A program made the translations under genes and the position numbers. From positions 496,001 through 560,000 of the forward strand of contig OZ287070.1 in NCBI GenBank assembly GCA_965645245.1: DNA of 64,000 bases, read 5' to 3'. The DNA comes from Massalongia carnosa (lineage: Eukaryota). Position 1 is the stretch's first letter. Each line of letters starts with the position of its first letter. The notes under the pieces are model-generated. The model was not told the DNA's origin. It worked only from the letters and a program-made list of their open reading frames with translations, and made no database searches. Positions 1-64,000 of the stretch are shown one piece after another.

Positions 1-1023
1 GAGTGAGAGGAAATACAGTCAACCAGAGAACGACATGCGAGTCGGCGGGGTAGCCTGTACAGCCGGCGTATTGCTCATCGCCGAAGGATTTGACCATAAT
101 GGGGTTGTCTAAGGTTCCTATTTGCATTTGGTGTCAGCAGCAGGCTTGGGCTGAAACTCCTCCAGTCTCTTTCTTCTCAAAACTTTGTACTCAACGCCCG
201 CTCGATATCCCAGGACCTCCCCAATTAAAATCTCCTCATATAACCACAACTCCCCAGCTCAATCCCTTTTTTCCCTTTTCACATAGCCTCAAGAAACCCA
301 AAAAAACACAGCAAAAGAAAAACGCACACACCTTTCCGCGAGGCATCCAGAGGTTTCATATCAAACACATCAATCCCCTGCATCTTGCCCAATATCTCCA
401 GTCGCTCCAACCCCGTAGCTTGCTCAAGGTCCGTGGGTACGGTGCCGGGCTCTGCGCCGGGCCCATAGAGGTCGTCAAAGGATTTGACTTCTGTATAGAC
501 ACGCGCGGGAAGCTCGGGGAATTAGTGAGTGTGGTTTAGACGAGATAGATAATGCGAATAGCGTGGAGAGCGCGTTGGAGATAGGGTTTTGCAAGGAGGA
601 TGAGGTATGCGCGTGAAGTAAAAACGCCACGCTCTTCATCGTCCCCCTCCCTCCCCCCCCAAAACCCTCCAATCCTCCAGGAGATCAAAACCCCCAGCCA
701 AGCATACCTTCAAAAGGAACCATCCGCTTCACAGGCGCCGATCCCTCCGCATCCTTAGGTTTCGCCGCCTCCGCATTTCCTAGATGAACAGAGTAGGAAA
801 GTCAGCATCAAGGAGCGCTACAAATTGCAAAATGGGGTGCAGAGTAGGAAAGTCAGCATCAAGGAGCGCTACAAATTGCAAAATGGGGTGCATAGAAGGG
901 GAAAGGGAGGGAGAGAAACCCACGGCGCACAACAGAGAAAGAGATGAAGCTGCGCTGCACCGCTACGGGCGGTACGATGGCGGCGCGCCGGGCGAGGGCA
1001 ATGGCTGAACGGCGGAGTAACAT
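1..1023 (-). CDS. COX4: Cytochrome c oxidase subunit 4 (COX5B family), 3' end outside window
   Basis: Spliced exons 1023-924, 779-708, 490-332 and 117-17 (GT-AG introns). They give a mitochondrial presequence MLLRRSAIALARRAA, then PGAEPGTVPTDLEQATGLERLEILGKMQGIDVFDMKPLDASRKGTLDNPIMVKSFGDEQYAGCTGYPADSH. Confidence 0.93.
789..892. repeat. Perfect 51-bp tandem duplication inside COX4 intron 1
   Basis: 789-839 is identical to 840-890; each copy contains GTCAGC (branch site GCTGAC on the minus strand). Confidence 0.95.
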
Positions 1024-1794
1024 GCTGGTATTTTGTGATTGGGTGTTTTAGGGTGGAGTGGTGAGGTGAGGTTTCTGGATGTTCGGGTACGAGAGATGGT
1101 CACGTGTTATTGATTCTTTCGCGAGGAGGTAACAAACGCTAGGCTTGTTTTGGAACGAGGTACATGGAGGGTTGAGCTAATCGGTAGGGAAGGGAAGCGG
1201 TCAGGCAGGGTCGCATGGTTTTTGGGGGAGAGAAGATGCCAATCAGGGAGGACCACGTTGAAAGACATCCTAATTCTGGATAAACACTTTGGAAAGGATA
1301 GGAATAGGTGGGCAGAGTTGGGCAAAGGTTGATATACATATATCGAACCATATCGCTCACGGAATGCTTTCCAAACTTCCTTCCATTTATATTACTCAAC
1401 TATTTATCCTTTTTGAGCATATTGAGAATAATCCGTTCTTCTCATTCCTTCTCCTCTCCTTCTCCTCCTCGATCATCGTCCTTTGATATCTCCTCCACCA
1501 CCTTCATCAAACACAAAAAATAGGCTAGGTATCAAGTACCCACGTCCCAGGTTGCCATGTAGAGAAAAAGGCCGAGCAAGTCATGCTCGTATCTCGCTTT
1601 ATCATATCCGCTCCAGCCGTTCCAACGAGAGTGCACTTCTTGCGCTGACGCATGAAGCAGCACATCGGATGTTATCCGAACTATGCTTGTCGCCGGGTCG
1701 GCCGGAGTAGGTCATCGGGGAACCAGCCCCGATTAGTCATTACGGAAATTGATCGCATGAATATGCTGTATCAACTTCTGCCTCTTTGGTTCAC

Positions 1795-2643
1795 TCATCT
1801 CCTGCGGAACTCGGCGCGTCGACTGGTACGGGTTTCGGGTTCGGAGTCGCTGTCGGATTCCTCGGTGCTCGAACAGCCGGATGAGCTATCGTCGCTGTAC
1901 CCACATCGGCTTCCGCCGCAGTCAAGCTTAACGCGGTCGCCCTTGCGCGTGACGCCGTAGCGGTTGCATCGGCAGGATCCAACGCTGGAGGGGTCGCTGA
2001 GGGACGAAAGCGAGCTTCCTCCAGAACTCCGGCTTGAGATGTCGGAACCGATCGATGAGGCGGGGCTCACTTTGCCGAGCTTGTTGTAGAGGGAGGCCTG
2101 TTCGAGCTGAGCGGTCACGTCATCCAGACCCGGAGAAGTGCTGTAGTCTGCCTCGCGGACGCGACGGGAAGCATAAGGCTTCGAGGGCTTCGGGTGAATG
2201 ATCTTGCTCGGGGAAAGAGAACGGCCCTTGGGGATCTCCATCGACTGCCGATTGGCGCCGCGCTTGGGGGCGACGGCAGCGACCGGAGCGGACGACCTCG
2301 GTACATCAAGAATATTCAAGAAGCGACCGGTAGTTGGCTCCTTGGTGGACGGTTGAGCTGGATCGTGAGAAACATGATAACCGTCCATGATGTACTAATT
2401 CCACATTAGTCAATAGTCCCGAACGATCGGACACCGGACAGTATGACATACGTAATACCAGTATCGCTGACCCTGCCTGAGTGACGAGGTCGAGAAGCGA
2501 AAGGTACCTTTCCATCCACCGGACTTGGAGGCGTCTTTGGAAAGAGGAAGTTGACCGGAGTAGTTGTCCCATGATCCGAGTAGATGAGCGGTCTTGACGT
2601 TTGCAGAAGTGCGAAGAGTGAACGATAATTGAGTGGCAGCCAT
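1795..2643 (-). CDS. esdC: EsdC-like protein with N-terminal CBM48/AMPK-beta-type glycogen-binding domain
   Basis: Exons 2643-2452 and 2394-1795 (57-nt intron GTATGT..ACTAAT..TAG), ~263 aa. LRTSANVKTAHLLGSWDNY..RYWYYYIMDGYHVSHDP..EPTTGRFLNILDVP matches Aspergillus EsdC as recalled. Confidence 0.85.
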
Positions 2644-3108
2644 TATTGATGATTTGTTATGATGTAATTAAAAACGGGTTGAGTATTTCGGTGGTCGTTG
2701 GTCGTAAGGCTGCTGTTGTTGAGGGCTACCGGAGCACATAAACAATTGTACGGATGCAGAAGAAAACCGCGTCGATGAGCCGAAAACACTGAAAGAACAG
2801 ACGCACGTCCTATGAATACCTCAACGATGGCAATTCGGTATGGGCGAGCGAACAAGAAGAATTTGCAGCAAAGAAGCAGTCGACCGGCGACAACAAAGTC
2901 CGAGAATTAATTGAGGTGGAATATAAAAAAAGAGCACAGCTCGGGAGGGGAAAAAATGCAAGTACGAATTACTAAGGATAGCTCAAGGAAGTGGACGAGA
3001 GGCTTGCTAAAGAAAGAAATGGGAGAAGGAGAGAGGTGGAGCGCTTCTTTATGTTTGAGAAGATGGGTGGCACCCTAATGGTCCCTTGAATTTCGTGCAT
3101 GGTCATCA

Positions 3109-3500
3109 CTGCAGTTGCAGGTGCAGGTGCAGGTGCAGAGCGGGTGCAGCGAGTGCAGCGAGTACAGCTGAGAATGGAGAGAATGGAGTGATATTAAATG
3201 GGTGGGCGCTTAAGTTGGACCATTGGTGAAGCGAGGACGATAGTCGAGGGTTTCGGGTTGGCCGAAAGGAGGAGAAAGGGGAGATGGGGTGCAAATATGG
3301 GGATAAATGTGGGCAAATGTGGGGGAGTGTGGGCAGAACAAGATGTGGGGGTGACGATAGAGAGAGCACAAGACGGAAGACAAAGGGGGAAAGGAAGACT
3401 GGAGAGCTGAACAAGTGCAAGTACAAGCGCAAGTGCAGGTGCAGGCGCAGGTGGAGGTGGAGGCGCCCAAAATAGAAACGATGGATGATGGATGATGGAT
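3109..3500. repeat. Simple-repeat region: two (TGCAGG)-type arrays flanking a purine-rich tract, then a (GAT/GATG) run
   Basis: TGCAGG repeats at ~3109-3160 and ~3411-3460; GATGGATGATG at 3480-3500. Confidence 0.7.
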
Positions 3501-3530
3501 GGTGGTCTACTAACACTTAGGGCTAGAGTA

Positions 3531-3618
3531 TAGCGTATTTTAGCGTATTTTAGCGTATTTTAGCGTATTTTAGCGTAGTTTAGCGTAGTTTAGCGTAGTT
3601 TAGCGTGGTATAGCGTAT
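3531..3618. repeat. 10-bp minisatellite TAGCGTA(T/G)TT x9
   Basis: 4x TAGCGTATTT, 3x TAGCGTAGTT, then TAGCGTGGTA and TAGCGTAT. Confidence 0.95.
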
Positions 3619-4125
3619 GCAAGGTGATGGGTCTAGCCTCCGGGGTACTAGTGTCGAAGCGGGGTTGTGCTTGGTGATCCCTTGTCACCCCAATCATGAT
3701 GCCTGATTCATCAATAAAAAATGGAGCTACGTGCATGTCGATAGTCCGGCTACCAAACCTAGCCCCTTTACGTGCTAGTGCCCAATGTTTGCCCCCTTGC
3801 ACTAACACAAAATATCTCTCTTAGTCAGAGATAGGTATCTAATGCGCACAAATCGTACAAAGTCGGTCGATGGCTACCTTCCTATTCGACCTCACGTGCC
3901 ATCATGCCTGGACCCTCCTATCACCCCGACCCAAACACCATCGCCATGCCTAAAGATAACACTTCCAGAATCGATAAACCGCGATTGGGGAATGGGCCTT
4001 ATGGCGCCGAAACCCTCGAATAGGTGGATCGGATGCTGACGAAAATAAAGGAAAACATTGAACATGACCCAAATGAAGAAGAGCCGTCACCCTTGGCAGC
4101 GAGGGGCGTGCAGATGGATGAAAGC

Positions 4126-7100
4126 TTATCGAACAGTGATACCAGATCGTTTGGTGTACATCCGGGCGGCGATATTCATCGAAGCGAGCTCTTGGAAGAG
4201 CAGCTTAGCCGCATACGGAATATGTACCTGAGAGATCCGTGTCTTGTTCTTGCAAGGCCGGCACTCAAACGTGTTCTTCTTCAGGTTTCTGACGTCATGG
4301 TTAGCGCGACAAGCCCCCCCAAGCTTCACCCCCAATGCGATGTGACTTACGCAACCGGCGTCATCAGCCCACAGATATCGCAGATGTGGACGCGAAAGGC
4401 GTCCGACACCTCGAATAGCCGCTCTTTTAAGAATGCACTTGCACCGTGCGAGATCATGCAATCGCGCTCCATTTCCCCAAACCGGAGTCCACCATCTCGG
4501 GCTCTTCCCTCTACAGGTTGCCGAGTGAGGATCTGCACCGGTCCTCGGGCGCGAGCATGGATCTTGTCGTCGACCATGTGTCGTAGGCGCTGGTAGTAGG
4601 TGGGACCCAAGAAAACTTGGGCGACCAGCTTACGGCCCGTGTGACCATTGTACATGACCTCAAAGCCCCGGGATTGGTAGCCATGTTCCCGTAAGAGCCG
4701 GGAAACCGAATCGACGGTGACTTCGGTGAAGGGGGTAGCGTCCCCCTCGAATCCACGAAGAGAGGAAACCTTGCTCAACTGGCACTCAATCAAATGAGCA
4801 ATCGTCATTCGCGAAGGGATCGCATGAGGGTTGATAATGAGGTCCGGCACGACACCTTCGCTGGTGAAGGGCATATCTTCTTGGCGGTACGTGATTCCAA
4901 TGGTGCCTTTCTGCCCATGACGGGAAGCAAACTTGTCCCCAATTTGAGGAATTTTAGTGGTTCGCATGCGAACCTTGACGAACCGGAGGCCTTCAGCATT
5001 CGTGGTTAGAAGGACTTGATCAACGATGCCGTTCTCAGTACTTCGTAAGGGCGTGGAGACATCACGCTTGACATGCAGTTTTGTCCGTTGGCCAAGCTCT
5101 TCGGCGTCTGGAGCGATGGGTGCTGTCTTCCCGATGATAATGTCTTCGCCTGTTACTCGAACGCCAGGAGGAACAATGCCATCGTCATCTAGTTTGTCAT
5201 AAGTGCCATGCTTGAGTTTCAACGTGTCGCTTTTCATAGGCTTTTCAAACTGCTCCACTACAGACATTCCAATCCGCTTCTCCTGATCCGTATATGATCG
5301 ATAAAACAAACTTCGGAAAAGTCCTCGGTCAATGCTGCTCTGGTTCATGATTACCGAGTCTTCTTGGTTGTATCCTGAATAGCAAGCAATAGCCACAATC
5401 GCATTCTGCCCAGCTGGAAGTTCTCGGAACTTGAGGAATTCCATCGACCTCGTGGTGGCCAAAGGTTTCTGGGGGTAGTATAGAATGTTCGCCATGGTAT
5501 CCATGCGCTGATCATAGTTGGTGAGGAAGACTCCCATAGCTTGTTTACCCATAGCAGATTGATAGGTATTTCGGGGAGACTGGGATTATAGTTAGCATCA
5601 AAGAGCCTCAGCACAAGGACCAAATATACCTGATTATGATCTGGAAATGGAATGATGCTCGCACATATCCCAAGAATCATACTGGGATGAATCTCGCAGT
5701 GCGTCCATGTATGTGCTGTTGGATTTAGAGGCGCCTTGACTCGTTTGTTGGGATCATCAAGCGAAGGCTCTGGTAAGGCGTATCCTGCTCGTAACTGCCT
5801 GGAAATCTCCAGATCTTCTGGCGTCATGACGATCATAACAGTTTCCTCCTCTTCAGCATCAACATACTCCACCACCCCTTGGTTCACTAGCCCATCCCAG
5901 CCCATAAATCTAGCTTCCCGTTCTTCAGGTTCCAAGTCTGCACTAAGTTCCTTGTCGTCTTCGAGTTTATTAATGTGTTCCTTGGTAAGGACGAGATTAC
6001 CGCAGTTGGGACTTTTCGGATCATTTTCAATGACGAATAGCGGCCGACAGACTCTTCCAGCATCCGTAAAGATCTTGAATTCGCGATCACGAATATCTCG
6101 TACAAGACTGACTTCGTGAGATATCATATGTCGCCTCCGCAATGACAGCACGGTGCTGACAAGGTGAGCTGGATCTCGATGGATGCCAACCCAAACCCCA
6201 TTGACAAAAACCTTAGTTGCGTTTGGAGAGCGTAGAGGCTCATACTCTTCGAGTACTTCCATATTTCTCTGAATCATGAAGTCAATGATAGGTTCGCTTG
6301 GGGTGCCGACGGTGATGTAGCACATCAGCGCCAGATTCTTTACGAGCCCACAAGCCTGTCCTTCTGGCGTTTCGGCTGGGCAGACTAAACCCCAATGCGT
6401 GTTATGTAACTGTCGTGGTTTTGCTATCTTCCCATCACGGCCAATAGGAGTGTTTGTACGCCGAAGATGTGAAAGCGTAGAAGCGAATGTATAGCGATTC
6501 AGTACTTGAGAGACACCGGCTTTAGATGAGGCGGCCTTTTTCTGGTCACCCCAGTTACCAGTAGCCAGAGAGTATTTCAGACCATTCGTCAACGTTGTAG
6601 ATTTAACACCAAGGGTTAAATTAAACTCACGATTGGTTTCTACACACTTTTGAAGGTATTTATAAACATCCTTGGTCAGTTTGTTGAACAGCATGCGAAA
6701 AAGTCCAGCAAGCAGGGGACCGGCGAGATCCAGACGCTTTTTCCCAAAATGATCTCGGTCGTCGACTTCCCTTCGACCCAGAGCACATTGTAACATTCGA
6801 TGCACCATATAACCAAGGAAAAAAGCCTTTCTCGTCTCACTACCTTCAACTTGTGAGATATGGGGAAGAAGCTCTTTCTGCATAATATCACGTGCATACT
6901 TGATCCGTTTCTCCCGAGTGACACCTGAAGAATTACCTCGTTTTCCGATGAAGTCAAGAGCAACCTCGCGATCCTGGATCACAAAGGCTTCTTCAATACA
7001 AGGCTTAAGCATTTCCAGCATTTGGGTGTCGCTGCGATCGTAACAAATATGGTTTAGGATATCCTCGTCGGAAACAACACCCAGAGCCCGAAATACGATA

Positions 7101-8008
7101 GCAATTGGAATTTCCGACTTGATGTAAGGCAAGGTTGACTTGATGGTCTGGCCAAACCCACCTTTGGATCCCTCGCCCTTTGCGAACAGCTTGATCTGCA
7201 TACTCGATATTAATCTAGAGCCCTTTTCAACAGCACTACGGATCTCCGCGACAAATGGTGTTGCGTTAGGAGGTGCTTTCTTAAAGACTTGTACGATGTT
7301 GGCTGCGCTTCGCTCTTGCGCAATGAGAACCTTCTCGCTGCCGTTGATAATAAAGTATCCCCCTTGATCATAAGGACATTCATCCCAATTGTATAGCTCT
7401 GCCTCTGTAAGATCTTTGAGGATGCAGTACTTTGACTTCAACATAATGGGTAGCTTCCCCACAAAGACTTTGGTTGGCTCCTGATCATCTTCACCTCCAT
7501 CCTCATTCTCCCAAAGGAGATTTGAGCCGCCTGGCTGCTTTTGTGTTTCTGCTTCCGACCCAGGCTCTTCATCACCAGGCTCAAGCACTGGCCGCTCACG
7601 CGCCACCGAAACTTTCTTTGTCATCTCAAGGTATAACGGACTGGAATAAGTAAGGTTTCGCAAACGAGCTTCCTGTGGCAACATAGCGCTAGTGCTTCCA
7701 TCACCCTCAGTCATAGCTGGCCTCGAAAGTAGAACTGTTCCGAACTTGATTTCGTATCTTCGGGCAGCGAGCCGGTCTGACTCGTCCTCAACCGGGGGCG
7801 AAGCCTGGTCTAGCGTGAGAAGCGAGTTCTCTTCCACCAGCTCTTGCATGGTCGTTGAGACAAACTCGTCAAACGAGTCCAGCTGCTGCGACACCAAGCC
7901 CTTGGTGTCGAAGAATGACGAAATCACGGTCCAACAGTCCTCGGCAGTGATGCCCTCATCTTCCTCTTCAAGATAGCCCTCGTCATACGGTTCTTCGTAA
8001 GCCGCCAT
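4126..8008 (-). CDS. RPB2: RNA polymerase II second-largest subunit
   Basis: Exons 8008-5630, 5579-4351 and 4288-4126 (introns of 50 and 62 nt). Motifs [58 protein letters not shown] and the C-terminal Zn finger. Confidence 0.99.
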
Positions 8009-10563
8009 ATTGGCCTGAGCTAAATATGAATGAGAATCAGAATAGCTGAACGTTGAAACGATCTGGACACTAAGAGTCTTGGCCTGACGCTTCAGCTAGT
8101 CGCTTGGTCGTTGTCACGGAACAAGGGACAATAGCTTTTTAACCAAGTTTAGTAAAGTTGGTGTTCTGACTTTACCCTTGGTAAGAGTTCTGCGAAAAAC
8201 CCATCATCCTCTGACACAACCGCTGGAAGAGAACCTTTTAGCTCGTGAAGATAGTCGAGGTGATTTAAATGACAATGCGCGCTAGGAATATTTTAGTTAT
8301 GCCGCCTAAAACAGACTAGCACGAGAAGGCGGGAGCGCTGGGTAAATAGGTCTAACGGATTCAGATAACCACGGCTTTCTCTACTTTGGCTTCGGACCTC
8401 TTAGTGAGAGGCAATTCTGGCATGACCGCTCATCTGTATTCTTCCACAGCTATTTCATTCTTTCTAATAGAGTTATCTAAGCTTGTGTTATGCCAGAAAG
8501 GTTTTTCTACTTAACAACTACGATGGGGCTTTACATACCTTCTCACTACCGCCTAAGTGAATTTGCATCGTATCATTTTAAAAGGCAAAGCAACACCGGT
8601 CGATCAACCATCTGCATTGGTGTGGTATTGACCGCAGTAACAGCCATGCCAAGATATTTGGATGGCGTGATCATACTTTTTCTTTGTTAACCACTCTCCC
8701 TAAATAGGTGAGATTGTATCTGAGATTGTATTTGAGATCGTATTTGACTTTGAGCGGCAGATCATGATATCAAATCCGTGCATTGGTACGAGCTAGAGCA
8801 GCATCTTGCCATAAAACTCAATGGTAATACACACAGCATATCTTCAGCTCTTACGAACGATCTATATATTTCCTGCATTCCTGTAAGCTAGAGTATGAGG
8901 CTCTATTTTATTTTGATGACGAGTGTGATTTGAGTTTCTTCAGACGTTTTTGTATTTTAAGCAGCCTAAAGGCTCCTCACCAATCATTTACCAAAAAAAA
9001 GTGATTGCTTTGCCAACAGTCTTATACGTCTTACATCCAATCCTGAGAGGCGTGCTGTGTAGCTGACAGAGATAGGTTGGATTCTTCGTGGTGGGAAGAG
9101 ACGCTGCACTATCGTATGTAGGACTACTACTTTTTAACCGTCACTGACATTACTCCGAAGATTCTGCTACTTCCTTTCTAATACCCCTGTGGAACAGCAA
9201 GAAACATGTCTGGGGGCAGACACACCCGAAGCCGAGAGTTCAATATGCATTGCTAAGCTCCGTCTAGAGTTCATTGCCAAGGCCCCTCTCTGGAGGCATA
9301 GTGATGGGAAGACGCCGTCAATACAGTTGAATCGGTAGATGTGCAGTATCATACCTGCCTTTCATGCTCATTGCAGACAACTTCATTGCCAGGGAGTTGT
9401 ACGATACCTATTAAGGATTTGGAAGGAGCATGTCTCATGAGCCAACAGGCAGCGATCTGGGGAATCCTTTAATATCAGCCACCAACATCAGGCTTCAGAC
9501 GGGCCTGGTGGCTCAACTTCGATGTTCGAAGGAAAATCCTTTGCTTGGAAGCTAAAAGATCGATGTGATTGGATTTGGTTGGGCACATCGCAGTATATGG
9601 AAAGGTATGGCAAGTTGTTGTTTTAATATCTTACGAAGACGTTTCTATCTGCCGAACACACAAGAGAAAGAATTCGTGAAGAATTTCTTCATGCAGGGAC
9701 AGCGCTATCAAGGCGCTATAGGACAGCAATCTTCAAAATAGACAAGGGCCCTTCTAACGCACGGGCAATGCCGCCACCCATGCGGCATTGGTAAAATCTA
9801 GATGATCGGCGATGTCGAGAAAACTTCGATTGTGATATTTGGTATATTTCCACCGAGATTCGACTTGAAGTGTGTCACATAGGGCCTGAAAGCTCATCGG
9901 TAGCGGCTGAGCAAACACATTGCATTGTATAGATGCTTGACAATACACGTTCCTTCTCTTTTACAGACCAAGCATCCAAGCTCTTTCTCCGAGGCTGTCT
10001 TAGCTCTCAATGCTGCCAGAATAAATTCTGCTTATCTTCTGGATACGAATTCTCAAGAATCCTTCTGTGGTAGTAGAGGTTTATCCATTTCTGGAACCCA
10101 GTCAATGACAGGCTCGCTCACAATCAATAGTTTTTCATCACCTTTGCCCCGCTTTGACTCCCTTCAAGCTCCATTATCTTCGCAGACTAGATTCAATGCA
10201 GTCAATAATAGAAGATGGTGAGAGCTGAATATGTCTCCGGATTTACAGGAGCCACAAGCGTCAATATCAGCGACCGCATTCACCATGAGATCACCATCAG
10301 GGAGTAGGAACCTTTACAATTGGATATGACCAACAACCTGATGTCGCAGGATGTGGCCCGTCATCTTCAGTCGGTGCAGGGTAGGGGACCGGCCGAATGA
10401 CTACTTAATGAGCTCTTTCTGCTGTTTTTGTCCCATCAGTTCACCATCCAGCAGTACCTATTACAACTCCCCCCCCGATTTCCCTCAATCACAACCTCTA
10501 CAATTTCTCCTCTACAAATTATTCTTAGTCCCATAGTTTCAAGGAACTCTTCAGACAAGAACG

Positions 10564-11235
10564 ATGCTCCAAACACTCTCCATCGCCTATGGGCTTTTGC
10601 TCTCAGCGAGTGCAGCACAGGCATTAGTCCTTGGCAGCACAGCGCAAGCATTCGGCGTCTGCGCATCCAGCACAGTCACAAATGTAGGCTCTACCGTCAT
10701 AAACGGCAAGCTCGGCCTCACGCCAGGAACCTCGACTCCCGGCTTCCCCCCGGGAACCGCCACCGCGATTGAAATCAACACTCCTAGCGCCACCGCGTGC
10801 CACAATCAAGCCGCGGCCGCCTACGGCTCCTGCCTCGCCGCCATTACCACCACCGACCTGACAGGGACTACGCTCGGCGGGCTCACGCTCGGGCCGGGTG
10901 TGTACAATTTCAATGGGGGCGCCAACTTGAATGGCATCCTTCATCTTGATGCGGCCAACAACCCGGCCGCGCAGTTCATCTTCAAGATCGCAACGACGCT
11001 AGTTACGTCCGCTAGCTCGCAGGTGGTGCTGCAGCGCGGGGCCAAGGCGTGCAATGTCTTTTGGTGTGTGGGCAGCTCGGCGACCATCGGGGGCACGAAC
11101 ATCTTCAAGGGCACCCTAATCGCGTACACTTCCATTGGGGTCGGCTCCTCCACGTCGGATGTGGGGGGATTTTTCGCGCTGAATGGCGCCGTCACCCTTG
11201 ATAATGATACCATTTCCAAGCCGGGCGCTTGCTAG
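10564..11235 (+). CDS. Secreted DUF3494 ice-binding (antifreeze)-family protein, intronless
   Basis: Signal peptide ending ASAAQA; motifs FGV.ASSTVTN.G.TVING.LG..PGTS..GFPPG, LGGLTL.PGVY, QFIFKI.TTL, A.NVFW.VGSSATIG, F.GT.IA.TSI and GAVTLDND.I. Confidence 0.93.
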   Translation: MLQTLSIAYGLLLSASAAQALVLGSTAQAFGVCASSTVTNVGSTVINGKLGLTPGTSTPGFPPGTATAIEINTPSATACHNQAAAAYGSCLAAITTTDLTGTTLGGLTLGPGVYNFNGGANLNGILHLDAANNPAAQFIFKIATTLVTSASSQVVLQRGAKACNVFWCVGSSATIGGTNIFKGTLIAYTSIGVGSSTSDVGGFFALNGAVTLDNDTISKPGAC

Positions 11236-12373
11236 ATTTTGGGTAGGGGTTACCGTGCTGAGATGGAGTTTGGCCGCTATCTTCCGCTCACACAGTGGCC
11301 CACGATCGATTCTTGTGAAGAGGAACTGAGGAAGGGCCGTAGTACAATGATGAGCAAAAAGAGCAGAATCAATCACGTTGACGAATAGGAAATCCTTCTC
11401 TTTTCATCTTAACCCCACGCTCTTTGTTTCCCTCTTTCTTTTAATCTCTTATCTCTTTTCCATAGACAAAGCCAACAAACAGAGCACACGCGAAAGAGCC
11501 GAATGATGAGACAGATAGGGTTGCCGTATAATATCTACGTTTACATCGCACAACATCTCGTATTTCTGCTTCGTGAACCTCTCCCCATGCAGGAACGCCT
11601 CCAGTTCTATGAGCGGCTCCTTCCGGGGATGAACCGGATAAGTTAGGGCCGATCTGGTATCCTTAGGGTCCGCCCTTTTCTTCAGCCCTCACCCCGTTCC
11701 CATCGCCCTCCCATCTACATTGATGTAATGCGACTCACTAGAAGATTCGTGATATCAATTGTAAAAAATGCACGTGTTGCATTGATGATCAAGGAGCAAC
11801 AAGAGTCGGACTTTTCTGCGAAAGAAAAGGCAATGATTTGTCTGTCCTTTTTCACCCATCCCATACTCCTCCATCCCTGACCAATGAAGGTCTTGAGCAC
11901 GTGAATGATATCGAGCCTCCGAAAAGCGGCTCTTGCGAGTGTGGCAACTTGGCGCTTTATTGTATGGGGAATAGCTCCAGCGTGCGAGTAGGCCGTTTTC
12001 GGATCACCATGCCTTATCCCCGAAGGTAACTACATGCCATGTCTCTCAACTTCGGGGTATGATGTATTAAAACACAATGTGGCCATGTATTTATTGTATA
12101 CGGATTTGTTTAGAAGGAGTGACTCTTCGCATCCACGCAGCCATCAATAGATTCAACTTCACTTTCTCATTTCTAGGTTCTACTACTTTAGAGAGCTTGA
12201 ATATCTTAGTCTTTCATTAGATATCTTCATTCTCGTATATATGACTATCGAATATCATCCTTAAAATACTCTGCACAAGGCAAAGCAAGCAAGCAGACCA
12301 GCAGCACACCGTGAACGAAATCCGTCCATGAGATAGCAAAACTATTCCTGGCGATTCAGCCAATCCCAGCGCA

Positions 12374-14521
12374 ATGGAACATACGAAGATAAAGGCCAAA
12401 ATGCCTGTGAGGCAAATACTTATCCTCGGTGAGCACCCGTTAGGGGGCACATGTTGTATCGTTTGTTAAATTTAAGAAACTTGCAGCAATCTGTCGAATT
12501 GCAGAACCCAGTAAGCTGGGCCCTCGCAAAACAATCCCATAAATTGCTGATGGCTGGTCCTAGTTGCCCTTACATCAGTATTTCCCTACCTTGTGAGTGC
12601 ATGCCGGAGACGAATCGGTTTCCAGCTAAGCTGGTATAGCCACAAATGATAGAGAGCTTCAACGTTTCCAAGAACAGCGTTGCCAAATGGGCCGGTATAG
12701 TCTCCGCCGTGTTCTCCCTGAGCCAAGCCATTACCGGCATTCTCTGGGGTTGTGCGTCAGATCGATTGGGACGAAAGCCGACTATTGTCGTTGGTGCGAT
12801 ATGCGCCATGCTAAGTAGCTTGATGTTCGGATTCTCGAAATCTCTGACGTGGGCTATTGTCGCAAGAGCTTTGGCTGGAGCCACGAACGGGAACGTTGGC
12901 ACCTACAGAACCGCGGTGGCGGAGATGATACCCCAGAAAGAATTACAGCCACGGGCCTTCAGTATGATGCCATTGATATATACCACCGGAAGTATATTTG
13001 GCCCCGGCCTTGGAGGCGCCCTTGCGAACCCGGTGGTGAATCATCCCGAAATTTTTGGGAACAGCGCCTTCTTTAGGCAATATCCATATGCATTACCAAA
13101 CATGGCAACAAGTCTACTTTCTCTCGTTGGGGTAGTGACGGGTATTTTGTTTCTGAAGGTAAGGTTCGAACATAATATTAGAAGCACTTAGGACTAAGGT
13201 GTTACGAGGAAACCTTGGATGCGAGGAAGCGTGAACGAGATTACGGTCGAGTGCTTGGGAAAATGCTTGTGCGAGGCTGTAGACGTGTAAAAGCAAAGAT
13301 TATGTGGTCATCTCATGGAGATGAGTCGGCACCTTTACTTTCGAAAGATTCTCAAAGATCGGCTACCTTAACAATACACGACGACGCTGTTGCACATTCC
13401 CGTTCAAGAGTGAAACGCCCATCACCTCCAACTTATCGAGAGGTATGACTCGTCTAGCCTTATATCAATTCATTAGATCCTGGCTTGAGTATTATCAGCT
13501 TATACCGCGATTTAGATTTTCACCCGTCAGACCAATATAAATCTAATTACATACACTTGCCTCTCCTTCCACGCGGTGACGTATGATCAGCTTCTCCCAA
13601 TCTTCATGCATTACCCCCCACAAGAAAACCGCGCTTCGAACCCACAAGTTCGACTCCCGTTTAAGTTCACTGGTGGCTTTGGCATAGACGTAAGTTTCAG
13701 GTGGTTTTGCTCACTCTATTTCCTGCTTTCCACTTACCAAGTTCATTCGTTTTTCCGACTAGTCCGAAAGAATTGGCCTCATCTTCACACTTTATGGCAT
13801 CTGTGGGTTATTCATCCAGTTCATCATCTTCCCTCCAGTGGCCCGCCGGTTCGGCGTTCTCAACAGCCTTAAACTTGCAAGCGTCCTCTTTCCCATCGCT
13901 TACATCCTCACCCCCTTTACCGTTCTCCTCCCTACCTCTAGCCAGCAAACTGCGATGCTCCTTATTCTCCTGCTCAAATGCTGGGCTGTCATCTTCGCTT
14001 TCCCTTGCTCCAGTATCCTACTTACCAATAGCGCCGTGAGTCTTCGAAGTCTAGGCACTCTCAACGGCGTCGCGACGAGTATCAGCGCTGTTGGAAGAGC
14101 AGTTGGGCCAGTATTTGAAGGGTGGATGTTTTCGCTCGGCCTTGAAAACGGGTATGTAATTGTGCCGTGGTGGACCTTGGCAGCGATTGCAGTGCTAGGA
14201 ATGATTCCCGTGTGGTATCTTGTCGAAATGGAGGGATTCGCTGGGGATGACGAAGTGCAGTCGATACACGAGAACGCTGCGGCTGCTGACCCGAGCATAG
14301 ACGATGTCGAGGTTGAGCACGTATCGCAGGCCATCGCAGTCAGGCAGAAGCACAATAAAAATGAAGACGGCTTTAAGAACGATGAAGATGGATTTTTGTC
14401 GATACTGCCGGAGACTGGGAGCTGGATCCCTGATCGGATTGAAGATGCGCTGTCAACGATTAGTCCGTCAAGTCCGCTCGGCTTGAGAAGCACATGGACG
14501 GGGGGCAGCACGACAAACTGA
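12374..14521 (+). CDS. MFS transporter, ZIFL/YCR023C-like (DHA1 type), multi-exon
   Basis: Splicing of short exons gives MEHTKIKAKMPVRQILILAICRIAEPIALTSVFPYLPQMIESF. MFS motif A WGCASDRLGRKP, GSIFGPGLGG and C-terminal SLGTLNGVATS; ~6 GT-AG introns. Confidence 0.88.
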
Positions 14522-15165
14522 TGGAATTTAAGGGCCATCGTGGATTGCGAGGGTTGATGCGAATTCTAGCGAATGGGGTTATTAATTCGACGACAGAGAA
14601 CGGTAGCTAGGGTCGAAAAAAAAGGGGGGGTGGGGGGTTGACCTCTCTAGGCGAACTCCTTTGTTGCTAGAATGGCTGTGTATGCATGCATGAGTTACGG
14701 TTGTTTTATTTTTATTCGTTTATATAGGTATAGGCAAACGGTTAGGGGTGTGTACAAGTTTTGGAACCTAGCATGGAAGTTTCTCTTTACTTTCGCTTAC
14801 CAAAGAACAGTTTTTCTTCTGTTGATGATCCTTTTATTCTTCTTTGGTATCTTGGAAACATCTCTGGTTGTTTTTGTTGTTGTTGTTAATGTTACATTTG
14901 ATCATTTTACCCTTGCTTGGTCCTATTTTTGGGGCAAAGGGAGGAATGTGACGGGGGGAGGCATCTGGTGCGGAATTGATTGGGCATGGAAAAGGGGAGG
15001 AATTAAGGGGGAGGGAAGTTTTGGGAAACTAAGCAGGAAAGAGCTTAGAGTACGACGAGTATTGTAGTGCTTCCTTGGAGCTTTCAATTTCTTGAGGTTT
15101 TTAATTGCGAATCTACCGTGTTCACACATCCTATCGATCCTTTTCATGCACTATAGCTCAAAGCG

Positions 15166-17361
15166 CTATGCTAAACTAAAACTCCTCCCCCCTCCCTTTC
15201 CACAACCCCCCACGACCTCAAACATCCCGACCCCCACCCCCGGATCTAGCAGACTGGCTGGCTGGTACAGAAACGCGCCGACATCGCCGCCCGCATGCTT
15301 CCCCGGCGCCCATGCTACTGGCCCGCACCGGAAATCGTGCTCGCCAAAGAGAGCCGCGCGCATGCTGGGTCGTTTGATAGGTTCTTCCGCAACCGGAGAA
15401 GAGGGGCTCGCGGTGTGGATTCCGGCTTTCGCGAGTTTGGTGGTGTAATATCCACCGCTTGGAAGGGGTTGGTGGAGTTTGGGCGAAGAAAGACGCCGAG
15501 GGATGGGGGTTAGGGGGTGGATAGTGGTGAGAGGTGTGAGAAGATGGGTGGAGGGATTCTGGGAGAAGAGAACACATTGGCTCCCTTTTGGACGGCCGAA
15601 GCTTTGGCTGGTGTCTGGGCGTAGTGTGGCGAGGAGGAAGTGCGTGTTTGGGAGGGTGGTGATTGATGTTAGGAAGGATTTGGGTTTGGTTGTTGAGTTT
15701 GAGGGCGAAACTGACCGAGGGGGTTGAACGGTATGGGCAGAATGATAGAGGACTGCCGGGGGACCACTAAGTGTTGGACGGGGGAGTCGGTGGGAAAGTC
15801 GGCGATAGTTTGTTCGAATAAGGAGGAGATTGACGAAGGTGTTTAGCATGATTGTTACGAAGTCGATGGTTTGGGGGAGAAACGGTTCCTGGGTTAATTT
15901 TGAGGGTACGGAGATGGTGAATTGATGCATGATTGAAGAGTGGTCACCCTGAAAAGCCAGGGAGATTGGAATGGACACTTCATGAGTAGAGATGGCGTGA
16001 GGGTGGATTGCGAGATGAGTGATTTCTCCGCTAGCTGGACCATACATTGCTGTAAGGCCGAAAGAGGGCGGCTTGGCGAATGCACTAGGTAGGAAGTTAA
16101 CCGACGTCTCTAACTTGATAATTCGGGAGGAGTTCCATAGCCTATGGACATTCACTTTCCCATCCTTGGTACCGAAAATCAGCAGGCTTTCTCCGAAATG
16201 GCGATGAGTAACTAAAGGCTTGCCAAGGCCTCCCACCGAGCTCATACTTGAAGATGTGCTATTCGAGCTGCGTGAAATAGGGGTAGACACATGCGCATTA
16301 CCTGAAGATACCGAAGTTGCCAAGGAGGGTGCAAAGAACTTATCAAGCTTGGATAAATCGTCGAAGTTGCCGAAAACACTCCCCCATTTCTGCATGGTCG
16401 ATCCACTCAAGTGCTTTTCCGCTGGAGGGGCTGCCATCGGCTCCTGAGTTTCCTCTAAGACCTCGTCTGCAAGGGTGATCCAGTGGAGGCACCCCTCGTT
16501 GATTCCTGCGGTACTTACTGCACGAATGGCCCGGTTCGTGCGCTGGTTCCATATCCATACTCCAGATTGCTCGGTCGAAATCGCGAGCCAAATATCATCG
16601 CCAGCTTCGGCAGCCACGTTGGGAGAGAATAAGAGATTCGTAACCCTTCCCACAATTTTTGCGCTGAGTCTCGAGCTAGCGAGTGGAAGCAATTTGACGG
16701 TCTGAAAAGTGGGCTTCTTCTGCTCTGTTTCCGGCCCTGGGCTCGATTTCATCATTGTACGCAAATCCTGCTTGATAACCCGGACAGTTCCATCAGTTAG
16801 GCCAACCGCTAGTTTGTTCAAGTTTGAAAATCTCATGCAGGTAAGGCGAGAATCGCTCGCAGCTGCACCCTCGGCAGGTTTCGGCAATTTGACTTTAAAC
16901 GTCCATAGCATTTCGGAGGTATCTGTGTTATAGAAGAAAATTTCTGACAAACCAAAGATGCAAACGGCGAGTAGAGGCTTCCTTGGGTGTAGACCCAATA
17001 GGCCTACGGTAGGTTGATGGCGGTCATGATCCAACAATTGATGGTTTGGCATGTGTTTAATAGGATCGACTCGAGTGTTCGCAAACAAGCTGCCGAGATA
17101 CAAGTCAATGGGAACGTAAAGAAGGTGATTCCAGTAGGCGTATACACCACCTAGTCCGTCCCAACAACGGCGTACCCAGTGAGAATGGGATGGCTTCACA
17201 CCAAATATAGCCGTACTTCCACTCGGTGACGGTTGTGATCCTTCGCTAGTATTCACATCTTCATTGTTCGTATCTCCATTAATGTAAGATGAGCTTTCAA
17301 TCAAAACGGTTGGAAGCGGAGAGATGCCAGGAATCCCCGGTACTATCGACCGGGTAGGCAT
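15166..17361 (-). CDS. 731-aa WD40/beta-propeller protein, possibly a divergent Aladin (AAAS)-like protein
   Basis: Single long ORF with blade-like segments LHPRKPLLAV, LTCMRFSNLNKLAVGLTDGTVRV, VTNLLFSP..WLAISTEQSGVWIWN, LLIFGTKDGKVNVH and GPVAWAPG. The Aladin resemblance is from memory only. Confidence 0.7.
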   Translation of the reverse strand: MPTRSIVPGIPGISPLPTVLIESSSYINGDTNNEDVNTSEGSQPSPSGSTAIFGVKPSHSHWVRRCWDGLGGVYAYWNHLLYVPIDLYLGSLFANTRVDPIKHMPNHQLLDHDRHQPTVGLLGLHPRKPLLAVCIFGLSEIFFYNTDTSEMLWTFKVKLPKPAEGAAASDSRLTCMRFSNLNKLAVGLTDGTVRVIKQDLRTMMKSSPGPETEQKKPTFQTVKLLPLASSRLSAKIVGRVTNLLFSPNVAAEAGDDIWLAISTEQSGVWIWNQRTNRAIRAVSTAGINEGCLHWITLADEVLEETQEPMAAPPAEKHLSGSTMQKWGSVFGNFDDLSKLDKFFAPSLATSVSSGNAHVSTPISRSSNSTSSSMSSVGGLGKPLVTHRHFGESLLIFGTKDGKVNVHRLWNSSRIIKLETSVNFLPSAFAKPPSFGLTAMYGPASGEITHLAIHPHAISTHEVSIPISLAFQGDHSSIMHQFTISVPSKLTQEPFLPQTIDFVTIMLNTFVNLLLIRTNYRRLSHRLPRPTLSGPPAVLYHSAHTVQPPRSVSPSNSTTKPKSFLTSITTLPNTHFLLATLRPDTSQSFGRPKGSQCVLFSQNPSTHLLTPLTTIHPLTPIPRRLSSPKLHQPLPSGGYYTTKLAKAGIHTASPSSPVAEEPIKRPSMRAALFGEHDFRCGPVAWAPGKHAGGDVGAFLYQPASLLDPGVGVGMFEVVGGCGKGGGRSFSLA

Positions 17362-19248
17362 GGCCGAGACAAAAGGCTTGCTTAAGGTTGAGATAGCAAG
17401 AAATAAATAGGGAAGTAGTTGCTGGCAGAACGAAGAAGTGAGGAGAAGAGGAGAAGTAGATACATAGATAAGATATTGTTACCTTACGTAGAGGAGCATG
17501 TGATGAGTATGGCGATTATGATGATGAAGGTGATTGTGCGTTCAAAATAAAGAATAGCCCTACCTCTGCCCTTGAGTTGAACATGGTGCCCTAGAACAAT
17601 AAGGAACCCTAAGTGATACTATTCATCACGACCTACTCATTTCCCTGCCATGCCTTATAATGTAACAAAGTACCATACCAACACCAACGAGCGGCGGATA
17701 CAAGCCCCAGACCGAAAATGATGTCATTGTCGCTGGCGACAGGAGACAATTCACCCCTATTTTAGAAACATCGTCGCCGAGTTGGACGTGGAGAAGGGGT
17801 TCAGCTGTCACAGCTCTTGCAGTGGAAGAGTTCTGTTGCTTTCTGTGCGGCGCTCTTACAGTCTTTTCGTTTCGAGTCCAGGTCTTTAGCCGCTTTGTTA
17901 TGTACGTACTCTATACTTTATACGTCGTGCTCGATGCATGATCGCCAAGGCGTTGGTTTCTTTTTCTACCATCACTGCGATCTCCGATGACAGCTTCGGT
18001 CATCGCCATTTCTCTAGTCACTGCACTGCAGTGGGGCAGCTTATCTCCTCGTGGGATAAGGATGAATTCCTTGGAGATAGCCACTGCTCGTTCAGCGTTG
18101 ATGCTGATGTCGGTTCCAAGGTGCAGTGCCCTAACGAGCACCAAACAGCAAAGCCGGGAGAGAGAAGAAAGTCTAAATGTCCCCAGGGCAAATCAGGGGA
18201 AAGCTTAGGCTGCCATGCTGCTTTTGGTCGACATGGCATGCTTGCTAAGTTCTACTATGGGCCGAGGCGGGAAATGTCATTCGCTGGGACTGGCTGGGAC
18301 TAGCTGGGCATGGTGACCCTCGGACAGTAGTTTAACAGGGAAACCCCTCAGGGATCTGCGCATCGAAAGCTGCTTCGACTGTCAAGATCCCTCAACCCCA
18401 AAGGAGCTCCGTATTCTATTTTGCTTGGTATCAACCCAAAATGCTGACAGCGTCCCTACTTGACGACACCAGCGTTGCAGCAGCCCCACCTTGGCTTCCA
18501 TTTCTGGAAGCTCAATCACGGACCCCTCGGATTGTCGCCCGCGCGAACTGGGTGATCTCCCGCCTTCGTTGACGCTCGTCATATCCTTCAAGGGCACGAG
18601 GAATCGGTCAAACACCATTGGTTTGTATCGCTTTAGGCCTGACTATTCTACAGAAATAAGCGAGATATTCGAAACCTAGTCCTCGCTACGACGTGTGTAA
18701 CCTAGTACGGAGGTACACTGTGTTTTACGCTATTCACCAACTTTTTCTGCAGCGTTCTGCGTCTTCTTTTGCATGTTTTCCTCCTGTGTCGTTACCTATC
18801 AGATTCTTGCAGTCATCTCGACGGCACTATTCTAGACACTCGCGCGCCTACAGAACTGCTGACGCGAGATCCTCTGGTTGTCCGGGTGTTTGGCTTTGTA
18901 TATTCAGGCAACGCAACTGTTTTAAATTTTAAAATCACACATATATATACTGCAAGAACTTAGAGAGGACATTTATTGCGCGGATTTGGGAATTGGAAAG
19001 GCCGTATATATCACTAGAAGAGCAAATAACTCGATTAAAAGCTGACTTTGGGCCAGAAATGCGAAAATAGCTATCTTTGCGATCTGTCGGATTGTCTATA
19101 GGGCGTTGATTATTTACTACCTATTTCATGAAGGCAACCTACAGATGCACGTACCTTGAGAGATGCTACCGATCCTTCGGTACTCTCTCCATCCTCCATA
19201 ATATACGATAACACCGTTTGGCTCTTTGCTAAAAGACAAAACACTGTC

Positions 19249-22158
19249 ATGCGGCGTCATAGAGGCTCGGGTGGTACCACCTTTGCGAGCAGGGCAAACG
19301 CAGCGCCCATACCAGATGCGTTATCTTTGATCAGGTCGTTCAACTCGGAGACAAACCCATCGAGACCGATTCGGCCGTCGCCTCTGACAGCATCGACGAT
19401 TCATGGGATGCCACTGGACTTGCTGGACCGCATTCGAACATTTCCTCTCTTCCTATCCGCCCCAGATTCGTTTCTTGCGGCTATCGGAAAACATTTACGG
19501 CCTCAGCTGCATTCGCCGCATGACTACATTTTGACCGAAGGTGATGACGCTAGAGCTATGTATTGGCTGGTCCGTGGAGCCGTTGCTGTTACTTCAAGAG
19601 ACGGGGAAAGTACATTTGCGGAACTGAAGCCGGGGGCTTTCTTTGGCGAAATTGGGGTTTTGATGGATATACCTCGCACAGCCACGATAATCGCGCGCAC
19701 AAGATGTATGCTTGTTGTTCTCAAAAAGGAGGACCTTACGAAGGAGCTCCCAAGGTTTCCAGAGGTAGAACGAGCTATCAGAGATGAAGCGGCCGAACGG
19801 CTCTCGATTTTGCAGCGGAAAAAGAAGGAGACGCTTGCATCGAAGCAAGTCACGCCGCTTTCGGTGGTGGGTCGAGGTGAGAAAAGAGCTCGTGATGGAG
19901 AAGAGGGTGACATCGTTATGGCCGATTCTCACAGTATCTATTCGAACGGGGCTCAGACAAACAAGAAGCGCAAGTCCCCATCGCCTGGCTTGGTCGAAGC
20001 AGCAGCTTCGAGCGCGCTTGGTGATGGATTGGTCAATGTCCGCCAGCTGTTAAAGGAGCTTCCTCTATTCTCTGGACTACCGCCTGAGATTTTGCATTTT
20101 TTAGGCTTGAATGCTCAACCCTGCAACTATCCTCCATTTACAGACATTATCCAGCAGGATTCACAAGGCCGTGAAGTATTTTTCATTGTTCGTGGGGAAG
20201 TAGAAGTCATTGATGAGAAAGCCCCGGGGCAGAGTCAACGCATGGTTGCCAACGGATCGGGGCGAAACACGAAACGAGGTTTACAAGTTAAAGCTCGATT
20301 GAGACAGGGCCAATATTTTGGAGAAGTTGTTAGTTTATCGTTGGCACCTCGGAGAACCGCTACCGTTCGCTCGGTTTCCTCGGTCGAGTGTCTTATGATT
20401 ACAGGAGACGTTTTAGCCACTTTTTGGACGAGATGTCCTCCCGCAATCAGACAACAAGTTGAGGCCACTGCGAAAGAACGGCTTCAGTCAAAACCTAGAG
20501 ATGACATTGTCATGACCGATGCAGGAGACTTCACGCCCCCTATAGCGGAACTAGCGATTGGGGATCGCAAGACTGCCAGGGGGAAACAGGTGCCTAAAGT
20601 CACGTTCACCCAGAGCAAACCAGAAAGCCCACACAAACCTAGTCGTATCGAAGATCGGCCTATTATTCAGCCTGCTGATCCGGACCCGTTTCTCAACGTG
20701 GATTTGGATAACATTCGATCCAGATCACGCCGAGGTTCTTTAGCTCCCCCGACGCCTTCACCCCCTGATGGCTCACAATCCAACGGTACAGAAAGTCAGA
20801 GTAGACGCTCTTCTCCACCAGGTATACCCTTAACATCTACATCAAACTTAAAATCAAAGCATGCGATTACTCCACCGGATAGCCATCTAAAGCTGAAACG
20901 CCCCAAAACTTCTCCTCGATGTGTAAGCGAATTCAGCCAAGGACCTTTCCCCAACAACATTTTAATCTTGATTTTCAAGTACCTTGAGTTGCATCATCTA
21001 ATGCGTCTTCGATCGGTTTCGTTACATTGGTCGAAATTGCTAAAAGAATCACCCGATTTACTACAGATATTAGATCTCGCCATGTACAACAGGATTGTAA
21101 CTGATGACGTTCTCATAACACGCATTTGTCCGTTTGTTGGAGCACGACCTCGTGTGGTTGATATAAGTAACTGTTTTCATATTACCGATGAGGGCTTTGC
21201 AGCCTTAGCGAACACTTGCGGTGGTAATGTCACGGCGTGGAAAATGAAGAGCGTTTGGGATATCACGGCACAGGCAGTTCTGGAAATGGCAAATAGAGCC
21301 AAGAGCCTTGAAGAAGTAGATCTGAGTAATTGCCGCAAAGTGAGCGACAACTTGTTGGCCCGAGTCGTCGGCTGGGTGGTTCAAGGATCGCCTCCGAACA
21401 GCAATCACCAGAACCTTCATGGGAGGCAAGCTGCGGCGAGATCTGTTGGTGCACCAGTCCAAACCCAGCCTCTTCCTGGTACCGTTTTCGGATGCCCGAA
21501 GCTAAAGAAGTTAACCTTATCATACTGTAAGCATGTTACTGATAGATCTATGGCGCATATGGCATATCATGCGGCCTCGAGGCTCGAACAGATCGACCTA
21601 ACACGCTGTACGACAATAACAGACCAAGGCTTCCAGCATTGGGGTCAGTTCCAATTCCTAAGGCTGACGAAACTATGCCTCGCTGATTGCACGTACCTAA
21701 CTGACAATGCCATTGTATTTTTAACAAATGCAGCCAAGGGCCTCCGAGATCTTGATTTGGTGAATTCTACTTTTCGAGGAATGGGCTGGAGTATTCGCTG
21801 ACTGTTGCCGTAGTCATTCTGTTGCGCTCTCTCAGACACTGCTACCGAAGTTCTCGCCCTTGGCTGTCCGCAGCTTCGAAAGTTGAACCTTTCTTTCTGT
21901 GGGAGTGCGGTATCGGATTCATCGCTCCGAAGCATTGGTCTTCACCTCCTTGAGCTTCACGAACTTTCCGTTAGAGGATGCGTCCGAGTCACTGGAGTAG
22001 GGGTGGAGGCCATAGTGGATGGTTGTCACAAACTGAATGCGTTTGACGTCAGCCAGTGCAAGAATCTCGCCAAATGGCTAGAGAATGGTGCCATGCAACG
22101 GTTCGAAAATAGAGTGAGGTTTAAAACAGTGGCAGCAAATGCAAGAAAGGCACGATAA
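19249..22158 (+). CDS. Two cyclic-nucleotide-binding domains + F-box + leucine-rich repeats
   Basis: cNMP cassettes FFGEIGVLMDIPRTATI and YFGEVVSLSLAPRRTATV; F-box PNNILILIFKYL..LRSVSLHW; Cys-containing LRRs (LSNCRKVSD, LSYCKHVTD); intron 21760-21813. Confidence 0.92.
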
Positions 22159-22574
22159 CACGATTTTGTTCGATAGCCGTCCGCGCGGTAATTTTCGGAA
22201 GGGGGCTTTTGCTGTAGATTCTGGCATTTCAGCGACTGAAGACGGGATTATGATGACATGTGGCATTTACATATTATGACCTGAATGGAGAGGCTGATTT
22301 GATAATATCAAGTCTATCCTGTATCACGACTCCTTGTTTCAATACCTGTGTTAAAGGATTATGGTTACATACAGTGATTTAGCAGCGTTTTAATCGTCTT
22401 CTGATTACGGTATATCTTACAGAGTAAATACCATCGTCGGATTTCGGGTGATGTAGCCGTTGAGCCGCTGCCGTCATATCTTTACCCTTCGATCTCTTTC
22501 GATCCTCAACTTCAACACTTTACATTTTTGTAGACGACTTGGCCATCTGTAAAGACTCATCAACCATCCTGATC

Positions 22575-23697
22575 ATGGCGTTTGCCCTCCGCCGACCGTT
22601 TACCCTCTCCGCTGCATTCGTGCGATTACCCAAAACCACCTCATGCGTTGGCCGGGCATTTCATGACTTGCCCCTAAGGCCCAGCAAGCTCTCGACAACG
22701 ACTCTATCCATTTCTTCCCTGACCAAACCTCGACATGTCTATCAGTCGAACTTCCGGCGGACCTATATGCAACAGCCTTATGAAGCTTCGCGTCCCAACA
22801 CAGGCAACCTAACGCAACGTTTGCTCTATGGGGCCGGCATAGTAGGAGCGACTATGGTTGCAACAAATCTTGTCTTCAACCGAGAAACGCGAGAAGACGG
22901 AGGTATGCCTCCATTTGAGCGGCAGTATTTGAATGACACCTTTCTGCATACCGGGTTGGGTGTCGGGATCATCGGGGTGGCGGCTCAGGCTCTACATCGA
23001 AGCGGTTGGAGTTACAGGCTTATGGCTACGAACCCATGGGTTGTGGTTGGAGTTAGCTTAGCAGCCAGCATAGGAACCATGACTGCATGTTTCGCAACAA
23101 ACCCCAATAAGTACAAGTTTAGAAGTCTGAACTTCAGGGGTGGTAGCTAACCGTATTTTAGTTATGTTCAGAAATACGCGTTGTGGGGGGGGTTTAATCT
23201 TGCCCAAGCTGCCGTGCTATCGCCACTTCTTTTCCTACAGCCAGCCCTCCTGGCTCAAGCCGGCCTCTACACTGTTGCAATGATGGGCTCCATCGCCTTT
23301 GTGGGGGCGACGGCCAAGCAAGAGAAATACCTCTATCTCGGGGGACCTCTGCTTGCTGGCGTTGCCATCGTTGCCGTGTCCGGGTTTGCTCCGCTTGTCC
23401 TCCCTGCCACTGCAGCTAGAACGCTTATGTGGAGCGAGAGACTTTGGCTTTACGGTGGCCTTGCCGTGTTCGGAGGATTCGTGCTCTATGATACGCAAAA
23501 GATATTGCATCACGCCCGATTAGCGGAACAGGGTCTAATGCAGAAGGACACAGTGAATGAGAGTATCAGTTTGGAGCTAGACTTTTTGAATAGTAAGCAT
23601 ACCCCGCTTCTCAATAAAACCAGTAAACTAATGTTCCCAAGTCTTTATCCGGTTTGTGCAGATCTTGGGGATGAAAGGAAATAACAACCGTAAATAA
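22575..23697 (+). CDS. Bax inhibitor-1 family mitochondrial protein (GHITM/MICS1 type)
   Basis: Arg/Ser-rich presequence; introns 23111-23161 and 23593-23641; motifs YLYLGGPLLAG, LYGGLAVFGGFVLYDTQKI and ESISLELDFLNIFIRFVQIL. Confidence 0.9.
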
Positions 23698-23924
23698 ATT
23701 AAATAAACAAGCGTCTCGGGGGTTTGGAAAGGTATTCCGGGTGGTGGTGGACGGTTTTCTATCAGTTGTATATTTAGTTACGAGCAACATGATCTCGCCC
23801 CTGCCCCTCTCTGGCTCTGGTTGCTCTTCCTTGATATCTTGAGAATCTTGTTGTGTGCCTTATGGGACAGGAGTCCGCCAAAACGCCCTTTCCAGGGGTA
23901 CGGAGTAGAAAACTATTTATCAGC

Positions 23925-24875
23925 TGTCAAAGTGGCCATTACTAAGCGAGCTCGGCCCTCAGCCCTGTCACTCTGTATATAGTCATCTCCCTTTTCTGTA
24001 GTAGCAAGCAAGGTCTTCGCCCATCATCATCTATCTGACAGTTATGAGCCCGGTTGGTCAGCAGTGTTCCGTACACGTTCCGCTACCCTCATTTGATAGA
24101 TAGAAAGAAGCCTTCCTTCACGATAGCTTGACGGAAGCTATTGTGTCGTAAGCCATGTCATCCTTCTTATTCATCACATTAGCCAGATACAACCACGAAG
24201 TAGATACGGGTCGAATAAGCAGACACAAGCCAGAGCCGACACGGGCCAGAGCAGAAACGAGCTGACATCGAGGGACAACGAGCGGGGACGTCAAGCAGAA
24301 ACGAGTCGGACACGAAGCAGAAACGAGCGAGATGTCGGGCAGAAACGAGACTATTACGATAAAGAAGAAAATGACTCCACATCGAGCCTACGAAGGAGAC
24401 GATCAATCAAAAAGCCCTTCGTGCAGGCCAGCATTTATGGCTTAGCATCCACAAAGTAGCTACACTTCGGCCCCATCGAGGGGGTCTCACTAGCTCAGCC
24501 TGCGAAGGAGATTCAATCAAACAATCTTCAGCAAAAAGCCCTTCGTACAGGCCAACAGCAAAAAGCCCTATCTGCTACGTCCGCGGTAGGCAAACGTCCA
24601 TAGTACTCTTCCTATCCACCCACGAGGTCTACGAATGAGTGCTGGTTGTGGGTTTAATGAGGCTACAAAGCAGGACAACATCGTCAAGGAAGAAACTACA
24701 CAGTCAAGGGATGCTCAATGTCAAGGTGACAGCGAGGCCGACAGCAAGGTCCTTCGCTCGAAGGGGTGTGTCATTACTAAGCGAGCTCGGCCCTCAGCCC
24801 TGTCACTCTGTATATAGTCATCTCCCTTTTCTGTAGTAGCAAGCAAGGTCTTCGCCCATAATCATCTATCTGACA
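23925..24875 (+). mobile_element. Non-autonomous mini LTR retrotransposon (TRIM), Copia-type
   Basis: LTRs 23925-24040 and 24769-24875 (TGTCA..TGACA; one substitution plus a 9-bp indel). 5-bp TSD TCAGC at 23920-24 and 24876-80, PBS-like GTTATGAGCCC at 24041, purine tract GAAGGGG before the 3' LTR; no gag/pol ORF. Confidence 0.9.
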
Positions 24876-24917
24876 TCAGCTAGAGGGGAATTCCCTCCCC
24901 TCTATGACCTGCTATAT

Positions 24918-25045
24918 GATAACCTTCATTGGGCCTCCCACCCCGAAGCGTTATCCCTGGTGGTGGCACACTCGGTCGATTCAACAAGCAACATTATTTC
25001 GGCTATGGAGTTCTAAGTCTAGACTGCTTGGCAATCATCGATCGT
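24918..25045 (+). repeat. Direct repeat copy A (~128 bp); copy B at 30926-32393 is interrupted by a Tc1-like element
   Basis: GATAACCTTCATTGGGCCTCCCACCCCG...GGCTATGGAGTTCTAAGTCTAGACTGCTTGGCA.TCATCGATCGT occurs in both places. Confidence 0.9.
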
Positions 25046-25127
25046 TTAAGCATCACATCAGCAAATGCCATGCCACGCGCATGCATACGCCCCCGCCTCG
25101 CAGGTACATACACTACCAGATCCGTGT

Positions 25128-25336
25128 CATATTACCCAACATTACAGCACGGGTCACCTTGGGTAATGATGTGGGTAATAATTACCCAACTTTAATTTTA
25201 ACATCCAATATTACCCAACGTTACAGCACCGTCGCCTTGGGTAATGATGGTTACCCAACTTTAAGTTTAACATCCCATATTACCCAACGTTACAGCACCG
25301 TCACCTTGGGTAATGATTACCCAACTTTGAGTTTAA
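25128..25336. repeat. Three ~70-bp tandem units, each with an ATTACCCAA..TTGGGTAAT inverted repeat (subterminal repeats)
   Basis: Unit ~CATATTACCCAACGTTACAGCACCGTCACCTTGGGTAATGAT..TACCCAACTTTAAGTTTAA repeated three times. Confidence 0.9.
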
Positions 25337-25428
25337 GTCCCTTACGAGAGGTTAGTAAGCAAACATTGACAAGCCAGAATGCGCTAATCGTCGGCCTCGC
25401 TTAGCTGCCTCCATACGAGGTCACGCGG

Positions 25429-26744
25429 TTGACAAAAAAATCACACACCAAAATTTTTACCCCACCGAAAACCCTTCCACACCCATAATCAACAGTAATT
25501 ATTCCATCAACATGCCTCCATCTAGGACTCCCATATTTGATTCTCGTGAGCGACAAAAGCATTATACTACTCCTGTTAAGGCCAAAGTTCAAGGAGCTGT
25601 CGAATTTTGCGAGAGAATGGGAATTTCTTACTATAAAGAGGAAGTTTTTCGAACTTTCGACGTTTCGCGTGAACAAGGCTATGCTTTCTTACGCAACGAC
25701 TCTGCCAGACGACTGGAAAACAATTCCGATGCAGAAGAGACTCGAGGTCGCAAATCCTTAATCACGCCTAAACAAATATGAGAAATGGAGCGAATTTTAG
25801 AGACTGAAGGCATTAAAGGTCGTGGGCTTACATGGAGTCAATTGGGGTATGAAATAGGCCTCGACTGCAGTGGTCGAACAATTCAACGCGCAATGAGTAC
25901 GATGGATTATCACAAGTGACTCTCATGTAGAAGAGGCTAGGTAAACAATAAAACAGCCGCTCATCGAATTGAATGGGCCCAAGTCATGCTGAACAGATAT
26001 CCTGAGTCAGAAGACTGGCATAAAGTACGATTCAGCGATGAAGTTCATTACGGCTGGGTCCCCCAAGGCAAGCTTCGAATCATACGCAAACCCGGTCAAA
26101 GATACTGTCAGGACTGTATTCAGGACGCCAATAAACCAGACGAAAGGGATAAAAAACGTCATCATTGTTGGGCCTCATGCCACAATTTCAAATCAGATAT
26201 TCATTTTTATCGGGTGCCGGGTAATGTCAATGGCAAAATGAGTCAAAAAGCCTACATTGAACAAATTCTCGACCCAGTCGTTCTTCCATGGTTACAATCA
26301 GTTCAGAAGTTCGTTTTGGAAGAAGACGGTGATTCCGGTCATGGACCAGGCAAATCAAACATCGTACGCACCTGGAAGGAGACAAACAACTTAAATCACT
26401 ACTTCAATTATCCTTCACCTCCCGATTTAGCACCTATTGAGAATTGCTGGCAACCTTCAAAACAACATCTTCGTAAATATCCTCATTGGGACGACGTCAC
26501 CACCAAGGAGTTGATTTACGAGGGATGGAGTCTTGTTTTACAGAGATCTATCAACGAAAAGGTAGCGACAATGCCTGATCGTCTTCGAGCAGTAATAGAC
26601 GGTGAAGGAAAAATGGCAGGGTATTAAATGAAGCAATTGGGATTTGATTGAACATCAGATAATGTAAATAGTCATTGTAAATGTGGTAGTAAATTTGACG
26701 TTTTTGGTGGGGTAAAAATTTTGGTGTGTGATTTTTTTTGTCAA
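25429..26744 (+). mobile_element. Tc1-like DNA transposon (DD37E), defective
   Basis: ~43-bp TIRs TTGACAAAAAAATCACACACCAAAATTTTTACCCCACC; both ends flanked by CGG; transposase at 25512-26627. Confidence 0.9.
25512..26627 (+). pseudogene. Tc1-like DDE transposase with three in-frame stops
   Basis: VRFSDE, LEEDGDSGH and PDLAPIENCW; stops TGA (25779), TGA (~25917) and TAG (~25938), all in one frame. Confidence 0.9.
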
Positions 26745-26754
26745 CGGAGGTGTA

Positions 26755-28539
26755 CCACCTCTAGTCGGGGAAAGCGGTCTGCGTAGGCAAGCGATCTGCG
26801 TAGTTTCAATTTCAGGATTTGTCCAAATTCACCCATTTTACAACCTATTTTGAGCTTTTTGCAACACTTCTCGACCGCAAGCTACGACCGTTAGCTGTTA
26901 TTCATACCATAGATAGATATTAACTGCACATCCTAACTACTCATTGATTAACCGGGATATTCACCTTTACTAAATCGCGACCGCATCAGTTGCATGCCTC
27001 CTATTTCGTCAATCACTCTCTCCCTATTTCATCAACCGCTCCCCACCTCAATCATGAAGAGCAGCAGCGTCATGAATAATAACCTTATTAAAACCAGTGA
27101 TTCTATTGCACGCGCGTGCAAAATGCTAAGCAGTTTTTACTAGAAAACCCCAAGGAGAGCATCGTTTGCGCTGCTCGAATCTTCAACCTCGCCGAGACCA
27201 CTCTTTACAGTTCAATTGAACGTGAAATGACGCCGCCGAAGAAAATTGGAGGGCAGAACAAAATACTGGAGGAGCATCAGGTCAGAGCCATTCACGAGTT
27301 CATTCGATCTCTGATTGCGTATGGCATTCAACCTATTCATAAAGTGGTTTTTGCTGCCATTAAGACTCTAAAACATGCTCAAGATGCCGAATTCAATGGT
27401 CCAAGTCCGCGGTGGTTTAGGCAATGGTGGAAAGACAATGGCCTGCACAAGATAAAGACCAAGCCGCTGGCAGTTGTTCGATATACTGCGGCTCAGGAGT
27501 CAGATGTGAGATCATGGTTTGATCGATATCAGCGGGCTCTTGCAGAGTTGGGGATAACTCGTTCACAAGATATCTGGAACTTTGATGAAGCAGGATTTCG
27601 AGTTGGGTGTATGAAGGGTCATGAAATTCTAGTTCCATCAGATATTAAGGAGTTCTATTCGATCAGTCCAGAAAATCGCAATCTCTCACCATAATCGAAA
27701 GCATCAACGCCGCCGGTCATGAACCACCCCCCCCCGTTTTAATCATGCAAGGTCGTAGAATAATGCAGAACTGGTTCCAAGAAGGGCTGCCCACGGGGAC
27801 TCTGATTCAAGTATCAGAAAGTGGGTTCATCACCGATGAAATAGCCATAGAATTTTTGAAGCATTTCATTGCGAATACAAACTCGGGCCTTACAAAGCAG
27901 TGGAAATTGATGCTTATGGATAATCATGGGACTCATTGCACCCCTGAGTTTATAAAGCTTGCCAATGAAAATCACATTCGCCCTTTCCCCCTGATACCAC
28001 ATCTGACTCATTGTATGCAACCCCTTGATGTGGGTGTATTTCAACCCTATAAGCATTGGCATGATAAGGCTATCCAAGATGTCCTTGCAGAGTTCAACAC
28101 TGAGAATAATGAGAATGATGAGGGTGATGAGGATGAGCAGTTTAACTTTTATCAAGGGGGCTATCGTCAGACTAGGAGTTACTATTAGAACGCGCAACTG
28201 ATATATATCTACTTATTAATATTATTTGCAAATGAGGTTGAAAATAAAGCAAATGGAGGTTGCAAATCATGATGAGACGGCGTCGCAAATGAGTTGTAAA
28301 TAGGTGATAAAACTGGTGAAATTGAAAAAAAATATAATGCATTCCCGGTTGATAAATGAGCAGTTAGGATGTGCAGTTGATATCTATCTATGGTATGATT
28401 AATAACAGCTAACGGTCGTAGGTTGCGGTCGAGAAGGGTTGCAAAAAGCTGCAAAATAGGTGGTAAAATGGGTGAATCCTGAGATTGAAACTACGCAGAT
28501 CGCTTGCCTACGCAGACCGCTTTCCCCGACTAGAGGTGG
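26755..28539 (+). mobile_element. pogo/Fot1-type DNA transposon (DD35D), defective, with long TIRs
   Basis: TA at 26753-54 and 28540-41. TIR CCACCTCTAGTCGGGGAAAGCGGTCTGCGTAGGC..., with inverted similarity continuing ~200 bp. Confidence 0.92.
27072..28188 (+). pseudogene. pogo/Fot1 transposase (HTH + DDE_1), frameshifted and internally deleted
   Basis: IWNFDEAGFRVG, LMDNHGTH and HCMQPLDVGVFQPYK; frameshifts near 27112 and 27690; abrupt jump to an acidic tail at ~28100. Confidence 0.88.
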
Positions 28540-28635
28540 TACAAGGTCCATCTCTCGCAACCTCTTTCCTCTTCACAACCTCTTCTATCTTCCATCTCTT
28601 TCATCATTTGTTTCTATCTTTACACTCAATCAACA

Positions 28636-30304
28636 ATGGCTCCTCCCAATATTCATAAGCGAAAAGCAGTAAGATCTATTCCGACCAGGTCATATCGTAA
28701 TTGCCTACCGCATCAAAAACATCTGGCTCTCACCTGCTTGGTATCTACACTGGCAATTTGCGCCCATGCATGTCCCTGTCTCTTAGTCCGTACAGACTAT
28801 GCTTCTATGATATGATATAAATAATATTACATGTGGCCGGTGCAGATGCCAAGCAGGTGGTGTTTCTGATGCGGTAGGAAATCATAACATGACCTAACGG
28901 TTTGTTCAGCTATTATCATATATTGATCTTTAAATATTTAGACTCATGCTGGCTTGAAAATTCTAGAGCTTTCAAATACGGCACCTTCAATGCGAAATGG
29001 AGACCCTTCAGCTTCTTTGGAGACCGGTACATCCGCATGGGGACCTAGCCCTGGCAAGAATCATTTCCATGTTGATATAAGTAATTTACCATTCTAATTA
29101 AATTGTTAAAGGCACTTCTCTGGGTAATGCACCGTCGTCGTCGTCTTCAAATAACTCGCATCCTCGATCAGCAATCGACTCTACGCGATTACTGTTTGCT
29201 ACGCAAGGTCCTATATTTACATCAGAGCAAGCCGCTATCTTTCGATCGATTCAACGGGAAGATCCTTTGGATCACGACCTCGTCGAAACTTTTATCAAGG
29301 TATGGCATGAACTTGTTCCCTCTCTTAATATGTATGTAATCGCACCACGTTCAATGTCTCATGTTTTATTTAGAACGTGCTTTTTAATGATACATATTAG
29401 AGTTCCACGTGGTACCAACTAGCATCTATATACAAGCTTTAGTTGCAAAATAGGAAGGAGATCACACGGATTAAAAAGGAAGCCAAATCTACAAAATATG
29501 CCACAGAGCTACGGGCGGTTTGTGTAATCTTTCAGCATAATACTTGTGGCTCATGTTTGCAGATAATCAGACCCATAATACGCCGACGCTTAACTTTGGA
29601 ACGATACAAAGAAAGCACATGGAGCGATCCCAAGCAAGTATTAGTACGTTATCGTTAGGCTCGTTTGGTATTCCATAGCTAATACTATCGTTAAGACCTC
29701 ATTACGAGGTCATTTTCCTTCCGACCTAATACTTCCAGACAATGCCGTCGCTTTAGTGGGGAAAGTCCGCATAGAGGAAAAGGCTAAACTAAAGGAACGA
29801 CTCCTCAAGTGTCAAGATGTTGTCGATAAACCTCTTGCGGATTTTGCCGAATGCCTAAGGTCAGAAGTGGACTCGGAGACCAAACATGTGGACAATGATA
29901 TGTCTTTGTGGGAAGCAGCAGCTTGTTGGGTAGGCTTCCCTTCATATTGTTATCTTGCATCTTGTTTATTGCAAAAGCTAATATCAATGAATGATAGAGA
30001 TATGTTGTTCTTGAGCAGATGGAAAAGAAAGAAGGAAGTTTCTGGTTCCAGGTTGATAAGATTTTGATGAATATAGACGCAGACTGGTACGTCAAACTGA
30101 ATAACTCTTATCTTTTCTGCGGTAGAGCTTCTTCATGAACTAATTTGAACAGGGACTTTTATACTCCTGACGTATTAGAGTATGGTCTTGCGTCTCTAAG
30201 TGACGGCTTAACTTTGGATCAAAATCCCACTCTCGATACTGTTTTGGATTCGAATAATACAACACCGCTGGCAGAGGATGAAGATAACGATAATTCTACT
30301 GAAT
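28636..30304 (+). pseudogene. Multi-exon orphan gene inside the CACTA-like element, at least one premature stop
   Basis: ATG GCT CCT CCC..AAA GCA then GTAAGA; successive exons join in frame (..IIRPIIRRRLTLERY.., ..RIEEKAKLKERL.., ..GSFWFQVDKIL..); in-frame TAG at 29440-42. The exon model is approximate. Confidence 0.55.
28687..28895. repeat. ~209-bp foldback (MITE-like) inside the first intron of the orphan gene
   Basis: Arm 28687-28754 (AGGTCAT..CCTACCGCATCA.AAACA..CACCTGCTTGG.ATCT.CAC.GGC) pairs imperfectly with 28836-28895. Confidence 0.75.
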
Positions 30305-31024
30305 AAGGCGAGTTGAGTTGTTCTAGGCTAGGAATTGATCCACTGGACGGACTGAGCTCAAAGAAAGGAAGGGGGAAGGGCCGGGCAGACATAGACTGTA
30401 CAGGTTTTATATATGAAGATAATGTGATCTGGGTATCATTGTCAATACGAGAAAGCCTGATCATTAGATATCCTCGAGACAGATTAAATATAAGTTTTTT
30501 CTTCGATTTTGATTCAGGATGCAGATTTGGCGGCGGCAGTGAGCCTGTAATATTGAGTCGCAAGCTCCAAACTAAGTTTTAATGCATCATGAGTTATTGT
30601 GGGTTTACCCCAACTCGTGGCACCAGACGTATGACTACGTCAGTGCTTGAGTTGGATGGTAGTAGCGAGCGTGGGCTATATAGGCGTGTGCCCCTTTTCG
30701 GGGTCACGTGGCTGGCTAGGCATCCCGTGCCTAACAGCCTCTAGTCGTGCCCACAGCCCGTTCTATACCCAATTATGCTCCTCATCATTATGTAACGTTA
30801 TCCCCTCATGGTGGTAAAACATTGATAGAAAACATTACCCAACGTTACATAAGGATACAACCGTAACCATTAGGTAACGTTATGCAGATATGGTGGTGTA
30901 GGTGGTAATAGGGCGGACTGCTGGCGATAACCTTCATTGGGCCTCCCACCCCGAAAGCGTTATCTCTGGTGGTGGCACACTCTCGGTTGATTCACCAAGT
31001 AACATTATTTCGGCTATGGAGTTC

Positions 31025-32357
31025 AAGGTTGGGTGACATTGGTCCGTGCCCCCCCCCTAAATTTCGAAAAAACAGTCACAAAACAACAACAAAACATCTT
31101 CATTTCTACCATTTTGTTGCGTTACCTTCTCTATCTTTACATTGCTTTATACGAGAAGGCATTGTAGCTACCAAATTGTCAATTTCCTCTTGTTTTACCT
31201 CGTTCTATTCGTGCTGAACGGCCTTCTTCATGTCATCCAGAGTAGTGATAACCATGTCATAACTTCCGATTCGTTGCTTGATTGTCCTCCAAACATTCTC
31301 GATTATGTTGAGATCTGGTGAGCATGGAGGCCATGCTCCATCATTAAACAAAGGAATTTTGAATGAGTCTTTCAGTTGTGAAAGATTTCGCTTTCCAAAC
31401 CCCAAACCATGGGCTCGATTTCCATCCTCCTGAAAGAGAATTTCACCGAACTCTCGGGCATGAAGGGAATGCTCCGTACGTTCATAAGGAGAAATATAAT
31501 TGCTCTCCTGAAAGTACGGAGAAACGACAGGTAGTAGCACCTGTTTTATATAGTCTTCTTTGGTCATTCCCCCCCTGGCCCCGGAGAGATTCTGCAAAAA
31601 CACCAGTTTTGATTTATACCCCCACCCCACCATTCCCCATACTGAAAACGACGTTCTACCACTCCGAAAACGAGTCTGAATGCAATCAAGACAGTATCGT
31701 TCATCCGCCTTGCGAAGAATTTGATCCTTTTTATGTTTGCCCGTTTAAAACGTGCTCTCATCACTGAATCGAAGTCGTTTCCAGGCATGCGTCCAGTTCT
31801 CGAACTTTACAGAGAAAGCGAGTCGAATTTTTCGATTCTTTTCATTGATGAAAGGTTTCGGGCATGCAGTGCATTTGCGATAGCCCAATTGAGCTAAACG
31901 TCGTGCGAGAGTTCGAGGATGAATTGGTAAATTGTGACGTTTGCATAACTGAGCAAATGACATACATCTTCCAGAGTATTTCTCCTTTAGCACCCAATTG
32001 AGCACCTTTTTGATTTCCCAATCGGAGACTTTTCGTGCTTTTCCAGCCCGTTCAGCACCTTTTCTTCTGACTGTGTTTCCAATATCGCGCTGTTTTCGCC
32101 ATTTACGAAGAGTGTCCCGATGCACCCCTGTGACAGCATGAATTCTATGCAGTGATTGCCCTGCGTCCATGCGACCGTAGCATTGATTTTTAATGGGCGT
32201 ACCCCATTCTAAACCATGATAGCCACCTCGTTTACGGGGACTTCGAAAACTGCGTGTAATAGCCATGTGATTGACGAATGATCAATGTAAAATGGTGGTA
32301 GAAGGGGCAGTTTTTCGAAATTTAGGGGGGGGGCACGGACCAATGTCACCCAACCTT
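31025..32357 (-). mobile_element. Tc1-like DNA transposon (DD41E), defective
   Basis: ~46-bp TIRs AAGGTTGGGTGACATTGGTCCGTGCCCCCCCCCTAAATTTCGAAAAA; GTTC on both flanks; splits direct repeat copy B. Confidence 0.93.
31106..32266 (-). pseudogene. Tc1-like DDE transposase with two in-frame stops
   Basis: LRFSDESTF, FQEDGNRAH and WPPCSPDLNIIENVW; TAA at 31745-47 and TAG at 31205-07 interrupt one frame that ends at GNATKW*. Confidence 0.92.
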
Positions 32358-32551
32358 GTTCTAAGTCTAGACTGCTTGGCAGTCATCGATCGTCTTAGCT
32401 CGAGTAGTAATCTGTTGCCGACGAGCTTTAAGAACGGTGAGATCGATATCGTAATGCTTGAGGGATTTATTGCGGAGTAGCTTTGCTTGAGGATCCTCAT
32501 TATGATGAAGATGACGATGGAGATGAACTAAACAAAGAACAAGTATCATTC

Positions 32552-32677
32552 TGCCTCGTGGGGTAAACCACTTTTGGGGTGAACCACGGCTGATGGGTTA
32601 AACCATGCCTCGTGGGGTGAACCACGGCTGGGGTAGACCACGACTGATGGGGTAAACCACGGCTGATGGGGATTAAC
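32552..32677. repeat. Array of ~7 quasi-palindromic TGGGGTAAACCAC motifs
   Basis: TGGGGTAAACCAC, TGGGGTGAACCAC, TGGGTTAAACCAT, TGGGGTAGACCAC etc., with short spacers. Confidence 0.85.
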
Positions 32678-33267
32678 CGGAGAAGCCGTGACCTGATTGA
32701 TGGATCTACAAAAAGGTTATTCAACCCAAGGATCAAGAAACGAAGGCCCAACCATCAAGTTCCATCCATTGATAACTTATCACCTTTACTCGAAGCTGGG
32801 AGAAGTGAAAAGGATGCGGTGTTCGGCTCGCGTAGAGGCATGAGTAACTATAGCATTAGATCGCTCGCCGCAGGCAATGTCCTATGGAAGGTGGAGGCTA
32901 TCGTGATAAATGCACATCATAAAACCGATACCGGCGCAGAGTAAATGAATTCTCGTTGTGGGTAAGCAATATTTTGCTTCTCTGGTTGGTGCTGAAAAGA
33001 GACTTGGTGGGCGTCATTGCGCGAGGGTGATTCGAAAAATTAATTACCTCAAGAAAAAAAACATATGATTAGCAGGCTATGTAAGCAGCATGAAGAGTTC
33101 GCAACGGTAATGATATAGCCTCTCCGAGGCTGCGAACAAAAATAAACAAAATAAATCAAATTGAAATCTGTCCCTTCTAACGAAAACATAGGTCAACGCA
33201 GTTTCACAATCCAACATAACCTCTTGAGGATCCAATACTCTGATCAGGATCCGTATGCAGAGACCCC

Positions 33268-34154
33268 TTACCTGCTGGGACCAGTGCTGCTCCCAGCTCC
33301 CAATACAGTCTCTGCCCAGCCACAAAGGCACCGCACGCGCTGCGCCGTCCACTTGTCTGTTGCGCCGCATCTCCTGCATGTCCCTTTATACATACAAGGC
33401 TGATTCATCGCCGTCACAAGCTCGATGCCAAACATAGGCGCCTCAACGAACACATTTTTCAGCTCTCGAGACTCCGACAAGCGGACCCAATTCTTCTGCA
33501 CGTATTCCAAAACAGGGTTGCGCAGCCCGCGGTCTGAGTCTGGGGTTGTGTTGTATATGAAGGGGATCTCAGAGAGGATTTCCTCCTCGATACTGGTGCC
33601 AAGGCTTTTGTGCGCCAACATGAGGGCCTGTTCGATCCTATCCTGGGCCAGCTTTTTGAGGTCTGGGACTTCGTACTTTTCAGCCAATGCGTAAACTTGC
33701 ACGTTTGTGTTTGCTTGTGAAATCCAGGTGTCTTCGGCTTCAGGCTCTGTGTCGCTGGCGGGAATGCGGATTTCGGAGTACTTGTCTGTATTGAAGTATT
33801 GTATCATCCTCAACACGATGAAAGGCTCCTCTTCTGGTAACTCCACGCATTTTCCGTCTGCTTCCTGTTGACCATAAGATTGATTTGGCTTTCTAGAAGT
33901 GAATTGAAGGGCTCACCTTGAATTCGCCGTAGTAAGCGGCAGCAAAAAACCTTGAACGTGGCCAAATACGATGACCCTGAACCAAGAATCCTCTAGCCCC
34001 ACACAGGACTTTGACATTGGCAAAGTCAGTGGTCAAGGGCAGGCTGTTTCATTCCGTTAGACTAAGATATCTCAGGATTACATTCTGACAACAATCGTAA
34101 ATCATACCGGGTTGTAGCTACCTTCCTTCCCTCCAAATATGGATCTTCCTCCAT
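33268..34154 (-). CDS. BTB/POZ-domain protein with C-terminal Cys cluster
   Basis: Two introns; spliced DFANVKVLCGARGFLVQGHRIWPRSRFFAAAYYGEFKEADGKCVELPEEEPFIVLRMIQYF, VYALAEKYEVPDLKKLA, IYNTTPDSDRGLR and CRRC..CLC. Confidence 0.88.
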
Positions 34155-36580
34155 ATTCGAACGATCTGAAGCACAATTGATCAGCGGCCCCTGAACCCAT
34201 GGACCTTGGAGATAAAATATACCTCTAATTTATATTTGAACAACGGTGCGATAATATATAGAGAGATTTTAGGTTTACTCGTCCAGAAAGTTATTCTAAC
34301 TTGTAGAGGAAAACGATATTTTCTTTAAATGGAAAAATAATTAGGTGAGCTTTAAGGAGGGAAGTGACGCTCGTGGAGTTTCGCTATTTCCCAGAGAACA
34401 TGTGTTGCACGGAATTCACTGGGAACGCACAAAAAATACCGGTATCCCGGTAACTGGAACGGCCAGACGACCACAGAACATGGCGGACTCCCATGTGTCA
34501 ACATATCACATACCACAGCTAAGAACACCTAATGACTGGAAATGCTGAATATGATTGCAAACGATGCCATTCGCATAGTAAAGGCGATTTGAGGTCGTAT
34601 CCACAGATCCATGTTCTGACTTGATATTTCGGTTCCAAGATAATGTTGAGAGAACCGTTTCGGAAAAGCTGCATGATCTCGATCAGTCTTCTATATATCA
34701 TTATAGTACTCCTAATAGTCTTGAAAGTGGGAGTATTTGCCTACCCCGTGCAAAGTTAACTTCCTCGTGCTGTTCAATGTGGTGCCTCTATGAAGTAGAG
34801 TTAGCGGAACTTTCCATCCATAACTTTGTACCAATTTTTTCAAAGTGCAATGTAAGATACCTCTAAGCCCATAAGAGCTACAAAGTTTTTTTTTTGGGAC
34901 CCAACTATGCTCATCTGTGGCTCGAGCTTATGCAGAAGCGGTCTGGGTTGCAAAGTTGGGATCGTGGGCAGTCGCTTTGCCAAAGCTATATGAACATGCT
35001 GCACTGGCTTGAACACATTGCTTGTGGAGGATCGCTGTCTTGGTTGGGGCAACTGTATTTCGGTACCCACAGACCAATATTTCCCACCAAGGTGGCACAG
35101 TGCGGTACGAATCTTTGCTCCTCTAATAGTAATGATATAACCAACCCCAAAATAATCGAGATTTTGTGCTCCTCTTCGTCTTAGGGGCGATTGTACTCAG
35201 CCAAATTCTATTGACCACGCTAGACTCACAGCATGTGAGCTCGTCTTTTTTGATCACGGATCAATATTGGTTCCAAGGCTTTTGAGTCGGAGCTGGACAA
35301 GTAAACACTCTCAAGCTTGTAATAGCCAAAAGTTCTCTTGCGTGGACGTAGAGCTCTGTGGTACGCCAGTTTCGAGCCCTTGGAGGAATAAGGGCTAATA
35401 TTAAGGGCGTCAGGATGTTTCGGAGGCGAAGTACACCTATCTCATATTCAGAAGGAGATCGGGAGAAGCAGGCTAGGCGCCATCAGGAATGACCGAAGAA
35501 GCCTACCGTTCAAGTCACATTTGACTGTTTGCCACAAGTCGAACGTCAATGGAATTTTATAGCAAGGAAGGATGAGTCGGCACATATAGGCTGTCTGTTA
35601 CGAGTTTAGAACCATATTTATGGCCCGCAAAAGTAACAAGACTGAACCCTTAATAGGCAAATATCGCTTTGCGTTGCAGCTGTCGAAGGACTGAGCTTGT
35701 TGATTCTTGACTATAAAGATAGTTAAAAAGCAACCAAAATCTTCGTCATGCAGTGTTCTTCCCACTGGTTTGCACACGGTTAATATCAATGACAAATTTG
35801 GCAATTCCAGGTAACTATACCAATTACTAGGCGTAAATATATAGGGGAAGATACCTTTATAGCACTGATGAAGGAATTGGACATTTGGACAAGCAGCCCA
35901 TAGATGAGTGTCAAGACCTGAACAGCAATCTTGGGCTATTCACGTAATGTGATGGCAGAGGATTCTATCTGCAAGCCCTTAGGGTGTAGGTATTCAGTGT
36001 AGGACGAGAGCAATCGAAGGAGGCTTCAGACTCTATTACATGTAATAATGAGTGAAATGCAAATATACAAGTGGGTGACTGGTCCAGAGAGTATTATGGA
36101 GGTGATAGTGAAGGCAAGGCAATGGCTAATGGTTTGCAGAAGTGACGTTCGGCCCGTGCCGATGCTAACCAGGACTGCTTTTGCTGTTAGGGCAAGCAAG
36201 ACCGGGGCCATAAGTAGTTTGATACCTCCTATGATCGTTCCGATGAAAGGAATGTTCGAAAGAAACACGGGTTGCGTGATTATGGCTATTTAAAAACCAG
36301 TGATCACTCTGAGAAACAATCTTGGTTTGGTATCCAAGTCCCTTGGCATGATCTCGCAGATCGGGGGTATTTTGGAACATTATGCCATCAGTAGATCAGC
36401 TATTATGCTGGTCCAGCAACTTTGCGCCTAAGGACACGCCATCAAATTTCCATCAGACCCCAACGTGGTCATCTCCTAGCCAAGTGTGAGACATACAGGA
36501 AACCAGAATAGAACTTCAAGCGGTCCCGCGCCTGATGCTTGAGCAGCTGGCGTCAGAGCGATTGAGCGTAAACTAGTCAC

Positions 36581-37462
36581 TCATAACCTGCCAGAAAAAT
36601 GCTCTTTGGCATATTGTTCGCACGCCTGAATACGTCAATATAAAGGATTGCCGTCGAGCAAGATGGTGTACCTACTTTTGCCGGTTTTCCGACTTTTAAG
36701 CCAATGACCTTCCACTTACTTGACTCGTACTCCTTAATGGCTGCCAGTAAGGCAGCGCTCTGTCGGTTTCAATTAGCGGTAGCAAACCATGAAGGATCCA
36801 TTATGTAGTGCACACCTCATCCTCCGCAAAGTCAGCATAGTGCATATCCTGTGACGTGCTTAGTTCTAATGATCGTGTCTTATCTGATTGGTCTGGTAAC
36901 TCTACCTTGTACCAATGCTTCTTCACACTTCCTTCGGTCCGATTTGGAAACGTCTTTTGGCCCTACGTTAGCTAACAGCCTCGGCATGAATCACAGAATG
37001 CATCTATACTTTTGCTATTTCCCCCCAGCTATTTCCCGCATCTCTCATGGTCTTAAGGCGCTGTTCCTCTGCCGGAGTCCAGGGAGTGTTTGTTCTGCTT
37101 TTCTTTGGCGCACTGGTTGGTAACATAGTGTCTCCTAAGGGATCGTGTAGCTCCACCAATCCTCCCGGGTCTCCCAGCCCGGATGAAGACATTGATGATA
37201 AACCCGCCATCGTAGACATGGGTGGCGCTTTTCTTTTTCGTGAAGTGGGAGAAGATGTTTCCATCTGTGGCGCTAACATCATGTCCTCGGGCTGAGGATT
37301 GAAGGACATTTGAGGGAAAAGTGGTGGTTGTGATGACAAAGGCACTGGTGCCGTGGTCGATGGCGGTTGTTTCGCACCGCGCCTCGTGGACGAAGGAGAG
37401 CTTTGCAGATAAGCATGTTGGTCCAACTCAGCAGGGAGAACTCGATTGAGATAATTGAGCAT
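36581..37462 (-). CDS. Myb/SANT-like DNA-binding protein, five exons
   Basis: NTPWTPAEEQRLKTMRDAGNSWGEIAK / TFPNRTEGSVKKHWYK / DMHYADFAEDE / SAALLAAIKEYESSKWKVIGLKVGKPAK / ACEQYAKEHFSGRL*, joined by GT-AG introns. Confidence 0.9.
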
Positions 37463-38212
37463 AGAGGAGACGTTGTGGGTGGAACAAACAACGGTGAGCG
37501 AAAGGGTTCTTGGCACTCACGACATGACAGTGGCGTTATGCGGCGAACAAGTAGTCTGGAAAGGTTGTGGAAACTGGCGTCATCAGTGCGAACTTGTGGT
37601 CCTGATCAGATGATGAGAGATTTGGGCACGGTCAAACAACGAATACAAGTTTGGGATGATCAAGGAATTGATGACATTGTTACTCCGCCAATTTCTCTTG
37701 CCCTCCATAAATTGAAACTGTCAAGTCAACACCAGGATGCGAGAATGTGACATGGTTGGGGGAGGATAGGGCTTTGATTGGAGCAGGCGACACATGACCT
37801 TTTTTCATGCACAATCATCTCGACGACCTACCCTACAGCCTACTTGTCTAGGTACTGCCAGCAGCCAGCTGCCAGCAGCCAAAACGGAGTTTGTTTCGTA
37901 CATGGCGTGAACTGGTGGTTTTGGTAGTAGTACCTCGGCGTTGGGGGAAATGAAGGCAGAACTAAGGTATGAGATACTGACCGAAACGAGGCAAGTCACG
38001 AGGTGGGGTCTACGAGATGTCGAGCTAATGGTAAGGTACCGCGTACCAGCGTACAGAGCGGTACTGGCCGTACCTTTGTGCTGGGTCTGCCTACCTACGG
38101 AGTACGGAGAAGTCTGTACAGAGTACAGATTGCTCAGAAGACCGACCTCCCTATTCGGTATTTCCTCGTATTTTACTGCACAGAATGCGGGGTCGCTTGG
38201 TGAGAAGGTCAG

Positions 38213-38258
38213 AAATCCCAAATCCCAAATCCCAAATCCCAAATCCAAACCCAAACCC
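38213..38258. repeat. (AAATCCC)4 followed by AAATCC/AAACCC variants
   Basis: Read directly from the sequence. Confidence 0.9.
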
Positions 38259-40408
38259 ATCTCAAATCACATTTCGTCTCGTCCACCTTGATCTGGATAG
38301 TTGACGTTTTTCCAGTACTATCCACTCGGAAGCCACAAGGGAAGGGAAAGCAAAACATGGGTCGCTGCACTGGTTGCAGTGTGCTTTTCGAGTCCTTGCG
38401 TTCGATCAGCCAGAGAGACTCGATTGTTTGCTGCATCAACACTCAACGGTCTCTGATAAGCCAAGGATAAGGTTTTCTGCTTTCTGGCCATATGCAGATG
38501 ACGATGATGATACCTCATTAGGTATTCGATAGATCGGCAACTTTTTCAAATCAATTCTTCAACAAGGACTAATTCGAGGAAGTATCAACACAGCACTCTC
38601 TTGCACTCTCTTAGCTTGGAGAGCCGGTTCTTATAAGGTTCGGTACATGCCGAGAATTTCGCAAAGTGTCCCCAATTTGTATCTTTCGATGATGCCATGG
38701 TTCCTTCCGAGTTGGGTGTCTAGCTACGTACCTAGGTAGTATTCTTCAGTCTGAGTAGAGAATATTCACGAATACGCAAGCTAAGGCCATTTTCTCCCCT
38801 TCAACTCCGAAGCCAAAGTTTCATCTAACGTTCCGAGCGCACGTCATCCAAATTGGCCTCTCACCTATTCGCTCATCATCTGGGGTTTAGGGTCTTGAAT
38901 CCGATTAAGACGACGCTGACGACCAGATTTATGTTAAGCACACATGTGGCACTCGTTCGAGCAGATGGAAAACATCAAATGATTCATGAATTAGTCAAAA
39001 GCCATTTCAAAACCATGACACAAGCAATTGCATGGCTCATCCAGCCCTCTCCTTTTCATCCTCCAATCTTTTTCGCTCACTTGAAACGAGGCTACAGTAC
39101 GCCATCGTTCAGCACGTTTCAACATTATTCGCCTCGGGCTTAATTCAAGCCTTAAACTTGCAAAATTCTACCAGTCACAGTTGGTGCAAGTGCCGATCTT
39201 CCAACAGTTGTAAAGTTTATTAATCTGTCCAATTTCATCATTTAGGGTGAATCTTCGCTAATCATCTTGTCCATCAGGGGGTTTGATTGGTTCCAATTTG
39301 TCGCTTGTCAGCCACCATATTATTTATAAAAACCTACCCATAGAATTATGTAAGCAAGCACGCGTTTGAACGTGGAGTCGGTGATTATTGGTCTCCCTTT
39401 CGCCAAACTTGTCCAATGTTCCCAACTCCTACTCTGTACAGAATACATCTCGCTCATCCTCCCTCAGCCGTGTTGCACAAGATTATTTCAACGTTGAGTA
39501 TTGATTGATGAAACTCGAAAGCTTATCGCCGATTTCAATGCATCGCTTGCCTGTGGCTCCTTCAAACAGGCGTGAGGCGCGTGAAAAGTATCAACTAAAG
39601 TCTCGCGTAAAATATATGGGGGCTCTTTGGGGGCTCTTTGGGGGCTCTTTTGATCAATCTGATACACCAAGGGTTTGGACACTTCCATTCTTCGACATTC
39701 TCGGCGGCACCTGGCGAGATCTCCTCCAAGTATCGCCATTCAGACTCCCCATACTCCCATTGCTAAGCCGCTTTTGCATCCATGCCTTTTAGGTTTACCG
39801 CCACGAAGGTGCCGACGATGCCTTCCCGTGTGTGCGGCTTGCGTTTCGTGTACCTGGATTAGGAAACCTTGCATTTCTCCGGACTCCCAGACCAAGCGTA
39901 AGCACCTGCTTTTTGTCTTGACTTCTTCTCGACTGGTCAACTTTTCCAAGGGGCTCACCAGACGGGCCGTTCAACAGCCCTGAGGGTTTGGAAACGCGCA
40001 GAACGTCAGATCGCTCTCCAGAATCATGCAAGGACAGGGGGTTACTGTGCCCTACGAATGCTGCCGTCCCAGGAAGAATACAATAACCTCGCACCTTCCC
40101 TCTTCACCCACTCATCCACCATATCACCGCTGGGGTTTTCGGTGATCAACACTCGTCAGTCAATACTGTTCAGTAGCTCCGGTATACGTTCTTTACATTA
40201 TTTCCCACTGGCTGGGCTGCTCGACTCTCTTTGGTATTGATAATCATTATTTGATCTACAATTCCTCAAGCCTCACTCTCATTAGAATACTGAAACATTT
40301 TCTCCCTTTCTTGCCACCAATCAACTGTGTTGCAAAATTCTGAAATCTCTCCAATATATCCTTACTTTATCATTCATCGAGCCATCGAGCTTATCCGATC
40401 CTTTTAAA

Positions 40409-41368
40409 ATGTCTCACACTATCGACTCACCGATGCGGGAATCCCCCATGACATCCACCCCGCCGAATGTCCCAGGCATGATTGTCCAACGAAATAAGAA
40501 ATCCACCTCGACTGGCGGTGGACGAGCATGGTCTTCTGAAGAGGTAGGTAAAGACAGCTTGAGTATATGGTACCTCAAGCTAATTATGATTCAGGAAACG
40601 TATCTCATTGAAACCCGCACGCGCAAGATGCCTTATAAGCATATTGCGGCTCATCTTAAGAAAACCGAATTGGCCTGCCGCCTGCATTATCACCAACTCT
40701 CTTTTGGTAACAAACGTCATCGTCGAGCACCTTCCTCGTCTGCTGCCTCCCCCGACCCATCACCCTCGTCCCCGCCGACCATACACGTGGACATGATGCA
40801 ACAACGGCAGCTTCCACCCTTCAACCCGTCTTCCACTTCCGACCAGAATAGCCAGTACGTGGATAGAGTGTCCACCTCGCCTCAAAGTCATGTGCCCATC
40901 CTTCCCAAACCTATCCTAGCTCCTCACCGGGCGGGGCCACCACTGCGAGGCCTTCGCCTGATCACTGAAGACATTGAGCAATTTGAAGACCAAAAAGCCA
41001 TCAATATGAATCGGCTAAACCGCATATACAATACCCACCGCATACATTTCTGGTCCATGGTTGCCCGCAGCTATGGTGCAAACGTGTCTCCGTCCGCTCT
41101 CGAAGAAGCCTGGCGGAGTGAGTACGCACCGTCGCGGTCGGTGTTCCCACCCACGCCGTGCGGGAGTCCCGATAGCTCCAGATCCACGTCGTCCATCCTT
41201 CACCCTCCGTTCAGCTCGGTGGGAGAGTGCAGCCGAGGGTTCACAGCCGTCAACACGCCTCAGAGCACCAAATCGACCCCTGGCGCTGTTGAACGAAGCA
41301 GCTTTGCCATCTCTTCCCTGCTCACCGAAGATAAAGAAGTCAGAAGTCCGGCTCCGGATCGGAAGTGA
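40409..41368 (+). CDS. Myb-like transcription factor
   Basis: GRAWSSEE / ETYLIETRTRKMPYKHIAAHLKKTELACRLHYHQL; 51-nt intron 40544-40594; C-terminal SFAISSLL motif. Confidence 0.87.
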   Translation: MSHTIDSPMRESPMTSTPPNVPGMIVQRNKKSTSTGGGRAWSSEEVGKDSLSIWYLKLIMIQETYLIETRTRKMPYKHIAAHLKKTELACRLHYHQLSFGNKRHRRAPSSSAASPDPSPSSPPTIHVDMMQQRQLPPFNPSSTSDQNSQYVDRVSTSPQSHVPILPKPILAPHRAGPPLRGLRLITEDIEQFEDQKAINMNRLNRIYNTHRIHFWSMVARSYGANVSPSALEEAWRSEYAPSRSVFPPTPCGSPDSSRSTSSILHPPFSSVGECSRGFTAVNTPQSTKSTPGAVERSSFAISSLLTEDKEVRSPAPDRK

Positions 41369-44300
41369 TAGGGGTGTTCAGGGACGAGGGAAAACTAAAA
41401 TGGGTGTATTCTGATGGACGGTACCTTTTGTGGATTTTCACGGGAGTTCTGGCCATCCATGTGGGACGCCATTCGGGACGGGAAAAATGTCTCTGATGCC
41501 TGCATGAAGGGAGGGGGGAAATCCTCTACATCGTTCATGTCATTTGCCATTTTCGTGCCACCTGTAATTGTGCCACCGCCAGTTCTCTACGAATTGTCTG
41601 TATCTATTTATTCGTGCCTGCAATGGCGATACTGATTATTAATCGACCAAAATGTGTCTTTTAGAATCTAATATGCCGGCCTGGCCTTCCTAATCGAGCG
41701 GTGCCGGGTGCGCAAGCTTTTCCAACGGAATCCTTCCCATATGTCCCCTTCTGTATGCGCGTTCGTTATGTAGCAGGGACAGATCATGGCGATCGCGAAA
41801 GCATGAAAGCTTCGGAAACCGGACAGGCTAGATAACATCCCTCATCTGCCCATTTCATCCTCCGGGCTTTACCACATCAATAGCTCAATAATCTCAAGAC
41901 GATTGCGAGGTGTTTCCCTTTCGCCTTTGCTGGCTTGCTTCATGAATGAATACCGAGATTAACGTCATCAAGAAGCCGCGTTGCTAATTCAATTTAAACC
42001 CGAATAAGCTTCCGTCGACGCGTGACATAACGTGCGCCCGTCTCGCATTCAAATTGGATGAAAAATAAATGACCAAGTCCAGGAAGTAAAAGAAAGAAAG
42101 ACGAACAAAAATATCTCGTCCGACCTGCCTATTTGAGTTTAGCGCTCGCAGCCTTAGGTACCTTCCTACCTAGGGATCTGATAGGGAGGCCGAGGGAGGA
42201 GGGGTTCAGAAGATTAGGTAGGTACCTAACGGAGATGACGGCACGCTCGCGAACGCAGACGGGAACGTTTATACTACTTTTACACAGTATTTCATTCTAA
42301 GTAGGGAAGGAGGACCCATGAAATGGTAGATAATTTCTCGTCCCGTTTTACCTAGATATTTACTGTATGTTGGAGGGGAGGATGGAGGGAGGAGATCAGG
42401 GGAAGGAAGGGCTTAGGCTATAACTAGAGTAGTCTGTAGAGGAATTGGGTACGGAGTACTACTTACGTACCTGGGTATGGGAAATTTGTTTCATGCATGG
42501 TTGGAAGGGGGGAATGTTTTTAATTCAATCAAATGAGAGCAGGGGGGGGGCTATTTTTGGGATTAGGGAGGGGGGACAAGGGAACTCTTTGGGAAATGGG
42601 TTCGTCGGCTTTAGCTAACTAATTGAGTTAGTTCAAGTTCAGGACAGATAGGATCGACGATTTTTGTCGGTCTGGATCGATTGGAATCTTTCTTGGTTTG
42701 ATTTACTTTTCCGTCCTTGCCTTTTCAGAGGAAATCGCCAACATCAAGTATGTTCGTTCAATAACAATGGACTTTACGAAGTGTGTGTGCGTGGGCGGAT
42801 AGAGTGCTCGAGCGAGCGGTACGAATACGGCTCTCTCTTGACCAAGTCAAACTGTTGTGCCCCAACCCCCCATCGCTTAATCGATATACGGAGTAGTGAC
42901 CACCTGAATGATATATGCAATCATGAACGATCATAACCATTCATAATTGATCTATCCATCGCCTACATAATGCCTACCTTTCCCCAAAGAGCCAGAAGGA
43001 CTAATGACTTGTCCTTGCTTCCGCCCTCCCTCTCTTTTTCCCTAATTACTAGTTAGGGACCTTTCCCCATACCTATCTTCATAGGTATTCATGTTTTTTC
43101 CCTCATCCGATATTTCATCCAATGGAGAACAAAACAGCTTGGGCTGGGCGGGATTTTCTCAAGGATGACATGATGGAAAGTAGTTACTTCGGCCTAGTCG
43201 GTACGAGTTGAGGTGTTTTTTTTTTTAAAAAAAAAGAGGCAGCGGCGTTGGCGTTGGAAGACTAGACACAGATAGGCTCTATGTATGGATGGATATATGC
43301 GTGGAGGGGAGGTGAATGGGGAATGAGAGCTTTGATGCAAAAGAGAGTTTGCCGGGGAGGGTCGCGTCAGTCCTTTTTCTTGATGGGTGGATGGGGGCGA
43401 TGATGAATGGTCTACAGGAAGAGAGGTGGGGGAGAGAGTGGGTTTGCGAACGAGTTTGATGGTGGAGAGGGGGAGACGTGGTGGGGCAATTTCGTAATTT
43501 TCTTTTGCTTTCTTCTCTTTTCTATTTTGAGAAGGAAAAATGATAAGCGGAATTTTTCGTTGATTCAGATCTGCAAATAAGGATCTCTCGACAACGTCAA
43601 TAACACCCCCTTTCTTTAGCTTAGGTCTCAGTCTCATTTCCGGTTTCCAACTCTTCACCTTCTAAATCCCTTCGTTGATCGGGGGAAAGAGAATCTTCGA
43701 CGAAAGACGTCGACATGCTGAACCTTCAGTCTTTCGGGCTTTGTCGGTGCTACCATATACTTAACAAAGTTTCAAGGAGAGCCTACCTCGGTGAAGGAAA
43801 ACACGAAACAGCAGGTACGGATTCGGACTTGGGGGCGCAAAGGTACAGAAAATGTGGCTTGATGGGTTTTTGGATGTTGAGGGAACAGGCGATGGGAGGG
43901 GGAACGGTGAGGGGAGAACACGTGGGAGATTACGTTCTTGGCCGCAAGCAAAGCCTCTTTAATAATCACGAAGTCTAGCCACAATCCGAGTGATCCTTTG
44001 ACTTAGCTCTCTCTTCAGGTCTCCGGTTCTCAAGGCTGCTTTCTCGTTGGTAAGCCTTCATATAAACTCGTCTTCTTCTGAAAGGTCGGGGTATGAAACA
44101 ACCACACAGGATTCGGTGGCTGTTGAGTGTATAAGCAGCGGTTGTCGGTTTCAAAAGCGGCGAAAGAGTGTTGAAAGAGATGTCGAGGTAGAATGACGAG
44201 GGGAAGTGTTGAGTAAGTGTGAAAAGATGATGGGTTACGAGGTGTCAAGAGAAGTATGTCGAAACAAAAAACAAGATGAAGTGTTGAGCAAACCATTTCT

Positions 44301-46829
44301 CAAGGGTCAGGAGATAATTGGAGACAAAGATTTAACAGAGACAGAAAGATTAAATGGGTGTGAAGAAGAAGAGTATGCATATTCAAAATCCGTTGCTTTC
44401 ATGGATTAAAGGCAAAGGAGAAGCACATGTCTTCGAGGTTAGGCTCTACGGGTCAAGTTCGCAGATTCGGAAATAATAAATCTTACACATTCGAGCTTTC
44501 AGATGTCACCTTTTCTCCAAGACTTTTCAAGACAATATCATTCGTCATTCCTTCGCCGATTGTACAATACATCTAATGGTAAATCAGATTAATCCCGCGG
44601 TTCAGGAATTTCCTCGAGGCTTGCTCCATATATCTATTGTCGAGTGCGAAGAATTGATGAGCAATACAAGTACGACTTCCTAATTGATCCGAGAGCCAGA
44701 AACTGGCTACGTTTCTTCAGTTCACCCTTGCTCTTATCTTTTGCAAAGATATGGACAAAAAGTACAGGAGGCCCGAATTTGAATATCCTTTAAGGTACTC
44801 TCGAGATTGCCAATACCATCAAGAGGAAACGCTGATCGATCCATCCTCGTGACTAGCCTTTGAACCTCAATAAATAGAGAACATCAGTCCGAAGGATGGG
44901 GTTGTGGTGAAAACAACTCTCTATTTTTCTCCTTCATCAACGATCCTCCTGACGAACCCATGGGCGTATTGACCAAAACCTCAGCGACGGGAGCCCCGCT
45001 CGCCGCGGAGCAAAGGGGAGAAAAGAGCAGCATCAGGGAGGAGTTGTTGCAAATACTAGGCGGAGCGGAGCTAGGTTTCCGCGGTCTTTCGGTCCAGGCA
45101 GGTAAAATAAGGGGAAATGTATACTTTACGCCATTGCTATAATAACGGGGGGGCTTCCACCTACTTTAAATTCCTAGGTTTATCCGCCGTTCAGATCTTC
45201 GCTGGATAAGGAAGTCGGGTTAAGGCAAGAGATTCTCTCTGCGGAACAGCATTAAGCAGCCAAAGGAGCTGGTCCTGTGAACTGGGTTTCTCGTCATCGT
45301 ATTTGATCTTCGCTCTTTTTAAAAACCTGCCCTCTTTCTCTCTTCATAAAACCCCCACTTTTATTTATTATTATCTTCGTCAACAAAACCATTCTCCACC
45401 AAATCAAGCATACAGACTGCTCATTCCTTCGCGCGTTGCTTTCCCACTAGCTTTACAGGATGCTAATCCTTCAATTCCGAAAAATGCGTGGATCCTTGAA
45501 ACGTATGGCTGCCGTATCAACAAAAGCAGGAATGACATAAGTTCCGCGAAACTCGAAAGCTAAAAAGTCAAGAAACGCCGAGATCGAAATACATTTCCAT
45601 CTACTAAAATCCTTGAACCCCTTCCGCCTTTTCCCTATCCTCCCCATCCATATCCCTATCATTCAAGCATATCATCATCCTCAACCCCCCCCCCCTTCTG
45701 TTGGGCCTCTCATCAAAATCAAACGTTCTCTCTTTCCCCCTTCATCTGCGAAGAAAACCCCCAAAATCCAAGATATCCCATACCCGCCTTTCCCTTATAT
45801 GCACCTATACCTACATAACCCGGAACCCCGGTTCTCGAGAAGAAGTGAAAGAAGGTAAAAGAGAACAAGGTTTGAACGATTTTAAAAAAAAAAAGATGAT
45901 ATCAGTTAACAGAGAGAAGAATCTATTTTCTCCCTTCTCAAGAACCGAAAAAGTCCAGGTGAAGGACGGATCCCGTTCCTTGACGGCGTTTTTTCAATCG
46001 AACCCATTCTTTTTTATATCTTATTTGAAGATTCGTACTCCTCGTTTATTTTAGAGAAAAAATTTTTTCTTTCTTTCTTTCTTTCTTGATTTGTATATGT
46101 TTTTGTTTCTCCCCCCCCCCCCCCCCCTCGGTTCCTTGACAGACAGACGCGAGTTCATATTTCAAAGAAAGTTTAAGGGGGGAAGGATTAGATGAAACCG
46201 GAAATATCCACCTCCTTAGTTAAGAATCAAGCAAAGAAATCATCTTGCAAAAATTGAAAGAAATAAAAAAAACACAAACGGGGTCCCCTCGTTTCGATCA
46301 GATAAGGTAGAAACGAGTTAGGTTGAAAATTTGGGGGTTGATGCGTGAGACTCTGAAATGAGGAATCATTGTTCTTTTTCTTTCCCCCTCCCCCCTTCCC
46401 CCCAAAACGCTCCTGAATAGAGTAGATCCTGAGCAGTCAATGTAAAAAAAAAGCAGCCACACAACAAAACTAAAGGAGCAGAAATCGCCCATTCTCCGTT
46501 TGCATTTCTAAACGAGAAAGAATTGTAAGAATCCCCCTTCTCGAATCTCCTCTCTCTCACCCCTAGAGAAAACACCACAGATATCCCATACAATCATCCA
46601 CATCCCTCAACCTATCCAAAAACAAAAAAAAACAAAAAAAAACCACCTTTCCTTCCTTCCCTCCCTCCCTCCTCTCCCTGCACGCCGTTTCCGTATCCTC
46701 TCTTTCGATCTCCCAAAAAAAAACCGATGAAAGAATAAGCACCGATCCCAAGAGTTTTTGATGATGATGATGATGTATTCATACTCCGATATGTCACCGG
46801 CCGTAGGCCGGTGACATGCGGGCAAAGCT

Positions 46830-48200
46830 ATCTAAGTTATGTTACATGGAAACCCTTTTTCAGGTGTAAAAACCATATCCGTTGATACCTGTCCGATGTG
46901 ACACCGGGTCGACGTCGGACAGGAGACGCAGAGCGAAAATCATGTGAGAACTGTGACGCCTTGTGAGATGAGAAGGAAAAGAGAAGTGAAACTACTGTTA
47001 ATTGTGCAATAGTGTAGATGCCAGTGAGAATTGGGTCAGTAGACCTGTTTTCATTAGCCAAAGTAGTTAATATCTTTAGAGTTTTTGATGTTTCGGTCAG
47101 CTGTTGATAGTTGTTCGTGCCAGCGGCGCGAAACATCTGTTCTCTATTGTCAATAAGTCTACAGAACATAATTACGTGTTCTGGAGTTTGTCTGTGCCAG
47201 CCACATGGGCAGGCCCGGTGAGGTGACGGCGGGGACCCGTCGCTGGTAGAGGAAGTCAGCTAGACCGATCTTACCGGTGCGGATCTGTGTTGTCAGGGCG
47301 CTTTCTGCCTTTTTTAGCAGCGTGTGTATTTTCAGTCGTTTTTTGCTCAGTGGGACTGATTGGGCTATGGAAGGTTCGGTGACGCGATTTTGATATGCGC
47401 TCCACGAGTCGTTCCAGACTTTCAGCTGTCGTGCTTTAATTGTCTGCATTTGTTTTTGACGAGCCAACACTGCTACGGAGACTTCGCGGAGATGTGCTGG
47501 GGAGGGGTCGGACCATGGTGGGTGTGCTCTGGGTGGTTGAACGATTCAGTAGGTTTTTGGCCCAGGTGTGCTTCAGCTCTCACGGAGTGGATTTTTGAAG
47601 GCGTTTGCGACCTGCCTTGCCTCGGAGTTTGTTAACTATTTTGCTGCATGCGGAAGAAATGACCTTCGATTGACCTCCGGCTCGGAGTCGATGTCTGGCC
47701 TGCGCCTGTAGCGTGTCGAGGTGTACATCTAATGGGTGCTATGTATGTCTCTGCTTCAAGAACTGGAATGGGAGTGGCTTTAAAGGCACCGGCTATGGTG
47801 CGAAGGCAGTTGTTTTGCATAACGGAGAGCTTACTCGTTGATGTTTTTGACTTTTTGACTTCTTTGGGCATGTGCCATACGGTTGACCCGTATGTCATGA
47901 CCGGACGCACTACGGCGCTGTAAACTTGCCTTGCTTTGGTGAAGGTGGCACCCCAAGTCGATGTGGAGATTTTTGTCAATGCCATGGATTGTTTAACCAT
48001 TTTCTTTTGCGTTTTGCGAACGTGCGGTCCCCATTTCAATTTGGTGTCAATTTGCAAGCCTAAGACTCTAATGTCCGTTTTTGGTTCAATTTCGGTGCTT
48101 GCAGTGTTGATAGATGCAGCCATATTGAATCTTTGGGATTTCTAGACAAGTGAATGAGTTCGTACTTCGTCGGAGCGAATAGAGATCCGTGTCGGGCTCC
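46830..48200 (-). mobile_element. 5'-truncated Tad-like LINE (end of RT + CCHC knuckle), frameshifted
   Basis: FAPTKYELIHL, RVLGLQIDTKLKWGPH, STWG, VVRPVMTYGSTVW, IAGAFKATP, QIRTGKIGLADFL and CPCG..QTPEHVIMFC; boundaries approximate. Confidence 0.9.
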
Positions 48201-49264
48201 AAGAGTTTTTATCTATCTATTTATTTATTTAATTTTTTTTTAAAAAAAAACTGTAGATCAAAGACGAAGAAAAAAATAAACCAAAGTAACATCATAAAAA
48301 GGGACTGACCGAATGACTGACCGACAACAAACAGATCCCAACCGATCCTGATCCTGATAGTCTACTCGCATCCCATCCCGTCCCATGAACGAAAGATGTC
48401 GATTGATTAAGGATGAAGAAGATGGAAGAGCAAACACACATATAATAGCCGCAATGGTCACTTAATATCAACAAGACTAGTTCGAGTCCATCCGTGCGGA
48501 AACGAAAAGCGGAAAGGATCGCTCCGATTCGATAAATAATGAGTTGGCGGGAAGAGATATAGGAAAGGGATGGAAGGGATGGATTGGTGATTGATTTGAT
48601 AGATAGATAGTAATGATGGAGTTTTGGTGGCACCCCCCCCAAAAAAGGTTAACAGGAAAGAGAATGATAACACGAAAAAGCTTTCCGAGTAACAAGAAAA
48701 ACACGACAAAAAAGACAGAACAGTAGTAAGTGAGGCAAGTTGTGTGATATTCTTCATTTTTATTTCGGTTTGTTTTGCCTTGTTTCATTCCATATGATAC
48801 ATTCACACCTTTTTTTACACTCTTCGCGTCCATCGTGCTAGAACTAACCAGACCTGCCCATTTACCGCTTGCTCGCTCGCTCTTGATTAGCCATAATCAC
48901 ACGCTTGCATATGAGAAAATAATAAATGACCGGCCTTCTGCGTCCCGGAAAAGAAAAGACCCTTACTCCTTGTTGCGCCATGCTTCCGCTGCACTGAAAC
49001 GTGGGTTGAGTGGGGGTCTGCGTTTCCCCCACTACGTCGCTGCTTGTTTGCTTCGAGGGGAATAATGTATGTAAGGATGCAAAACTGGCAGGTATGGAAG
49101 CAAGTATGCTGACAAGGACGCGGACGCTGATGCTGCTTGGAAGTGGCGCTGCGAAATGTCATATCCCATCAAACGCCGCCGCCATACCGATCCCAACTCC
49201 TCCGCGTTTCCGATTTCGCATAAAGCCTCCGAGGTATAATTCGCTGCACTGTATTTCATGCCCC

Positions 49265-49949
49265 TCATTTCTTTCCCTTGCCCGTTAGGTCCGTTCGTGA
49301 CATGCTGCGCGTCAGGCCGCCAATGTAGTCCTGCAGCGCGATGTTTTGCCGTTCCAGCTTGTCATGGTCCGACTTTACGGTTTCAATCTTTTCGGCCAGA
49401 GCGTTCAGGCCAGATTGGAGGGTTCTAGCGTGTCTGGATCAAGCCAACGGTTGGTTAGCGCCATGATACAGGACATTCAGCCGGCGAGATATGACTTGAT
49501 AGAAGAAACCAGTATTCCATGCCACATGCATCAAAGAAAATTCTCTTGTAACACCAAATCAACCAGAAGGACAACCAAACCAACCTTTGTAGCGCCACCC
49601 TGGTCTCCCTCCCCAACTTCTCCATCTCAACGCTCGTCCGTCGCGGACTCATAGCTCTCGCATCGCCCGGGGGAAAACTCTCCGGACGGACCTCGACGTC
49701 CGGCTGATCCTGTGGAATGATGTTTGTACCGCTGGACTTACGGGTGGAGGAGAACAAGGGACGAGCACGAGCGGTGGTGGCGATGTCGAGGTCTACGTCG
49801 TCCATGTCGGAGGAGGTGTTACTTGAGGGGGCGGTGGACGAGATGCTGGTGGTTTTTGGGATTTTGGGGATTTTAGGGATAGCTGGGGGGTGAGCGATTG
49901 CAGGGACGGGTGTGAGGTCCGGAGAGGGGGTGGCCAGGGAGGTTGCCAT
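49265..49949 (-). CDS. Short coiled-coil protein, SCOC/Slo1 (DUF2205)-like
   Basis: Intron 49584-49434; DARAMSPRRTSVEMEKLG..HARTLQSGLNALAEKIETVKSDHDKLERQNIALQDYIGGL. Confidence 0.8.
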
Positions 49950-50698
49950 GGTGAGAAGGACGTTGGTGATTGGGGAAGAGCTGTAGAGGTTGATGAATGG
50001 AGTCAATCCGTTGGCGAAGTTGTAGATGTCGGTTGGCAGGTTGGGTAGCTGTGCAAGAAGGAATGTAACGAAAAGTGGGAGGGGGTTGAAGAGGAGGATT
50101 GGATTTGGAGGGGGATTGGATGCACAGTTGGCAGCGTGACTTGATTTGTGTTGTGGCGTTGTTTTTTGTGTCCACTACTCGTACCCGGTAACGCGAGAAG
50201 TGAAGTATTTACAGTGTCTTTTTTCGAGGTGACAATGTGTGGGTAAGGATCGTGAGATATGATACCGAGTACTCTGTACATACCTCTTCGATTGCATCGT
50301 CAATACGAAGGCCAAGAAAACCGGATCCTAGTGCTCTGTAATGTACAATGTATTCTTTCAGCTTTCCCCAGAAACGCCCGGCTCTTCCTGCCCACTGGCT
50401 CGCCCACTGTCTCTCTTTCTCTCTTTCTCTCTCTTTCAGTATTCCGCAACCGACGTCCCCTCCAATACATGATCAATACATGATACAGTGAACATCTCAC
50501 AGCACGCTAACCCCCTTCCAGAAAGTTCTCTTGCCTCTTTCGGTCCTCCCGATCCACAGCTAACCACGCTAGAGTAGCCTTTGGCGCAGGGGGAATCGCT
50601 TTCTCGGGTTGTGCATCGTTTCCCACTGCCGCGGTTCCACACTCACTCATACACCCCCGTCCATTGGTCGCGGAGAAAGGGAGAACACATCCAAAGGT

Positions 50699-50752
50699 GT
50701 ACAGAGTACAGAGTACAGAGTACAGAGTACAGAGTACAGAGTACAGAGTACA
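50699..50752. repeat. (GTACAGA)7.7 microsatellite
   Basis: Perfect heptamer run. Confidence 0.95.
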
Positions 50753-51052
50753 AAGTGCCCTATCCATTAGAGAGAGAAGCCCTATGTTTCCCCCCCCCCC
50801 CTCCAAAGCAGTTCGAGGTTATGACTCTCGTTCGGAAATCAAAAAGCATAATCGTACGGTAAGATGGAACAGGATGAGCGAAGCGCCTCGTCATAAAGCT
50901 TGGGAGACGGCGGAGCGCACGCAGAGAGGAGACGAGAAAAGCTGCCTGCTTGTTTAACATATCCCAATCCTTATCGTGTCCCTTCCTCAATTCCCTCCCT
51001 AAAAGTAGAACCTCCCCAATCCCCGGCGCCCTCATCCGAAGTAGCCCGCTTC

Positions 51053-52772
51053 TCACCCCCTCCCAACCTGGTCTCCACCGATTCCTCGCCCCCTTCCCTT
51101 CCTCCCCTCCCATCTTTTCCCGTCGAAGACCCACCCCCCGGTCCACAACACCGCCGGCACCACGCTCACCGCGCTCAACAGCCCCAGTGACCAACACATC
51201 GTTCCCCATCCCGCCGTCTGCGCCACCAACCCCCCCCAAAGAGGCCCAAGCAACATCCCCCCCGCAAACGCGCAATTGTAAAATCCATACGCCTGCGCGT
51301 ACACTCCGCCCGCGCCGAACGCCCCCGGCTGCCGCTTCTCCTCGCTCGCGACCACATACGTGATTTCGGCCAAGATGGGCACCATGGCCGTCGTTAGCGC
51401 CAGGCCCAGTAGGGCGAGTAGCCCGCACAAGAGGACGATCTGACGCACGCCGCCGTGATCTACGAGGAGGAGAAGCACGACGGCGGGCGTGGAGAGGAGG
51501 AGACCGAGGGTGACGGGGACGCGCGGACCATGGCCGTCGACGAGTTTCCCTACCACGGGAGCGAGGAAGGAGGGAAGGGCGATGGCAAGGAAGATGAGGC
51601 CTGCGCCGAGGGAGGTCCAATTGAAGAGGTGAGCAACGCGGAGGGGGAGGGTGGCGTCCCAGGCTGTCATCAGAACGGATTGGATGAGGGAGAGGTAGAG
51701 GGCGGACCAGAGGCGGGTGGAGGCGAGAAGGCTTAGGATGGGAGGGAGGTGACGTTTTGGGTACGAGGGGAGAATTTTGGGCTGTGGTGATGGGCGTTGG
51801 ATCACGGACACAGGGATTGCGGCTGGGTGGATGCTGGCAATTTCAGGATCGGAGATGGCGGCGGCGTGGCTGGAGACAGGGATATTTCGAGGTAGTTCCC
51901 GAGTCGCTGGTTCCTCCGCCACAGCCCACTGCTTCGCTACTTTCTTCTCCACCAGTAAAGTTCGGAGGATAATGTCGAGGATGATCATGCCAAACGACAT
52001 ATAATACACACAATAATACCCACCCGTGTTATACACCACCCCTCCCAGTAACGGTGCAATCAGAAACGCAAGGGTCATGCTTAACGATACGTAACCCATT
52101 GCCTGCGCGATTTCGGCCGGGCCCACGGTATCGACCAGCAGAGCCAGACCCACGGTCCCAACCACGGCCGCGGAAATGCCCTGTAGGAGACGGCCGACGG
52201 CCAGCACGGCGATGCTGGTGCCAAGACAGAGGATGAGAGTCGCGCTGCAGAGAGCAAGAAGGCCAAGGAGCAGAGGCAGGCGGCGAGATTTGGTTTTATC
52301 AGCGAACCACCCACATATCGCTGAGATGATCAGTTAGTCAGGAGAGAGGGCAGCCATTTGAGCGACTTGGGTTTAAGACACACGAGAAGCACAAACGATT
52401 GCTGCCCCGTAAACCGCAAGAAGTACGGACACCCAGTCCGGCTGCGCAAAGGAAAAAGCCATTACAACAGCAGTACCATCTTCTTCCGCCACACCCACGC
52501 GTGTCGTTAGAGCGAAAGGGATGATTGGTACAATCTGATCCTCAGCATAGGCTTGAGAGGTTTCATGATTGCCTCGAACTCACAACGCCATATAGAAAGA
52601 TATCCTGCAGGAGCGTCAGCCGAAGCACTTGCGGTTTAGGAAAAGCCAGTCATGCTGTGAAAACCGCAATGCATAAAGTGCTCATTATGAACACCTTCGA
52701 AGACCTGTACTTCAGCAACGGTGGTGGCTTGGAAACATCTCTATTGGCCCATGCTAATATATCCCTCGCCAT
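51053..52772 (-). CDS. MFS transporter, vesicular amine transporter (SLC18)-like
   Basis: YRSSKVFI..AVFT / DIFLYGV / IVPIIPFAL..WVSVLLAVYGAA..PICGWFADKTKSRRLP, GRLLQGISAAVV and YAQAYGFYNCAFAGGMLLGP; intron 1 needs a GC donor. Confidence 0.85.
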
Positions 52773-53441
52773 ATGTACAACAGGGCTGTATATCCGAATA
52801 TGTGCAAGATAGTAGCAACTCAGACGTGGAAACGTTTATAGACATGAAAGAAAGTTCCGAGAAATGAAAACGGACGATGCGCACTCCATCGCTAAGATAG
52901 GGTTCACGTCCGATGATTCATGAAGCCATTCGACTCCTGATTGACTGGCTCGCTTTCGTACTCGTAACTCGTAAGCTAGAAGTGGTATGACAATCGACTA
53001 ACTAGGAGAAGCGGCACGTGGACTACCAAAAGCTGGGGCGTCCACGGCGTGCACCAATCTCGATCTCAGCACCCCTCTGGACTTGGCAGTACATCCGAGG
53101 TCTGTGAGATCAAACAACAGTCAGCCAAACGTAGGAATCCCATCACAGGGTTTTCTATTGCCTAATCCTATGCCTATTTACCGCGTTCAATAATACATGC
53201 TGCCCGCTCGGTACAAATCCCCGACCCAAGGAAGGAAGAGGGGGGAAATGGGAGAGAAAGAGTGATTGAGTGGAAACACCGAAAACACCCCTTGGACCCC
53301 TTTCCCAATACCAAAAGCCCTCAAAGCGCTTTCTGTATCCACCCAAAACACGACATCCTATAAACACCAGCCCCTTTGCGCACAGTAGGTCAAAAGACAA
53401 GAGAAACCCCTACAGTTAGAGCAGCAGGATGACTGACAGTT

Positions 53442-55763
53442 TCACCGAAGAAAATCATTGTGGACGTTGATAAATGCCCCCGCACCCCCCTCGTCACTAA
53501 TGTCACTAACAAGCACCTCGGTTTGTTGGTAGAGACGTTCGATCGCGGCGGAGGAGGATTTGCCAAGCGAGACTGATGGGAGAGTTAGTAGAAATCCGGA
53601 GCTTGAAGGGAGAGTAGATCTCATGGTTTATAAGGCAGAGTCATACCGAGAATGGCAGAATTTAGTTCCTCCGCCACCGGAACTCGCCCGCTCGGATGGA
53701 GCAAATGTGACGTGGGCGGTTTCCGGGGATCCTCGTAAGCAAACATTGAGAATATGTCTTTGAACGAGTCTTCAACCAGTTTGCTTCGGTCGTTCTTGAA
53801 CTCATATCGAAGCTCTTGCCCATATCGAACTGTGTCGTCAAGAAGATCTTGGTACTTGAGGCCATTGTCGACTTCTTCCGTGTCCATCTTGTCCCAGTCA
53901 TCGGAACTGTGCATGTTCTCGTCTACGTCCATTTCGGGTTCGTATTCATCATCTGAGCCGGCGCTTGCGTGACCGTTTGACGGCTTAGCTCGCCTTCCCG
54001 TTGAGCTGTCTAGAAGCTCGGTGCTTCGATTAATCATTTCAACGAACTTCCGGCAGCGTAATCGAAAATAGGTTCGGCGGTTATCTTGCAAAACATGCGG
54101 ATAAAATGCATTTGTCCGCTTTAGTGCCATATCAATATCTCCATCTAATATCGCTGCACGTATTTCTACCCAAGAATTAGCACTTCAAGGCCTACTAAGC
54201 AGGGAGACAGATTACGTTGTCTATTCACAGCGTCAATGTCATCCTCGACGGAAAAGTTGTCCAAAAACGAAGCGGCCCCGCTCTTAAGCGTGCCATTTTC
54301 GGCCTGCACCTCTTCAGCAAAGGCCTTGGCCGATTTGACATATCCATCATGAGCGAGGAACTGTGCTACCAATTCCTTCACCAAAGCATTTTCATCTAGG
54401 GGAGGATGAAGCTGCGAGACGTCGATGGAATTTATGTCGTCGCTGATGCTCAATTTCTCACGCTTTTGTACATCAGTATTGGGCAGATAGGGGGGACACG
54501 ACGAGTGCACATACCGACATCATGCCATCAATGTCAAACACGAATGGTTTTTGGCCAAAGTTGACGCTTAAATGTGCTAGGGGTCGTTTCATACCAACAG
54601 AGGGATAGAGGTCTACGTCTTTGAGATCGCGGAAAGCGTTTCCTACCAACAGCGATTAGATAGCACGTAATAGACGATAAAGAAGAATACCTTGAAAAAC
54701 GCCATTCTTGGTGAAAAAGGCGCAGCCGGTCATGAAATTGACACCACAACCTATAACATCCCCGGTGGTGAAAGTAGGGCCGTAGGGCTTCCCAGTACTT
54801 TGGCAGCAAAAGGATTTCCCATCATCTCCGTGATAGGCCCAGCTTTCTGGCTCCCAACCAGGGAACTTCTCTAATGAAGCTTTTGATCCAGAGAATCCCA
54901 CTCCAATCATGCTATCTGAGGTTAACGACGCCACATATCTGAAGCCCAGTTTCTTACCCTTCTTTGCCTTTGGAGTTTATGGTGACTTCGTAATAGTAAA
55001 TTCCACATTGAGGAGGCATAGGATGATCTGCTCGAGCGGCTGCAGCTTCGTGATCATGCAGTTTGGATAATCCCACGTACTTCACATCAAGACCATCCGC
55101 CCCTATTTCAAGCCCCCCGAGTTTATCCGGCTCCGCCCACCTTGAGGGTAATGGCGTTAGACCTTCATCGTCCATTGGTGGTTGATGTTCGACAATCTCA
55201 TAGGGCATCCCACGGTTTGAAGGTGCCATTTTGTGTAGACTGACAACGCTGGAGCTGGTAGAGAGTGACACGGAATTGGAAGAATGAGCTTCGCGTTGGG
55301 CGGCAAGTTTAGCTTTATGGGCAGCTTCGAGCTTTTCCATGTACTTTGATTCGCGTAAATAGGTTGGTTTAAAAAATCCATTGTTTCCATTTCTTCCAGC
55401 GCCAAGCCAACTGCAGCCGTGGAAGTATTGACTCGAGTAGTCTGAATGATTTCCGCCGCCTCTGCCCCACGACTCAGGTATACCGATGCCATTATCGTCC
55501 CGCGCACCAGAGCCCACAGCTGGCTGAGACATCCTTGGAATTTGATCCGCCATTGGCTGCGGTGTATAGCTGGGAGACGACGGGTTTGGATTCATCAAGT
55601 GTGAGAAAGCTCCTGAGCGGGCTGAAGGTTGTTGATTTTGCTGAGCTGCGGCTGCCCCGGCAGCCACTGAAGCATACGACGATCGACGTGGCATCATGCC
55701 AGCGCTTGGACTCGAGTAGGATAATTGTGGAGCACCAGGGAAGGCCTGAGGACGATTGGTCAT
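53442..55763 (-). CDS. RanBPM/RanBP10-type SPRY-LisH-CTLH-CRA protein (GID/CTLH ligase scaffold)
   Basis: GIYYYEVTI, PGWEPESWAYHGDDG, YGPTFTTGDVIGCG, FFTKNG, NFGQKPFVFDI, LisH ELVAQFLAHDGY and RVPVAEELNSAIL; five introns. Confidence 0.92.
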
Positions 55764-56632
55764 GACGGGCGCGGGTCACGAGACCAGCGGAGAGCCGATT
55801 TGATCCTTAGCTTTCCAGTCGTATCAACAAAGCATAGAAACTGCAGAGATTGAGCAAATACGTATAATGAGTCCTAAAGTTGATGATCTCAAGATGATGG
55901 CTACCTGGTGGAAAAGGCGCCTTCATGCTATAAGACCGACATCCCGCCCACGATGTTATAGAAATAGCCCTGCAAGAGGTCAGATGAGAGATTGGAGACG
56001 AGTTTACTCATGACCGTGTGTTGTTTTAGCTCTGGGATAGAAGTCGGTGAATTGGTAAGCTATGGAGACAGGAAAATGAGTCGGTGCATGAAAGTTCTGA
56101 GTAACCAGGTTACATGTTGCCCCGCTCGAAGGAATACTGTAGGAGACTAGGTACTCGTACATGAGCACATGAACCACTACGACTCCCTACGAAAGAATAA
56201 TGAACAAACTCCCCAACATGTACATGCATCGTGACATTTACCCTGTTTTTGTATTATACAGCCAACTCAAGGCAACTCGCAGTCTCTGACGCTGCTCATC
56301 CCGACCCACGTGACCGGTGCCTGCACCAGGTTGGGTTGGACAGCGGTACACTTCTTACCAGGAACATACAGGGTAATCACCTATTAATTCGTCGACTAAA
56401 AGCATGAAGGGGTAGCAAAACCTTGAAAGCTACCTAATACATGCTCTGAAGTCCCACAGCAGCGCCGACCCTATCCATTTCTCTTTTTACCTGAAGCCTA
56501 AAAGGGTATGGTCAAGGATCCCGAAGGACCTGTCCAGACCATGGTAAAGATAAATAGTCTCCTCCTCCCAGAGTAGAACGCCAAGGCAAATCGATATTCT
56601 GAAGATTTTGTTACACAAAAGAAGCCAAATAT

Positions 56633-57550
56633 TCAAGCCGGAATGGCTAGGGCTGGACCTGGAGAGCTCGTCATGTTAGTAGAGTCGTTGGGCCCGTAGC
56701 GGCTCTTCTCGCTACCGAGGTTACTGCTGCTATTGTTCTCTTTGCTCTGGCTGTTCGAGGTAGGTAAACTAGGGTGGCTGGTGTCGACTTCGCCATCTAC
56801 CTTCTTTCTTTCAGGGGCTCGCCAGGATTGGATCTGCCAGCTCACTCCAGTGAAGGTTTTGATGCAGAACCCTTTCTTCGCCCATTTCCGACATGGTGTG
56901 TTGGTTCGGTCAAGTGCTCGAAGTCTAGCGTTAATTGCTCCTTGATTGGCCTTGGGACCGAGTTTGTGGGCAGGAGCCGGAGCAGCACCCGAGGTGCCTT
57001 TGGTGCCAGAACTACCGTCCGCTCCGCCGTTGTCCCTGTGTTTCTTGTAAACAACCGAACTTTAAAACGGGGTTCCGAATTGCTAATCGACATTAGAAAA
57101 GGTTACTTACAGCTTTATTCTTTTCTTTGGTCCTGGTCTACTCTTGGATTTGGTGGGATCTTCGACACCCTCCCCAAGCCCTCGTTTAACACCAGTCTTT
57201 AGGTCCGGAGAACCTTTTTGATTCACATCAACAGCAGAAGAAAGAGCCACCTCTGGTGCGCTGGGTGTAGGTGAGGGTTTTGTTTCTGACTTGACTTCTG
57301 CCGAGCTTGCCTCTTCATTGGAGACAGCAGGTACTGGTGGTGAGGCGGATTTTAGTTTTGGTGGAGCCGATTTAGGTACGGGTTTCTCATGGGGAAAGTT
57401 AACAAGTTGGGACGATGATAGCTTTAATTGTATGACCTTGCTTGGCTTGGATGCTTTGCTAGGTCGGGTTGATGATGGTGGGGTTGAGACTTTTGATAGT
57501 GTGCTTGAAACCCGTCGCGAGGATGCTGTAGCCTTCGTAGTGGCACCCAT
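56633..57550 (-). CDS. IES4: INO80 complex subunit Ies4-like
   Basis: Intron 57110-57036; HKLGPKANQGAINARLRALDRTNTPCRKWAKKGFCIKTFTGVSWQIQSW. Confidence 0.83.
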
Positions 57551-58475
57551 GGTCTATTGTGTTTAATTAGACGTTGTAATATATGGGAGGGTAGCGATAT
57601 ACCTTATTGCTCTCCTCGTCTGCAAGTTTTTCAGTCAATATTTAAATATAATGATTGAACGTTGATGAAACGGAATGTGGAGTTGCTAGAAGAGGTGCGA
57701 CCGTGGAGTTGTGTGGCCACCTGTTGTTCCAAGGGGTGAAATGGTAGAGCGTCGATCAATCTTTGTCCTCGTGTTCCTCGCGAATTATGATTGCACCACT
57801 CGTGATGGTAACATGTCTTGCAAGTAGGCTGGCGGTGAGGTTGGGTCGGTAGACGACGTGGTGATGGGGGTGGATGGTGTTGTGGAGTGTTGGTTGAAAG
57901 AATAGCATGATCACGATTCGTGTCTCGTACCTTGATTACCTTATTCATTTTTTGCCTGGAGCTTGGATTATGCGCCATTCAGCCCAACAATGAACGCGAC
58001 CTTAAATTCTGTGAGGATGAAGCAAGTTTGACTTTAACGGGAGTAGCGCCATTTGGCCGGAAATGTGAATAACGGAAGGAAAGAAAGGGGGAAGTGGTGA
58101 CGCGGGTTCGCTACGCCAACCGCAACTTGATTATCTAATTCCTTGGCATCCGATTGTGGGGCCAACGATCACATGCTTTTCAACTCTGGTAAGAAGGAAA
58201 CTTCATCAGGCTTATCCCACTTTGCAGTAATAATAGGCGTTTTATCAAAATCATCTTCAACTACTCACAGGAAGCGAGATTAAATGTTTGCTACTCTAAA
58301 TTGTTTTTTTGAGTCTATAAATTTACCTATCTCGTGTGGGACAAAGTTTTTTTCATAGCTGGAAATAATGGGTATCTTGGAACAAGTGTAGAGAAGCAGA
58401 TACACAGCCAACAGGAAATCCACGGAAGCCCGGCCCGGGAGAAGAAATGATCTCTGCAAGAATCTCCGTCTCCAA

Positions 58476-60256
58476 TCATTGCAGTGCGCCCTTTACAACC
58501 GCTGTGTAGTCTTTCCCGTCTTGAACATTTGCCAACGCCTCAGGCCCATCCCAAAGCATGATCCCCCCAAAGTTCGACACGCCTGCAGATTTCGCGTTTG
58601 CTACCGCCGAGGCCATTGAGTTCGCATCCAGATACCCTGACCCGGCGCAGGTTTCGCATCCAGGAGCCCCAATGTATAGTTTGGGCCCCGCGCCTTTTGC
58701 AGAGAGGTCGGAACTCCAAGCTTTGAAACTCTCGGTGAAACCTGTAGCACCAATGTTACAGTCGCCGTTGTTGTAAAACTGCACGAAGACAAAGTCCATG
58801 CTTTGCATGGCATCAAGGGGAATGGAGGCATCAGGGCGAGGACATTGTGGAGCAGCGGATATGTAGTAGGTTTTGGAGGAATCAGCGTTCATAGCTGTGC
58901 GGAGGGAGGAGACAAAGGTGCTGTAGCCGGACGTGCTGTGGTCTTCGTTATCTGGGAATTGTGAGCGAGGTCTTATTAAAATCATGTGGAGAGAATGAAC
59001 TTACCAACATCGAAGCCGTCAAGTCTGACGTCTCCAAAGGGGCGAAGGCCTGAGCCGACACCAGTGCCAGCGCCAAAGAGATCCCACAGTTGGTTGGCGA
59101 ATTCAGTCGCTTTCGAATCGGAAGAGAATGCTGAGGTGGCCAAAGAGCCACCAAGACTAAGCAGAACCTTCTTACCTAGACCTTGACATTGTTTGATCTG
59201 CGCCGCCATATCAGGGCAGTCCAAAAGTTTCGAGGCTCCGGCACTCGTCATCTTCGCTGATGGGCCACCGCACGCTGGGCCAAAATTCAGGCCCGGGAAG
59301 CCGCCTGGGCCGAAGAATTCGGTGAGGAAGGCTAATATGACAATGTCGGTATTCTCGTTCTGACACATTTCTCCTAGGCTAGTTTTGCTAGTGGCTTCTG
59401 TCTGGCCATAGTAAACAGCAACATTTCTCGAGGATTGGGCGTCGAATTGACCCGGACCAGATGGCGGGGAACCACGTGGAGTAGGAGCAGATTCACTAAG
59501 TGATGGAGCGACAGTGGCGCTGGCGGACTGGGTATCGCTGACAACCGGGGGAGTGACGGTGGCGATGGATGTAGCCACGGGAATTGAAGAGCTGGAAGAC
59601 TCAATTGGTTTCTGCGATGTAAGCGTGATGAAAGACGTTTGCGCCTCCGATAGGCTGGCGCTGCTAGAACTCGGACCGGGTTGAATGGTCGCTGATGGTT
59701 CTTGGAAGAACTGACCACCTGGGGTCGATGAAGTTGAAGTAGTCACGGCGGGGGAGCTCTTCACGACCGAGATGGTTGCCGAAGAGGGTGTTGTAGTGTT
59801 GAGGAATCTAGTAGACAGCACCAGGCTGCTACTTGCGTGCGTGATAGGAAGGGTAATGGGAATGCTCGAAGGAAGCGGTGGAGGCGGCGTATTCCCAGAT
59901 GACGAAGCAGAGTCCAGCCAAGCATTCATCCACCCTTCATAAGCCTGAATTTCTTGCCTCAGGAGGGCCACGGATGATTCCCTATCCGTGGCATTCTCTA
60001 AATCGAGCCAGGCCCCCATCCATTGTTGGAAAGCAGACGTTTCGGTCCGAAGCAAATGCAATTCGCTCGCTGGGACTTCAACGGAATCACCCTCGGCTCT
60101 CGAAATCTTGGGGGCTCCTAGGGTTTCATCCCCGAGAGTTATTCTCGATCGATGGATGTGGCGATGGGGTCGTCCATGACCTGCGATGGACGTCGATGCG
60201 AGACCAAGGAGCGAGAGCGTGCTGAGAGCAACGAGTGAGGGGAACTGAAACAACAT
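58476..60256 (-). CDS. Secreted GH18 chitinase (class III/Cts1-like) with a long N-terminal extension
   Basis: Signal peptide MLFQFPSLVALSTLSLLG; VAVYYGQ, CQGLGKKVLLSLGG, catalytic LDGFDVDNE across intron 59004-58952, SAAPQCPRPD, VQFYNN and GGIMLWD. Confidence 0.93.
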
Positions 60257-62284
60257 TTTAGTGTATGTGGTGCGAAGTCCTGCGCGCCGTGAAAAGAATG
60301 AATGGAAAAAGAATGAAATAGAGAGCGTGGGGGAGAGTAGAGACCGAATTGCTGAATAGCACGTGTGGATGGTAGATACATACCTGGGAATGCTCATGCC
60401 TTTATATAGGCTGAATGCCTCCTTCTCGCATCGCGATAAAGGAGGGTCAGGGCTCAGGAGTGTAGCGGGGTGCCGTAAGATGGTGGCAGTGACCTAATCG
60501 CCTTCAGCTAGGTATTGAGGGCTTGAGGTGCCAAAAAAAATGTGTGATGGCGGAGTGTGGGTGGGGAGGCCGTGATTGGACGAGATGAGATTTCAGTCCG
60601 ATTTCCGTTTCAGCATGTGCAGGGCTGTTGGAGCCCCATGCGGTCTAGTGTGACTAAGTAAGCATTTCGCATGGTCCCTTTTCACCATTCATGCCTTCTA
60701 TGATTCCTGTGGTCTTGTCCCTGTGCTTTGCATTCGTGCACCAAAAAAGCCTTAGGTCAAGAAAACCTCCACACAGTATCCCCATTGGTGAGAGGCATTC
60801 TCCCGGTACAAGGAGCGGACATTCCTCGCCCGAAATGGGTTTGTCGCCTGGGAGCATGAATCTGAGTACTTATTGGTTTTCTCTGTCACCATCGGTTCGC
60901 TTTCCGTGCTGTTGAGGGGAGGGCTCTGGAATGTGGAATCGCTCCTGAAATCTCCTTTCATCCCTTGTCTTGGCGTCTATAAGACACCATGATGACCAAC
61001 AAATGGGAGTAAGAATGATCCATGGTCCTTCTCCATCGCTCAGGGGGTGGTAGCCGTTGAGCTCCTGATCCTCTTGGAAGTTGTAATCACATGGAGTGAA
61101 ACTATGTATGCAAACGTTCCCACGAACCGCCTGGGACGACGATATCATGGCTATCTCTTCTGAGTAATGAATGACGTTTGGTATGCTGGTCATGTTCCAT
61201 TATGGAGCCTAGTTCCTCGGATTGCAGGGACATCGTAAGGTGGAGGCACATGAGCTTCCCCCAAGAAGGGTGGTGAACTTCGTGATATGATTATTAGGCT
61301 AATTGAAGGTTGGGTGGTTAGTCATCCCTTAGTCGCCTTGATCCCGGGTTAGGCACGTAGGTAGGCACGTAGGTAGGTGAGATGGATATCGCGATCTAAA
61401 TTCGAATCTTTCAACGATCCAGTCAACTCCTGGGATTACACGTAGCTTTCCAACAAGCAGCCACCATTACTTGGTCTTAATTGATGAGATCTGGCGAGCC
61501 TCACGATGCTTTACTAATTTCATGGTCCACAATAGCTAGCTTCGAACTCAATAACCTTGTTTCCACCAGTTGAGAATACGGATACCTTCAAGCACACCCA
61601 AACTTATCGACTGAGTTGCTTGCTTCGCCATCCATCGTCCCAACCTGACCTCGCTCCTCTACCGAGGTATTTGAATCCTACATGAACGGGTCTGTCGAGT
61701 TATCGCTTGACATAGCCCACCATCTTGTCTTCAAGCAATACAACAGTAAACCCTACGTTCTTAAACCATCCCATCTGTCCTGCTTACCAACCCCCCACCC
61801 CCCCCCCCCCCCCCCGACTTTCTCTTTAAATCAGCCGACTACTCCGTCTCCAGAGAGCTGGAGCCATGCTCCCAAAACACAACACCCTCAAGCATAGCCA
61901 GCTACCTACCTTTGTCTTGAAATCTACCTTAAATGAGAGGGTCTGGCAGGGTTACGTCGCCAACCTTTCCTAGTTTGGGTAGCTTAACGGGGGGTTTCAG
62001 GACTTATGTCATCACACAGGTGGGGCGATGACAATTTTCAAACAGTTCTATGGCGATCAATGGGTGCCATGGGCTGTAGGCTACCATCAGCTGGAATAGA
62101 CCTAGCGATGGCTTGCGGAACAGAAGAACATGCGTTGATGATATATAAAGCAGGCATGAAACTCATTGATGGGTTTTTGTGGCAGTATCCAAAGTGTTGT
62201 CAGCATTGGCGAAGTCTGCGTTCGGTGGATTTTTTCTTCTTCCAAACCGAGAAGCAATGAACAAGCCAGTCTTGCTGGTTATCA

Positions 62285-64000
62285 TTATTGCCTCACCCTC
62301 TTGCTTTTCCCTAGTAAGTCAGGGAATGAAAACTGAACCGCAACCCCTTGCGACCTGGCAAACTCAACGGCGTCCACGTGGACCGAAGCACAATTCTTGA
62401 GATTGAGATATTCGAGCTTCGCATGCGGCTTCAGTACGAGCGCTTTCACGCCCACACCAGTGACTTTGCTGGACTCGAGATCCAGAACTTTTAAGTGGTG
62501 CAATCTAGTAGCCAGAGCTTCTGCAAGTGCATCGTTGACAGCGCTATCTCCAAGACCTAATTTAACGACCCCGTCCAAGAATCCAAGTCGTAAAAGACAG
62601 TGTATACCCGCCACGTCAAGTTTATGGCATCCCCTAATATTCAGCGATTGAATTCTCCCTTGACTTGGTCGGAGTAGTTCAGAAAACTCAGCTATCTCTA
62701 GATCATAGAAATTTACCAACGAAAGACTTCTCAACGCAGGCAGAGAGCAGTTCAACATGCTAAACATGCTGTCAATGGTCCTGCCGGTCTTGCTACCGCT
62801 ATCAGTAAGATCTAGACTCGATATTGACGGTGGTAATTGAGGAAAACCAAGGCCAATGCTGTGCGCGAGACTGAGTTGTCGAAGCTGGGTCAGAGCACTA
62901 AAGTCCAAACTTGTAGGCTGTGGCCTATGCAACCAGTTCCAACCTTGAATAGCCAGATTTTTGACTAAAGGAATTGCCAACAAGAGCATGTCCTAGTAAT
63001 CTAATTTAGTAGATACAATCTGACCAAATGCTTTATGCTTACCAAGTTGAGTGTGGACCCTGATACGGGTTCCCTTCTTTTGACGCTCAACACCAGCGAG
63101 CGGATTTGGGGCATATTGCTTGGCCACTTGACTATAGTGCTATGAGAAATTACGTTGTGGAACTCCGCTCGCTCGATGCTGCTACAATGACCCAAGAACT
63201 GACTTAAGGTATCAAGAGTGAGTTCGCAACTACCTGAAAGAATGACGGTCTTCAGAGTTTTCGCGAAAGGGGCTGCTTTAAGAAGCGTACTACCACTGAG
63301 GCCACTAGCAACGTCTATGTGTTCTAACCTCTTGCAATGTTGGGTAATGTACCTCAGAATCTCATCATGATGGGGTTTCGAAAAGTGGAAAGTTGCTCTT
63401 GTGGTGCTTCCATTCGAATTTTTCACATAGCTACGTATTGCACCCATGGAGACCGGCTTGACAGCACCCGAAAAGTCAAGATGCCTCCACATTCTCGGCA
63501 TCGAGATCATCATTGACCGCCATGACTTGGATACACATAGAAGTTTTCTATAACAGTGATTATGGAATTAGTGAGGCAAGATTTGAGGCAGAGAATGACT
63601 TACACGACCGTTTGAAAGCCCACATGCTGCAGAATAAGCTCAGCGAGCTCCCCCGGTAAGACGTTCATCGGATCAACAGTTCTTATATGCATGCATAGTT
63701 TATCATGCATGTGCCGGAGAAGCTATACCTGCAACTGAGCATGTAGAGAGGAGTGGTGGTTAAGGACTGACCTCAATGTTAGTACTTCCAGAAGATATTA
63801 TCTTCAGGCCAAATTTGTAAATTCTTAAAGCCAATTGATTTTCTCCTAGGAGTTGAAGAACTTTCCCAGTACGGAGATAACCCTAAGTACATCAGAAACC
63901 ATGCAATGGGAGGTGGTCCTACTGCTCTATTACCATACAACTGGCCTTGTCCTCCCGAATCATACGCTTTCCATCCCGTAATGCAGCTTGCAGATCGCCA
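62285..64000 (-). CDS. TPR-F-box-LRR protein (Dia2/Pof3-like), 5' end outside window
   Basis: TPR-like AALRDGKRMI..GYLRTGKVLQLLG; F-box DPMNVLPGELAELILQHV..CVSKSW..W..LDFS; LRRs LDLESSKVTGVGVKALV; several introns. Confidence 0.85.

Follow-up and report, generated by a model that had tools for sequence, protein, structure and literature searches.

The window analysed here, 64,000 nucleotides of DNA from Massalongia carnosa, carries the gene for the second-largest subunit of an RNA polymerase (Rpb2 domains 1-7, positions 4350-8095, minus strand, in two frames), a gene for a cyclic-nucleotide-binding protein and a gene for an MFS transporter. Its G+C content lies between 41 and 56%, and it is nuclear DNA of a eukaryote. 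A host repeat of about 137 bp occurs twice in it: copy A is uninterrupted and copy B is split by a Tc1-like element with a single transposase frame between its terminal inverted repeats (Table 1). The size of the element is within the norm of the Tc1 branch (about 1.3-2.4 kb).

Table 1 Features of the Tc1-like element, of its insertion site and of the paralogous empty site (positions in the window)
Feature	Position	Strand	Remarks
Host repeat copy A, paralogous empty site	24918..25051	+	single TT at 25011-25012
Host repeat copy B, left part	30926..31023	+	92/99 identical to copy A
Left target duplication TT	31022..31023	.	comparison of filled and empty site
Whole Tc1-like element	31024..32358	-	1335 bp; perfect inverted repeat and homology break against the empty copy A
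Low-coordinate terminal inverted repeat	31024..31071	+	starts CAAGGTTGGG; downstream of the transposase stop codon
Transposase pseudogene	31106..32266	-	386 codons plus TAG; N-terminal Tc3-type helix-turn-helix, D169, D281, E323
Second nonsense mutation, in-frame TAG	31205..31207	-	at a conserved W
First nonsense mutation, in-frame TAA	31745..31747	-	immediately behind FSDESTF, the motif of the first catalytic D
High-coordinate terminal inverted repeat	32311..32358	-	ends CCCAACCTTG; upstream of the transposase start codon
Right target duplication TT	32359..32360	.	comparison of filled and empty site
Host repeat copy B, right part	32359..32399	+	39/42 identical to copy A, shared GTTC counted

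The inverted-repeat scan returned one strong pair, the two ends of the element, whose 48 nt are 100% complementary with the outer C and G included (CAAGG...CCTTG). A 27-nt sequence from these ends has two occurrences in the window, where chance would give 0.00, and the stretch from 31021 to 32361 reads GTTC-AAGG...CCTT-GTTC. Internal direct or inverted repeats of the IR/DR type were sought within the element, and nothing was found besides the 48-nt ends. The window contains no further copy or miniature derivative, either with up to three mismatches or by blastn. The end sequence has no exact match in the metagenome_contigs, genome_contigs or viral_contigs collections, and a search for related loci with the transposase family alignment recovered no relative in metagenome_contigs or genome_contigs.

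The transposase frame runs from 32266 down to 31109 and is closed by a TAG, with a TGA two codons further on. Its N-terminal part matches HTH_Tnp_Tc3_2 in Pfam (PF01498, E = 4.5e-08, 33.7 bits for a cut-off of 31.5), while the broken C-terminal half matches DDE_3 (PF13358, E = 1.3e-05) with 25.5 bits, below the cut-off of 28.6. Both domains, PF01498 and PF13358, are precomputed for the intact homologues P0001 and P0002. The best relative of solved structure is the catalytic domain of the Sleeping Beauty transposase SB100X (5cr4_A, E = 8.3e-12), for which the strong alignment is confined to residues 296-386 and takes in both SPDLN.IEN.W and, at the C-terminus, GNATK(W/Y). The homologue alignment shows conservation of the residues D169, D281 and E323; the third of them is a glutamate (IIENVW) and not the aspartate that would define a mariner DD34D transposase. 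In a language-model atlas the protein falls in a neighbourhood of Tc1-like DDE_3 clusters, the nearest of which include Ascomycota, and this serves as a lead only.

Two in-frame stops interrupt this frame. In the seven aligned homologues, the column of the first stop holds Y in four, E in two and T in P0006, and Q in none (0/7); the column of the second holds W in all five homologues that cover the position. A reassigned genetic code, in which TAA and TAG would be read as Q, was considered, given the identity of the two internal stops and the TGA that lies just beyond the terminal TAG, and rejected, as the homologue columns lack Q and the second one is W; it is also disfavored by the C-terminus (...GNATKW), which aligns end to end with that of Sleeping Beauty. 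With Y and W at the corresponding columns of the homologues, the two stops are nonsense mutations and do not imply a code change. Position 31206 is C, which restores TGG, in most of the contig depth of the public sequencing run X5 and in all of that of runs X1, X6 and X7, and the stops are confined to this copy or a minority of copies. Carrying two nonsense mutations, this copy is unable to make transposase. Intact paralogues are nevertheless available: P0047 and P0050 are both 386 aa long, the former being 97.9% identical to the pseudogene over residues 1-386, and they fall in a 15-member cluster at 90% identity whose contigs reach 3.8 Mb. The family probably retains working transposase genes.

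The distance between the second and third catalytic residues, D281 (FQED) and E323 (IIEN), is 41 residues. In an alignment of 41 sequences the same spacing is found in P0047, P0050 and P0001, and it is 40 in P0002 and P0003 (52-66% identical), 37 in P0004 and P0005 (40% identical) and 38-39 in five others; the remaining 28 sequences that cover the region have 34-35, the truncated P0006 and P0007 lacking it. An exhaustive homologue search recovered 9,605 proteins at E <=0.001, 39 of them at E <=1e-30. The 150 best representatives were aligned together with four earlier matches, which yielded 79 stretches covering both D281 and E323. D and E occupy the two columns in 73 of these, and the other six differ at one or both. 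The spacing among the 73 ranges from 32 to 43 (32 in 5 stretches, 34 in 25, 35 in 4, 37 in 8, 38 in 10, 39 in 8, 40 in 7, 41 in 4, 42 in 1 and 43 in 1), individual values being exact to within a residue or two, as the alignment was made to the profile of a single sequence. The spacings being continuous from 32 to 43 among the relatives, the segment is a variable loop and no mark of a different mechanism. The element is of the known Tc1 kind, its D-E loop being long. In the literature, DD41E was found only in an unrelated botany paper, in a search to which most subscription journals as well as Repbase and Dfam were external, which is weak evidence that the type is undescribed so far.

The two copies of the host repeat make it possible to compare a filled and an empty site. 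In blastn they are 93% identical on each side of the element (E = 2e-37 on the left, E = 2e-13 on the right), and the left and right alignments overlap by exactly GTTC. Copy A reads ...CGGCTATGGA-GTTC-TAAGTCTAGAC..., with GTTC at 25010-25013, whereas copy B reads ...CGGCTATGGA-GTTC(31021-31024)-AAGG...CCTT-GTTC(32358-32361)-TAAGTCTAGAC..., an inserted length of 1337 bp relative to A. Over 24 bases to the left and 24 to the right of the insertion site the two copies do not differ, and copy A has no excision footprint. There is no TA at either end of this copy of the element, and the formal parses of the duplication are TT and GTTC. Because the outer C and G are part of a perfect inverted repeat, the duplication is the 2-bp TT, with the canonical stagger, and the filled site is GGAGTT[CAAGG...CCTTG]TTCTAAG against the empty site GGAGTTCTAAG. 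The non-TA duplication of this copy is real. Since copies A and B differ at 7% of their positions, while the ends of the element are identical to each other and its frame shares 97.9% identity with that of an intact paralogue, the insertion postdates the duplication that gave rise to A and B.

Several of these observations had been anticipated in the first-pass annotation of the window. The pair of filled and empty sites that it proposed from the GTTC of copy A holds both on direct reading and in the blastn comparison, and so does its claim that the duplication is GTTC or TT and not TA, with the TT parse following once the outer C and G are placed in the 48-nt repeat. Its assignment of the element to the Tc1-like transposons agrees with the HTH_Tnp_Tc3_2, DDE_3 and Sleeping Beauty matches, its figure of 41 residues separating the second D from the E is recovered in the D281-E323 alignment, and the two stops it saw in the transposase are the TAA and the TAG of Table 1.

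Other copies of the element could be sought in eight public sequencing runs that contain part of the window, one of which is labelled a lichen metagenome. The contigs of four of them (X5, X1, X6 and X7) were aligned to positions 30700-32700. X5, whose source is likely to be the organism of the window itself, carries the same insertion, with zero differences in its contig 9 (30926-31048) and contig 16 (32332-32700), and contig 8 of X1 repeats the right junction with 4 letters changed, so that the insertion is present in a second sample. X5 has 593 contigs on the stretch aligned, and the word depth summed over the element exceeds that over the unique right flank by a factor of tens; such a depth does not equal a copy number, but the figures fit a multi-copy family. 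X7 contributes three contigs of depth 2 within the interior of the element, and the uncovered parts of X6 and X7 are no evidence of absence. In X5 and X1 a contig also joins 31020 directly to 32358. The possibility that it represents an allelic empty site was rejected: it corresponds to copy A, because 30965 and 30988 T>C and the deletions at 30954 and 30980 are copy A's own differences.

The junctions of other copies are visible as contigs that leave the window's sequence behind position 32359, four of them in X1 (consensus ACAG...) and three in X6 (consensus ACAA...) among the matches listed, with none at the right end among those listed for X5. G32358 and T32359 are common to all seven of the listed right-end junctions and divergence follows. 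The agreement among the diverging flanks, 0.53 for the four contigs and 0.57 for the three, is the value expected for four and three unrelated sequences, which indicates independent insertion sites. A T at 7/7 such sites would arise by chance with a probability of about 0.26^7, or roughly 1e-4. The first divergent base is A in the consensus of both X1 and X6, that is, ...CCTTG-TA, a statement that concerns the right end only, the matches listed and a consensus in which A may not be unanimous. The simplest reading of these sequences would be that the other copies sit at ...CCTTG/TA, the canonical target, and junctions with TT or other bases may exist beyond the matches listed.

These junctions bear on a further proposal of the first-pass annotation, namely that the element belongs to a lineage with altered target choice and altered cut stagger. 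The altered stagger finds no support, as the C and G form part of the inverted repeat, the other copies listed retain the G and the stagger is 2 bp. Nor does the altered target choice, the listed right junctions being G-T in 7/7 cases, followed by a consensus A. The long D-E spacing, which had been taken as a sign of such a lineage, is one value in a series from 32 to 43. At the right end, the one visible, the other copies appear to be flanked by TA, an outcome that the annotation itself had named as speaking against its proposal.

Tc1/mariner elements duplicate TA as a rule, classical Tc1 is DD34E, and the cut-and-paste mechanism is established for the Tc1 family. In this context, the locus is probably best explained by an ordinary Tc1-type element that has TA as its usual target and that integrated once at TT. 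The element would be a DNA transposon that moves by cut and paste, a member of the Tc1 branch within the IS630/Tc1/mariner superfamily with many copies in a host that is probably a lichen-associated ascomycete. Its transposase combines an N-terminal paired-type helix-turn-helix with an RNase-H-like D,D,E core. The enzyme would bind the 48-bp inverted ends, excise the element and join its 3' ends to the target with a 2-bp stagger, normally at TA, the repair of the gaps then producing a 2-bp duplication. The copy in the window would have landed on TT, one base away from a TA, inside copy B of the host repeat, with the normal 2-bp stagger and with intact ends. At such a site the joining would be canonical on one strand (5' of T) and not on the other. 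The presence of TT on both sides and the completeness of both ends give the event the look of a genuine off-target integration. The two nonsense mutations would have been acquired after insertion, and, with its perfect ends, the copy could still be moved in trans by the intact paralogues. By analogy with Sleeping Beauty, integration at TT would be rare in the family, one copy giving no frequency by itself.

Sleeping Beauty, a TA-specific Tc1-type enzyme with occasional non-TA integration, TT included, offers the closest parallel to this scenario. Among 2,018,489 mapped sites, 1.4% are reported as non-TA, of which 2,659 are TT, and perfect non-TA duplications are reported as confirmed by PCR at some sites (PMC5801840). 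A second study gives a non-TA rate of 0.2-1.9% in HEK293T cells and describes the majority of them as aberrant events that retain TA on one of the two sides (PMC7987939). Those events were obtained in cultured vertebrate cells, whereas the insertion described here is a natural one. For Sleeping Beauty the flank is reported to resemble the transposon end, a likeness that is weak in the present case (CTAAGT against CAAGGT, 4/6).

Alternatively, the target rule could be relaxed to T followed by A or T, or to T followed by any base, in which case TT would be a regular product of the transposase. The sole copy with a verifiable empty site does have TT, and the other copies are certain only for the T, the following base being known as a consensus A. 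Yet this consensus base is A in X1 and in X6 alike, a single event fits the 0.2-2% non-TA rate known for a TA-specific enzyme, and a palindromic TA is in keeping with the symmetric dimer chemistry found throughout the superfamily. A relaxed rule is thus considered unlikely. One trait of the protein speaks in its favor: at the two columns that precede the conserved H beyond the second D, the family has R-A where Sleeping-Beauty-like homologues have P-K (LFQEDGNRAH against IFQQDNDPKH). These columns may correspond to P247 and K248 of Sleeping Beauty, which are reported to influence target selection (PMC8934666). The stronger form of the argument, a DD41E lineage devoid of strict second-base recognition and using T-A and T-T at comparable rates, seems slightly less likely again; it would mean that a natural Tc1-type transposase has a non-palindromic target option. 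A search for literature on Tc1/mariner elements with non-TA target site duplications found no paper under those combined terms.

It could also be supposed that the element inserted at a TA (pre-insertion sequence GGAGTACTAAG) and that its flanks changed later, or that copy A is an unfaithful record of the site, owing to gene conversion or to excision and repair. Copies A and B are just 93% identical, which leaves the pre-insertion sequence of B less than certain. Nevertheless, this scenario requires the same A-to-T transversion on both sides of the element, within flanks that are identical in A and B over 24 bases each, whereas the variation among copies consists chiefly of transitions (74 of the 94 variable places in X5); copy A, moreover, bears no trace of an excision. 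The contig that skips from 31020 to 32358, being copy A, provides no independent support for or against it. All in all, later changes at the site make a very improbable explanation.

Equally improbable is a capture of the element at a chromosome break by end joining, independently of transposase, in which TT would reflect microhomology or fill-in. End joining usually trims ends and makes no target duplication, and here neither end of the element lacks a single base and the two are symmetric, with a clean 2-bp direct duplication. Most non-TA junctions of Sleeping Beauty were judged aberrant by Zhou et al. (PMC7987939), which would favor such an origin, but the aberrant events keep TA on one side and the present insertion has TT on both.

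The last possibility, a 4-bp GTTC duplication with ends AAGG...CCTT and an altered cut stagger, is formally allowed by the GTTC overlap of the A and B alignments, but it is hardly credible given that the complementary C and G extend the perfect repeat to 48 nt, that G and T recur at 7/7 listed junctions in unrelated sites, which is unexpected of a variable 4-bp target, and that Tc1 elements, like many other DDE transposons, as a rule have 5'-CA...TG-3' ends. The ends of Sleeping Beauty are likewise given as CA/TG (PMC7987939).

An ordinary Tc1-type element with a single integration at TT therefore remains the preferred reading, and the comparison with known systems can be made on this basis. 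Like Tc1, Tc3 and Sleeping Beauty, the element is about 1.3 kb long, has a single ORF, CA...TG inverted repeats, a Tc3-type helix-turn-helix and a DDE_3 core and makes a 2-bp duplication; its SPDLN.IEN.W motif and GNATK(W/Y) C-terminus align to Sleeping Beauty. It departs from classical Tc1 (DD34E) by a spacing of 41 instead of 34 and, in this copy, by TT instead of TA, and its protein is just about 25-30% identical to the DD34E-type homologues. A fungal Tc1 element with a comparable spacing has been published, Tc1-OP1 of Ogataea parapolymorpha, described as DD40E, 5,659 bp long and encoding a protein of 1,155 aa that includes a serine-rich domain (PMC9977792). Compared by its description only, Tc1-OP1 resembles the present element in its Tc1-type transposase, its occurrence in an ascomycete and a D-E spacing near 40, and differs in size, the element here having 1,335 bp and 386 aa.

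As found, the locus is of small significance, adding a Tc1-type family, probably still active, from a lichen-associated eukaryote. What it offers is a clean natural case of non-TA (TT) integration, with a paralogous empty site and the canonical 2-bp stagger, which shows that natural insertions, like those of Sleeping Beauty in cultured cells, do not always obey the TA rule. Should TT prove frequent in the family, its intact paralogues would provide a natural transposase for studying how the target dinucleotide is read.

The window also contains a second Tc1-like relic, at about 25434-26738, in which a DDE_3 match and the core of an inverted repeat are preserved. Its outer ends are degenerate, so that its target duplication is unreadable; its protein is 28.7% identical to that of the element and, by count on the translation, is of the DD37E type.

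The contigs of three public sequencing runs (X5, X1 and X6) that align to 30700-32700 allow the Tc1-like transposon at 31024-32358 to be compared with its other copies. The differences between them are chiefly transitions: in X5 these account for 74 of the 94 variable places, including 23 C>T and 22 G>A changes. The TAG stop of the transposase pseudogene itself originated from a C-to-T change at CpA on the plus strand (31206). Judged from substitution types only, such an excess of transitions would fit fungal repeat-induced point mutation.

The inverted repeats of the element vary in other ways. Both the 9-base C/G run (31049-31057 and 32325-32333) and the A run (31065-31071) differ in length among copies; base 31067, for instance, is absent from six X5 contigs and from all of the X6 depth. 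The contigs that carry the flanks of this locus end at or beside the C/G run. In one contig of X5 and one of X1, ATGAT stands in place of 40 bases at 32294-32335; the replaced stretch covers the inner portion of the inverted repeat at the high-coordinate end together with the leader. These contigs represent a variant copy, one end of which is damaged.

A second Tc1-like relic lies about 380 bp past the copy of the host repeat that lacks the insertion (24918-25051). Its protein shares 28.7% identity with P0047, the intact 386-aa paralogue of the main transposase, and its catalytic spacing, counted by hand on the translation, is DD37E. The relic contains an inverted-repeat core of 39 nt that is 97% complementary, and since its two ends diverge beyond the GTTGAC core, its true ends and target duplication cannot be read.

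Features of the window outside the main element
Feature	Position	Strand	Remarks
Perfect tandem duplication	789-890		51-nt unit
RNA polymerase second-largest subunit gene	4350-8095	-	Rpb2 domains 1-7
Direct repeat, 104 nt	23937-24040 and 24772-24875		99% identical; starts 835 bp apart
TTACCCAAC(G/A)TTAC / GGGTAA sites	25132-25313, 30835-30848, 63334-63347; also the high-depth bin 30700-30766
Second Tc1-like relic	25434-26738	+ (protein match)	Unrelated to main element; protein match at 25782-26609; matches DDE_3

Other repeats are also present in the window. The 104-nt direct repeat adjoins the empty-site copy, just upstream of it; it could be a local duplication, or its two units could be the termini of a further small mobile element. 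With up to two mismatches allowed, nine sites match the motif TTACCCAAC(G/A)TTAC or its complement GGGTAA (0.2 expected), and the majority of these sites are located inside a 69-bp tandem pair (25182-25317). In X5 and X1, no other bin comes close to 30700-30766 in summed contig depth, a measure that does not equate to copy number; this depth suggests a very abundant short repeat.

The presence of the Rpb2 gene identifies the window as eukaryotic nuclear DNA. This gene is divided between two overlapping frames, a split that either an intron or a shift of frame near 5351-5585 could explain.
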